Shown here piece by piece: positions 1-64,000 of a stretch of 64,000 bases of DNA (within the stretch, counting starts at the first letter, position 1; the number at the start of each line of letters is the position of its first letter). This DNA is from Adineta vaga (Eukaryota; Animalia; Rotifera): the NCBI GenBank assembly GCA_021613535.1, contig CP075493.1, positions 2,728,001 to 2,792,000 on the forward strand. Direction: 5' to 3'. The position numbers and the translations under genes are program-made. The notes below the pieces were generated by a model. It was not told the DNA's origin. It did no database searches and was given only the letters and a program-made list of their open reading frames with translations.

Positions 1-664
1 AAAATAGAGAAAAAAAAGAGACATATGAATGCCAATATATGTACAAAAGAAGTCGAACTGTGAAGAAAGTTAGAACCAATATATATTGCACACAGGGTCG
101 AGTAAAAGAAAGTTGAAGGAATAAGATGTCTTTCGTCTTCATAGGTTCACTGAAAAAGCACTAAAATAAAGGATGAACGAGAATCTGAGAGAGAGAGAGA
201 GAGAGGGAAAAAGAGAGAAAATGAGTGAAAGAAGACAAGAAGACGCGCACGCAAAAAGAAATTACTGATATTTTTTATACGTGTTTACAAAAAGAAGGTC
301 TTTTTTTTTCTTTTTTTGGGGGATTTTTTTGAGAATTTTTTCGATTTTTTTGTATGTTTTTGTTTCCTGAACGTTGAAGATGAATAGATTAGAGCGTTTT
401 TTTTCGCATAGAGAAAGAAAGACAATAGAAGAGAGAAAGAGAAAAATAGGTAGATGGAAGAAAGAAAGACATGAGTGTTATGCGTTGCTGAGCCGAAAAA
501 AAGAAAAGAAGTTGAACAAAAAATAGATATGTATGATGAGAAAAAAATAAATAGAAGTGAAAGAATAACGATAATAACAACAACAAGAGATATTTGACTG
601 GATTTTTTTTAATCTTCACCATTATTTATATCGTTACACCTCTCCTTACACACACACACCGTTT

Positions 665-2899
<2,235 letters not shown>

Positions 2900-3794
2900 T
2901 GTTTTCTTTCTCGATCACTGACTTGTCACTAAAAAAAACAATTAATTGAAATATAAATAAGAAGAAGAAAACAACAACGACTAATTGGCGAGAGATTTTT
3001 CAGATGTATACCTATTCGTTAAATGATTTATTTCGAATGATAATACTAGAAATAGAGAGAAAGAAAAATATATTTAAATCGAGGGTTCGAACGACTAAAA
3101 CAAAGAAAGAAGAGAGTGTGAACGAAACTCGAATATCATCGTTTCGGCTTATGTTAAATGTGTCTTCGAAAATGACATACGAATAAACGAGAAAAAAAGA
3201 AGAAGAAGAAAACAAGATGTTCTATGAAAAGAATTCTTTATACATACAAGAATAGCGAAGACTATCAGTAGATCGTAAGCAACCGCAAATATACATATAG
3301 AGAATAGATTCTTCTATAGAAGAGTAACAACACGTGTATTTGGACAGGAATGCGCGTTTGTTAAGTAAAGGTAATGATTGGCTCGAGATTGTCCAATCAA
3401 TTCTATGATATCACTCTCTCTCTTTCTTTCTAATAAACAATCAATACGGTAAAGTTTTCAATAACCTGGAGAAAAAAACATCAATGGAATATGAGCATTC
3501 GAAAGACACTGACTTCATAAAACAAATTCTATTGTAATTATTAAGTACAAATATTTTCGATAAAATCGAAAGGAAATTTCTCTTCAATAAATATCATTCA
3601 AACTTTATAATTAAATAACTTCGTCTTTTCAAAAAATAATCAGATTGAATCTTTAGAACACAAACTATTACAATCCATCGATTGTGAAAGAAATAATGAT
3701 ATTCATAACAATAAACTTCATGTTTTCTTTACGTTGAAGATCTGCTTGATAAAATTTTATTTGTTACTAAACACATACAAAACGAAAAGATAGA

Positions 3795-4857
3795 CTAGCG
3801 TGAACGAAAATATGCTCGTTGAGACATAACATCATTTTCGACATTTTCAAAAGCCCATTGATGACCAACAACGAGTAAACCTTCTCGTTCAGCTTTAAAT
3901 GCTTTCGATGGATCTTGTGGCATTGATACGGCAGCCATGTTCATTTGATCTTGCATCATTTTCGTTTGATCAGCAGCATTATTTTCTCCCAGAAGTAAAT
4001 TATTAATACCACGTTGTCCAAAAATATTGATTGCATACCACGATACAGATGATAACCTAGAGAGACATACCGAATTTAATTTTACGAAGTCAATACATTG
4101 AGAATATGTTACTAACCAACTGGCATCAAGTGTTGCTAATTCTACACCACGTTGTAACATTGGTTTAAATCGATATGTTAACGGAAATGGTACTTTTGCT
4201 AGAAAAAAGAAGATTGACTATCAAAAACTGTCGTTTTCTTCAGAATCTCAAACGTGATCTATAAGCTTCAAAATACATACTACAAAGAAAACCGCTAAAT
4301 GCCCAATTGATAACACCACCGATCACAATCATAGGAACCATATTTGAGATATTATTTTTGAGCATTTCAGTCATCATTGTTGGATCTATGAAATTTGATT
4401 TCGAAAAACATCAAATTAAATCATTTCAAATTTCTTTTACCAGTAATTGGATTTCGCATCGGTTGTTGACGAGTTTGTTGTGTTGTAAGATAACCATCTT
4501 CTTCGTTAGCAAAAAAGTGTTTTCGCATAATAAAACCCTAATATAATGCAAAAAAGAAATATACACAAAAGTCAACAAAAATTCCAACCTTCTTTGGAAT
4601 ATATTTTCCATTTTCACGTAAAAGTCGCGTACGAATAAGTGCTTGACTAAAGTATACATTTATATTCAAAATTAAGTACAATCAATTCGATATAAATCAT
4701 CCTATTACCTATCGGCTAATTGTTGTTTATCAACTGGTTTCTCACCAGCTGTAATAATGGAAATATAATGTCGTAACATACCAACAAAAAATGTTATAAC
4801 AACAATAGGCATAAAGACCCAAAATCGAATAGCAGAATCAAGTAATAATTCAACCAT
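3795..4857 (-). CDS. EMC3: ER membrane protein complex subunit 3
   Basis: [78 protein letters not shown]; several short introns. Confidence 0.95.
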
Positions 4858-5098
4858 TTTCGTTTATCTGAAAGAAAATTTGAAAAAAATAATATTCCTC
4901 TTGTTTTTTTCAGAAACAAAATGTCAATCTTTCACTCATCAATATGATTTTGATGAATTCCAATAACACAAATTATTTTCATGTTTAAACGATCATCTCA
5001 TCTGCCATAATAATACAATCGAAGATAGTTTTATACTATTTGATTTGGTTGTTATTAAACATTTTTACTCAATATTATGAAATAAGTACATCTTGTTA

Positions 5099-5926
5099 TC
5101 ACTGAGTATCACCATATGTATAAGAATCTTCATCATCAAAATATTTTTCTTCTTCATCACGTTCACGTATTTTGACATCATCAAGACTTTCATTGTTATC
5201 AATTGAGGCATAATCAATATTGGAATCTTCACCATTGAGAAATTGTTCTAAATTAAAAAACAAAGACGATATGTTTCATAATTCCTGCATAAAGAATCGA
5301 TCATTTCAATATTTACCTTTTTGAATAGCTAGAAATTCTTGTCGATATAAATCTCGTTCTGCACTTGGATATTTGACATCATCATCATTGTCATCTTCAC
5401 TTTCACTATCTTCTTTGTCTTGACATCTTGACTGTTCTTCTTTTTCAAATTCTTGTTCTACTCTTTCATGATGATTCATTGATTCAAGATGTTCCATATA
5501 AAAGTCTGATAATGGACCGTCAGCAGTTCTTTTAACCAGTTGTTTATTAGTGTCATCAGTCTCATATTTTCCAATCATTTGTTCATAAAGTAATGGTGAA
5601 CGTTCCTTCATAGCTTCATCACTAAAATACGTTCCATTCTCTATTAATTGTTGCATGTATGTATAGCGACGATTACTACGTATTTTATGACGATTTGGAA
5701 TAGATATTTGACGAATATAATCAGTATTTGGATCAAAGAATTCTTTTAAATCATCATCAGTTAAAATTGAACCAAAACGATAGATAAAATTCTCTGGATT
5801 AGTCGAATATAAATGATGAAGTATAGTATGTTTTTGTTCATATGTAAAATCTGGTTCATTACGTTGTTGTGATACAATCACTAAATTACTTGCACAAATT
5901 CGATCAAACATAGATGTTATATTCAT
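5099..5926 (-). CDS. CCDC97: Coiled-coil domain-containing protein 97 (DUF2052)
   Basis: NRRYTYMQQLIE..YFSDEAMKERSPLLYEQMIG; exon 2 encodes FLNGEDSNIDYASIDNNESLDD..ERDEEEKYFD. Confidence 0.9.
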
Positions 5927-5972
5927 CTGAAAAGGACGGAAAAAAAGAGAATACAGAAAAAGTCATTCATCA

Positions 5973-6573
5973 TTATTGTTTCGAATCATTTTTAATAAAT
6001 TCTTCCGCTTTTTTTAATATCACTTGCATATTTTCATGTTTTACTAAATCACAAGCTTCTTTTAGATTTGCCCAACTCAAAGCTTGATGTTCATCGGATA
6101 AATCTATCTGTTTTTCAGCATTACGAAGCCGTCCTAGATAATAGTAAACATCTTTGGGTTCTCCTTTCACATTATACGTTGTTTTTTCTACGAATTTATC
6201 ATAATAATCGAAATCATTTTTATCTAAACCAGCTTCTTCTTTTGTTTCACGTTCAGCTGCTTGTATAGGTGATTCACCAGGATCCAAATGACCTAATTCA
6301 ATATCAAAATGATCATATCTGTATCATAAACCGTTCTTTCGAAATGAAATATGAAATAACTACATTTTATTGTTCCTATTCTTCACGGCTGGTCACATCA
6401 GGTGTGATTTATCAATGAAAAATTTCTCTCTCATTAATGAATTCGATTTTCTTGAAATTCTTACCTTTGGGTGGTGTCCAATGATGTTGACCATAGGATG
6501 TTTGTAATAGCAAATATTGAATAGGTTTCTCTGCCAATTGTCGAAATATGATAAATCCTGCGGCTGCACTCAT
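5973..6573 (-). CDS. NUDT2: Asymmetrical Ap4A hydrolase (Nudix)
   Basis: Two exons give [51 protein letters not shown] (Nudix box) and LSDEHQ. Confidence 0.93.
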
Positions 6574-6964
6574 GTAGTTAAATCTACAAAAAAAAGGAAG
6601 AAAAAGAAAAGTTCTATGATCATATTATAACCCATGTCTTATGTGTATATGTATGTATATAATATTGTTTGGTCTCGAAAAGAAAAAAGAATAACAGCAA
6701 CAACAAGCAAAAACAATATTTATTTTGAGACGAAAAGAAAAATGGGCAGAAGAGAAAGAAAATAATGAACACCTACGAATAAAATGAACAATCACACAAA
6801 GTAAACGCGCAAAAGAGTAGAATTGAGACAGATAAAAATAGAAGAAAGTTTTCGTTCATTTCTTTCTTGTTTTGTTTTTTCAAGATGAGACATGATAAAG
6901 ACAAGTAGATGTTACTACTAATAAATGAATCATTTGTTTGTTTTCATTTCTTTTCTAAATTTAT

Positions 6965-9945
6965 TTATTCTATTTTCACAGCAGCATAAATTTTTCGAAC
7001 GAAGATATACGATGCAATAAAACCAATTGTTCCAGTCAAAATCCAAAATGTGAAACAGATCAAAAATGTATAACCAAAATAAAGCATCGATGGAACAAAC
7101 TCAGTGATTTCCAACTAAGACAACAAAACGATTGGTTTGTTTTTTGGTAATGAGAGAAAAAAAGGAGTGTTTCGTTTTCTTACTTTAGTAAAGAAATAAA
7201 AGATTGAATAAGCAAAGACATAGAATGCTGAACCACCAGATGCAATAAATGAGCGCCACCACCAATGATAATCTTCTCCGCATAATTGAAAATATGTTAT
7301 AACAATCGAGATTTGGGAACATGATACTAAAAATGAATGTATGCAATGGAAATATTCGAATCTTTTTTATACTTACTAATAATTATAATGAAGACGAGGA
7401 AGAGAAAACCAAAAAGATAATAATATTGATTTTCCCAAATAGCCGAGAAGATGAAGAATAATTCAATAAACATCGCACCAAATGGAAGAACGCCTAATTA
7501 AACATTTATGTTGAACAAAAAATCTTTTTCAATTATTAAATTTACTTACCAGCCATCAAAGTACTAAAAATCACAAAAAAAACACATCATTCAATAATAT
7601 ATCATTAAGAAGTGAATAGCTTTTCTTATTTACCTTAAAACTGGATGTAAAAACCATTGTTGTTCGGGTACTTGTCTTGGTATCTGATTAGTTCGAACTG
7701 GTTGTTCATAAGGCTGAAAGAAAATCTCATTTATATCAATAGAAATGTTTCTTTTTTTTCATCTCTACATACATGTTTACGGTAACCAAAATAGAAGCCA
7801 AGACAAACTAATGGAAATGAAATACCTAACCACATGACAAGTATGGCAAGCATAGTAGAAAATGGAACAGCACCCGATGAACGTCGTCCCCAGATGAAAA
7901 AATTTAGAAAGAAACCAATACTAAAGACAATTGCTGGATATAATGTTGCAGTCTAAATAACGAACAAAAGAGTTTCAAGAAAATCTTCAATCGTTCTCAT
8001 ATACTAAAGTAGCTGTTTGTTTCCAATTTGAACCTTTGATTGTCTTATAAATTCGACCAGCATAAAAACCAGCAACAAGCCTAAGACGAAAGATTCTTCA
8101 TTGGTGATATTTCATAGTATTTAACTTACCCCATAAATACATAGAGAAAACAAGCTGCTGTTATTAATGCGCCACGTGATGATGGCGAAAGCATTCCAAG
8201 TGCAGCAAAGACTAAAAAATCAAACTTTCAATTAAATTTGACATAAGAAATTCGAAATACAAACCAATGACGATAAATGACATTAGGAATATCTGAATAC
8301 CAGAGCCAATCAATGCGGTGAGAACATTCTTACGACGTGGTGGTCGAAATACATCACCATGTACTCTTTAAATAATCAAATATATATATATATTATTCGA
8401 TAAGAATGTAAATGAAAAGAGATAACATACAATTTCCAACCAGTTTCTTCAGTAACATCATCCTAAAGAAAGAAACAAAACTTGGTTTTAATATTTAGTT
8501 TCTAACTAGAACTAACTGAATCTTCTTGATTGTATCGTGCAATATCACGACGAAGTGTTTTGACAATAATCATTGATAATATTCCGGCAAGAAAGAATAC
8601 CACAATAACTGAATTGACAATAGAAAACCAATGAATTTGTACATCAGTCATGGCTAAATATGTGTCCCAACTATTGAAAAAGAAAACAAATCATTTTATT
8701 TCATAGTATTCAATTTCATTGATTTCTCGAATTCAAGGACTAAAACTTCAGTGATACGATGATGTGGCAGAATTCGAGCGTCATTGTTAGAATGACAATG
8801 ATTCATTTCGCAGAATGACTCATGTAAATAGATTTTTCTTCTCAAGTCCATTGATCTAAATTGAAATACATACCGACTTGCCCAACGTGTTTCACTTGCT
8901 GACCATTCGATTTCATAAGTCATTGTTACTTTATTTTCTTCTAAATAAACCGAATTTTTCAATATAAGGAAATAGTTGTCTCTAAGCATATTTTACCTTT
9001 TGGATTAATTTTTTGAGTGTCTTTACCATTTTGAATTGTACACGTACCATCATCATTCGTTGTTATTCGTTTTGAATCAAAACTTTTCGGTTCAACTTCA
9101 AAACCCACAACACGATAAATGTCTCTTTAAAACATAAAAATTTTTCATATGACTATCACGAAAATATCTATTCTTACTCAGATTCTTTATGATAAAATAA
9201 TTTAATAACTAAATGATTGTTTAAAAACACTTCATCGTCTTGCTTCACATACGTTCCTAATCGATAACCATGTTCATATAAAACATCATGTGTATCTACA
9301 TTTTGAAATTTCGTTGCACACGGAAGATTATCGACAAGACTTAAAAAGACAAAATTAGAATTCATACATTAAACTTTCGTTTCTATTTACAGATGAACAT
9401 AATAATTATTTCGAATACGTTTGCCCAGTGTTTCACTTTGTTCTTTAGATAGAGTAACATCTTTACAAAGTGTATGACATTGTACATTAACATCCATTTC
9501 AATCTAAAGATTTTAAAATAGAATATATGAAGTTCATCATTTCGTTTATTACTTTATATTTTGTATTAACAATTCGATCGCCACGAAGAATTTCTCCTAG
9601 AAAAAAAAATTGATTTTATTTGAACAAAAGAAATATATTCGTTATTCTTACCAAGATTTTCTGATTTGTATTTAGTTCCATTTGCTGGTTTACAATGAAC
9701 ACCAACATCATAATAATCATAGGGTAATTGTGTTTTTGTACTTGTCATTTTAACTGCCTAGAAAAACAGAATTATTATTAAATTCGTACAACGAAATGAA
9801 AAATAAGTCAAGAATTTCTTACTTTAACTTCGACATTTTCTCCTTTCCGAAAATCTAATGGTGCTACACCGGGAATGTAGAATGTCACGAATGGTTGTAT
9901 AAGAAAAACAATGCATATAAAGAGAATAAATACTATATTAGCCAT
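6965..9945 (-). CDS. TM9SF4: Transmembrane 9 superfamily protein, TM9SF4-like
   Basis: Signal peptide followed by [69 protein letters not shown]; C-terminal YAAVKIE; many short introns. Confidence 0.93.
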
Positions 9946-11134
9946 CTGAAATCAATCAAACGTATAAACTAGATGAGTAATATAGATACAAACAATTTTA
10001 ATGGTAGAAAGTAACGGTCTAAACGACAAAATTAGAACGTACAAAAAAATGTCAAAGATAGAAGAAGTAATAAATAAATATGTATGTATGATGCATTATC
10101 TATTTTTGTGTTCCATGTAGAAATGATGTTTATTTACAAAAAATGAAAAAAATGTATTTTTTCGATTTGAAAAAGATTTTGAGAAAAGAAATTTTCAAAA
10201 AAAAAAGATAAGTTTATTATGCACAAGATGTTTTTATTTGTTGCAGGAAATCAATCATTATTCATTATAGAGGGCGTTGCTAAGCAATTATATCGTTAGT
10301 GGCGAAATGCGATCTACAAGGCATCTAACTATTTGTAGGTATCCTATTTTATATACGATAATTATCCGGGATATGATTTTGCGTAGGAGTTTAAACGTTC
10401 TTTTTTCAAAATAGTAATAAAAAAGGTTTTCTCGATTCTTTTGAAAACAGTATGATTGACGAAGTTTTCAATCAATAAGTTCAGTTCATACTACTATGAA
10501 GAATATAAAACATTCAAGAACACTTCGTATAGTATTCTATAATAGAAATATCCTCTTGATATATATATATCTCCTCCGCTATTATCATCAATGAAATGGT
10601 GGGCACTAAGTAGTTGACGCAGACAAGTATACTTATATTAGCGTTCATTTATATAAATAAAAGAAAAAGAAGAATAATTTTATTAATCAAATCCCAAAGG
10701 AAATTAGTTTCATTTGGATAATGAATATCATCATACAAACATTAAATCGAGATTATAGGTCTCAAATATCTGCGACGTAATATAACAAAGCTATAGTTTC
10801 ATTTTAAACATTCATATAAAATTTCCAATGAAATATCTATATCATATCAAATGAGTGGAAACATGCCATTTTCATAACTCTAAACGAATGAGTTCATTGG
10901 TTTCTACTCAAAAATTATATAGCGACAAAAGAAGATCAAATATTTATTCGCGAAATAATCTGAATTATATATTTAGCTTCAAAATAAACATTCTAACAAC
11001 TGACAATTCTTTTCGTGAATTTTTCTTTTTAATTGTACTTGAAGAAATGATCATATTCACACGAATACTTATATATATATATATATACGAACAACAGCGA
11101 CTAGAAAAAAAAGAGAACAATTCAATGGAATAGT

Positions 11135-12377
11135 TTAATTCGATTGAGAAAGACGTGTCGATGTAATTGGCGTTAATCGATGATTGAAATAGATACTATT
11201 TTGTCGACTTTTCGATTGTTTTTGATTTCGTTTGTCAAAATATCGTCGAAAAACTGAACAGCTAAATAAACGAACAACTTCATTACGAAAACGTTGACCA
11301 CATATGGCATAAACAAAGAAATTGACACAAAAAGATGCAAAAAACCAAAGACGAGCTATATTTACAGCATCAAGCATCCATGTTGGTTGTTGTTGATTGA
11401 GCAAAAAACAAAATAACAAGAAATGATAAGGTAAATTGAAAACAAGAAAAACAGTTGAAGCTGCTAAAAGCATTTTCGTGGTTTTAGCTGAAGCTGTTGC
11501 TCGACATTGTGTTAGAACGAATACGAAATGATGCATTGGTATGATATAATGGCGAATGTTTTTGTGCTGTTAATAATGGTATGAACCGATTTGAGACATC
11601 TTTATATCGATGAATCGGTCGTACACATAATAATGAACGATTCTGTCGATGTAACAAACATTTAGCTTCATTATTGTTATTATTTTCGTTCGCCAATTGA
11701 GATGAATGAACACTATCCGAAGCGGATTGTCTTGATGAATTTGTTGATGAAGAATGTATTGGTAATTTTTGCATATATGCAAGTTTTCCTTTTAATTTAC
11801 AAACAATAGCTAAATTCATACATGTAATCATTGTAAATGGAATAATAAATGTAAACAATGTATCAAAAACAAGAAATGGAAATAATAATTTCTTCTGTCG
11901 ATCTTCTTCACAATGAACAACATTCGTTGTATTTGAACGTAATTTTGTTGTTGTCACTGGAAATGATAACGAGTAGAATATTGATGCGAATAATAATAAT
12001 GTCAATGCTAAAATTCGATTTGTACGTTGTTTTAAAAATGCTGTAGATTTCATGGGAAAGAAAACGGCAATTAGACGATGACTTGTATAAGCCAATGTAA
12101 AATTTGATGAAAGAAATGAAGCTATATGACTTAGATAGATAGTTAGCATACAAACAGGTGCGGTCATGATTGGAACATTCAATTCATCGAGAAAAACAAT
12201 AACAAGAATAAGAATAAATAAAAGATCAGTAATAGCAAGACAAGTAAGAAAAAAAGATGAACGTAATGATCGCAAACGTCGTTGTGAAAAGACGAATATT
12301 GTTGTTGTATTACCAATAAGACCAGTTAAAGCAATGGCTATATAATAGATAAGATGAAGTTTGGATGGTAAGGCCAT
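11135..12377 (-). CDS. Class A (rhodopsin-like) orphan peptide GPCR, split over two reading frames
   Basis: TM1 GLIGN, TM2 LAITDLL, TM3 SHRLIAVFFP, TM5 FIIPF, TM6 FLVFNLP, TM7 NFFVYAICGQRFR. The frame change near 11490-11525 needs a micro-intron or a frameshift. The start may lie in an upstream exon. Confidence 0.8.
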
Positions 12378-15300
12378 TCTTGCACTTCCAACACGAGAAG
12401 TAAATGATGATAATGTTGAAGATTGTGAAGTAGATAAAGTCACAGGCAAGAAAATTGACGTTAATGAGACAAGAGAATTGTTAGATACATTGAATGCATT
12501 AAATGAACTGTGAATAAAGAAAATAGAGAAATATTCTTTATATGTTATAAATAAAACGTTTGTATATATATATATATATGTTTGGTCTTTTAATTCTTCT
12601 CGCACTATCTCACTAATTAGCATTAAATGCTAATAACGAATGGAGAAAAAAAACGATCTTTTTTCAATTATGTACTCAAGTCTACATTGTATTTAATACC
12701 TAGGAAGAAGAGGAAAAAAAAGCAAAGTAACATGAATATAACTTTACCTTTACTTTTACTTATTAATAAATTTAGTTAAAAACAAGAACATCTAAATCTA
12801 AGTTTGGTTTGAAAAAAAAACCCCGGAATTATTTATTTTCTATTCAATATCTTATGGTAATTAGTCGAGAAGATGGAGATACATTTCCACAGCTCTTACG
12901 CATCAACTTTGCATGTTTTGCATACTAAATGAAAAGTATCTTTTATCATTGTTCTATCAGAACATTCTAATACTTTTAATTCTATATTAATTATCTATTG
13001 AAAGAACATAACCGATTTTAATCTTATATATGTAATTATTTCATTAACAAACCATTAGACATCGAAACAAAAATCTCAAGACGTATTCATTATGAATTCA
13101 AAAAGAAAATCTTCTCATCTAAATCTGTTTGTTCAATGAAACATGTTACTTTTCGTCACTCTCATCCTCAATTGATAGGTGTAATTCACCAGGTATATTT
13201 ATGTTCATTTTTTTATCTTAACTGAAAAAGAAAATAAATTTATCAGCTTAAGTTCTCGTGTTCTTTTTTTTTCTATTTTACTTATGAATACAATGAACGC
13301 AATTGAAAATCTTAGTCATTATCAGAAGATATTCGACATGATAAACGATGTTTTCTTTTCTTCTAGATACTGTCTTATGTCATGTGTCAGATCATTTTAC
13401 TTCTCCTAGTCGTGACAACTGGAGAAAAAAAAGTATTTTATAATTACAAACCAAAGAGAAATAAAAGTTTATAGAGACTAGTTAGAAAGAACATCTAGAC
13501 TTTTGACTTGATATGCAGATAAACGCAAAGGACATGTTACCTATTAGTATTTATCTCGCATGATATTATGTGTTTGATTTTGTTTTTCTTTTTCGTCGAT
13601 TGATTAATCGTTTCGATCAAAAAAATCTATCAATCTTCTATACTTTTATTGCGGTTATGTATAGATACAAACAAAAGTACGTCGTTAGCTACACACAACT
13701 TTTGATGATTTGTCCTCTTCTATGGTAACTCGATTATATTATCATATACGAGCAAACAATGTATAATAACAAATATGTAACAATGTAAATAGAGCGAAGG
13801 TTACGAAGTCGAATTTCCAAGGTTTTTCTTATACAATTAATGATCAATTTATAAGAGTATCATTACAAACAAACTTACATTCGATACTGGTTAACTATTA
13901 TATCATTCTAATGAACGATGTTTATGTTATATAGATTTTTCTTTTCAAAATGAAGACACCTACACAACTAATACATTATTAGCTATTCATTCACACGCAT
14001 GTACTTCGAAATCTGAGTTTGAGATGTCGAGTTTTTTTTTTGGATCTACTTAACTTCTCATGTTCTTATATTCTTTTTCTTAGTGTTGCTACTTTGTTGA
14101 TTGATAAATAATAATCTTATTCTAGTTGTAAATACTTTCATGTAATGGAATAAAATCAAACAAAGTCAAATTTTATTACCTTGATGTCAGCATTCTTTTC
14201 TTGAAACTAAGACTGAGAAAATATCGTTTATTCGATTTGTTTAAACATCAGTTTTCTCTATTGATAAAGTGATAAAGTCCAGAAAAACACTGTTATGAAT
14301 ACAAATTTACATCTTGACATGCTTAAAATTAGATGATAGAAGAAATATACTTAAAAGTCATGTCTGTTAGTTCTAGTTAAGATGATCTACTTCATCATAT
14401 TGTCTTAATGAACTTTATTCCGTTGATGAACTTAGATAAAAGTGAAGAGAAAGGACATGCTGAGAGAGAAAGGTGCATAATTATCATTGTGACACTCACG
14501 TCGCGATATTTTCAGTCCATTGAATCTTCGATAGGCCATACGTATAGAATGGTTTTATTGGGAATAGTTGTGAATCAATAGGATACAAATCTTCAATTGT
14601 TGAGTATGAAAGATGTAGAAAATGGAAATACAAGAAAACGCTCATTGTAAAAGATCGAAAGAATTCTGTATGATTTGCTTATCGAAACGAAAGAATGTAT
14701 TTAGATGGGCAAAAAAAAAGGAAAGGGAAAAAAACATGATTTGAATGATGTATTGAATATGTCAATCGCTGAATTTCCAATTAGTCACACATGAATATAC
14801 TTGTCGAATTTGATTAATATCAATTTTCTTATTTTTACGTCGAAAAAATGATTTAAGAACTTCTAAGGGCTAAGTTAAGTGAAGTAGTTTAAATTCTCAA
14901 AAGAATAATTTCATTAGAAGATACAACGAGAAAAATACTCATTTAGTTCTTTCATTTTTGCTAATTCTTATAATTATACGACATAATTACAATATGAGAC
15001 ACATCAAAACAAACAACTACGAATATAAATATGAGTTTTTCGTCGTTTTCTTTTCTCTTTATTTTTACCTAAAAAAAGTCTATTTTCTACTTATTTTTGC
15101 ACTGATATAGTATATACGGAATTTATCTTGTAATTATAGTTTAGATAGTATCAAAAACCGCCTTTAGCAAAAAAGATCAAATAGCATTTAATATAGCTCA
15201 TTTATTGTAATACATTCTTCCTCATTTTAAATAAATGTTTATTTTCTATCAATAATCTTGTTGTTTTTATAGTTCATATAGTTGAAATACAAATTCTTAC

Positions 15301-15705
15301 ATGTCGATATTGTTATCCAGATAATGATCATATGAAACATACATCTCCTGCTGTGCAATCAATCAATCAATCAATAGCACTCCTCCCTCAATTTTCTTTT
15401 TCTTTATGTCAACTAGGCATTTGACAGTTTCCAACTGTGCAATATTGAATATTTGAATATACATGAAATGATTGAATGATAACTTCATCTTTCGTTTTTC
15501 TTTTCATTGATGAACAAATCTATTTCTATTGATGATTATTGTATTCGATGAAGTTGACATATTAATTAGTTCAATGCATGAGTCTCCCGTTGTTTTAACT
15601 TTTCTCGCTTTCCAACTGTTACCTTTTCTTTCATGACATATACAATCAACTGATGGCAATGCCTTCTTTTAAATCATTTGACGTTTATTTCAACATTGTT
15701 CAAAC

Positions 15706-16098
15706 ATGGAAAAAACGAAGACTAACCAACAAACAACAACAACAACAAAGATGAACATTAAAAAACGTTCGACAACATTTGTTAGTAAACGAACAACAGC
15801 AACATCAACGATAGTTCAGGCGGAAAAAACACGTCGAGTTGCAGCTAATGCACGTGAACGTCGACGAATGAATGGTCTGAATAGTGCATTTGATCATCTT
15901 CGAACTGTTCTACCATCATCAATGTTTCAACAACAACGACGTTTTTCCAAATATGAAACATTACAAATGGCTCAAAGTTATATAGCTGCACTTCAATCCA
16001 TTTTACAATTAAATTCATCAACAAATACTGATCAAAGTTTAACTAATATGAGTAATACTACCGATGAAGATGTAGACACTCCTATGCAGGATTATTAA
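15706..16098 (+). CDS. Atonal-family bHLH transcription factor (intronless)
   Basis: [28 protein letters not shown]...[21 protein letters not shown] matches the Atonal/ATOH bHLH consensus. Confidence 0.92.
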
Positions 16099-19000
16099 TT
16101 CGATATTTATCTTGTAATCATAATTATTGTATTTTATCAAAAAAAAAAAGAAAAATAAAGCAAAAGTGATAAAGCACGAAACCTGAACTATAGAAGTATA
16201 AAGAAAGGCACAACTTGTTTAGTTTTAATAGAAGAGAGAAAAAAGAAGGCGAAAATTAAAGCAAAGAAAAACACGAATAGATATTGATGATCTAATCAAA
16301 ATGATTTGTACGATGTGATTGCATAGTTTTTTGGGAAATGTAATTCATATTGTTTGACTCTTTCAAATGATGTTCCATATTTGAACGAGCTTTTTGCAAA
16401 TTATTTAATGTTGGCCGGACTAAAATAGAAAAGACAATAATTATTCTTTTAAAAATGAGAATCCTTCCCAGACAATAAGATCATCCGCATCTATACTTTT
16501 TTTATTGCTCTAATTTTACGAAATAAATTAATCTTATCTCAATTAAAACATAATTACAGATTAGAAATTCATCTTCGATAAAAATAGATATAGTAAGCAT
16601 TGTTACTAAGAATATCTATCTAATCGTTGTACGCACGCTTCCAATAGACTTTCTTAGTCACTTGTCTTTGTCCTCAAATTTTCAGACCCTTCCATCCTAG
16701 TCAAGAAAAGATCTTGTATGGTAAAATTCTCAGTTTGAGACTTTCTAGAACTTCAAATGTCATATTTAGTTTAAAGAACACACCAATATTAGCATTATAA
16801 AACACCCCACACACAGAGAACACAACAAAAAGATTATTTCAAGCAAACAAAACAACAGTCATTCATGCTATTTATCTAGATACATGCATTAAATAATCAT
16901 TGATCTATTAGTGAATTTCATTTGAAAAAGTGCAAGGGAAAGGAAAGAGATATAGTTTTTGATCGATATATATATATATATATGTGTGTGTGTGTTCGTT
17001 TCTTTTTTTTTCGTGGATTGAATGAAGTGTCACAACAAGAAGGAAAACTTACGTAACAAAGCCAAATAATCGTCTGTATTAGATTTTTTGTAATTTGCTT
17101 TCTGTAAAAAGTTTAGATGAAATAAGGATATCGATACGGATTGTATTATTGTTTTTTTTCTCAGATATACATTTCGAAAGAAATTGGAAGTAAGCAAAAA
17201 AAAAAGAAGAAATACTTACAGTTAATTGAGCTAAGACTTGTTCTAAATGAATCGTTTGATCTTTATATTTTTGTTTTAAACGTTGAAAATCTTGTGAACA
17301 TTTAGAAAGAGATAGACGAAGTTCTTGATTCTAAATTCGATTACGAATCGAGATGAAGGTCATAATAAAAAGAAAACAAGACGTTTTACTTCATTATGAA
17401 TACGTTCATCTGAATTTATCTTCGATGGTAAATGAGTTGTACGATATGTTTCAATTATTTGATAGATTCGTTCAAGAAGTGTCAAACATTGTTTAAGCGA
17501 ATGTAAACGATGTTCAAGCCATTCAATAGATGGTTCAGTTGTTGATGTAATCTTAATAAACATACATTGAAATGTGACAGAGAAGAAATGTAACATACAG
17601 ATTTTGATCGAAGTTTTTCTTGAATTTTGTTTTCAATTGCGTTTAATTGTTTTTGAATATCAATAATTAATCGTCGAAGATTTTCATGATTTTCTATTTC
17701 ACCAATTGCATATAATTTCTCACGATCTTGAATCAACAAAATTTATTCATCTTTTTTTTTTCGCTCCCATCAATCAGCAATTCTAACTTACTTATTTGTT
17801 CATTTTCTAAATAAATCAATTAAAAAAATTCAATAATAAACACAAAAGAGATTCTTTTCGACATACCAAATTCAATTGTTGATGATCCTAAAGGTCTCGA
17901 GCGTTTCTCTTCTAACATACTGGTAATAATGTAATTCTCTGAACTATTAACGGATGCTGATGCATCGATTAAACGAAGATCAGGATACGAAACACCACGA
18001 CCAGAGAATGTGAATTCTCGTGGTGCTCGTGATAAACGAATATTTTCATCTATCTTAATTTGTAATTCATTTTGTCGATTTACACTTCGTTCAAGATCTT
18101 GACGAAGATGACGCATTTCTTCTAACAATCCCGACATTTCCGATGTTCCAACAGTCATTTCACCTTTACCATGATCTAGACAGATGTTCATAGACAATGA
18201 AGAGATAACAAAACTATTTACCACGAGAAGACATTTGTTTTTCTAATAAACTTATTTGTTTATCATAGTGTGCAATTAATTCTTTTTTATTTGTTAATTC
18301 ATTTTGTAATAATTTAATTTCATGATGTAGTCTACAAGAAGAAAAACCATTTTGTTTAAAATATTGATTTCTACAAGACATATACCTTTGATTTTGATCT
18401 TGAGCTTGTTCAAGTAGACGTTTTGAGTAGCTTTTAATTGATCATTTTGTTTACCATTTTGATTATCAGTTAACTCAATACGAATTCGTTCATATTTTTG
18501 TTGATATTGATTCAATTCATTTTCATGAGTTTTTTTTATACTAAATTTTACGAAGAATAATTTGAAAACAAATGCATCATTTTCTTACTCATTCAATTGT
18601 ATTCTAAGTTGTCGAATTTGTTCATCTTTATCATCGATTTGTCGTTGAATCAATGTATAACGTGCACTAAGAAAATGAATACGTTGAATGATTTCATTTG
18701 TGAAATGAGTAATTTACTTGTCGACAGTATTATCAGGTATTGTATCTTTTTTGTGTAGTGATGTTTCTAAATAGGAAAACAAAATGAAGATTGTTCAAAA
18801 ATGGTTTAAAAGATATGAAAGTGAAAATTAAGATATAAAAGTGAAGATGACAAACATGAAATAGTGTTTTGTTTTCTTATTGACTTGTCTCAGCGAAAGT
18901 ATAGAGTAGCAAGAGCAATAGATGATATCAGTGAATTATATAGAAGAGAAGAAAAAGGATTTAACAATCACAAAATGTGCTTTCGTTTTTTTTCTTCTTC

Positions 19001-19529
19001 TTCTAAATCAATGTGTAGAAGTGCAATACATTTCTCCTTCTCTGTCTTATCTAGAATAATTGATTAGAGAGATATATTTATATTTGAAAATAAGAATCGA
19101 ATAAAAATAGATACTTGTTTGATTATCATTTATAGGTAATATATCAATATCTAAATTAATTATTAAATCATCGAATTCAGTGCATTTTCGTTCAGATAAA
19201 TGAGAAGTTTGTCGCTAGAATAAAAAGTAATATGTTAAATTCAAAGATATTTTAACTTAGTCGATAAATTATGAAAACTAACTTTGGATGATTGTTCAAT
19301 ATAATTTTGTTGATCTTTGATTATTTTTTCATATTGTTCTAATGTTACTCGATTGTATTCGAGAGTTTTATAGAGTTTATTAAATTCAATTTTCAATGTA
19401 TTTTTTTCGACATTATTCCCTTTTCTGAAAGAAAGGGTTATACAGCGTTAAAATTAGCGCCTTGAAATGCAAAAAGTTTGTCTGTCTGTCCGGCCCATCC
19501 AATCAGAATTCAGCATTCAGTAAATTGTT

Positions 19530-19835
19530 ACTATATTATCATATAAGGGTTGACCGAAGGGTAATCGAGGTCGAGGATCTCGAATCTGTTGTTAGTTTTT
19601 TGAAATACCAATTAATTAATTAGCTAATTAGCTAATTAACTCATCATCAATTATTATACTATCATATAAGAGTTAACCGAAGGGTTTTCGTGGATGGGAA
19701 ACTCGAACCCGACGTCGGTTTCCCTTGATTACCTATTAGTTAATTAACTAGTTAACAAATGATGAATTCTTATATTTCGTATAAAGTTCGACAAAAGAGT
19801 AATCGAAATCGGGGGATTGGAATCTTCTATAGTCA
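19530..19835. repeat. About 2.5-3 degenerate ~120-bp tandem units inside the HINE
   Basis: Recurring tcatataagggttgaccgaagggt / tcatataagagttaaccgaagggt / tcgtataaagttcgacaaaagagt. Confidence 0.7.
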
Positions 19836-20573
19836 TACAAAATCAGTGCCTTTTGAAAAGACCAACGGAAATTCACTTATTCGTTTTGGAAATGAACCGA
19901 AAGTGGACGAGACAATGAAGGGTTCATGTTAACAGCTAGCCGTAAGTGGCCGACCGGGGAGAGGCTGAGGAACGACTAGACGTGAATTTAGAGAGTGATA
20001 CTTCAGAATAAGGATTGGAGTGACTTTCACGTGCTTCGGACGTGTCTTCGCAGGCACTTCATTGATGATCTACGAGAACGAATCGGACAAAGTTCCGTTT
20101 CCTGAAAATGAAAAGCAGGATGAAACCTATTCTGGATACGACGCGATCATGCAAATATCTCAAGTCTTCGGTTATGAAATGATCTACTATGTTGAACAAA
20201 TCTCTCACATTACTCTCATGTGATTAAAAGGAAAATAGAAAAAAGGTCATGCGCGCTAGCGATTAGACATTTATTTATGAGCCTAATAGAAAGGAAAATA
20301 AATATGGGTAACGTTTTTTTTTAGAAATATCAAGCGATCAGATCCATGAATATTTACAAACAGCACTTGTTTTTGCTCTTTTCTTTCAAAAAATGATTTA
20401 ATGATACTTTAAAATGGTGAAAATATGAAAAACACTTTTAAAAAGGTTTTATGTATAAAGTTTGCTTGGACCGGGATCTTGTCAAGTCCAGGTACGGCTT
20501 GTGGGTGTTACTGAGCACTGTTATCATTCTTTCAGAAAAGGGTCAGCGAATCCAGAGGATGAGCGTTACTAGT

Positions 20574-20830
20574 CTACCTAACCCTATCCACAACCATCCA
20601 TTCATCTATCCACATATTGAACTATCTACCTATCTCTCTAACCATACTGACAACTATCCATCTATCTACCTAACCAAATCCACAACTATCCATCTTCTTA
20701 TCCATATAGTGAGCTGTCCAGATATCTTCCTATTTACCTAACCATGTGCGGCACTCTTCATTTATCTGCGCATATATCTATGTATCAGTCTACCTATCTA
20801 TCCACGTGATAGATATATAGGTAGATAAAT
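20574..20830. repeat. Degenerate strand-asymmetric minisatellite (ctatccatctatctacctaacc-like units)
   Basis: Repeated acctaacc / ctatccatc / ctatctacc motifs begin right after the first HINE 3' end. Confidence 0.65.
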
Positions 20831-21558
20831 CCCAGTGATATTATCACTGAGATATGACATGCACTCAGTACGAAAGAAAAAAATGACGTCAGACGTAAAC
20901 AGAACGGAAAAAATTTTTCGATCTGAATATCACACCGACTAGAAATGTAATATATATGTATGTATTCGTATACGTAGGGATTGTACGAACGAACGAATAA
21001 ACAAGAAAAAAACAGGCAAAAAGTTGCCCAACTTCTCCACCAAATGTGAGGTACTCGTAATGGGGATGTAACTGTAAACTCCAACCTCCGCTAGAAACGA
21101 TAGGCTAGATCAAGTAATCGAGAAGTCTCACTAAAATATAATGTAAAAAACCTACCAGATACAATAATAAGTGTGAGATATGATATGATGATATCTACCA
21201 CGTTTATTGGAGGGTAAATAAGGACAGAATCAGGATAACAAAAAGACTGCCGTGAGGAAAAGGAAAAACATCTCTATATGTATAAGTAGACATATAGAGA
21301 GAAACAGAACAAAAATGAGAAGATAATAGCACGAGGAAAAGAAATGAAAAATGAAAAATGAAAAATGAAAAAGACACAACAAAGGAGATCATCATGAAGA
21401 CATGATGATCAAGAGAAGACTACATTCCACAAGAAAGAAAGAAAACATGTCTGTGGTGACTAGAATGGAATCTAGAAGAGGAAAGGAAAAGAAAATACAT
21501 GTATATGGAAGGTAGCGTCATGAAGTAATATCCAATGACGCTAACAGAAAGAAAAGTT

Positions 21559-21963
21559 CTAAATGAATGTGCTGCTTGAGACGACCTTTCTGTCCAGAGC
21601 TTGTATTATCTGCTCATACTCATCGTCGTTTTCTAAGAAATAATTGACAAACTCCTTGCGGCTTACTCGTCCATCGCCATTAGCATCCATCTCATCAAAA
21701 AGCATAGTGCGTACTAATACAGAGGAGATTACAGGTGACATCCACGAAAGCAGTTTCATTCGTTTCAATCGACTATCGTGGACGTCAGGGTCCTGTCGTA
21801 TTGCAGTAGAGACCATTGTAGCTAATTCAGTTTTGTTTAGCCATCCCATGTCTGCAATGTCGAACTGATCGAATAGACGTCGCAGTTGGGCTTTTTTCCT
21901 GCGACGTTCTGCACTTAATGCATTATGAATCTGCCGTATTGCTCGAGTTGCTTTGTTACCCAT
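21559..21963 (-). CDS. Small intronless EF-hand Ca2+-binding protein with a possible N-myristoylation signal
   Basis: MGNKAT (MGxxxT), degenerate EF loop DIADMGWLNKTE, canonical EF loop DANGDGRVSRKE; TATAAAAA about 65-70 nt upstream on the minus strand. Confidence 0.8.
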   Translation of the reverse strand: MGNKATRAIRQIHNALSAERRRKKAQLRRLFDQFDIADMGWLNKTELATMVSTAIRQDPDVHDSRLKRMKLLSWMSPVISSVLVRTMLFDEMDANGDGRVSRKEFVNYFLENDDEYEQIIQALDRKVVSSSTFI

Positions 21964-22287
21964 AGTAGAAATCCAAGTGTTCGAAGATAGAAACGTTGAT
22001 GCGAAAAAGTAATAACTTGTTGCTCTTTTTATAGCAAAAATTTGGGATAAAATTGTGCAACGTCGTTGGAGAAATCCATTTCCAATTAGTGTGCGGGTCG
22101 GCAGTGCATCATTTTTTCCTAACTCACGATAGGTAGTACTCCTACATTTTTTCTTTTTGATGGTGGAGATATTCTGTTTTAGTTTGCTAGTGACGCAAAC
22201 AATTATTAGACATACAATTCGTCACACGTGGACCGCTGTAATTTTCCCCAAACTAATTACACAATACACGTCTATAATAACCATCGA

Positions 22288-22643
22288 TGTGAAGCTAGCA
22301 CGACGAAACACAGATTCAGCTAAAAAATTTTATAAAGTAAGTTCCGTCCATAAAAACGAGTCCATTCGACTCAGAATTTAATTGTGCGTCGAATTGTGCT
22401 ACTTTTATTCACGGGACAAGCTTTGAAAAAAATGTTGTGTACATCTTTATTTATCTCCTTTGTATGAGAAAAAAACCTAGATAAAATTTTTCAAAACTGT
22501 TCCTGTGAATAAAAGTAGCACAATTCGACGCACAATTAAATTCTAACTTGAATGGGCTCGTTTTTATGGACGGAACTTACTTTATAAAATTTTTTAGCTA
22601 AATCTGTGTTTCGTCGTGCTAGCTTTGTCGTGCTAGCGTCACA
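22288..22643. mobile_element. Foldback/MITE-like long inverted repeat
   Basis: Arms of ~130 bp (gctagcacgacgaaacacagatt...ttttattcacggga vs tcctgtgaataaaa...aatctgtgtttcgtcgtgctagc) around a short spacer. Confidence 0.8.
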
Positions 22644-24703
22644 AAAACATAGATTCTCTAACCAACGTGAATACCAGCTATTTTTGCGTTCTGTGCGAAT
22701 GTTAAAAAATAGGAAAAAATCACTTTCTCTTTGTTTCTGCTATAATCAATCATACCTTCATGTACTTTTCTTTATACATCATAAAATGCGATTGACACTG
22801 TCGAAGCGATATGTTCAATACATTTGGTCTTCGCTGAACATGTTTCTCGACACGAGAAAATCAATTTGAAGACAGTGGAAACAAAGAGATTAAAACAGAC
22901 ATGACTACTTAGGTATCAGCAGAACGTCTTGGTTGATTTCCTTCACTTGATGACACCATTAAGTGACTATTTGGGTGTGTCAAGCAAACCACGACGCGCT
23001 TCGACCTTGCTGCGTTCATCAATCCTTATTTTACGCTATAAAATCGATTAGATGATATAGTAACTTTATTGTCCTTATATCCTTTGATATAATGGATAGA
23101 AAGTTCTGTTTTGCTATAACATCTGATTTTATTCGTATGAAATAAAGATCTTTAAGTCCTCGTGTAGCAATAGGAATTCATAAGAGTTTATCTTATCTTC
23201 ATTCATGTCGTGATACATATGATATCTTCAGATAGATGTCTTGATATGTAGTTATTGACTAATGTGAGAGCAAATCAAATAGTTTAATTCCTATACTGGA
23301 AATGACGTGTTCATGCCAATTTTTTAAATCTTCGGTTACAAAGTAATCTAACATGATGAGCGAATCTTTCGCATTACACTCATGTGATTGACAGGAAAGT
23401 AGAAAAACGACCATTCGCATTAGCGACTAGTCGCGAGTGGCCTGCCGGAGGGAGGCCGACAAGCGATTAGACGTTTGTTTGAGAGCTTTATAGGAAGGAA
23501 AATAAATACCGGTGATGCATTTTTGAGAAGTGTCAAGCGATCAATTTCTTGAATGTATATAAACAGTACCTGTTTTTCTTTTTCTCTTGCAATCCATGAT
23601 TTTATAATACTTGGAAAGAATGAAAAGATGAAAAACACTTTTAAAAGTCTTTTATGTATAAATTTTGATTGGATCCCGATCCGGAGCGGGTCAGGTCCCG
23701 GTCCCGCTTTATGTCTTTGATGAGCACTCTTATTATTCTTTCAGAAAAGGGTCAGCGAATCCAAAGGATGAGCGTTACTTGTAATTATCGATCATAAGAT
23801 ATAATTTCTTAAAAGAGAATAAATGAATGAGTTTGATGAAAATCAATATTCTTTTTAGATATATTTACCTTGTTTTCTTCAGTTAGTTTTTCTACTGTTG
23901 ATGATTGAAGTATATCTGGTGTATTGACATGAAAACGTACTTGAAGTTGTTGAATATATTGATTTTGATTTCGAATTATTTCTCGAAGTTCTTCTAAATT
24001 GTCCGTATAATCAGAACGAATATTATCTTCATTTGATTGAATAATAATCGTAGAATTTCGTATCAATTCTTCTTCATTATATTGACGTTGTCGTATGGAA
24101 GAAGAATTATTTAAACCTAAACAATATGTTCAAACAATTCTTAGTTCAAAAAAGAAAAACAAATATTTATTTTCGATTTCATAATAAGCGATTCCATCTT
24201 CTACTTTTCTTTTTTCTACAAGCAATCCCTACTACTAATAGTAGTCAGTAATCACATAGTAAAAAAAGACGACCTCTCTGACGATTGGTATGGAACTCAA
24301 AATTAAAAGGTGAAATTTCCCAAAAATAAAGATAATTCTTTGATAACAATATTCCTAGTTTTATTTTTTTCTCTAATGTATAATTAAAGAGTTGTCACAA
24401 GTTCCATTTTTTTCCATGGAATATTATGTCAAAAAGGCGTTGACTGTAACGCCACCAATATAGTGGAACTGGCTCTAATCAAAAACAAAATACACGATTT
24501 TAATAGTTTTAATAAGGAATCTTTTTATGATATTTCTGTAATACTTTTTCTACGCCTTTTGTTGTAAATTCCAGATGTCGCCATCTGTTTTCAGTCGTCA
24601 CTGATTGGCATTTCTGGTTTCATTTTTTTTGTCAGATAACGTACTAAACGTGATCTTTTTCTCATTCACTTTTGTTTTAGATCTACTGAATTTTCAAAAT
24701 AAA

Positions 24704-25649
24704 ATGAGCGATCAAAGTGAGTATTGTATGTTTTGAATAGTATTCGCACAAAAAATATCCGATTTAGTTTTAAAAAATGAACTAGTCTGCTCTTTTTTTT
24801 TTAGAATTGGATGTTATTGGTAAATTAAAATATATTTTATCTTCACTTCCGGCATCACCAACATTAAAACAAAAATTGGAATCAACTTTTACTCAATACA
24901 ATAACCGTGATGACGAGGATACCTTGAAAATGTTAATCGTGAGAGCTTATGACTTGATTGTGAACAATCAAGAATTATTCTCAAAATCTGACACAATGTA
25001 TCAGCATTCGGAATCAAATACGAAGTGTATGAAGCAAATTTCAATTCAAAGTTTATTAAATGATACTTTGGATGAGCTTGATGGTCTATTAGCTGAATAT
25101 ATTAATGAATCAGATCATTTTGCTGCATTCGATGATGTGAAAAAGAAATTACGCCAATTATTCAATCATTTAGAAGAAAGAATTTGCACTTTAGAAAAGC
25201 AAGTCAAGGCATTACAATCTCATGCTTCGAATTCAGAAGAAATTGAAAAAAATGCAAACTTTATTCAAATGGGTAACATTGCAACACAACTTCGAAATAA
25301 AATGGTTCGCTACATAAAACCATCTCTGACAAAGCGAGCAGCTCGAGATGAATATCTTTATGCATTAAATGGTGAAGGAAAATTTTCAAATTTAACCGCA
25401 CTTATTCAAACATATAATCCAAGTCTCACCGTATTCGATCTTGCTCGTTCGATAAATGCATTAACCAAAGAACGTGCTGATAAAGCACATGATGAACAAC
25501 CATTATCATCTGATCAAATTGATTCTATTGCTGCAGAATTTATTTCCAATACAGATGAATATTTAGGTGAACAAGCAACGACAGTCATTTTTTTTTTAAA
25601 AGTTTTAGCAGAGCAACTTCATGAACCACTCATTGTTACTTTAAAATGA
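24704..25649 (+). CDS. Orphan helical/coiled-coil protein, ~285 aa, two coding exons
   Basis: ATG 24704 (MSDQ-a|gtgag) splices in frame to ttttag|aa at 24805. The ORF is open to 25649 and an AATAAA follows the stop. Heptad LEERICTLEKQVKAL. Confidence 0.7.
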
Positions 25650-25794
25650 TATGATTATAAATAAAATATCTTAAACAAAAATATTTTCTCTTTCCTCTTT
25701 GTCATCAACTATAGAATCAGTAACATGTTTTTTTTACATTTATCTTTGCCAATCCTCAATAGATTCTGATCATCATATCAATTGTTCTTTAATC

Positions 25795-26620
25795 ATTAAA
25801 GCTTTCGCTTTCCAATGTGTGGATATGTTAGTGGCAAATGGATTTTCAGTCGAAAAAGATATTCGATTAGCTAAGCAACCTCAAAAGGAATTAATTAAAC
25901 GAGTTCAAGTATGATGATTGATCTCATTTAATTTTAGAAACGTTCATTTTATTCATTTTCAATAGTGCAACAAAAGTAATGAGTGCAGTTATTGAAAGAT
26001 CACCTCGTTTATAATTAATTGGATGTGCAGGAACAGGAACAGATAATATCGATACAGACACAGCAACTCGTCATGGAATTCTTGTCATGAAGTTTGTATC
26101 ATCAGCTTCTTCTTCTATGTCTTAATCTATTTTCATATAATTTAGTACTCCTGGTGGAAATACTCTTTCAGCAGCTGAGCATACTTGTGCTTCATTAAAA
26201 TTAGGTGCTTATTGGCTACAATCAACATTTATGAGTGAAGAATTAAATGGTAAAACATTAGCAATTATAGATTTAGGAAGAATTGGACGAGAAGTTGAAA
26301 AACGAATGCAATCATTTAATACGAAAGTTAGAGATCAAATACACTTTTATATGAAGATAATCTTTTTTTAATTTTATTTAGACCATTGATTGTGATGCCA
26401 TTATCACTGTTGACCAAAGTTTAAGATTTAGAGTGACATAATTGATGAAACAACACTTCTTTATGCACTCAATTCTGGTCATTGAAGTGGTGTTGCTTTG
26501 AATGTTTTTGATGAACAAATACTTGTGGATTTAAAACTCATTCACATCCTGATGTGATCTGTACACCATATTTAAGTGCAAACACACGTGAAGCACAATA
26601 AATGATTGATTTCAAACAAG
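25795..26620 (+). pseudogene. PHGDH: D-3-phosphoglycerate dehydrogenase pseudogene, retaining introns
   Basis: [84 protein letters not shown], with an in-frame stop, deletions and a degraded GxGxxG. Confidence 0.88.
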
Positions 26621-27380
26621 GTCATCCATTATAATTGAAGTATAGTGGATGAGTCAACAGTTGCACAGCACAGTTTGGTCAAGAAAATCGACCTATTCTA
26701 TTGCTTAGGAAATGGTTGGGACAAATTATTGGTTGTAAAACAATTTGTTAAACGTTTTAATATTGATTTATTAAGCATGTTCGATCGTGGTGAAATATCT
26801 GTGCATGTAAATCATAAATGTGTTGTGATTAGAATTCAAATATTACCTTCAAAATTTTGATCAAACACTATTAATATATCGATTATTATTTGTTGCATCT
26901 CTATTTAAATTTTCATCTATATTAGACTGTTAACCATTGAGATATTATAAAGATTTAAAGACGTTATCAACATCGATCACAAATACTGGTTTAGACATGT
27001 ACCCACAACATTTAGTCGACATATATGTTTAGTAATGATACAACGAAAGTTTCAAGAAATTGATGCATGTGATGTTTGATATAGATTTCTTTTACTACAA
27101 TCAATTAGTTATTGTTTTGAATAAATATTTAACTAAATAATATAGATTTATATTTATAGTTATTTTGGTGCGCTGAAAAATCTTTGATAAAGAATTGCTG
27201 TTAGTAGAATGATGATTATCAGAAGAAAAAAACTGGCATTATCTGAAAATTTATGTCGCATCATTTATCGTTTATAAAGGGATAGATATTCACGATGTAT
27301 TCTTTGACAATAAATAATGATAAAAATAATTCTCACGTGCTAGTAGTATAATCTAAATAATTTTTATTATACAAATCTAT

Positions 27381-27870
27381 TCTAATCAGTATTAGGACGA
27401 CGAAGTTCTTCTTGTACAAGATGTCCATAGATAATATCAATAAAAGGTGATGAAATAATATAGTAATCCAAAAGTAATGTTAATAAACCAAATAATATCG
27501 TCAATGGTCGTTGTAAATGAATTGAAGTTTTCATAACAATATACACACTTAGTTATAATGTAAAATACTAAAAATCCATATAAATAGCATTGCGATGAAT
27601 CAAAACACATTTTTAGAACTAACTATTGGACGAATATGTGACACAATGAATAAACAATTCTGTTTAAATAATCGATCAAGAAAAGTGTATTCATTCGTCT
27701 GTTGTGGACTTTACATAATCCACCAGCTGCAGAATATTACCAATAAGTCTATGAATACGTTCTCATGATAAAAAATAGCAGTGTGATCTGAAGCCTATAT
27801 GAAATCATAGAAATAACCAAGAGTTTTCTCAGCACTAATTCCACCAATTCCACATAAGAGATCTATGGAA
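27381..27870 (-). pseudogene. Decayed small membrane-protein gene
   Basis: Open C-terminal stretch HLQRPLTILFGLLTLLLDYYIISSPFIDIIYGHLVQEELRRPNTD*; broken upstream segments (DLLCGIGGISAEK, AAGGL). Confidence 0.45.
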
Positions 27871-28192
27871 CTTTCCGTCACGCTTGGACAGGCCGTATAA
27901 TAGGTTTCATAATATGAATATCAACTATTCGATAAAAGCTTGATGAATGAGAAATATTTTGAGAAAAGAAAGTTCAGCTATACTATAAAAACATGAATTG
28001 ATGTTTTTCGTGTTCAGTTTGATAATCTGCATTTCGATCTATGACGACTTATATTATGAACTGAAGTAAATAAATCTGACGGAATGCTATTAAATGTTGA
28101 TCGAATGTTGCTAATAAACCATATACAAAAAGATACGAAGAATTGATACATAAAAATAGTGTCTAATCAATATTAAAATCCATAGTAAAAAT

Positions 28193-29608
28193 TAGGGATG
28201 CAACGGTAACAATAACCGCCGGTTTGGGTGAAATTATTTATCAAAAACCGATGAATAGGAAAGAGCAGTTCGACAAAAACCGTGATATGTAAAAAAGCAG
28301 TTTAACGAAAACCGGTCTACGAGAAAAATACCGGTGAAGTTAACCGGTGTGACGAAATAATTGATGTAACGATAACCGGCACCGGACGAATAAACGGTGA
28401 ATCGATAGCCGTCATGAATCGGTAACCGTATTTCTTATTATAGATATTCAATATAATGTACTATGATATGGTAATATTTACAAATGTTCTGCATTTTTTG
28501 GGAGTACATAGTAGTATAAACTACTATCGAAATAAAAAAAAGGCAGGTGGAAGAAAGTTGTATAAATTTTGATTGAAAAGTTATTATTAGGTGCTTTTCT
28601 AAAGCTTAAGATCGAAGGAAAATGCATAAGACAAGATCAAAGATTTATTTTTCGTAAATATTTCTCACAATATACTTGAAACTTCGGATAAAAATAAAGA
28701 AATTTTTTAAAGGAGTTCAACGAGATAACATTCATGATATTACTAGACGATTTTTTGTTGAGAATCTTAGTACAGAATACTTTGGATGGCAAAGTGATTT
28801 TCATTTTACAAAAGAAACGTTTGCTTCGTTTATTTGGAGATGTTCTAGTACCAGTCTTAGCGTTAAGCGAAACAGAAGCAGCAATAGATACGTAATTGAT
28901 AGTGAGTCAAAAGTATGTAAGTTAGCAATGCATTAGAGAAACATTTTATCATCTAAACGGTTGCTCTTAATTACTCATGAATATTATCATAAAAGTTTTC
29001 TTCTAAAACTTTGCATACATTTGTCTCTTATTAAACTTCATATGTGCATAGCTTCAAATCGAGTCCATATGTCAAGACTGATATCATCAAGCGCATATTC
29101 TAGCCATAACTTGAAATACAATGTTAAAGTAATCATTACATTACTTGTACCGATTAATAATTCATAAGAATCAATCGAAAAACAATGTCTCATCTTGACT
29201 ATAAAAGAATTCTACAAATAATATCAATAATGAATTGGTTTACGATACTATGAGGGTAACAAGAGAAACATAAGAACTTCAATAATGATTTTCTTAAATC
29301 TAGTTGTTCCTGTTACATATGCCTGATTCCTGAATTATAAACGGTTATCGATTCAAACCGGTTACCGTTAAATTCAATGCGGTTTTTGATAAATCGTTAA
29401 CCGATCTGTATCGATTATCGTTAAACTGCTTTTTCCTATATCCCGGTTTTTGTTAAATTGCTTTCTCTTCTATAACGGTTTTCGTTAAACTGCTTTTTAA
29501 TATATCCCGGTTTTTGTTAAACTCTTTTTTCTTCTACAACAGTTTTTGTTTCAAAGCGGTTAATTGTCTATGGTGAAGCGGTGGACAACCGTTACCGTTG
29601 CATCCCTA
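28193..29608. mobile_element. Non-autonomous hAT (Ac-like) DNA transposon
   Basis: 18-bp perfect TIR TAGGGATGCAACGGTAAC / GTTACCGTTGCATCCCTA; near-TSD gtaaaaat / gtaaaata; dense AACCG/AACGG subterminal repeats at both ends. Confidence 0.9.
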
Positions 29609-29819
29609 GTAAAATATGTAAAATATGATCCGAAATTAAGGTGATCGTTTGAAATTTCTATTGAAAAGGTCATTACAATCATATATAAACAATTGTTTGT
29701 TTCTCGTTACATGATAAACATAGGTCAAGTGAACTTACTAATCAAAGTCAACCACAAAGAGAAAGCTCTGTAACTTGATTCAGATTTCAGGATCTTGCCA
29801 ACCGTTAAGTATTAAACTT

Positions 29820-30735
29820 TTAAATAGTATCAGTATCAAATTGTTTGAAAAAAATTGTTTTCTTGTCATCAATACGATTTGCTAATTTGAAGCTTAATTT
29901 AGCGACCAATTTCTAGAAAAAAAACAAAATTCCATCAGAAAATCGGATATAGTAAATAAGTTACTTGTGTAAGTAAATAAGTAAGACAAATAACACCAAA
30001 ACTTATCATGAAAACTCCTCCAACAGCAGAAGATTTTTCGATTGTTTTAGACGTATTCTCATGTGATGAAGCTACGATAAATATAATAGAAAGTACTATG
30101 AAAATGAGAAAGAGCACAATAGAGGAGATAATGTTAAGCCATGCAATGTAAAATTAGAAAAACAAATGGAAATATTTTAATTTTTCATTAAAAAACAACG
30201 ATTAAATCGATAGAAGGAACCTCAAAGATTATCTCTAATGTTGAACTTTGGATAAATCAATTCAAAATTACTATGCGTAAACCTGTTGCACGATGAGTGT
30301 ATGTTACATAATAAGCAAAACCATAAAGTATATCGAAAATAGATGCATAAACAATTTGTAATGTGTAATTTGGTTCTACATCATCGATCTCTATTTTGAG
30401 CTTTGTCGTGGGTGATGATGGTGTTTCCATTGATGTTAATGGTACAGTTGTTAATTGTTGTTCACTGTTTGTCGTTATTGGTTTTGTTGCATAGTGCATG
30501 TCGTCAACGAGATTATAGCCAGTCCCTAAAAGATTCAATGAAATGATTAAATGGATGAGAAAATGGACTTAATTCACTAGACAAATTCCAAAGATAATGA
30601 GAAGTTTCTTTCGAATTCATTGAACATCACGATCAGCACTTAATGAAACTTGTGCAGTATTTGCCATCACCACTTGTACAACTGGTTTTTCTTGATGCAT
30701 CATATTTCGTGAATAATTTGTGTACTTATTATAGA
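29820..30735 (-). pseudogene. Multi-pass membrane protein gene or fragment with a premature stop
   Basis: Exon-like blocks ..SADRDVQ*IRKKLLIIFGICL / ..YASIFDILYGFAYY / AWLNIISSIVLFLIFIV..FGVICLTYLLTQ / KLVAKLSFKLANRID.. separated by short introns. Confidence 0.55.
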
Positions 30736-30873
30736 TCTTCAAATAAACAAGAAGAAAAGAAAAGGAAAACAAAATGATGAGGATAAAAGCTAGAGATGAA
30801 GTGATATTCCATAAAAAAGAAAATTTTTTTCCTTATTGAAATAAAAGAATAATCATTTGATTTTATCTACTAG

Positions 30874-31189
30874 TAGTAAACGAACAACAGCAACATCAAC
30901 GATAGTTCAGGCGGAAAAAACACGTCGAGTTGCAGCTAATGCACGTGAACGTCGACGAATGAATGGTCTTAATAGTGCATTTGATCATCTTCGAACTGTT
31001 TTACCATCATCAATGTTTCAACAACAACGACGTTTTTCCAAATATGAAACATTACAAATGGCTCAAAGTTATATAGCTGCACTTCAATCCATTTTACAAT
31101 TAAATTCATCAACAAATACTGATCAAAGTTTAACTAATATGAGTAATACTACCGATGAAGATGTAGACACTCCTATGCAGGATTATTAA
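30874..31189 (+). pseudogene. 5'-truncated Atonal bHLH copy (reading frame intact, native ATG missing)
   Basis: Protein identical to the intact copy from SKRTT onward. An in-frame TAA at 30842 lies upstream, and there is no in-frame ATG before RRRM. Confidence 0.75.
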
Positions 31190-34100
31190 TTCGATATTTA
31201 TCTTGTAATCATAATTATTGTATTTTATCAAAAAAAAAAACAAAAATAAAGCAAAAGTGATAAAGCACGAAACCTGAACTATAGAAGTATAAAGAAAGGC
31301 ACAACTTGTTTAGTTTTAATAGAAGAGAGAGAAAAGAGAAGGCGAAAATTAAAGCAAAGAAAAACACGAATAGATATTGATGATCTAATCAAAATGATTT
31401 GTACGATGTGATTGCATAATTTTTTGGGAAATGTAATTCATATTGTTTGACTCTTTCAAATGATGTTCCATATTTGAACGAGCTTTTTGCAAATTATTTA
31501 ATGTTGGCCGGACTAAAATAGAAAAGACAACAATTATTCTTTTGAAAATGAGAATCTTTCTCAGACGATACGATTATCCGCATCTATAATTTTTTCATTG
31601 CTCTAATTTTACGAAATAAGTTAATCTTATCTCAATTAAAACATAATTATAGATTAGAAATTCATCTTCGATAAAAATAGATATAGTAAGCATTGTTACT
31701 AAGAATATCTATCTAATCGTTATACGCTTCCAATAGACTTTATTAGTCACTTATAATTGTCCTCAAATTTACAGACTCTTTCATCCTAGTCAAGAAAAGA
31801 TCTTGTATGGTAAAAGTCTCAGTTTGAGACTTTCTAGAACTTCAAATGTCATATTTAGTTTAAAGAACACACCAATATTAGCATTATAAAACACCCCACA
31901 CACAGAGAACACAACAAAAAGATTATTTCAAGCAAACAAAACAAAAGTCATTCATGCTATTTATCTAGATACATGCATTAAATAATCATTGATCTATTAG
32001 TGAATTTCATTTGAAAAAGTGCAAGGGAAAGGAAAGAGATATAGTTTTTGATCGATATATACGTGTATGTGTGTGTGTGTTCGTTTCTTTTTTTTGTGGA
32101 TTGAATGAAGTGTCACAACAAGAAGGAAAACTTACGTAACAAAGCCAAATAATCGTCTGTATTAGTTTTTTTGTAATTTGCTTTCTGTAAAAAGTTTAGA
32201 TGAAATAAGGATATCGATACGGATTGTATTATTGTTTTTTTTCTCAGATATACATTTCGAAAGAAATTGGAAATAAGAAAAAAAAAAGAAGAAATACTTA
32301 CAGTTAATTGAGCTAAGACTTGTTCTAAATGAATCGTTTGATCTTTATATTTTTGTTTTAAACGTTGAAAATCTTGTGAACATTTAGAAAGAGATAGACG
32401 AAGTTCTTGATTCTAAATTCGATTACAAATCGAGATGAAGGTCATAGTAAAAACAAAAAACAAGACGTTTTACTTCATTATGAATACGTTCATCTGAATT
32501 TATCTTTGATGGTAAATGAGTTGTACGATATGTTTCAATTATTTGATAGATTCGTTCAAGAAGTGTTAAACATTGTTTAAGCGAATGCAAACGATGTTCA
32601 AGCCATTCAATAGATGGTTCAATTGTTGATGTAATCTTAATAGACATACATTGAAATATGACAGATAAGAAATGTAACATACAGATTTTGATCGAAGTTT
32701 TTCTTGAATTTTGTTTTCAATTGCGTTTAATTGTTTTTGAATATCAATAATTAATCGTCGAAGATTTTCATGATTTTCTACTTCACCAATTGCATATAAT
32801 TTCTCACGATCTTGAATCAACAAAATTTATTCATCTTTTTTTTTCGCTCCCATCAATCAGCAATTCTAACTTACTTATTTGTTCATTTTCTAAATAAATC
32901 AATTAAAAAAATTCAATAACAAACACAAAAGAGATTCTTTTCGACATACCAAATTCAATTGTTGATGATCCTAAAGGTCTCGAGCGTTTCTCTTCTGACA
33001 TACTGGTAATAATGTAATTCTCTGAACTATTAACGGATGCTGATGCATCGATTAAACGAAGATCAGGATATGAAACACCACGACCAGAGAATGTGAATTC
33101 TCGTGGTGCTCGTGATAAACGAATATTTTCATCTAACTTAATTTGTAATTCATTTTGTCGATTTACACTTCGTTCAAGATCTTGACGAAGATGACGCATT
33201 TCTTCTAACAATCCCGACATTTCAGATGTTCCAACAGTCATTTCACTTTTACCATGATCTAAACAGATTTTCATAGACAATGAAGAGATAACAAAACTAT
33301 TTACCACGAGAAGACATTTGTTTTTCTAATAAACTTATTTGTTTATCATAGTGTGCAATTAATTCTTTTTTATTTGTTAATTCATTTTGTAATAATTTAA
33401 TTTCATGATGTAGTCTACAAGAAGAAAACCCATTTTGTTTAAAATATTGATTTCTACAAGACATATACCTTTGATTTTGATCTTGAGCTTGTTCAAGTAG
33501 ACGTTGAGTAGCTTTTAATTGATCATTTTGTTTACCATTTTGATTATCAGTTAACTCAAGACGAATTCGTTCATATTTTTGTTGATATTGATTCAATTCA
33601 TTTTCATGAGTTTTTTTTATACTAAATTTTACGAAGAATAATTTGAAAACAAATGCATCATTTTCTTACTCATTCAATTGTATTCTAAGTTGTCGAATTT
33701 GTTCATCTTTATCATCGATTTGTCGTTGAATCAATGTATAACGTGCACTAAGAAAATGAATACGTTGAATGATTTCATTTGTGAAATGAGTAATTTACTT
33801 GTCGACAGTATTATCAGGTATTGTATCTTTTTTGTGTTGTGATGTTTCTAAATAGAAAAAAGAAATGAAGATTGTTCAAAAATGATTTAAAAAATATGAA
33901 AGTGAAAATTAAGATATAAAAGTGAAGATGACAAACATGAAATAGTGTTTTGTTTTCTTATTGACTTGTCTCAGCGAAAGTATAGAGTAGCAAGAGCAAT
34001 AGATGATATCAGTGAATTATATAGGAGAGAAGAAAAAGGATTGAACAATCACAAAATGTGCTTTTGTTTTTTTTCTTCTTCTTCTAAATCAATGTGTAGA

Positions 34101-34949
34101 AGTGCAATACATTTCTCCTTCTCTGTCTTATCTAGAATAATTGATTAGAGAGATATATTTATATTTGAAAATAAGAATCGAATAAAAATAGATACTTGTT
34201 TGATTATCATTTATAGGTAATATATCAATATCTAAATTAATTATTAAATCATCGAATTCAGTGCATTTTCGTTCAGATAAATGAGAAGTTTGTCGCTAGA
34301 ATAAAAAGTAATATGTTAAATTCAAAGATACTTTAACTTAGTCGATAAATTATGAAAACTAACTTTGGATGATTGTTCAATATAATTTTGTTGATCTTTG
34401 ATTATTTTTTCATATTGTTCTAATGTTACTCGATTGTATTCGAGAGTTTTATAGAGTTTATTAAATTCAATTTTCAATGTATTTGTTTCGATATTATAAT
34501 TATCGATTATAAGATATAATTTCTTAAAAGAGAATAAATGAATGAGTTGGATGAAAATCAATATTCTTTTTAGATATATTTACCTTGTTTTCTTCAGTTA
34601 GTTTTTCTACTGTTGATGATTGAAGTATATCTGGTGTATTGACATGAAAACGTACTTGAAGTTGTTGAATATATTGATTTTGATTTCGAATTATTTCTCG
34701 AAGTTCTTCTAAATTGTCCGTATAATCAGAACGAATATTATCTTCATTTGATTGAATAATAATCGTAGAATTTCGTATCAATTCTTCTTCATTATATTGA
34801 CGTTGTCGTAGAGAAGAAGAATTATTTAAACCTAAACAATATGTTCAAACAATTCTTAGTTCAAAAAAGAAAAACAAATATTTATTTTCGATTTCATAAT
34901 AAGCGATTCCATCTTCTACTTTTCTTTTTTCTACAAGCAATCCCTACTA
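30874..34949. repeat. Copy B of the ~4.1 kb direct duplication
   Basis: Matches 15783-19415 plus 23782-24234; carries the empty HINE site at ~34496. Confidence 0.97.
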
Positions 34950-37900
34950 ATATTTATTTTCATTTTAGATGAAGATTTCACAAGAGAAACAATCTTCTTA
35001 GAACTAACCTGTATTTCATAATACGTTGTTCTTGCCGATGTTGATGATAATTCATTAATCAATATTGACAACCATATAGACAGAGAAGGAGGGAATGTGC
35101 AGTCGAAGAGATCAATCGGAAACGCAAGAGAAGTACACACATGCATAAGCAAAGATGAGACAAGCGAAGGAATAAGCTTTGTATGTATTAGAAAAAAACA
35201 AGAATTAATCGACAAACACCTGATGATGTTTTCGAACTCAGATTGGGTACAGATACATAAATCTTATTGGTACCAATTTGTTTCGATTTTAATACTTCAA
35301 TTTCATTTTGATAATTAACTAATTCATCAGCTAATTCGGCTCGAGTATTTGAACCGTAGATATCACTTAATGCATCAAGTTTTCTCCATAGAACTTGATT
35401 TACATACTTTTGACGTGCTAATTCTTTCCGTATGACAGTTATTTGGTTGTGTAGTTCGGTTATGTTAGGAGATTTTTCTGTTAATTATATACCCACGTTA
35501 GAGAGAAAATAAGTTCAGTTTAATAGATTTTTTTTCAAGCGTAAGGAGCAGAAATGATTGCTCATGTTTCTACGTTTTGAAAAAAAAATACAGACAAAAT
35601 ACGTACGTGCTAATTGTTGAGTTAATTCATCATTTAATTGTAAAGTCATTTCAAGTTCATATAAAAGTTCGTCACGATTTAACTTAGACAGATTTTGTGA
35701 ATTAGGACGAGCTAAAAAAACAAGATGAAATTCAAGACTCGATTTGTTAGATAAACTAAACTTACGTTGAATTGTTATACGTCGAGCGTATTCATAACCC
35801 GACGATGAAGTCTATAGATTAAACAAAAATTATATTAGATCGAATGGATTGAAATAAACATACTTGTCCAACAGGAGATTTACTTTTACGTGCTTGTTCT
35901 AGTTTGCGTTTTAATTCTTCAATAACCTATATGAATAACAATCAATCAGAATATGGTGGGATATTATTGTTTAATTTCTACATCATCTCTCTGTTGAATT
36001 TCAGTTTTCCATGATTGATCTGTAGAAACTAATGCTCCTAGAACACCATTTTTCGGACCCTGATCTTTTTCGGCAAGTTTGTTACGTAATGAATTTATAG
36101 TTTGATCACGAGTTTCTAAATCTGCTTTATATTGTTTATCCATTTGCTATAGAACAAATAAAATATCATCATAAATTAATCTAAAAAAAGGATCTTACTT
36201 CATGACGAAGTTGCATTCTATTATAATCACTTTGAAGTGTATCGTAAATATGTCGAGTTTCTTTTAATTCACTATCACAATCAGCAATCGTTCGTTGAAG
36301 ACCCTGAAAACATTTTTTTATAAAACACCATACGTTATTTAAAGGAAAAAAAAAGAAAAAGAGGAAGAATAAAAGTAAAAATTGATGTATGTTGCTGATG
36401 GAAACTAGATAATGGTTATGTTCTTTGCCTTTCAATTGATGAAATAGTTCACATTTTCTCTTTCCTGTTTCTCAAAAAAACTTTTATTCACAAACAAACG
36501 TGAAAAACTTTATATCATTGTCTCAGAATACAGATTTTTTTTTATAAACGCATTGATTTCGATTAAAATTTCTATGTACTTTGGGTAATTTATATGTCAT
36601 AGTTTACCTTTAGTGAATCTTCACGTTGTCGAAGTTGAGCTGTAAGATCTTCGATAACAGTTTGTAAATGAAGAATTTGTTCTGATGATATATTAGGCTT
36701 CTAATTAAGATATTGAAGCGAAAGTTTAGAGATAAATTGAAAATATTCTACTTACAGAAGTTGCTTCGAGTTGTTTTTCTAATAGTTTAATACGTTCTAA
36801 ATAACCCTAGTTTAGAAAAATTTATATATTTCGAATAATTTTATCGTTTTTTATTTTGACAAACTTCGTTTTGTTCAATTGCTACATTCAAATTAATATT
36901 TAAATTCTCAATCTTTTGTCGATAATCTTTTAATTCACGTTGTTGAACCTGAAAAGAAAAACGATAATGAGAGGAAGATATTCAAAAAGCATGAATTGGT
37001 TTTTTTCTTCTTTTACATCAAGATCACGTTCGATTTTATGTAATTTGTTATTTTTATCAGTAATTTCACGTTCTTGATCACGAATAACACCTTGTAATTC
37101 ACTTATATGACGTTCAAATCCACTAACATCATATTTTTTATCATTCGTAATTTGTTCAATTCGTCGATCACGTTTTTGAAGTTCTTCTTGTAAGATTTCA
37201 AGTCTATTGGTATTGTTATTATCCGTCTATTTCAAAATTTTGTTATAAGCTTTAAAAAAATCAAAATCAAATTGTTACTTCTTGAATTCGATCACGAAGT
37301 TTGTCTATTTGTTGATCTTTTTCTCGAAGAGTTTGAGAAAACGTTTCAATTGAATGTTCTTGTCGATGAATTTCTTCTTCTAATTGTTCAATTCGAATCT
37401 ATAGGATAGAAATATTGAAAAAATTGAATTCCATTTCTTTTTCATCAATTTACATCAAGTTCTAATCGAAGATCTTTTGGTTCAGAGGATGAAAGATCAT
37501 GTTGAAGTTTCTAAATATAAATCTTATTGATATAATCTTCTTCTTCTTCGAATTTTCAATTACTTTGATTAGATTTTCTTGTTCACGAAGTTGATTTTCA
37601 AGTTCAGCAATCTAAATATTGATTAAACAAGTATGTTTATTAGAACATTACTAATAAATGTTTTGACTCATTTTTCTGATGTAAAATCCTTCGATATAAA
37701 AGCATTCTCTAAGATTAAAACTAACGTTTTCTGTTCATCTGCTAATGTTTTTAGAAAAAAACGCTTTTTTCTTCTCTCGTTTCAAAATATTGAAACAGAA
37801 CAACATCAAACATATTCTTCTTTTTGATCCGTCAAGATACTTACCAATTCTTCTTTGTCTTCAATTGCGACGAGAACTTCTCTTCGAATACGTTCTTCAT

Positions 37901-40900
37901 ACTTTGTAGAAATTTCCTATGAAAAAAATAATCAATATTATTTATAATACTAGATGTTTATATACCTTTTCAACATCATCCACATGTATCTGTTGTTCAT
38001 GTCGATATTGATCAAATTCACGTTGAAGACGATCTCTATGTTCTAAAAGTTTTCCATTTTCTTGACGAAGATCATGAAGTATTTTTTCATTCTAATAAAA
38101 ACAAAACGAGTTTTGATATAGAATTCGAATCGATATATAAATATATATATACTTGATTGAATTGAATTTCAAATGAGCGATATTTTGTTTCTAAATCCTA
38201 GAAAATCAATTTCAAGAAGATTATTAATCATTGTGATTATTTCAATCCTACTTGTAAACGATCCGTTTTCATTTGTAATTCATTCGTATATGTACGAGTT
38301 ATTTCACGTTCAATTTGTTCATTTCTTTCTTGTGATGCATTAGCAATTTGTTCGAGTCGTTTGATATCATTTTCATAATCCTATTCATGATAAAAATAGG
38401 ATCATTTTGTTAGATCAATTGAACTCACTTTAAGAGTTTGATTTGCTTGCTTTAAATTGTATTCAATTGTTTGCAATCGATCGGATAACTAAACAACGAA
38501 AGAAATTATGTAGATAAAGAGATTTTATCGAATATTTACGCGTTGTTTTTCACTATTCGATTGTTCAAGATCGTAACGAATAGCTTGTCTCTCTTTTTCG
38601 ATATTCTATTATTTAAAAAAAAGAGATTTATAGAAATGATTAAGACAAATATTTACATGAATTTCTGATTCTGTATGAGCAGTTAATTGACGATACTAAA
38701 CAAACGAATTGTTTGTGTACATTTAGTTTTAGATGAATAGAATAGAGTTTTTCTTACTTCTTCTTCATATTCAGATTCAATTTGTTCACGAATTCGTACG
38801 GATAATTCATCAAGTGTATGTTTAAGTTGCTAAACAAACAAAATATTTCCTTATTTTTTAATAAATTTCATGTTCTTACAGCATTTTCTTGATCGAACGT
38901 TTTATTTTCTAATTCAATTTTGTCGATTTTATATTGAGTATTATTCATATCTGTTTTAATTATTTCATATTTTCGTTTCATCTCCTGAAAGAAATTCAAT
39001 TATAATCGAATAGAATATTGTCAATTCAATTTTTATTTACATGCATTTCACGAGTTAGATTTTCATTTTCTCGTAAAATCTCTTGAAGATCACGTTGTAA
39101 TTTCACGTTTTCTTGTCGAGTTCGTCGATCACTATCTTCATTATCTTGAAAACGATGTTCATAAACTGAAACTTGAGATTTGAACTGTAACAAACAACGA
39201 AAGATTTGGTCATTAAATGATAATTTGTTCGAATTAATTTACCTGTTCATTTCTTTGAGTTAAATCAAATAATTTGTTTTCAGTTGTACGTAAATTGTCT
39301 TTCAAAGTCTGTAGGAAAGAGAAAAATAAAACGAAAGACTTGTTAAAAAGAATTGTTTTCGTACTTGATTTTCTCGTCGTAAGTTTTGTAATTCATCACT
39401 TGAATGACCTTTGATCTAGAAGAAGAAGAAATTCGAAGTTGTTAGAATGAAATTTTGTATTAATTTACTCGATCGAATTCAGCTTGTAGTTCAGAAAAAC
39501 GTCGATTGGTTGTATTGAAAGTATTTTGAATTTCAAATGATTTCTCTTTTTCAAACTAAAAAATAAAATTGATTTTAATTATAAATTTTGAATAAATCAA
39601 TGAATATTTACATCTCTTTCACGTTCGAGTTGATGTCGTTCCTGAATTAGAATGAATAAAAAATAAAAATGAAGTCGAAAAAAAACATAAATGAATGTTT
39701 ACATTAAGAAAATTATTTTCCATTTCACGAATTTGTGAACTAAACGTTTCGATTTGTCGTCGTTGTTGCTGAAAATAAATGAAGATTAAGATAAAATTTG
39801 ACTATAGAAATAATTCTTTACTTGAATTTCTCGTTCCATTTGTTCGGATTGATTGTCCGTTGAGAAAGTCTAAACATATTTCAAATGACAAACAACTCAT
39901 TGTTATAAAGATTCGACTGACCGTTTTTTCATGTGTTCGTTGTAAATCTTCGTATCGTCTTCTTTCGTTTTCTAACTGTCGTTGTAGATCAATACGTAAT
40001 TGTTCAGCTGCCTAGATGAACACAACATTTCGATTTTTATATACATTTTAAATAGATACATACTTGAATTTGCCCTTGTAAATTTTGTTTTTCCTGAATA
40101 TGAGCATAAATAAACTACTTATTCAATCAAGGTCATGAAACAAACTTGATTATGAATATTATTGAATTTTTCGTAATCTTTTTGTGTTTGTGTTCGAATT
40201 TCATTTATTACACGATTACGATCTTTAAGCTATATTTAAACAAATATATACATTAGATTTAAATCGAAATACTAAATCATATACTTCATCTTGTAAATTT
40301 TTAATCTCACGTTGCAATGTTTCGATTTGTATTGAATATTGTTGAAGATCTTGACTTTCATATCCGCGATCACGTTTTTCCAATTGCTAAAAAATCATCA
40401 GAAATGTCGGGGGAAGTGTTTGTAATCAATGAAAAATGAAGTAGAATTTCAATATTCGGTCTTACGTGAATACGAGTATTTTTTTCTTCAAGTTCACTTT
40501 GTAATCGATTGATTTTATATTGCCACTAAATATTCGGAAGAAGAAAAAACCCGGTATTCATCAAATTTTTAATATCTTCAATCGATTTACTTCGTCACGA
40601 TCTCGTAAAATTTGTGCAACACGATTCGTTAAACCAGATACATTTTCTGCATCACTTCGAAGTTGTAATGTGATTTGTACAACTGCAGTTTGAAGAGCCT
40701 ATTTCAAATGAAGAATGACAATACAAAAGATATTCGTAGACAAACTCTTACATCAAGTTGTTGTGCATTTTCAATGTTTTCGGTGACCTAAAAAATCGAA
40801 TAGATGAAGAGAGAAAAGATTTTCGACAAACCTTAGATGTTGATGTCGATGGAGGAGGTAGAGGAGGTAACTATTTAATAAAAAAATATATATTTTGGAG

Positions 40901-43900
40901 AAAAATAAATGAAGAAAATAGAAATACTTCAGGATTCCGAACAGGTGTATTGATTAGATGAGTTAATCCATCAACTTGATTTCTTAAATGTTTTTCACCT
41001 TGTCGAAGTTCAATACATTCAGCTCGTAATTGCTAAAATATTTCGATTACAAATCAAACAAAAAAAAACAGCAGAATTCAAATTCTTTACTTCAATCGTT
41101 TCCAAATGTCTTTGTGTCTGTGTATTTAAATCTCGAATTAAATTTTGACTTTTCTAAAAAAGAGAATTTTGTTTTCATTTCTGATTGATCATTCATTCAA
41201 TGACAAAAACGAACTTCGTCTTGCCATCCCGTTGAATTTGAATCTGGTGGCAACATTAATGTAAATGGTGTATTTAATCGAGTTGTTACTTCACTAATTG
41301 CCTCTTCCAATTGCTATGAAACATCACTTAACATTGATTTATTTTCAAGCTAATCTTACTTCAATGATTCGATCACGATTATCCAATGCTTGTTGATATT
41401 CATCAATATTAATATTTGGACTCGCTCGATCTTGCTATGATAAATAAACAAAATCATCGTATCCAAAGAAAAAGAAAATTCTTGTTTTTACACTTGAAAA
41501 ACAAACTATATCGAAGTCGAAATAGCTAAGAACTACAAAGAAATGTGAATACTAACCACAGGATAAGTGAAACGAATTCGAGCAATTAATGGCTAAAAGA
41601 AAGAATGATTGAATGAATTAAGCGAACATTTGATTTTTATACTTCTAATCGATGTTTTTCATAATCAGCCGTTTGTCCTTGTTGTTGTTCAACTAATCGC
41701 TAAAAGAAGAAGAAGAAGAAGTATGAAATGCGATACGAAATGAAAATAATCCGTACAGTAATTTGTGCTTCATATTCAGATTGTAAACGTTGTAAGACTC
41801 GTTCAGCTTTAGATTGTTGTTGTTGATAGTTTTGTATTTGAATTTCATATTGTTGAATTTGTCGACGAGCACGATCCAAATCAGCAAGAGTCTAAATAAA
41901 AGAGTCAACAAAATTTATTGTAGTGAGAAAAACGTTTTTCATTTACTCTATTCAAATCGTTCAACTTTAGTATTGATGAGTCAACTTGCTGTGAAAACAT
42001 GTTGTTAAAATAGAAAAAATGAATTTTTACATTCTTACTTGTTGTAATGAATAAATTTGCTCTTGTAATTTTCTTTCTCGTTCTTTACTTTCGTTTAATT
42101 CTACCTGAAAACTATTCGAATTTAAAAATGTACTTGACATTCCAGCCGTCGTCTGATCTAAAGCTGAATCGATTGATGATGATGTTGTAGTTAGAAGATT
42201 TCGGCCTGGTCGACTGTCCGGTTGTATCTTATATTTTTGTAAAGTTTGTCGAAGTTGTTCATTATCTCTTCGATATTTTTCAAGTTCTTCTCGAAATGCA
42301 CGTCGTTCATCATCATAATCGAAATTATAAAGAGTTTGAGGACCATCACTTTGCTGTGTTGATTGGGAAAAGAGACTTGAAGAAAAAAAAAAGAGAAAAT
42401 TATTTAAATGTTCTTTCGAGGTTAAGTATTTGTTGGATTTGACAAAAAAGAAAGAAATGTCTTGTCAACACTTTCCTTTTGTCTATCTAAACTTATTGTA
42501 ACATTACATCTGACCAGAATGTTTACTTTCAATAGATGAAAAAAATAACCTTGAAGTACGAGACAGAGATGTATCGATGACTTCATAACTACACAATAAA
42601 TGATATCTATTGTTGACTATCAGATGTCTTTCTCATTCCTATGGCTTGATGAATTTCTTTATTGTCAGAACATACCGTCGACGAAGTTGTTCAATTTCAT
42701 TTTGAAGTTGATGCACATAAGTCTATATAGAAGAAAATAAAAATACGAATAGAATTTTCTTCATACTGTTTGTGTTGAATATTCATTTTGATTTCCAGAA
42801 GGTTGATTTTGTTCTTCGAGGAAATAGATACGTAATTTTAAATTGAAATTTTCACGTTTCAGATCTTGAACTTCCTAAGAAAATAAAAAATTGTCATTTT
42901 CTAATTAGTCTTTGAAAATCTTTCTTTTAGCCAACCTCCTCTGCCATATTGCAATGTATCTTTCAAGTGTTATACTACTAAACCGAACACATTAGAGACA
43001 TAAACGCATATACATTGAGATATCTTTTCTTTCTCTCTCTCTCTCTCTCCTTCTCACGATCAAATGAATGTATGATACATGATATACCGAGGCCAATAAA
43101 TGAAAAAAAACCACCGATATGAAGCGTAAAAATACCTTTGTTATTCGTTGCAAAAGAGAAGAAAACGAGGTAATATGACATAAATATATACATATATAGA
43201 CATCGACGATAAAGGAGAAAAGGATGGAATGTGTCAATATATAGATTTAAAGAAGAAGAGAGAAGAAAAATTTAATCTGTCATCTACAGGGTCATACAAG
43301 ACGATTAATATCAAGCAGAAAAAAGGATTTAAATGTACATATATATATCTCTCTCATATTAACAATCCTTCATAAGTATGTTGAAATATAATGATGGTTA
43401 CAATTTCAAACAATTTGTTTCTTTTAAAAACATTGATCTAATGTCGAAGAAAGAATTCCTCTTTTTTCTCCCTTTATTGAATCGATTTATTGAAGGTTCT
43501 TATCAACAACCATCTATAAATCCTTTTAATCATAAAATTAACGAAGAAATGTAATAATCATTAAAATCGAAATTTTCATTTTTTTTCTTTTCTTTCGTTG
43601 AGAATATCATAAAAGAGGATCATTATGTTAGAATTTCACTGAATAACATGTGCCTGTTAGATGAAATGAATCTTTTGTAGTTTATAAAAAACATTACAAA
43701 TTTCATGTCAAATGAAATTCAATGACTTAAATAGTAGTTGTTATAAACTCATAAATCGATTGTAATGTTGAAGAAGAAATCTACTTGTATTGTATTTTTT
43801 TATTTGAAATATAAAAAAAAACGAAATGAAAACCTTCAAATTCCGTTTAATATGAGAGCAATTCATGAAAGAACGCTATCTTCTTATTGAAATTAGATCT

Positions 43901-44391
43901 TTTGTTGTTCTATTTTACAAAAATATTCACAGACATTGTCCTTCAATCTCAAATAGCTTTATCAAACAATTTCAAAGAAAATAATTCAAATCTCTATTAT
44001 ATTTTCATAGAATCGAGTTTTAAAAGATAATTTTCTATCTCTTTTAACAAAGAAGCGTAAGAATAATTAGATCAATACATTAGTAATATTACGAATCACA
44101 ATAAGATTTAGTTCTATTAGAAAACAGCGGAATATCTAACTCATATTTACCGTATGAAATCTTCTGAAGAGTAGAGAAAAAGAATAGATGGTTTCTTAGA
44201 ATGCATAACATACTTTATCATAATCACGAACTGTGAATGTTGGCGTTGAACCTAATTCAGGTAATGGTGTATTTGTTAATGGAGTTTCTAAAAAGACATT
44301 TATAGTGCAAATCGAGATAAAATCTTAAATGAGAAATATTTATACCTTCAGATTCATGTGAGGAAAGTATTTCTTGATTGTTATTGTCCAT
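31385..44391 (-). CDS. CDK5RAP2: CDK5RAP2/myomegalin/centrosomin-family pericentriolar scaffold (many exons)
   Basis: CM1 motif TVRDYDK|EVQDLKRENFNLKLRIYFLEE (44214 / 42874), long coiled coils and a C-terminal CM2-like LNNLQKARSNME. Orthology to CDK5RAP2 versus PDE4DIP is unresolved. Confidence 0.85.
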
Positions 44392-45470
44392 AAATGGTTG
44401 ATGACGATCTAAATTTAGTTATTCATCTTATTAAGATCAATGCAATGAATTACCGCCGATTATGGATCATCCCTTGTTGCTAGGAACAACCTGATTACTA
44501 AACATTCTGATGTATTAGATAGAACATAATATATCTTTTTATTATTTAAGAATAAAACTTATTTTCAAATATAAATTTTCTTTTTTTTTCTGTTAAACTA
44601 GATGGCGCTTTCGTCCATGTAATTTAGTAAATGTGTTATTCATGAATATACTCATGCTAATAGAAGTGTAAAGTTAAGATTGTTACATACATTTTTAAGA
44701 AAACGAAAGAGATAAATAAGGAAGAACTTTACCGTTGTATTTGTTTCAATATATCTACGTACATGTCTTCAAATATCTTTTGTATTCATAGCGGTCGTTA
44801 TCTGCGATTTGTTGTCACTATTGACTTGATGGATATACGTTTTCATTTGTCTTATATATTCTTCTTATTCTGTAATGCTTTTAAAAAAAGACAAGAATGA
44901 GAATGATTGTTACTGTTCTCGTCCTTTTGGCATCATTCCCGTGGTCGTCATCGTTGACATATCGTTTTGTATTGTTCGGTTAAAAACGACACAGAGAGAG
45001 AGAGAATACGTAGGTAAGGAGACAATACCAAGGATTGAAATGGATATATCGAATCTATTGATTGATCGACGAACTGAGATACATATTTGGCGGAAAAGGA
45101 GAGTGATACTTTATTCTGAATAGTTATCATGTGAATTTACACGTGGTCAAAAAACAAACATTTATACCCATCACAGGATGATCTATGAATTTCAATTTGA
45201 GCGACCGTGTTGCACAGCAATTACATCGACGTAGTTGAGGTTTGTCAGACATCAGATACGGGTCGTTACACAATTGTTCTACAAAAAATATCTACGAGTC
45301 AAGAAGTACAATTTTAGACGCACTGAAATATATTGACACGTAATGAAAACATTTTTCTTTCTTTGAATAAATAAAAATCTACTTATACAATAAAACAAAA
45401 TATGCTGGTTTACTTCAAGAATATTATGACTGAAAATGATGTATTTGTTTTTCGAGAAATAAAGAAAGAA

Positions 45471-46541
45471 TTATTCCCATGTCGATGCACAATAGAGTTG
45501 TTCCAATGATTTTAACATCACTCGAGCTGTTTGTCCGATAGAATCAACAGCAATTGACCATTGATAAAGCATTAATTTGACTTCTTCATTATTATTTAAA
45601 TCTACTGTTGAGACAGGTGATGTCGTTGGAGTTTTTCGAGATTTTTTCGGTACTTTTCGTTTGGCATCTGTTGTGAATTGTTCCTATAAACGTTCAAACT
45701 ATGCATAACTTTTAGAATATAAAAATTCTTTTCCTACCGTTGCGACTCGATTAGCATTATTAACAATAATTTCAAGTAATTCATCAAACGTTTTTGGTTT
45801 ATCTTCTTTTACACCTTGAATAATATTATTCAATGGTGTCAATGTTTGTTGTGTGATCATATTGAATAGATAGTTATCATAACGTTCTGATCTACTTAAA
45901 ACTGTTACAACTCGATTTGTAACATTTTTTAATGTCGAAAATATTCTTTCTACCATTTGAGTATTTAAATCTGGATGAAGATGTTTCAATAACCATTCAG
46001 GTAAAGTACCATTTGTTAGTAATTGATCATGAATAACGTCCAAATGAGTTGCATTAATAATACTACCAATCATATGTTCTAAATCGAATTCAGTTTCGAT
46101 AGTAGTCAATATACCATTACCTAATTTTTCATAATCAATTTCACGTATAATCATACGCATAACAGCATCTGTATCAATATTTTCTCGAAGTTTATTCATT
46201 GAATCATTATTATTGAGAATTAATAGAGCAACATTGGTGAAATTAACATCACGAATAGTATTTGCAATCATTTGTTCAACGATTGTACCACGAACAGGAG
46301 CGGAACTACTACTTTTGCCAATAGTTTCATCAACTAGAAAACGTTTTTGTCGTTGATGAGGATTTTCTTCAACTAATGACGAAGCACGATAAGAACGCAT
46401 TGCCAATTGAGCAATTTCGGGAATAATTGTTGTCAAACTACTTGTTGTTCGAAGTAAAGCACAAGAACTTGTACTCAATTGAGCAAAAACATTTGTTTGC
46501 AATAAACTAATACAAACAACAACGATTACTAAAATACGCAT
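45471..46541 (-). CDS. Orphan secreted protein, two exons
   Basis: Signal peptide MRILVIVVVCISLLQTNVFA, furin-like RQKR site; ends LEQLYCASTWE*. Confidence 0.75.
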
Positions 46542-46812
46542 CTCTTTCTAAGAAGATCAAAGTTATTATAATACTCTATGCAGCATTATTCCTTTATATA
46601 TATATATATATCCTCGATTGTTTATTTCCAATTATTTCTCAAGTATTTAACAATTACTTGTATAACGAATGGTATGTTAACAACATTTCAAAATAAATAG
46701 ATCTGAATGTAACTTCTCATCGATCATTACTGCGTTTTTTTGTTAGGAAGAATTCTTTTACATTCTGTATAGTTTATTTCTACATGTAATATACACTAAA
46801 TCAATAGATGTT

Positions 46813-47776
46813 TCATAAACGTCCACGAATTTTCAAAAAATAATATAAAGTTCCAGCAATAGCACCACCAATATGTCCAGCTGATCCAATATTTCCTTGA
46901 CGATGGGTAACTGCTCGATAGAGATCATACGCAACAAATGCACCGACGGCAGCAATTACTGGCATGGGTACAATGAAGAAAAGAAGAACAGGATCGAATG
47001 GACGAAGAAATGCATAGAGTATAGTCATACCCATTGTTACACCTACAATAAAACGAACATGATTGGAAGAAGAAAAACAAAATTATCGTGGAAACAAACC
47101 TGATGCACCTACAGCAGGTAAATTAGGTCTTCGATCATAAAATCGTTGATAAAAGATATGCGCAAGTGAACATCCCACTGCACTAACAAGAAATAATTGA
47201 GTAAACGCTGGTAAACCAATTTGACTCAGTACAAGTGGTCCTAAACATTCAATCAATTGTTGTCTTCGAAAGTCGAACACCTGAATGACATCTTACCAAA
47301 ACTATATAAAACTAAGTTATTAATAAAAAAATGCATCAAATCAAAATGACTGAATGCCGATGTAAGTAATGTCCAAACACGATTTTCTTGAACTACTCCA
47401 TTCCATGATACCACTATCGAAAAGAAAAACTGAAATGTTAATTTTCTTGATTATTTCAAACAAATATACTGAAATTCTTCGTCAAAAACCATAATAAACG
47501 TTGATCATGATTAGTTCGAAGATTTGCATAAGCAAATTTCCAAGTAATAAAAACAAATCCATTGACAGCAATGATTCCAAGTATGATATTTTTTTCATTA
47601 ATAAAACCAAATGGTCGTTGATTATTTGAACGAGACGATGAAGACATTGAAGAACGTATTTTTTCCGTTAAAAGTGACGAACGAAGTGCACGGCGTGGTT
47701 TTTCACTCGTTAATTGACGACGACAAATAAGTAGAGGAGTTTGTCGAGAAACTAATGTTCGTAATAAGAAATTCAT
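46813..47776 (-). CDS. Rhomboid intramembrane serine protease, PARL-like
   Basis: Arg-rich presequence-like N-terminus, RVWTLLTSAFSH..HFFINN, GASG (catalytic Ser) and SAGHIGG (catalytic His). Confidence 0.88.
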
Positions 47777-47965
47777 CGTTTATCTTATCTGAAACAAGCC
47801 ATGAACGCATAGAATGATTCACATTTTTTAATCTATTCAAAATAGCGTATGATTCTCTGAGAGTAAAGATGAAGCGAATTTAAATGTATCAGTTTTGTTT
47901 TTTATTAATCATTTTTTCAAAACACAACTAATCTCGGAAAAGCGAGAAAAGGTATTGTATGAATT

Positions 47966-48864
47966 TTAGCGTCGTCGTTCTTGTTTTTGAGCTCGCTGTT
48001 GTGCTTTCTTTTTTCTATCCTCATCTTTCTGTTTTTGATTGTTAGCATCGATTTTATTCTTTTCTTGTTGTTTCTTATGAACCTAAAATGTCAAAAGAAT
48101 CCATTTTAAACAAGATTTTGCAAAACACAAAAGAAAGTTCTTACGTCATGCTGCAATTCTCTTGATTTTCTTTCACGATCTTCAATTTCCTGTGCATTAT
48201 TATTTTGAAATAAACTATTTCCACTTGTCTCTTGATCATCATCATAATCAAGTTCATCTTCAGAAATTTCTGAATATTTCGCTAAAACTTGAGATTTATG
48301 TTTTCGTAAGGCAACATCGTCAGCTGATTTGTTCGAATTAAGATCGCTAGAAGATTTTTGTTGTTTAGTACTTGATTCCATTCGATTCATTGCATTAATT
48401 AAAGCTGTACTGATAGCATCATCATTGTCTTTATCAGTAACTACAATTATTTCAATATTCGATCAAAATTTATTTGTTTTAAAGAAGATTAATGGTCAAA
48501 TTTCAATATTTATTACCTACTCGATTGTTCATAGAATTTTCACGATGATTAGTTTCATTTTGTGATTGATACCATTGATCGAGTATTTGTTGACTAAGAC
48601 CATCGATATTATTATTATGCTAATAAATTGAAATTAACACGTCTATTTATATGTTTTTCAAAGATGAATTTTTACTTTTAAATCAAGATCAACGAGTAAT
48701 TCACCAATGGCTATTAGTTTTTCTTCATCAGTTTCACTATCACTTGTAACAATTCCAAGTAAATACTGAACAAAATCACTCATATCAGCATTATTTGATT
48801 GTAAATCATTGAGTAAGGATCGAATCCAGTCGTCAAATGATGATGAAGATATTGCTTCTGCCAT
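47966..48864 (-). CDS. CCDC43: Coiled-coil domain-containing protein 43
   Basis: FDDWI..FVQYLLGIV..EEK, LAKYSEIS, LFQNNNA, ending AQKQERRR*. Confidence 0.8.
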
Positions 48865-49992
48865 TGGACAAAACTCACGTCAAGATCTAAAAATACTATT
48901 AGAAAATTGGGTCAAGTTATAGAATCGATACACAACACAAATATATATGAAGAAAAATAGATGTTCGAATGTTATGTCACAAACAGTAGTAATAGTAGTT
49001 ATTGATGAAAATTTTGTATTGGATATTATGTGATTTCACAATTCGATAGATGACACTTTCTTACAATCATATTATTCTTTTCTTGAAAATATTAGTATAT
49101 CAGATAGTAATATTATGAAGATCTCTGTAATTCTGTGTCTCATACTGTTTTAAAATGATCTTATCAAACACGTGTAGTTTATACTGTATGATCTAAATTA
49201 CATGAAGAATCTACATTCATTTCAACATATGACCTTGATTTTCAGTCTACTAAGATAAACATTACCCGTTCGAAAAATATGGAGGAAAATTCCTCATTGT
49301 GAGAAGAATTCATGACATGATGTCTCACCAGTAATTATTTATTAATATAATTGATGAATTTCTTACAATAAACTTGATTTATAGTATATCGTTCTTTTTT
49401 TCACACACATTGATGGAATGTGAGGGAGATATAATGTACATAGTATCATTCTACATACCAAGAGGTTATCATCAGTAAAGAAAGATCGCAAAAACTACGT
49501 TATTATTGTTTTAATTCGTTCGATACAAGTATGTAGAAATTAACTGATTCTCTTTAAGAAGCGTTTGCATTCGAACAAAATAGCAATGATGTCGCTTTAT
49601 TCTTCATTTTCATTCAAACTATAGTGATATATTTGTTAATATCGTTCGTTTTTTCACCTTCAGGCATTTTGATTACTGATCATTGAAGTAAAATCAATCG
49701 AATCGAAAATAACTGTTCTCTTTTAATATCTTATAAAAACAAATGAAAAAAGCGTAATCATTGCTCATAAATATAGATTGAACATATTCTTTGACCGTTA
49801 CTCTCTCTCTCTCTTCCTCTCTTTCTCTTCGTTCGTTTTCTTTTTAAGTTGACACCCTGTCACTTCCAATGTTTGTATAAGCCATTTGGCCAGTCAGCGT
49901 GTAGATGTAAATGTGATTAATGACATTGTTGACAATCGTCGATATACATATATTAGAACGAATACAAAGTACACAATTCTCATTTGTATATC

Positions 49993-52120
49993 ATGAATCG
50001 TTCTATCTTATCATTCATTGTTGTAATATTTCTTTCTTTTGCAAATCTTAATTCAATTTCAATAAAATATCGTCGATGGTGTTCACCATGGAAATTTTGT
50101 TCATTAACAGCATGGAAAGCTTGGAGTCCATGTGATAAAACATGTGGTGGTGGTCAACGAACACGTTTTCGACAAATGTGTTCGTTACCTGTGATTGATT
50201 TTGCTCAACATATAGCAACATGTAATCGAAAAGTTAGTGATCTAATTCAATATGAAAATTGTTCACAAATATGTTCACCTTATGGTACATGGTCGAATGA
50301 AACCAATCAATGTGTATGTAATGATGACAGTATTGTTGATTCATGTTGTATGACGGGTAAGAAATGAAGGTGTTGTTATTTTTTGAAGTATATTATTTTT
50401 CTAGATCGTGGACGATGGTCGGAATGGTCATCATGGTCACGATGTATAGCAAAATGTGGAACATATGGTGTACGTAATAGAACACGAATGTGTGTATGGA
50501 AAAATGATCTTGTACGACGAGATGTTAAGAATATAAATTGTGTGGGAGATCGTGTTGAATATGACAGTTGTTTAAAAGAGTGTTATGAATCAGGTATGAG
50601 TTGTTTTCTATGAAATTGTAAAGAAGAAGTTTACTTTTGTAGAATATGATGAAGAATATTTTGATAAAATGCCAAGTAATACAACAGTTATGATGGGTAA
50701 ACATGCACAATTTGTCTGTAAACAAAAAAATGGAATAATTAAATGGTAAATTTAATTTCTATCTAATCAGAAGCAAAATCTACTCGTCACTTACGATAGT
50801 TCATTCTAAATGATAATCTATTTTCATTGTTCTAGGTTAATCAATGATCAAGATGTATCAATTCATTCGATTCAAAATCCTTCTATAAAAGTTGTTTCAA
50901 ATACAACAACATTATTTATCTATCCTGTAACAAAATATTTCTCATCAGAAACTCGAATAACTTGTCAGATAAATATGTCCAATGGTGAACATATTAGTCG
51001 TCATGCTTGGATGATAATTGATACACATGAAAATGATCCTGAAAATTCAATTGATAATCAATGTGCATTAATTAAACCATTGGAATCAGTTTATTATGTT
51101 CGATTAGGATCAAGTTTTTCTATTCAATGTCAAGCTAAAACATCAAATGCAACGATATTATGGCAAAAAAATGGAGCTCTCATTCAAGGCAATGGAATTG
51201 ATAATACACAAATTTTAATTGAATATATGTTATTTATTGATACAATAAATATAAATCATAATACAAGTTATTCATGTACTGTTCAAACAACATCAAAATG
51301 TAAACAAACATCTTATTGGACATTATTTGTTTTTGAAAATACTCGTCAAATATCTGATAGATTTCAATCAAATCCATTGAATTTTGTTGGAACACATGGT
51401 ATTGTTCTTCCAAATTCATCACCATGGCATGTGACAATATCATATCATGATTTATCCGTTCAATTTTCATATGATGCATTCTGTTCAGGTTTATTAATTG
51501 ATGAAGATACTATATTAAGTGTCTCTCAATGTTTCGATCAATCATCTTCATTACAAACATTTCTTCAACAACAACAATTAACATTTGATCTAACAAAATT
51601 AATTATTTATGTGGCTAAATATGATCGTTTAAGTACGAGTTCATTCGAACGTCAATCATCTGTTATTGAAATATTAAATACATCAAATGATTTCGTTCTA
51701 TTAAAAGTTCATTTACTTTTTCTTAGTATTGAATCTCGTCCATTACCATTACCTACCATGAATGATATGACAATATTAATCAATAATATATCTCTATATG
51801 CAACTGGTTGGGGACCATTATCAACAAATTCAGATAAACCAATACGTCTTAAATATATTCAACAACGATTAATTCAATGTAATCAAACATTATCATCACC
51901 AATGACATTATGTACAACAGCAATGGCAATAAAACAACCGAATCTATGTCCAGGTGATGCAGGTGGTATACTTTTTGCTCAAACAAATCAACGAATATTC
52001 GCTGTTGGTCTCATATCACGTTTTTCAAAAACATTTTGTGATATGCGTTCAGTACAAATAACAACTATCCTTCGTTTAGATACAATATTAACTTGGTTAA
52101 AACAAAATTCTCTTGATTAA
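49993..52120 (+). CDS. Secreted TSP1-TSP1-Ig-Ig-trypsin-like protein (probable pseudoprotease)
   Basis: Signal peptide, WKAWSPCDKTCGGGQRTRFR, WSEWSSWSRC..RNRTRMC, two Ig-like C..W..C units and a trypsin fold (SPWHV, CSGLLI, ATGWG, CPGDAGG). Confidence 0.85.
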
Positions 52121-55030
52121 AATTTTTCTCATTTTGTATATTTAAATATAAACGCACTTATAAGATTTAATTTACCTGCTGAATGTAGTGTGGAAGGAAC
52201 ATTCATATACGTCAGTCAAGACTTCTGAACTTGGATTCACTCAACTAAATTAACAGACAAACAATGTGATTATCAACTGGAAGAATTTTTCCATTGATGA
52301 CAACTAAACAGATGTCTAGAGAGAATATTCTCATAATAGAGAAGTTGATCATGCCTATTTCGAATAGATGACGAGAAAAAAACTATAATTTCTATGATTC
52401 AATAAATAGACGATAATAATATTTCAGACATCTCTATCCAAATAACTATCACCTTGAAACTTTCTTGATCGATATGAGAACCAAATTCTCGCAATAAATA
52501 AAGTAAAAACGATTTCTTTTCTTTTTCTCCGTTTTCTCTAAGTGTTATATAATGACTTTTATTCATTGGATATTTTTGATCAGATTTAAATTTAGAATAT
52601 TCATTATCTTCAATCCATATTTACTTAAGCTAACATACCTGATGTTTACAGAAAATTTCACCTGTATTTTTTTCTATAAATAACAATGATTGAATATTTC
52701 TAGAAACGCAAAATGAATGAAAACATCAGATGTTACTTTGATTAAATTTTCAATACTGCTACTTAATTAGTAAGGACATTTATAGATGCGTGTATTCTTA
52801 ACTCAAACAATGTCTAGTCAAGTAAATTATATTTTTATATTTTGAAGGGCGTGGTAAGGATATGATGAGAAAAAAAAGAATTCTTCAATTGAGTAAGAAG
52901 AATGGGATCTAGATATATGGCTGAGACAGGATAGAAAATCTTCTGTAGATAATAATAGTGATTATTCAAAAGTAACTCTGTTTTTGTCTGCCAAAGCGCT
53001 AATAATTTACTCCTTTTTTCATTCTACTTGTACCCATACAATCATCTGATAATCTTAGTCAATATCTATAAAAAAAGATCTTTCCCGGGATGTCATATTT
53101 TAACACATTATAGAATAAAATCTTTTTTTTTTATCGAGGTAAAGATTGAGTTGCTAAGCGAAAAGTAAGTTTGCAACTTAATTGACTAAAAATAAACTTT
53201 GAAAATTGAGACTAATCATGATAAAATATAAAGTGCATTTATCATCATACTTCTAACATGATTTGAATAGTTTTGAATTAGAAATGAGAAAAATATTCTT
53301 AGTTGTTTTCTTTACAAATATTAAATTGAATCTTATAAATAAATGACAAGTGCATAAAAGAAGTTTTCTTTTTCAAATGAATTTAAATATAGACGAGAAG
53401 AGATGTATTCGATTTGACATGTTGTTTTTCTACGATATCAAAGAAATTCTCATCGACACCCTTGTCAAAGAAGAAAAGAAAAAGTTCTTTTTGTAGAACT
53501 AATTGTCTCTTTAGTTAGAAAAAAAAGAACACCTAAAATAAGTACAAAGTTTAATGAAAGACTAGCAAAATAATATACTTTGACGTACTTAATATTCTGT
53601 TAGAATGAATATTGTTTGGAAAGAAAAAGATTCATGTTTGTCTTAGGATATACATTTTCAAAAGTACTTTCCTTACTTTATTTAAGTGATGGGTCAAGTA
53701 TGTATTTAAAAACTTTATCCTTATCAATTTTATTCGACATTGTTATTATCGGTACGTAAGAATTCAATATCCGATTAAAATTTCAATTAAAATCTATCGA
53801 CACATTCTCCATAAGACTTCTTCTGAAAGGAAAAAAACAAGGCGATACATGAATGGCTTTATCCGTCTAATATTAAGACAAATTAATTCTTGTTTTTCAT
53901 CGAGAAAATTTTCATTGATTACTTACAACATTTGAATTAGTACCAAAAACGATCATATCTCGATTTCTTCGTTTCTGTTGCTTCAGTTTTTTACTTATTA
54001 TTATGTCTTCAAAGATAGCTTAGAATATCGATATTAAAAAAATACTTCCTGAAATATCATTATCTCTACGCCTAAAGACGTTCTCTACTACATCAAGTTG
54101 AGAAGAAATGACTGAAATAATTGAATATTTCGTAAAATGTTACAAAATCTTTCCCGCAGTATTAACCTCTTTTTGACAAATATATCTTTTTCAATATGTC
54201 AAATTTAACTTCCGGTTGAGAAAATATATGACAAATATTATTTATGCAAGTCGAATAAATAATCATCAAGAAATTTCATTCTTTCACTTGTTCTCTCTCT
54301 CTCCCTCTTTCTTTGCACCAGAACTAGTCTGTACTGAGTTAACTATAAACAAGATGAAATTTGTGAAATAACAAAATTTAGTTAATTAATTCTTTTGGAT
54401 TGCTTTACAATCATCATTATTCGAGACGAGTATAAATCAAAAAGAAAACTTTCATAAAGATGAATATATCTATATGCGCTACGTGTTTCTCTCTCTCTCT
54501 CTACACTTGATCTCTTGTTTTTTCTTTCTTTTCTTTCGTATCTATACATTCATGTAGTCAGTTTTTCCTCATTTATTCTCAATCTATCGTGATGAATTAG
54601 TTTACGACTTTGTATTGAACGATTCATTTGCGTTTTTCTATTTATTTTCAGCGGATCTTTTCCTAAGGTTTGGACTTGTATCATCTTATTTAGTATGAAG
54701 ATTGTTTTTTTTAATATTATTAGGACATAGAGGAAATAACTTGCGTGAGAAAGATCCTTTCAATTTGGTTTCCTATAGAGGCACATTTGCACATCTCATG
54801 TTTCTTTTCTCCTCTTATTCTGCAAGCAATCACCACTTATAATTATCATGTGCTCATTGTATTCTTACTAGTAGTAATCATCATCACAATGATGTATTTT
54901 TATCATTTGAATGTATAATTGTAGATACATCGCAATATTTATATTCTCAAAAAGCATTTTTTACAAGAGTACTTCGTGCATTCATATTGATATATTCTTT
55001 ATTTATAGACATCATCTTATCTTTTCGAAG

Positions 55031-58000
55031 ATGTTTGTCATTTCTTGTGCATTTATCGGTGTATTTCTATTTATTATTGGTTCATCCGGTAATGGCCTAT
55101 GTATAATAGTATTTCTTCGAGAAAAATTTCGTCATCGTATTATTACACCTTATTTTATTGTTCTTCTCTTTGCTGATTCTATTTATTTATTATTTCGTCT
55201 AACGAAATTATATCATTATTCTCAAACACTTTTCAATCGAGATGCTCAATCACCAGAATCATGTTCCAATACATTACTTGCACGTGCATATCGATATGCA
55301 ACACAAAATTGGCCACAAACTTTAGTACCATTAGTTCATTCGGAAACTTACATGCGTTTTTCATTGATATTAATGTGTATTATGACTGTACAGCGAACAA
55401 CATTTATAACACGTTCATTAAAACGTCTTGTTCTACCAGCTGCATTTAGTGATACACATAAACATAAATGGACATTTCTATTTATTCTCATAGCTTTTTG
55501 TATTGCCTATACATTTGAATTTGCTGGTTTAACATTATTTTGTTCGAAAGCAAATAATCGTGATATATCTTTTGAATGGTTTAATTATATGACAAAATAC
55601 ATGGAAAATTCGACGTCTCTTCTAACGAATACAATGCTTGATCAGCCTAAAAATCTCAAATGTGTGAATTCAATTTTAACAACATTACGTGAACAAAATC
55701 AAAGTTCATCAATGATTAATAAGAGTGAAATATGTACTCAAGAGCAATTTGTAGATATTTTATCGCATTATTTTGATCAACATCAAAAACCGATTGTTAA
55801 TTTAATACAAAAAATCTTACATAATCAAACAGGTTATCCAATAACACGAAATGAAATTCGTCGTAAATTTCATTTTCATGAATGTTTATTTCCACAAGAT
55901 CCAAATTTTTTCCATCGATATTATAATTTTATGTACAATCGAATGATTGGATTTAATCGGCATACTTTAATTTTAGGTAAGATAATCTGTCGTTTGTTTT
56001 CTTCCTATTCTCGTACTCGATGAAACCGATTACATAAAAACAAATTACAAAGGCGCAATAAATAGTACCAAATAGACTCGAATAGAAATGTTTTCTCATG
56101 AGAATATCGACGATAAATGTCAATATTTTTAGTTTTATCGAAATACCAATAATCATTTGCGCGTGTATGAAAATCGCTTAATACTCTAGTGAATAAATAA
56201 AATTATATGTAATGCTCTTAACTTCAAAAGAAGCTAACGAGAACGTATAGACTTTTGAGAAAAGTGGATAGAAATTCTCATGTGAATATTTGTTGTAAAG
56301 TTTGATAATCAAAAGTACTAAAATAACTTGAATAGCATGTTGAATAAACAATGATTGATACTACCAATGTCTCAAAATAAAATAGACTTTCGGAAATCTA
56401 TAGAAACTTGTCAGACAAAGAAATTATTAATGAATGAGCAAACGGAAATGATTGTAAAGAATGAGTATTTTTGAAAAATTTAATCTAAAAGAATCGGTAT
56501 AGTATACTCAAGTAACATGCAAACGTTTTAGTGCGTTATTAATTGTTTCTATTAAAAATTTATACAAATAATATTAGGTTTAATTCCAAAGAGAAGAAGA
56601 AGAAGAGAGAAAAAAAACGTTTTTTGTCTCTAGACAGAAAACGAAGACAACAAGTTCCTCGAACTTCTCGATCAACGCAATTGAGAATAAACTGTAAGAA
56701 TTCATGCATATCCTAGACACAAACGTAACGTAATCAATCAAAATATTTCATGAATAGAAATGAAATCCATTAATAAAGAGATATATTGACTTTTCAGGAA
56801 TATTCAATGTGTCAGAAAAAGATAAAAGAACAAAGTACTAGTTGACATATGAGAGAAAAACACAACAAAACTTGATATGATGAAGTGTGTTTCTATGTTT
56901 TCTCAAAATACTAATTAAAAAAGAACAATCATTTAAAAGACCTTCACGAATCAACTTACCATCTAATTTCTATGATTATATGTGTGTTTTTCAATCAGAA
57001 TTTGTTTTATATAAATCATATCCGTACAATAGATTTTCTAAGAATTAATGTAGTAATCATTCGATCTTCTCAAGCAGAAAAGAAATAAACTACACTTTCT
57101 TTTCTTGAATTCACATATTCTCATCTATTTCTAGTTTCAAATAGCATCAGTATATATAGTATTAGTCAAAAACTGCAATCTGTCGATGATTGAATGAATA
57201 AGAATGTAAGACCATTGACAGATGTCAGAAGAAAAAGAAGACATGTATATTAATATAAATTCTATAACAATTTCGAAACTATTTTAACGCGAAATGTACT
57301 TCTAAAGGTCATCGATATTAATTTTCAAAGCTGAATAAGAACTTTCCGTTTTGTCTGTTAACATGACAAATATATGAATTATTTATGAATTCCGCTTTAC
57401 TGATTCACTATAATCAACACGTTCGAAGCTTACATAATTTTTATGATCCTTGATAATGTTATTTTCAACTTATCTAAATTTGAATAAAACATTATCATTA
57501 ACTTAAAGTCTAATTATTAATGCTGTATATGTATTTAATTTCATGCGGATGAACGTATATCTTCTTCGATGTTAATCGAAACAACAAGAATATAAAATTG
57601 TAAATTATCATTTTACTTTTTCTAGTTTTTGGAAATATTCTTCCATCATTAATCACCATTATAAGTAACATTTTATCTCTTTATAATGTCCGACAATTGA
57701 ATAGACTCACAGCAAATTTTATTTTACCATGTCGTCGTCGAACCGATGATACACGTCGAGTTTTACTTGTTATTACAGTTGAATGTATATTGGCAATATT
57801 AAATTCCTGGTTTAGTGATATTTTTCTTTCACTTATTTATTGTAAACGTAAATTATTAGCTGATGATGATTGTCCATCATTTTTACGACAAAATTATGAA
57901 GTTTTAGTTATGTTTGATATATTTAATTCTATCTCAAATATTATCTTACATTGTCTATGTGGAAAACATTTTCGAAATGAATTACGATCAATATTTCGAT

Positions 58001-58437
58001 CGATTTATGAATTAATAAAACGTATATGGACAAATATATGTTGTTGTTATCTTCGAATTCATTGGCGACAATTTTATCGAGATCAATATATTGCATATTA
58101 TGCATCAATTACAGAAAATGATAATTCAAATAATTCTAATTCGGAATCAATCTATTTAGAAATTAAACCAACAACAAGAACATTTCAACATTATTGTTGC
58201 GATTGTCGATGGTATCTTAATCGTGAACCATTAGTTGCATCACGACAATGCTTATCGAATATATCAAAAGAATGTTTGAAAAAAAATCATCTACCATTTT
58301 CAGGACATTATCATTCGGTAACACAAACAACACAGATGACAAATCATAATTCTATGAGACTTTATTTTCCTCAACGACAACGACCACAACAAACGGAAAT
58401 GAAATCAATGAAGAAAACATCATGTTTTTGTTTTTAA
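55031..58437 (+). CDS. Divergent class A GPCR, two exons (intron 55977-57625)
   Basis: GSSGN, LLFADS, VQRT, GNILPS, NIILHCLCGKHFR; the splice joins in frame. Confidence 0.8.
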
Positions 58438-58710
58438 GAATGAATTTGCTGTATTCTCTTCTTCTTCTTTTTTAAATACAAATAAAAATTTACCTCGGTG
58501 CAACATTTTCTTCTCTCTATAGTTGTCGCTTCATGAAATAAAAACGTACATTCATATCGTTTACTGTTAAGAAACAATTAAGAAGTGAAGAAAGAAATGG
58601 CAGCAATATAGAATTTCTTTCGATAGAATGTCCTCTTATGACAATAATTGAAAGCGCCTTTTTAAATAAATATTCATTTGAATGGATAAGATTCTTTTGT
58701 TGATTATAAC

Positions 58711-60168
58711 ATGTCGAATAATGATCAAACAGTTCAATTTCCAGTTGCATTAAAACCTCTTCTAACTGATTTTGTTGTTAATGTTTTACGTGAACGAATT
58801 CCATCAGAAGAATTATTTTCATATGCAGTAAAATATTTTTCCGAAAGACAAAATAATAATTCATATGTACCGATCAATGATGATAATGAAGAACGAACAG
58901 GTGTGTTTTTAACAAATCAGACAAGTGGAATATCGGAAAATAATGAAGAAAATATTGATAAGGATAAACAACGACGAAAATCTGTTTGGGGCGGTTCACC
59001 GGTAAAGAAGAAAAAACGAAATGTAAGTAAATTGAATCATTATTCATTGATTTTAGGATCCAGATCGAGATTTAACTGATAAAGTAGTTATGAAAAGTTC
59101 GGATTTATTCGAAAGATTATGTCAAATCGTTCAAGATACAGTAATTTATGTTGGTGATGATCCTTCATTAGTCAAACAATTTGTTAAATATTTAACACCA
59201 AAAAATGTTTTAAAAGATGAAGAAATTATTCGACAAGGTGATGAAGGTGATTATTTCTATTGTATTGAATCTGGTAAATATGATGTTGTTGTAAATGGAA
59301 AGAAAGTTTCCGAACTCGATAATAAAGTAAATAATTTCAAATCTACTCAATAATAAAGGTTAAAGATAATCATTTAGGGATGTTTTGGAGAAATTGCTCT
59401 ACTTTACAGGTACAATATTTCTTCTTAGTTCAATTTTGGATCTCAAAGTTGTGACATTGATGAGGGGAATATATGTTTGATAATCTTTTGAAATCACCTA
59501 CAGTATTACAAACTAAACGTAATTCGAGTTTAAAGATTAAGAAAGATTAGATAATGATTTCATGATGAAAATGTACTCATTTTATTCGGAATGTCATATT
59601 GATCTTGTAACTGAATCTAAATGTCTACTTTAGTCAACCACGTACAGCTACGGTCATGGCTACAACGGCTGGTAAATTATGGTTAATTGATCGCGATACA
59701 TTTTCTACTTTGACTGTTTCATTTGCTATAAAACAACGTGAAAAATATTTAAAATTTCTTCATACTGTTAATTTTATTCAAACATTTTATGCTCGCGGTT
59801 GGCTTAGTGATAATCGTCTTGAAGATTTAGCTGATGCTTTACGTCCGCGATATTATTTAATTGATCAAATAATAATTCAACAAGGTGATACAGATGCTTA
59901 TGAAATGTTCTTTATTGAAGATGGTTTAGTTAAAGTAACACGAAAAGAAAAGGATGGAAGTATAAGAGTATTGAAAACGTTGGGACCAGGAAAATGTTTT
60001 GGTGAATTAGCATTATTAGAAAATAAACCACGTTATGCAACAGTAACAGCATTAGAAAAATGTCGATTTGCAACATTAGATGCGAAATCGTTTGAAAATT
60101 TACTTGGAATTGAACTAAAAACGAAACTAAAAGAATTTGTTGAAAAAGAATATGCGACTGGAACATAA
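58711..60168 (+). CDS. cAMP-dependent protein kinase regulatory subunit, RII-like
   Basis: D/D domain (LLTDFVVNVLRE..YAVKYF), RRKSV inhibitor site and two cNMP-binding domains (FGEIALLYSQPRTATV; FGELALLENKPRYATV). Confidence 0.88.
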
Positions 60169-60216
60169 TATTTACTTTCTTTTTTCAGATCGAACCTTTT
60201 TTCTTTAGATTAATTT

Positions 60217-61595
60217 ATGTCTGGAAAAGTTCGACAAAGGTAGTGAAAATAATTATCTTATTTTGAAAGTCTATAAAAAGATTACTTTTCTGTCTATCTT
60301 ATTTAGACCTACAAGTGCTGCTGTTAGTGTGAAAGAAGCAGTTCAAATCATTGAAAATGCTTGGTGTCGACATCGTGATAAACAGATGTTTCGATTATTA
60401 AAACATGCAATATGTGCAGCTGAACATGCTCTATCCGATGATATTCTTCGTCGAATAGCTCCACGTGAAGCTGAACTTTTACGTGATCCAAGTATGAATG
60501 TTAAAGTTAAATTTCGGTAATTATTTCTTAAAATCGATATGAAACAATTTCTTTTTCATTTTTAGTTTTGGTGGTTCGGAATTTCCGCCGGTTATTTATT
60601 TCAAAATTTATGTTCGTAATTTTAACGGTGCTCTTCCAAAATATGTCGATGGGAAAAAAATTATCAATGCCGATATGAACGTATATAATCAGTTTTAAGT
60701 TTGTATCAGATATGTTTCTATTGTTTTATCTGAATGAATAGGCTCGTGTCGCAGCATGTAAACAAATGGGACAACGTGTATTTTATCAACAAATGCTTTC
60801 TGATTCCTTTCATAATAAGGGTGGACGAGCAACACATGAATTGGATGTTGTAACTTTAAAAGACTATATGCAAGTAAGATATTCATCTATTTTTTTGCTT
60901 CAAACAATTGTATTTTTAGTATACAAGTTTAGTTGATGAATTACCTTCATATCTTGGTGGAAGAGCAAATAGTTGGCGACGATTAAATCTCGAAGGTTTT
61001 TATTTGATATTTTCCGTTTGAATCAACACGAATGTTCGTTTCTATCTTAGATATTCCAAGACAAACAATTTTCTATGATATTATCAGTTACATCGAATCT
61101 GGTCGAATCACATCTGAATTACGAGATAATATACCTTTACTTCTCACTCAACCTTATGCTCCATCGATTCAATTACAACATATTCAAATACTAAAACAGA
61201 TTAAGTATGGAAAAGATGAATTTTTTAATCAAAGATCTTTTCTTCTTGAAAACTTATATTCAGATTAACGCCAACATCACGAACAAGTCATACATCTTCA
61301 GCACTTCCAAAAAAACCACTATCAACTGCACGTCGATCTCGTCGTGCTATGGAAAATACTTCAAAAATGCGTCAAAGCTAATTTGGGAACTGTATCTGAA
61401 TCGTTACCGACAACTCTGATCCTTCAATACGAACAACAAGTAACAACGAATCCATTTGATAAAGAAAAAACAATTGATGCATTTACTACTAAAGATGAAT
61501 TCAATGATGGTGAAGTTGACGCTCTCTATGCCTGGGCTGAAAAACTTCAATGGAGTGATGATTTATTCAAAATAGATCGAGTTTCGACTGCTTAA
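60217..61595 (+). CDS. CXorf58: CXorf58-like uncharacterised protein
   Basis: PREAELLRDPSM..KFRFGGSEFPPVIYFKIY, DELPSYLGGRANSWRRLNLE, IPRQTIFYDII. Confidence 0.75.
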
Positions 61596-62040
61596 CCAAG
61601 ACAAATTTTTTCTTCTTTATGTATTTAATGCTTCTCTCATGTCTGAAACGAGATCAAAAAGAAAGAATTATTTTTCTACTCGAATGTGCGAATTGAACAA
61701 ATGAATGATTGATGTTATGCATATAATATCCAACAGCTCGTTTGTCTCTTTCCTTCTCAACTCTAGGTGAGATGAGTCGATTAGACGATTAATTTAGTGG
61801 AACAGAGAAATGAAAATAGGATCAAGTGTAAAGGAAAAAACAACCAATAGACAATTTTAATCATATAGAGAGAGAAAGAGAAGAAAAGAAAATGAATGAG
61901 AGTGGATTAGTCCAATAGATCAATTACATTAATGTGTGAAATAACTGCATAATCGTGATCATATCTATCATTTGTGAAAACATAAGACAGGCAGTTAGAT
62001 GTATGAAACTAACATTGTTGAATATACAAATCGAAATAAA

Positions 62041-62998
62041 ATGGAAGAAACAACAGCAAAAGTATTTGCTCGATTACATCATATGAAAAGTGTATTATGT
62101 AAAACAATTAAAAGTAAGTTATCTATCAATCCTCAGATGAATGAAGACGATAGTTTAATACTATGAAATCTACTTTGCAATTCACTCGTATCTCATTGAG
62201 GAAAATCGAACTTTTCTACTTAGTTACTTGTCTTATGTGACATATTCAATATATTTACTTTTGTTTTTAGAAACGCCGAAATTTTGTGGTGGTATTAGAA
62301 ATCAAAATGTCACATATTGTTCTCCAACAAGTTATATGTCAACAACTGACGATGAGATCGACAAACTATACGAACCGACGGTGACTTCATTTGCTGATGT
62401 GAGTAATAATGCGACAGAAGAAAGTAACAAAATATTTGATTTTATTTCGATTTAGATTACATCGGATGATACGATCTCAGCTATCAGTAGAGATTCATCT
62501 GATTCTGGTGTGTCAACATTGAGTGACTTTTCACACTGTTCATTATTGTCATCGACGTCATCAATTCATCGATCAATAACCAAATCACAATCATGTCATT
62601 TAAGGTGTGATCCATCATTCATTAATTATGTTTCACATAATCTATTATCTTCGGATCGTTCGGAGTTTTTTCTCAATGAAATTGAAGAATCTCCATCAGC
62701 ACAATTACCATTAGCTGAAAGTAGTCGACGAATTGTTTATGAAAATGATCAAACCATTATCGCCGAAGATGAAGATGAACATGCCGGACCATTGACATCA
62801 ACATTAGTAGATGGATGGTATACGATTACAAAAAGTTACTCCGCAATCTTTCGTCAGGATTTAACTGTACGAAAGAATGAACTGGTACAAGTACTTCGTT
62901 GTACACATCCACATTGGGTTTGGGTACGAAATGAAGAAAGTAATGAAGGTTTTGTACCAACAGATTGCCTTACCGCTTCATCATTATTGCAACATTGA
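62041..62998 (+). CDS. Ser-rich protein with a C-terminal SH3 domain
   Basis: DLTVRKNELVQVL..WVWVRNEESNEGFVPTDCL; upstream exons inferred. Confidence 0.75.
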
Positions 62999-63288
62999 AA
63001 TGGCAAAAACGTGTTGTTGCTGTTTTTTTTAAACAAATCTATTCTGAACATTGAAAATAATGTACTATTCATGTTGTGTGATGTATATAGTTTGATTTTA
63101 AACTAAAAAGAAGAAAATTGTATTTTTAAATGACTAATGATCTTTTGAATTGCTTCGAATACGTAGCGAAAGAAAAGAAATATAAGTACGTAATAAAAGA
63201 CTGAAAGTAGATTATAGATATGAATATTGAGATTATTTATTAGGAAATCATACTGATGATGTTATTGCACATTGGCATGTTTATTTAT

Positions 63289-64000
63289 CAGGGCTCCGTG
63301 TAGGATCGGATGGGACGAAATTTTTTCGTCCCATCCCATCCCATTATTTAACAAAAAATCTCAAATAGCATTTCAAAAACGGATTTTTCGGATCATTGTC
63401 AGTTCTATCAATCAGATTGAGTTTTTCAGTATTTCGTGTTACATTTCTTAGCTTTTTTATAATGAAGTTCACCACATTTTTTACCTTTTTTTAAAAATAC
63501 ATATCACTATTTATATAAATACAAAAAATAAATAACGGAGTAAATTAGAGTGATAAATGAATACCTCCTCCTCAGCTCCCTCAAGAATAAAGGGCTTTGG
63601 GCCTTATATTATGTCGCGACACATTCGGTTCAAAACCTGGCTAAATATCCGCCAAAATACACACAATTCTCCCGAAAATTTCCTTCCAGTGGCCTTCTAA
63701 GAATGATGAATGGGTTATATTAGTTCAAATTTAGAGTACCTTTATTTTGATCGAGATTACCATCTAATTAGTATGCCTTGTAATCACTCAAAGAGTCTTT
63801 TAAAAAACACATTTTTAAGTTGTTTTTGTTGCATAATTTCGACCAATATCCATGTTTTTTTTCGATAAATTGAGAATTTCTATAGAAAACTTGTCCCACG
63901 GGATGGGATGGGATTTTAAAAAAATCTTCGCCCCATGGTGGGATGGGACTCTAAAAAATTTTCCGTCCTATCCCATCCCATGGGATAATAATTTTTTAAA
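63289..64000. mobile_element. hAT-like MITE with GGGAT/ATCCC subterminal arrays; right end beyond the window
   Basis: Starts CAGGGCTC; arrays of gatgggacg/tcccatccc at 63305-63345 and 63895-63985. Confidence 0.65.

Follow-up and report, generated by a model that had tools for sequence, protein, structure and literature searches.

A probable NUDT2-CCDC97-EMC3 operon resolved by spliced-leader trans-splicing in Adineta vaga, a bdelloid rotifer

Operons resolved by spliced-leader trans-splicing are characterized by a single promoter, a polycistronic primary transcript, a leader joined to the downstream cistrons just before their ATG, and an upstream 3' end located near the downstream acceptor. 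In leader-bearing animals, trans-splicing of monocistronic genes is common. Spliced-leader trans-splicing has reportedly been known in rotifers since 2005, when Pouchkina-Stantcheva and Tunnacliffe are said to have described the rotifer leader, not operons (Mol Biol Evol 22:1482). Rotifer operons were entered as 'ND' in 2008 (PMC2481426) and as 'not reported' in 2021 (PMC7986045), and no report of one was found in the literature searched. In the chaetognath Paraspadella gotoi, trans-splicing is widespread and operons have been recognized as same-strand genes less than 250 nt apart with leader reads; no operon-specific leader was found there, and the authors regard trans-splicing as independently evolved (PMC12460157). 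The locus described here lies in a 64,000-nucleotide stretch of the A. vaga genome (the window), and our analysis indicates that three of its genes, NUDT2, CCDC97 and EMC3, probably constitute one operon resolved by spliced-leader trans-splicing.

The cluster consists of four genes, all carried by the minus strand and arranged head to tail in the order TM9SF, NUDT2, CCDC97 and EMC3. TM9SF, a member of the EMP70 family (ATG at 9945, stop at 6965), is interrupted by many short introns and matches Pfam EMP70 on several exons. The NUDIX gene (ATG at 6573, stop at 5973; Pfam NUDIX) comprises two exons separated by an intron at 6291-6462, and it was identified as the Ap4A hydrolase NUDT2 because the best matches of exon 2 are solved Ap4A hydrolases, e.g. 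3u53, 1xsa and 1kt9. CCDC97 (ATG at 5926, stop at 5099; two exons, intron at 5248-5316) matches Pfam CCD97-like_C (E 3.5e-21) and exhibits 99% identity to an NCBI protein of A. vaga, while EMC3, the last gene of the cluster (ATG at 4857, stop at 3795), matches Pfam EMC3_TMCO1 and is followed by an AATAAA 36 nt past its stop. These protein and Pfam searches were conducted one exon at a time, not on joined spliced proteins. Neither CCDC97 nor NUDT2 has an ohnologue in this assembly, both being single-copy, and an Rfam search of 3600-11200 returned nothing relevant. A sequence-only reading of this DNA had described four unrelated genes on one strand, with stop-to-ATG gaps of 391 nt (TM9SF-NUDT2), 46 nt (NUDT2-CCDC97) and 241 nt (CCDC97-EMC3) and an acceptor before each ATG; on re-measurement the gaps were exact, the strand was the minus strand, and all four acceptors were present. 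The very short same-strand gaps by which operons are recognized are found here at 46 and 241 nt, and at 391 nt for TM9SF-NUDT2. A NUDT2-CCDC97 fusion protein was ruled out by three in-frame stops after NUDT2 and by the frame shift arising from the 46-nt gap.

In all four genes, a pyrimidine-tract AG acceptor is situated 0 or 10 nt upstream of the ATG. Across the window, a comparable acceptor-like motif occurs within 12 nt upstream of just 6.7% of ATGs, so that its presence at four of four start codons corresponds to p ~2e-5. The TM9SF acceptor seen in the sequence (tttcag, 9946-9951) abuts the ATG, and the same arrangement occurs at CCDC97, whose acceptor (ccttttcag) forms the end of the 46-nt spacer (5927-5972), a pyrimidine tract ending in cag at the start codon. 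The NUDT2 acceptor (6584-6610; pyrimidine tract tttttgtag, AG at 6585-6584) is located 10 nt before the ATG, and the EMC3 acceptor (ttctttcag, AG at 4869-4868) is followed by a 10-nt 5' UTR, the feature spanning 4858-4869.

RNA evidence was drawn from assembled contigs of four runs from four studies (X1, X5, X17 and X19). Some contig ends carry 9-10 loose letters which, together with an ambiguous AG, correspond to the 3'-terminal 11-12 nt of the rotifer spliced leader. At the NUDT2 acceptor (6585), contigs of X1 and X19, hence of two studies, bear CTTACCAAG on the minus strand and then AG, the leader being joined to 6583; at the EMC3 acceptor (4869), a contig of X19, one study, bears ACTTACCAAG on the minus strand and then AG, with the leader joined to 4867. 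The earlier prediction that the AGs of the cluster receive the leader was therefore borne out at two of the four acceptors, where mapping of leader-bearing RNA placed the leader ends exactly at the predicted sites, whereas the contigs of the four runs contain no leader ends at the CCDC97 (5927) or TM9SF (9946) acceptors. The position of the leader at NUDT2 and EMC3 implies that these two AGs are not cis-acceptors of upstream donors. The leader letters at both genes are identical over the visible 11-12 nt.

The loose letters at NUDT2 match the 3' end of spliced-leader genes present in the genome. A 14-mer of the leader end including the GT donor occurs in 53 copies, compared with 0 and 2 (two strands) for the reversed control; the genomic copies read GCTTATTACAACTTACCAAGAG at the exon end, followed by GTAAAT. 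The leader RNA folds with z = -4.4 and has its donor in the first stem. The features of rotifer spliced-leader RNA genes are thus all found: multiple copies, an exon with the leader, a GT donor and structure in the 3' part. The genomic leader exon ends in ...TTACAACTTACCAAGAG before GT, which appears to agree with the 23-nt bdelloid leader reported earlier, and minor leader variants are present as well, e.g. ...TTAAAACTT... versus ...TTACAACTT....

Contigs also revealed continuity across the intergenic gaps. Record 1 of X1 (2311 nt) starts at the leader, covers NUDT2 and CCDC97 together with the 46-nt gap that separates them, and reaches EMC3 across the 241-nt gap; the five cis-introns of the covered stretch are removed. 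The 46-nt gap was crossed by RNA contigs in three studies (X1, X17 and X19), and the 241-nt gap, whose poorly conserved spacer before the EMC3 acceptor spans 4870-5098, in two (X1 and X17). Splice joints of TM9SF (GT..AG), CCDC97 and EMC3 were present in the RNA of all four runs, and the NUDT2 intron joint in three of them, X5 having no NUDT2 coverage. Genomic DNA contamination was ruled out as the source of the intergenic coverage, because depth was 0 upstream of TM9SF (9971-10150) in four of four runs. In another species, two RNA contigs (L019 and L020) consist of spliced NUDT2, 37 nt, and then spliced CCDC97. The contigs were built from 31-mers and establish local continuity only; overlapping separate transcripts would give the same contigs. 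Contig ends at 6689, 4998 and 6095-6097 were considered as poly(A) sites and dropped, since they coincide with SNPs (6688, 4997 and 6096), and the ends of the RNA contigs of the locus carry no poly(A) tails. With regard to the polycistronic unit proposed from the sequence, the continuity over the 46- and 241-nt gaps stands at this local level, and the membership of TM9SF is the doubtful part.

Adineta steineri, two Rotaria species and at least four further bdelloid sequences retain the order of the cluster, as a comparison of synteny among rotifers, suggested by the sequence-only reading, confirmed. Several of these sequences (L021, L022, L023-25, L026 and L028) are DNA contigs with introns and were used for synteny, not as RNA evidence; L027, a monocistronic SMART cDNA of a non-bdelloid, was set aside as uninformative. 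Synteny was dropped as operon proof: taken alone, kept gene order is not indicative of an operon, since neighbouring genes whose spacers measure 0.9-1.4 kb (GPCR, poly(A) polymerase-like, kinase) are equally syntenic. Different bdelloid families share the compact arrangement as well as the acceptors. In eight loci, the NUDT2-CCDC97 gap measures 46, 46, 64, 41, 37, 39, 37 and 30 nt and always ends in YAG-ATG, and the range of 30-64 nt holds for all lineages whose NUDT2 is intact; ORF calls on JGI contigs gave 37 nt. The CCDC97-EMC3 gap ranges from 46 to 362 nt in other bdelloids, with 54 nt in L028 and 46 nt in L026, where the EMC3 acceptor ends 9 nt past the CCDC97 stop. The acceptors are nearly the sole conserved letters in the spacers before CCDC97 and EMC3, no other conserved block precedes either gene, and in alignment A2 of the CCDC97-EMC3 spacer the acceptor alone is invariant. 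TTTCAG-AT at EMC3 is invariant in six lineages (alignment A2) and also kept in L026 and L028, TAG-AT at NUDT2 is invariant in six lineages (alignment A1), and YAG abutting the CCDC97 ATG is kept even in L026, which lacks NUDT2, and in R. magnacalcarata, whose NUDT2 is a pseudogene. Furthermore, EMP70 and NUDIX are fused in one gene model in the R. sordida annotation, and NUDIX exon 1 and CCDC97 are fused in that of R. magnacalcarata.

This conservation bears on a rival in which NUDT2 and CCDC97 form a stable, uncut two-gene message, CCDC97 being translated by re-initiation or leaky scanning and the leader being placed on NUDT2 and EMC3 only. Such a message would account for the crossing of the 46-nt gap in every run with NUDT2 coverage, for the crossing of the equivalent gap in the RNA contigs of the other species, and for contigs without a leader end at 5927. 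The last of these is weak evidence, however, because, in the assembly graph, the leader branch would attach to an internal node and, being shorter than 60 nt, is easily lost. Moreover, the strong pyrimidine tract and the YAG-ATG before CCDC97 are kept in every lineage, L026 and R. magnacalcarata included, which argues that this AG is used as an acceptor. We regard an uncut message as very improbable.

A second rival holds that the genes are compact but independent, with their own promoters in the upstream gene or spacer, that the leader merely trims short outrons, and that the assembler joins overlapping 3' UTRs and outrons. The local nature of the 31-mer continuity and the frequent trans-splicing of monocistronic genes in leader-bearing animals are compatible with it. 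A small promoter would fit into the 241- and 391-nt spacers, and that between TM9SF and NUDT2 contains TATA-like runs as well as, ~55 nt upstream of the acceptor, a semi-conserved block. The 30-64 nt before CCDC97, in contrast, leave no space for a promoter, which would have to sit in the NUDT2 coding sequence, and the NUDT2 intron is not a conserved promoter site because it measures just 49, 51, 52 and 60 nt in four lineages. The shortness of the CCDC97-EMC3 gap in two lineages (46-54 nt) and the restriction of conservation before CCDC97 and EMC3 to the acceptor likewise speak against independent genes, which we consider unlikely. In a hexamer scan, canonical AATAAA was kept after TM9SF and EMC3 (in six lineages at 34-80 nt past the EMC3 stop); the stretches that follow NUDT2 and CCDC97 mostly lack it, and the CCDC97-EMC3 spacer contains no canonical poly(A) hexamer.

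The position of TM9SF was assessed from its 3' and 5' flanks. Its poly(A) signal AATAAA (6719-6724) and the first 12 nt of a GU-rich tail (6707-6718) form an 18-nt feature at 6707-6724 that does not vary across six lineages (alignment A1) and lies ~115 nt before the NUDT2 acceptor; counted from the stop, the AATAAA is found at +232 to +252 in six lineages, compared with +198 in R. magnacalcarata. TM9SF contigs end at 6689-6731 in three runs. A contig of X17 continues from the TM9SF stop as far as 6595, ~100 nt beyond the poly(A) signal and with 10 nt left to the NUDT2 acceptor, and no contig of the four runs crosses that acceptor from upstream. On the 5' side, alignment A3 contains conserved non-coding blocks at 10051-10136 (ATCTTTGAC at 10051-10059 and TAAATAAACA at 10127-10136) that do not vary among A. 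vaga, A. steineri, R. sordida and R. magnacalcarata, and this region is a candidate promoter of the cluster. All four genes could form one operon driven only from there, a reading consistent with the reach of the X17 contig, with the fused R. sordida gene model, with the TM9SF acceptor abutting the ATG (YAG-ATG) in four species, and with the poly(A) signal, GU-rich tail, distance and acceptor resembling a C. elegans SL2-type junction. The absence of contigs crossing the NUDT2 acceptor and the ends at 6689-6731 count against it, as does the room for a promoter in the TM9SF-NUDT2 spacer, and the strong invariant poly(A) signal would be just as expected of a separate gene. TM9SF is therefore doubtful as a member, since it has its own invariant AATAAA and GU-rich tail and only one run's contig reads toward the NUDT2 acceptor. 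An operon of all four genes under that single promoter is conceivable but somewhat improbable, and TM9SF as first cistron is less likely than the operon of NUDT2, CCDC97 and EMC3.

In the three-gene operon, one primary transcript of NUDT2, CCDC97 and EMC3 would be cut into single-gene messages by leader trans-splicing, the leader joining the AG acceptor 0-10 nt upstream of each start codon. CCDC97 would receive it at cag-ATG, and the NUDT2 message would end inside the 46-nt spacer, beside the CCDC97 acceptor. Transcription would begin upstream of NUDT2, either in the TM9SF-NUDT2 spacer or in the conserved region preceding TM9SF; if the latter, TM9SF would be the first cistron and its junction SL2-like. 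A more far-reaching proposal, which we advance only tentatively and hold to be rather doubtful, is an ancient true operon of Adinetidae and Philodinidae with a single leader and two junction types (SL2-like at TM9SF-NUDT2; abutting and tunicate-like at NUDT2-CCDC97 and, in some lineages, at CCDC97-EMC3), its layout being so constrained that a dead NUDT2 stays in place in R. magnacalcarata.

A documented rotifer operon would extend the patchy distribution of operons in animals by another phylum and would bear on the debate over trans-splicing as a step that opens the way to operons time and again. The fused bdelloid gene models mentioned above would be explained as well. Additionally, co-transcription of housekeeping genes in bdelloids bears on the proposal that operons allow a faster recovery from arrest, which would here be desiccation.

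Among known systems, P. gotoi is a gnathiferan relative that trans-splices; its operons differ in the leader, and they were defined from genome-wide read counts and Iso-Seq, compared with a single locus studied through contigs here. The TM9SF-NUDT2 junction resembles the C. elegans SL2-type in its AAUAAA and GU-rich tail followed, after ~115 nt, by an acceptor that takes the leader, and may depart from it in that the 11-12 leader letters visible at NUDT2 and EMC3 are the same, with no sign of a specialised downstream leader among them; co-transcription of TM9SF with NUDT2, too, is only a possibility. The tunicate operons of Ciona intestinalis and Oikopleura dioica and the SL1-type operons of C. 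elegans resemble the cluster in using one leader family at all acceptors seen and in combining unrelated housekeeping genes, and they resemble NUDT2-CCDC97 in having little or no intercistronic region (46 nt, with the acceptor abutting the ATG). Rotifera differ from them in phylum, leader sequence and leader gene family, and the leader on CCDC97 and the poly(A) site of NUDT2 are here predicted. On this comparison, the NUDT2-CCDC97 junction would appear to have the layout of the sea-squirt and C. elegans SL1-type operons.

Exon-by-exon Pfam assignments, supported for NUDT2 (Ap4A hydrolase) by solved structures, placed the four genes of the cluster on the minus strand: TM9SF/EMP70 (ATG at 9945, stop at 6965), NUDT2 (6573, 5973), CCDC97 (5926, 5099) and EMC3 (4857, 3795). 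A CCDC97 exon shares 99% identity with an NCBI A. vaga protein. The sequence-only reading had described a single-strand cluster with stop-to-ATG gaps of 391, 46 and 241 nt and a splice acceptor before each ATG, and these gaps proved exact and the four acceptors were found as described. The acceptor motif lies upstream of only 6.7% of the ATGs in the window, giving p ~2e-5 for its presence at all four cluster genes. The co-directional run is longer than the cluster, since in A. vaga it comprises GPCR, TM9SF, NUDT2, CCDC97, EMC3 and poly(A)-polymerase-like genes (window 1-12623, minus strand).

The A. vaga assembly (6 contigs, 100.8 Mb in total) was searched for a 14-mer consisting of the 3' part of the leader plus GT, which occurred 53 times; its reversed control had 0 hits on one strand and 2 on the other. 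The leader-gene copies read GCTTATTACAACTTACCAAGAG followed directly by GTAAAT, with minor variants, and are mostly paired head-to-head with donors ~167 nt apart; the leader RNA fold has a z of -4.4, with the donor within the first stem. The spliced leader is real in the A. vaga genome, and its sequence agrees with the bdelloid leader reported in 2005. Clusters of leader RNA genes lie on contigs C2 and C5, and one partner of the pair at 1330-1515 of locus L002 carries a variant leader (...TTAAAACTT...).

Contigs from four A. vaga runs of four studies (X1, X17, X19 and X5) were aligned to the window. All four runs are RNA, because the joints listed, beyond which there are eight further ones, are minus-strand GT..AG introns, the one exception being a compound joint across a 13-nt TM9SF micro-exon. 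This micro-exon (7551-7563, minus strand) is spliced in all four runs, where it shows up as 13 letters separating the two sides of the 7494-7634 joint. Depth was zero in every run over 9971-10150, upstream of TM9SF, and genomic background was therefore ruled out as the source of coverage. Contigs ended at 6585 in X1 and X19, each with nine extra letters, and at 4869 in X19, with ten. Read on the minus strand, the extra letters are CTTACCAAG and ACTTACCAAG, followed by an ambiguous AG, and together with this AG they make up the 3'-terminal 11-12 nt of the leader. At NUDT2 and at EMC3 alike, the point of joining is precisely the predicted acceptor, which lies 10 nt upstream of the ATG. The predicted leader addition was thus borne out at these two genes, but the contigs of the four runs showed no leader-type end at either CCDC97 (5927) or TM9SF (9946). 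An X5 contig has a loose end at 4862, inside the EMC3 5' UTR, with 11 non-leader letters.

The RNA is also continuous, at the contig level, over the 46-nt and 241-nt gaps. A 2311-nt contig (X1 record 1) starts with the leader and extends into EMC3, taking in NUDT2, CCDC97 and the 46-nt and 241-nt gaps that follow them; all five cis-introns of the aligned stretch have been removed. X17 records 5 and 4 likewise span the 46-nt and the 241-nt gap, and X19 record 9 spans the 46-nt gap, so that RNA across the NUDT2-CCDC97 junction, as local continuity, came from three runs. In a second bdelloid species, Logan RNA contigs (L019 and L020) carry spliced NUDT2, 37 nt and then spliced CCDC97. A stable two-gene NUDT2-CCDC97 message is a reading of such contigs that we consider very improbable. 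Contig ends at 6689, 4998 and 6095-6097 were rejected as poly(A) sites because each coincides with SNPs. Contigs of X17 depart from the window sequence at 6207, within NUDT2 exon 2, and at 8374, within a TM9SF intron; contigs of X17 and X19 contain an extra in-frame CAA (Gln) codon, a 3-nt insertion at 5975 right before the NUDT2 stop, which is probably the other allele.

Orthologous loci were retrieved via CCDC97 relatives. The order GPCR > TM9SF > NUDT2 > CCDC97 > EMC3 > poly(A)-polymerase-like, with the same flanks as in A. vaga, is kept, whole or in part according to the reach of each locus, in A. steineri, R. sordida, R. magnacalcarata and the longer environmental contigs, short contigs covering parts of the core only. 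In three relatives (L013, L018 and L028) a protein kinase gene comes after the poly(A)-polymerase-like one, and between GPCR and TM9SF the L028 DNA contig contains an additional 4HBT thioesterase gene. Gene order alone was rejected as proof of an operon, given that synteny is just as strong for neighbours with long spacers, and the junctions are more telling. The NUDT2-CCDC97 gap measures 46, 46, 64, 41, 37, 39, 37 and 30 nt in eight loci, and in all eight it is a pyrimidine tract ending in YAG directly before the ATG. The CCDC97-EMC3 gap ranges from 46 to 362 nt, being 54 nt in L028 and 46 nt in L026, an environmental bdelloid contig (CCDC97 61% identical) whose EMC3 acceptor ends 9 nt past the CCDC97 stop codon. 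In these spacer alignments the sole invariant stretch is TTTCAG followed by AT before EMC3, the other invariant columns being scattered single bases.

In R. magnacalcarata (L016, 6919-8290) NUDT2 has become a pseudogene, its two exons interrupted by several in-frame stops; it still lies between TM9SF and CCDC97, and the CCDC97 acceptor is kept. L026 lacks NUDT2 between a TM9SF-3'UTR-like block and CCDC97 (positions 1-170), with the CCDC97 acceptor 5 nt upstream of the ATG. This absence reflects either a loss of NUDT2 from the cluster or its insertion there in some lineage. Public annotations contain fusions of EMP70 with NUDIX (R. sordida) and of NUDIX exon 1 with CCDC97 (R. magnacalcarata).

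The TM9SF 3' UTR reaches 6595, 10 nt before the NUDT2 acceptor (X17 record 6), and no contig among the four runs crosses that acceptor from the TM9SF side. That TM9SF heads the unit, linked to NUDT2 by an SL2-like junction, is a tentative and somewhat doubtful proposal. This 3' UTR/spacer contains a conserved block at 6773-6798 and an invariant 18-nt stretch at 6707-6724 (both minus strand), the latter comprising AATAAA followed by the first bases of a GU-rich tail. Within these blocks, TGTGTGATTGTTC.TTTATTCGTAG hardly varies between Adineta and Rotaria and recurs in some form in L026 despite the missing NUDT2; a function in regulation through the 3' UTR, or as a promoter element of the genes that follow, is conceivable. 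No Rfam match was found for the blocks. Invariant non-coding blocks upstream of TM9SF are likewise a candidate promoter. The ~115 nt between the TM9SF poly(A) signal and the NUDT2 acceptor may harbour an internal promoter, since TATA-like runs and a semi-conserved block are present there. Independent compact genes with overlapping transcripts are an unlikely explanation of the cluster. AATAAA is conserved after TM9SF and EMC3 and mostly absent after NUDT2 and CCDC97, a distribution consistent with EMC3 as the last gene of the unit, with weak statistics in such AT-rich DNA. The next downstream gene, poly(A)-polymerase/TUTase-like in relatives, is preceded ~860 nt past the EMC3 stop by a conserved ttttag followed by TGACAAGTCA (2918-2933, minus strand; one mismatch in A. 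vaga), which is likely a further trans-splice acceptor together with a conserved 5' UTR.

The polycistronic unit of the sequence-only reading is supported by the leader at NUDT2 and EMC3 and by RNA over both gaps, but not by leader ends at CCDC97 and TM9SF. We favour, with reasonable though not high confidence, a NUDT2>CCDC97>EMC3 operon in which trans-splicing of the single rotifer leader separates the messages. A single promoter would serve the three genes, CCDC97 would receive the leader as well, and the NUDT2 3' end would form beside the CCDC97 acceptor. Rotifer operons were entered as 'ND' in 2008 (PMC2481426) and as 'not reported' in 2021 (PMC7986045), and a 2025 paper mentions rotifers only in passing, without data, as one of the lineages that have trans-splicing and transcribe operons (PMC12460157); our literature search found no other report of them. 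The NUDT2>CCDC97>EMC3 junctions of A. vaga resemble those of tunicate operons and of the SL1-type operons of C. elegans.
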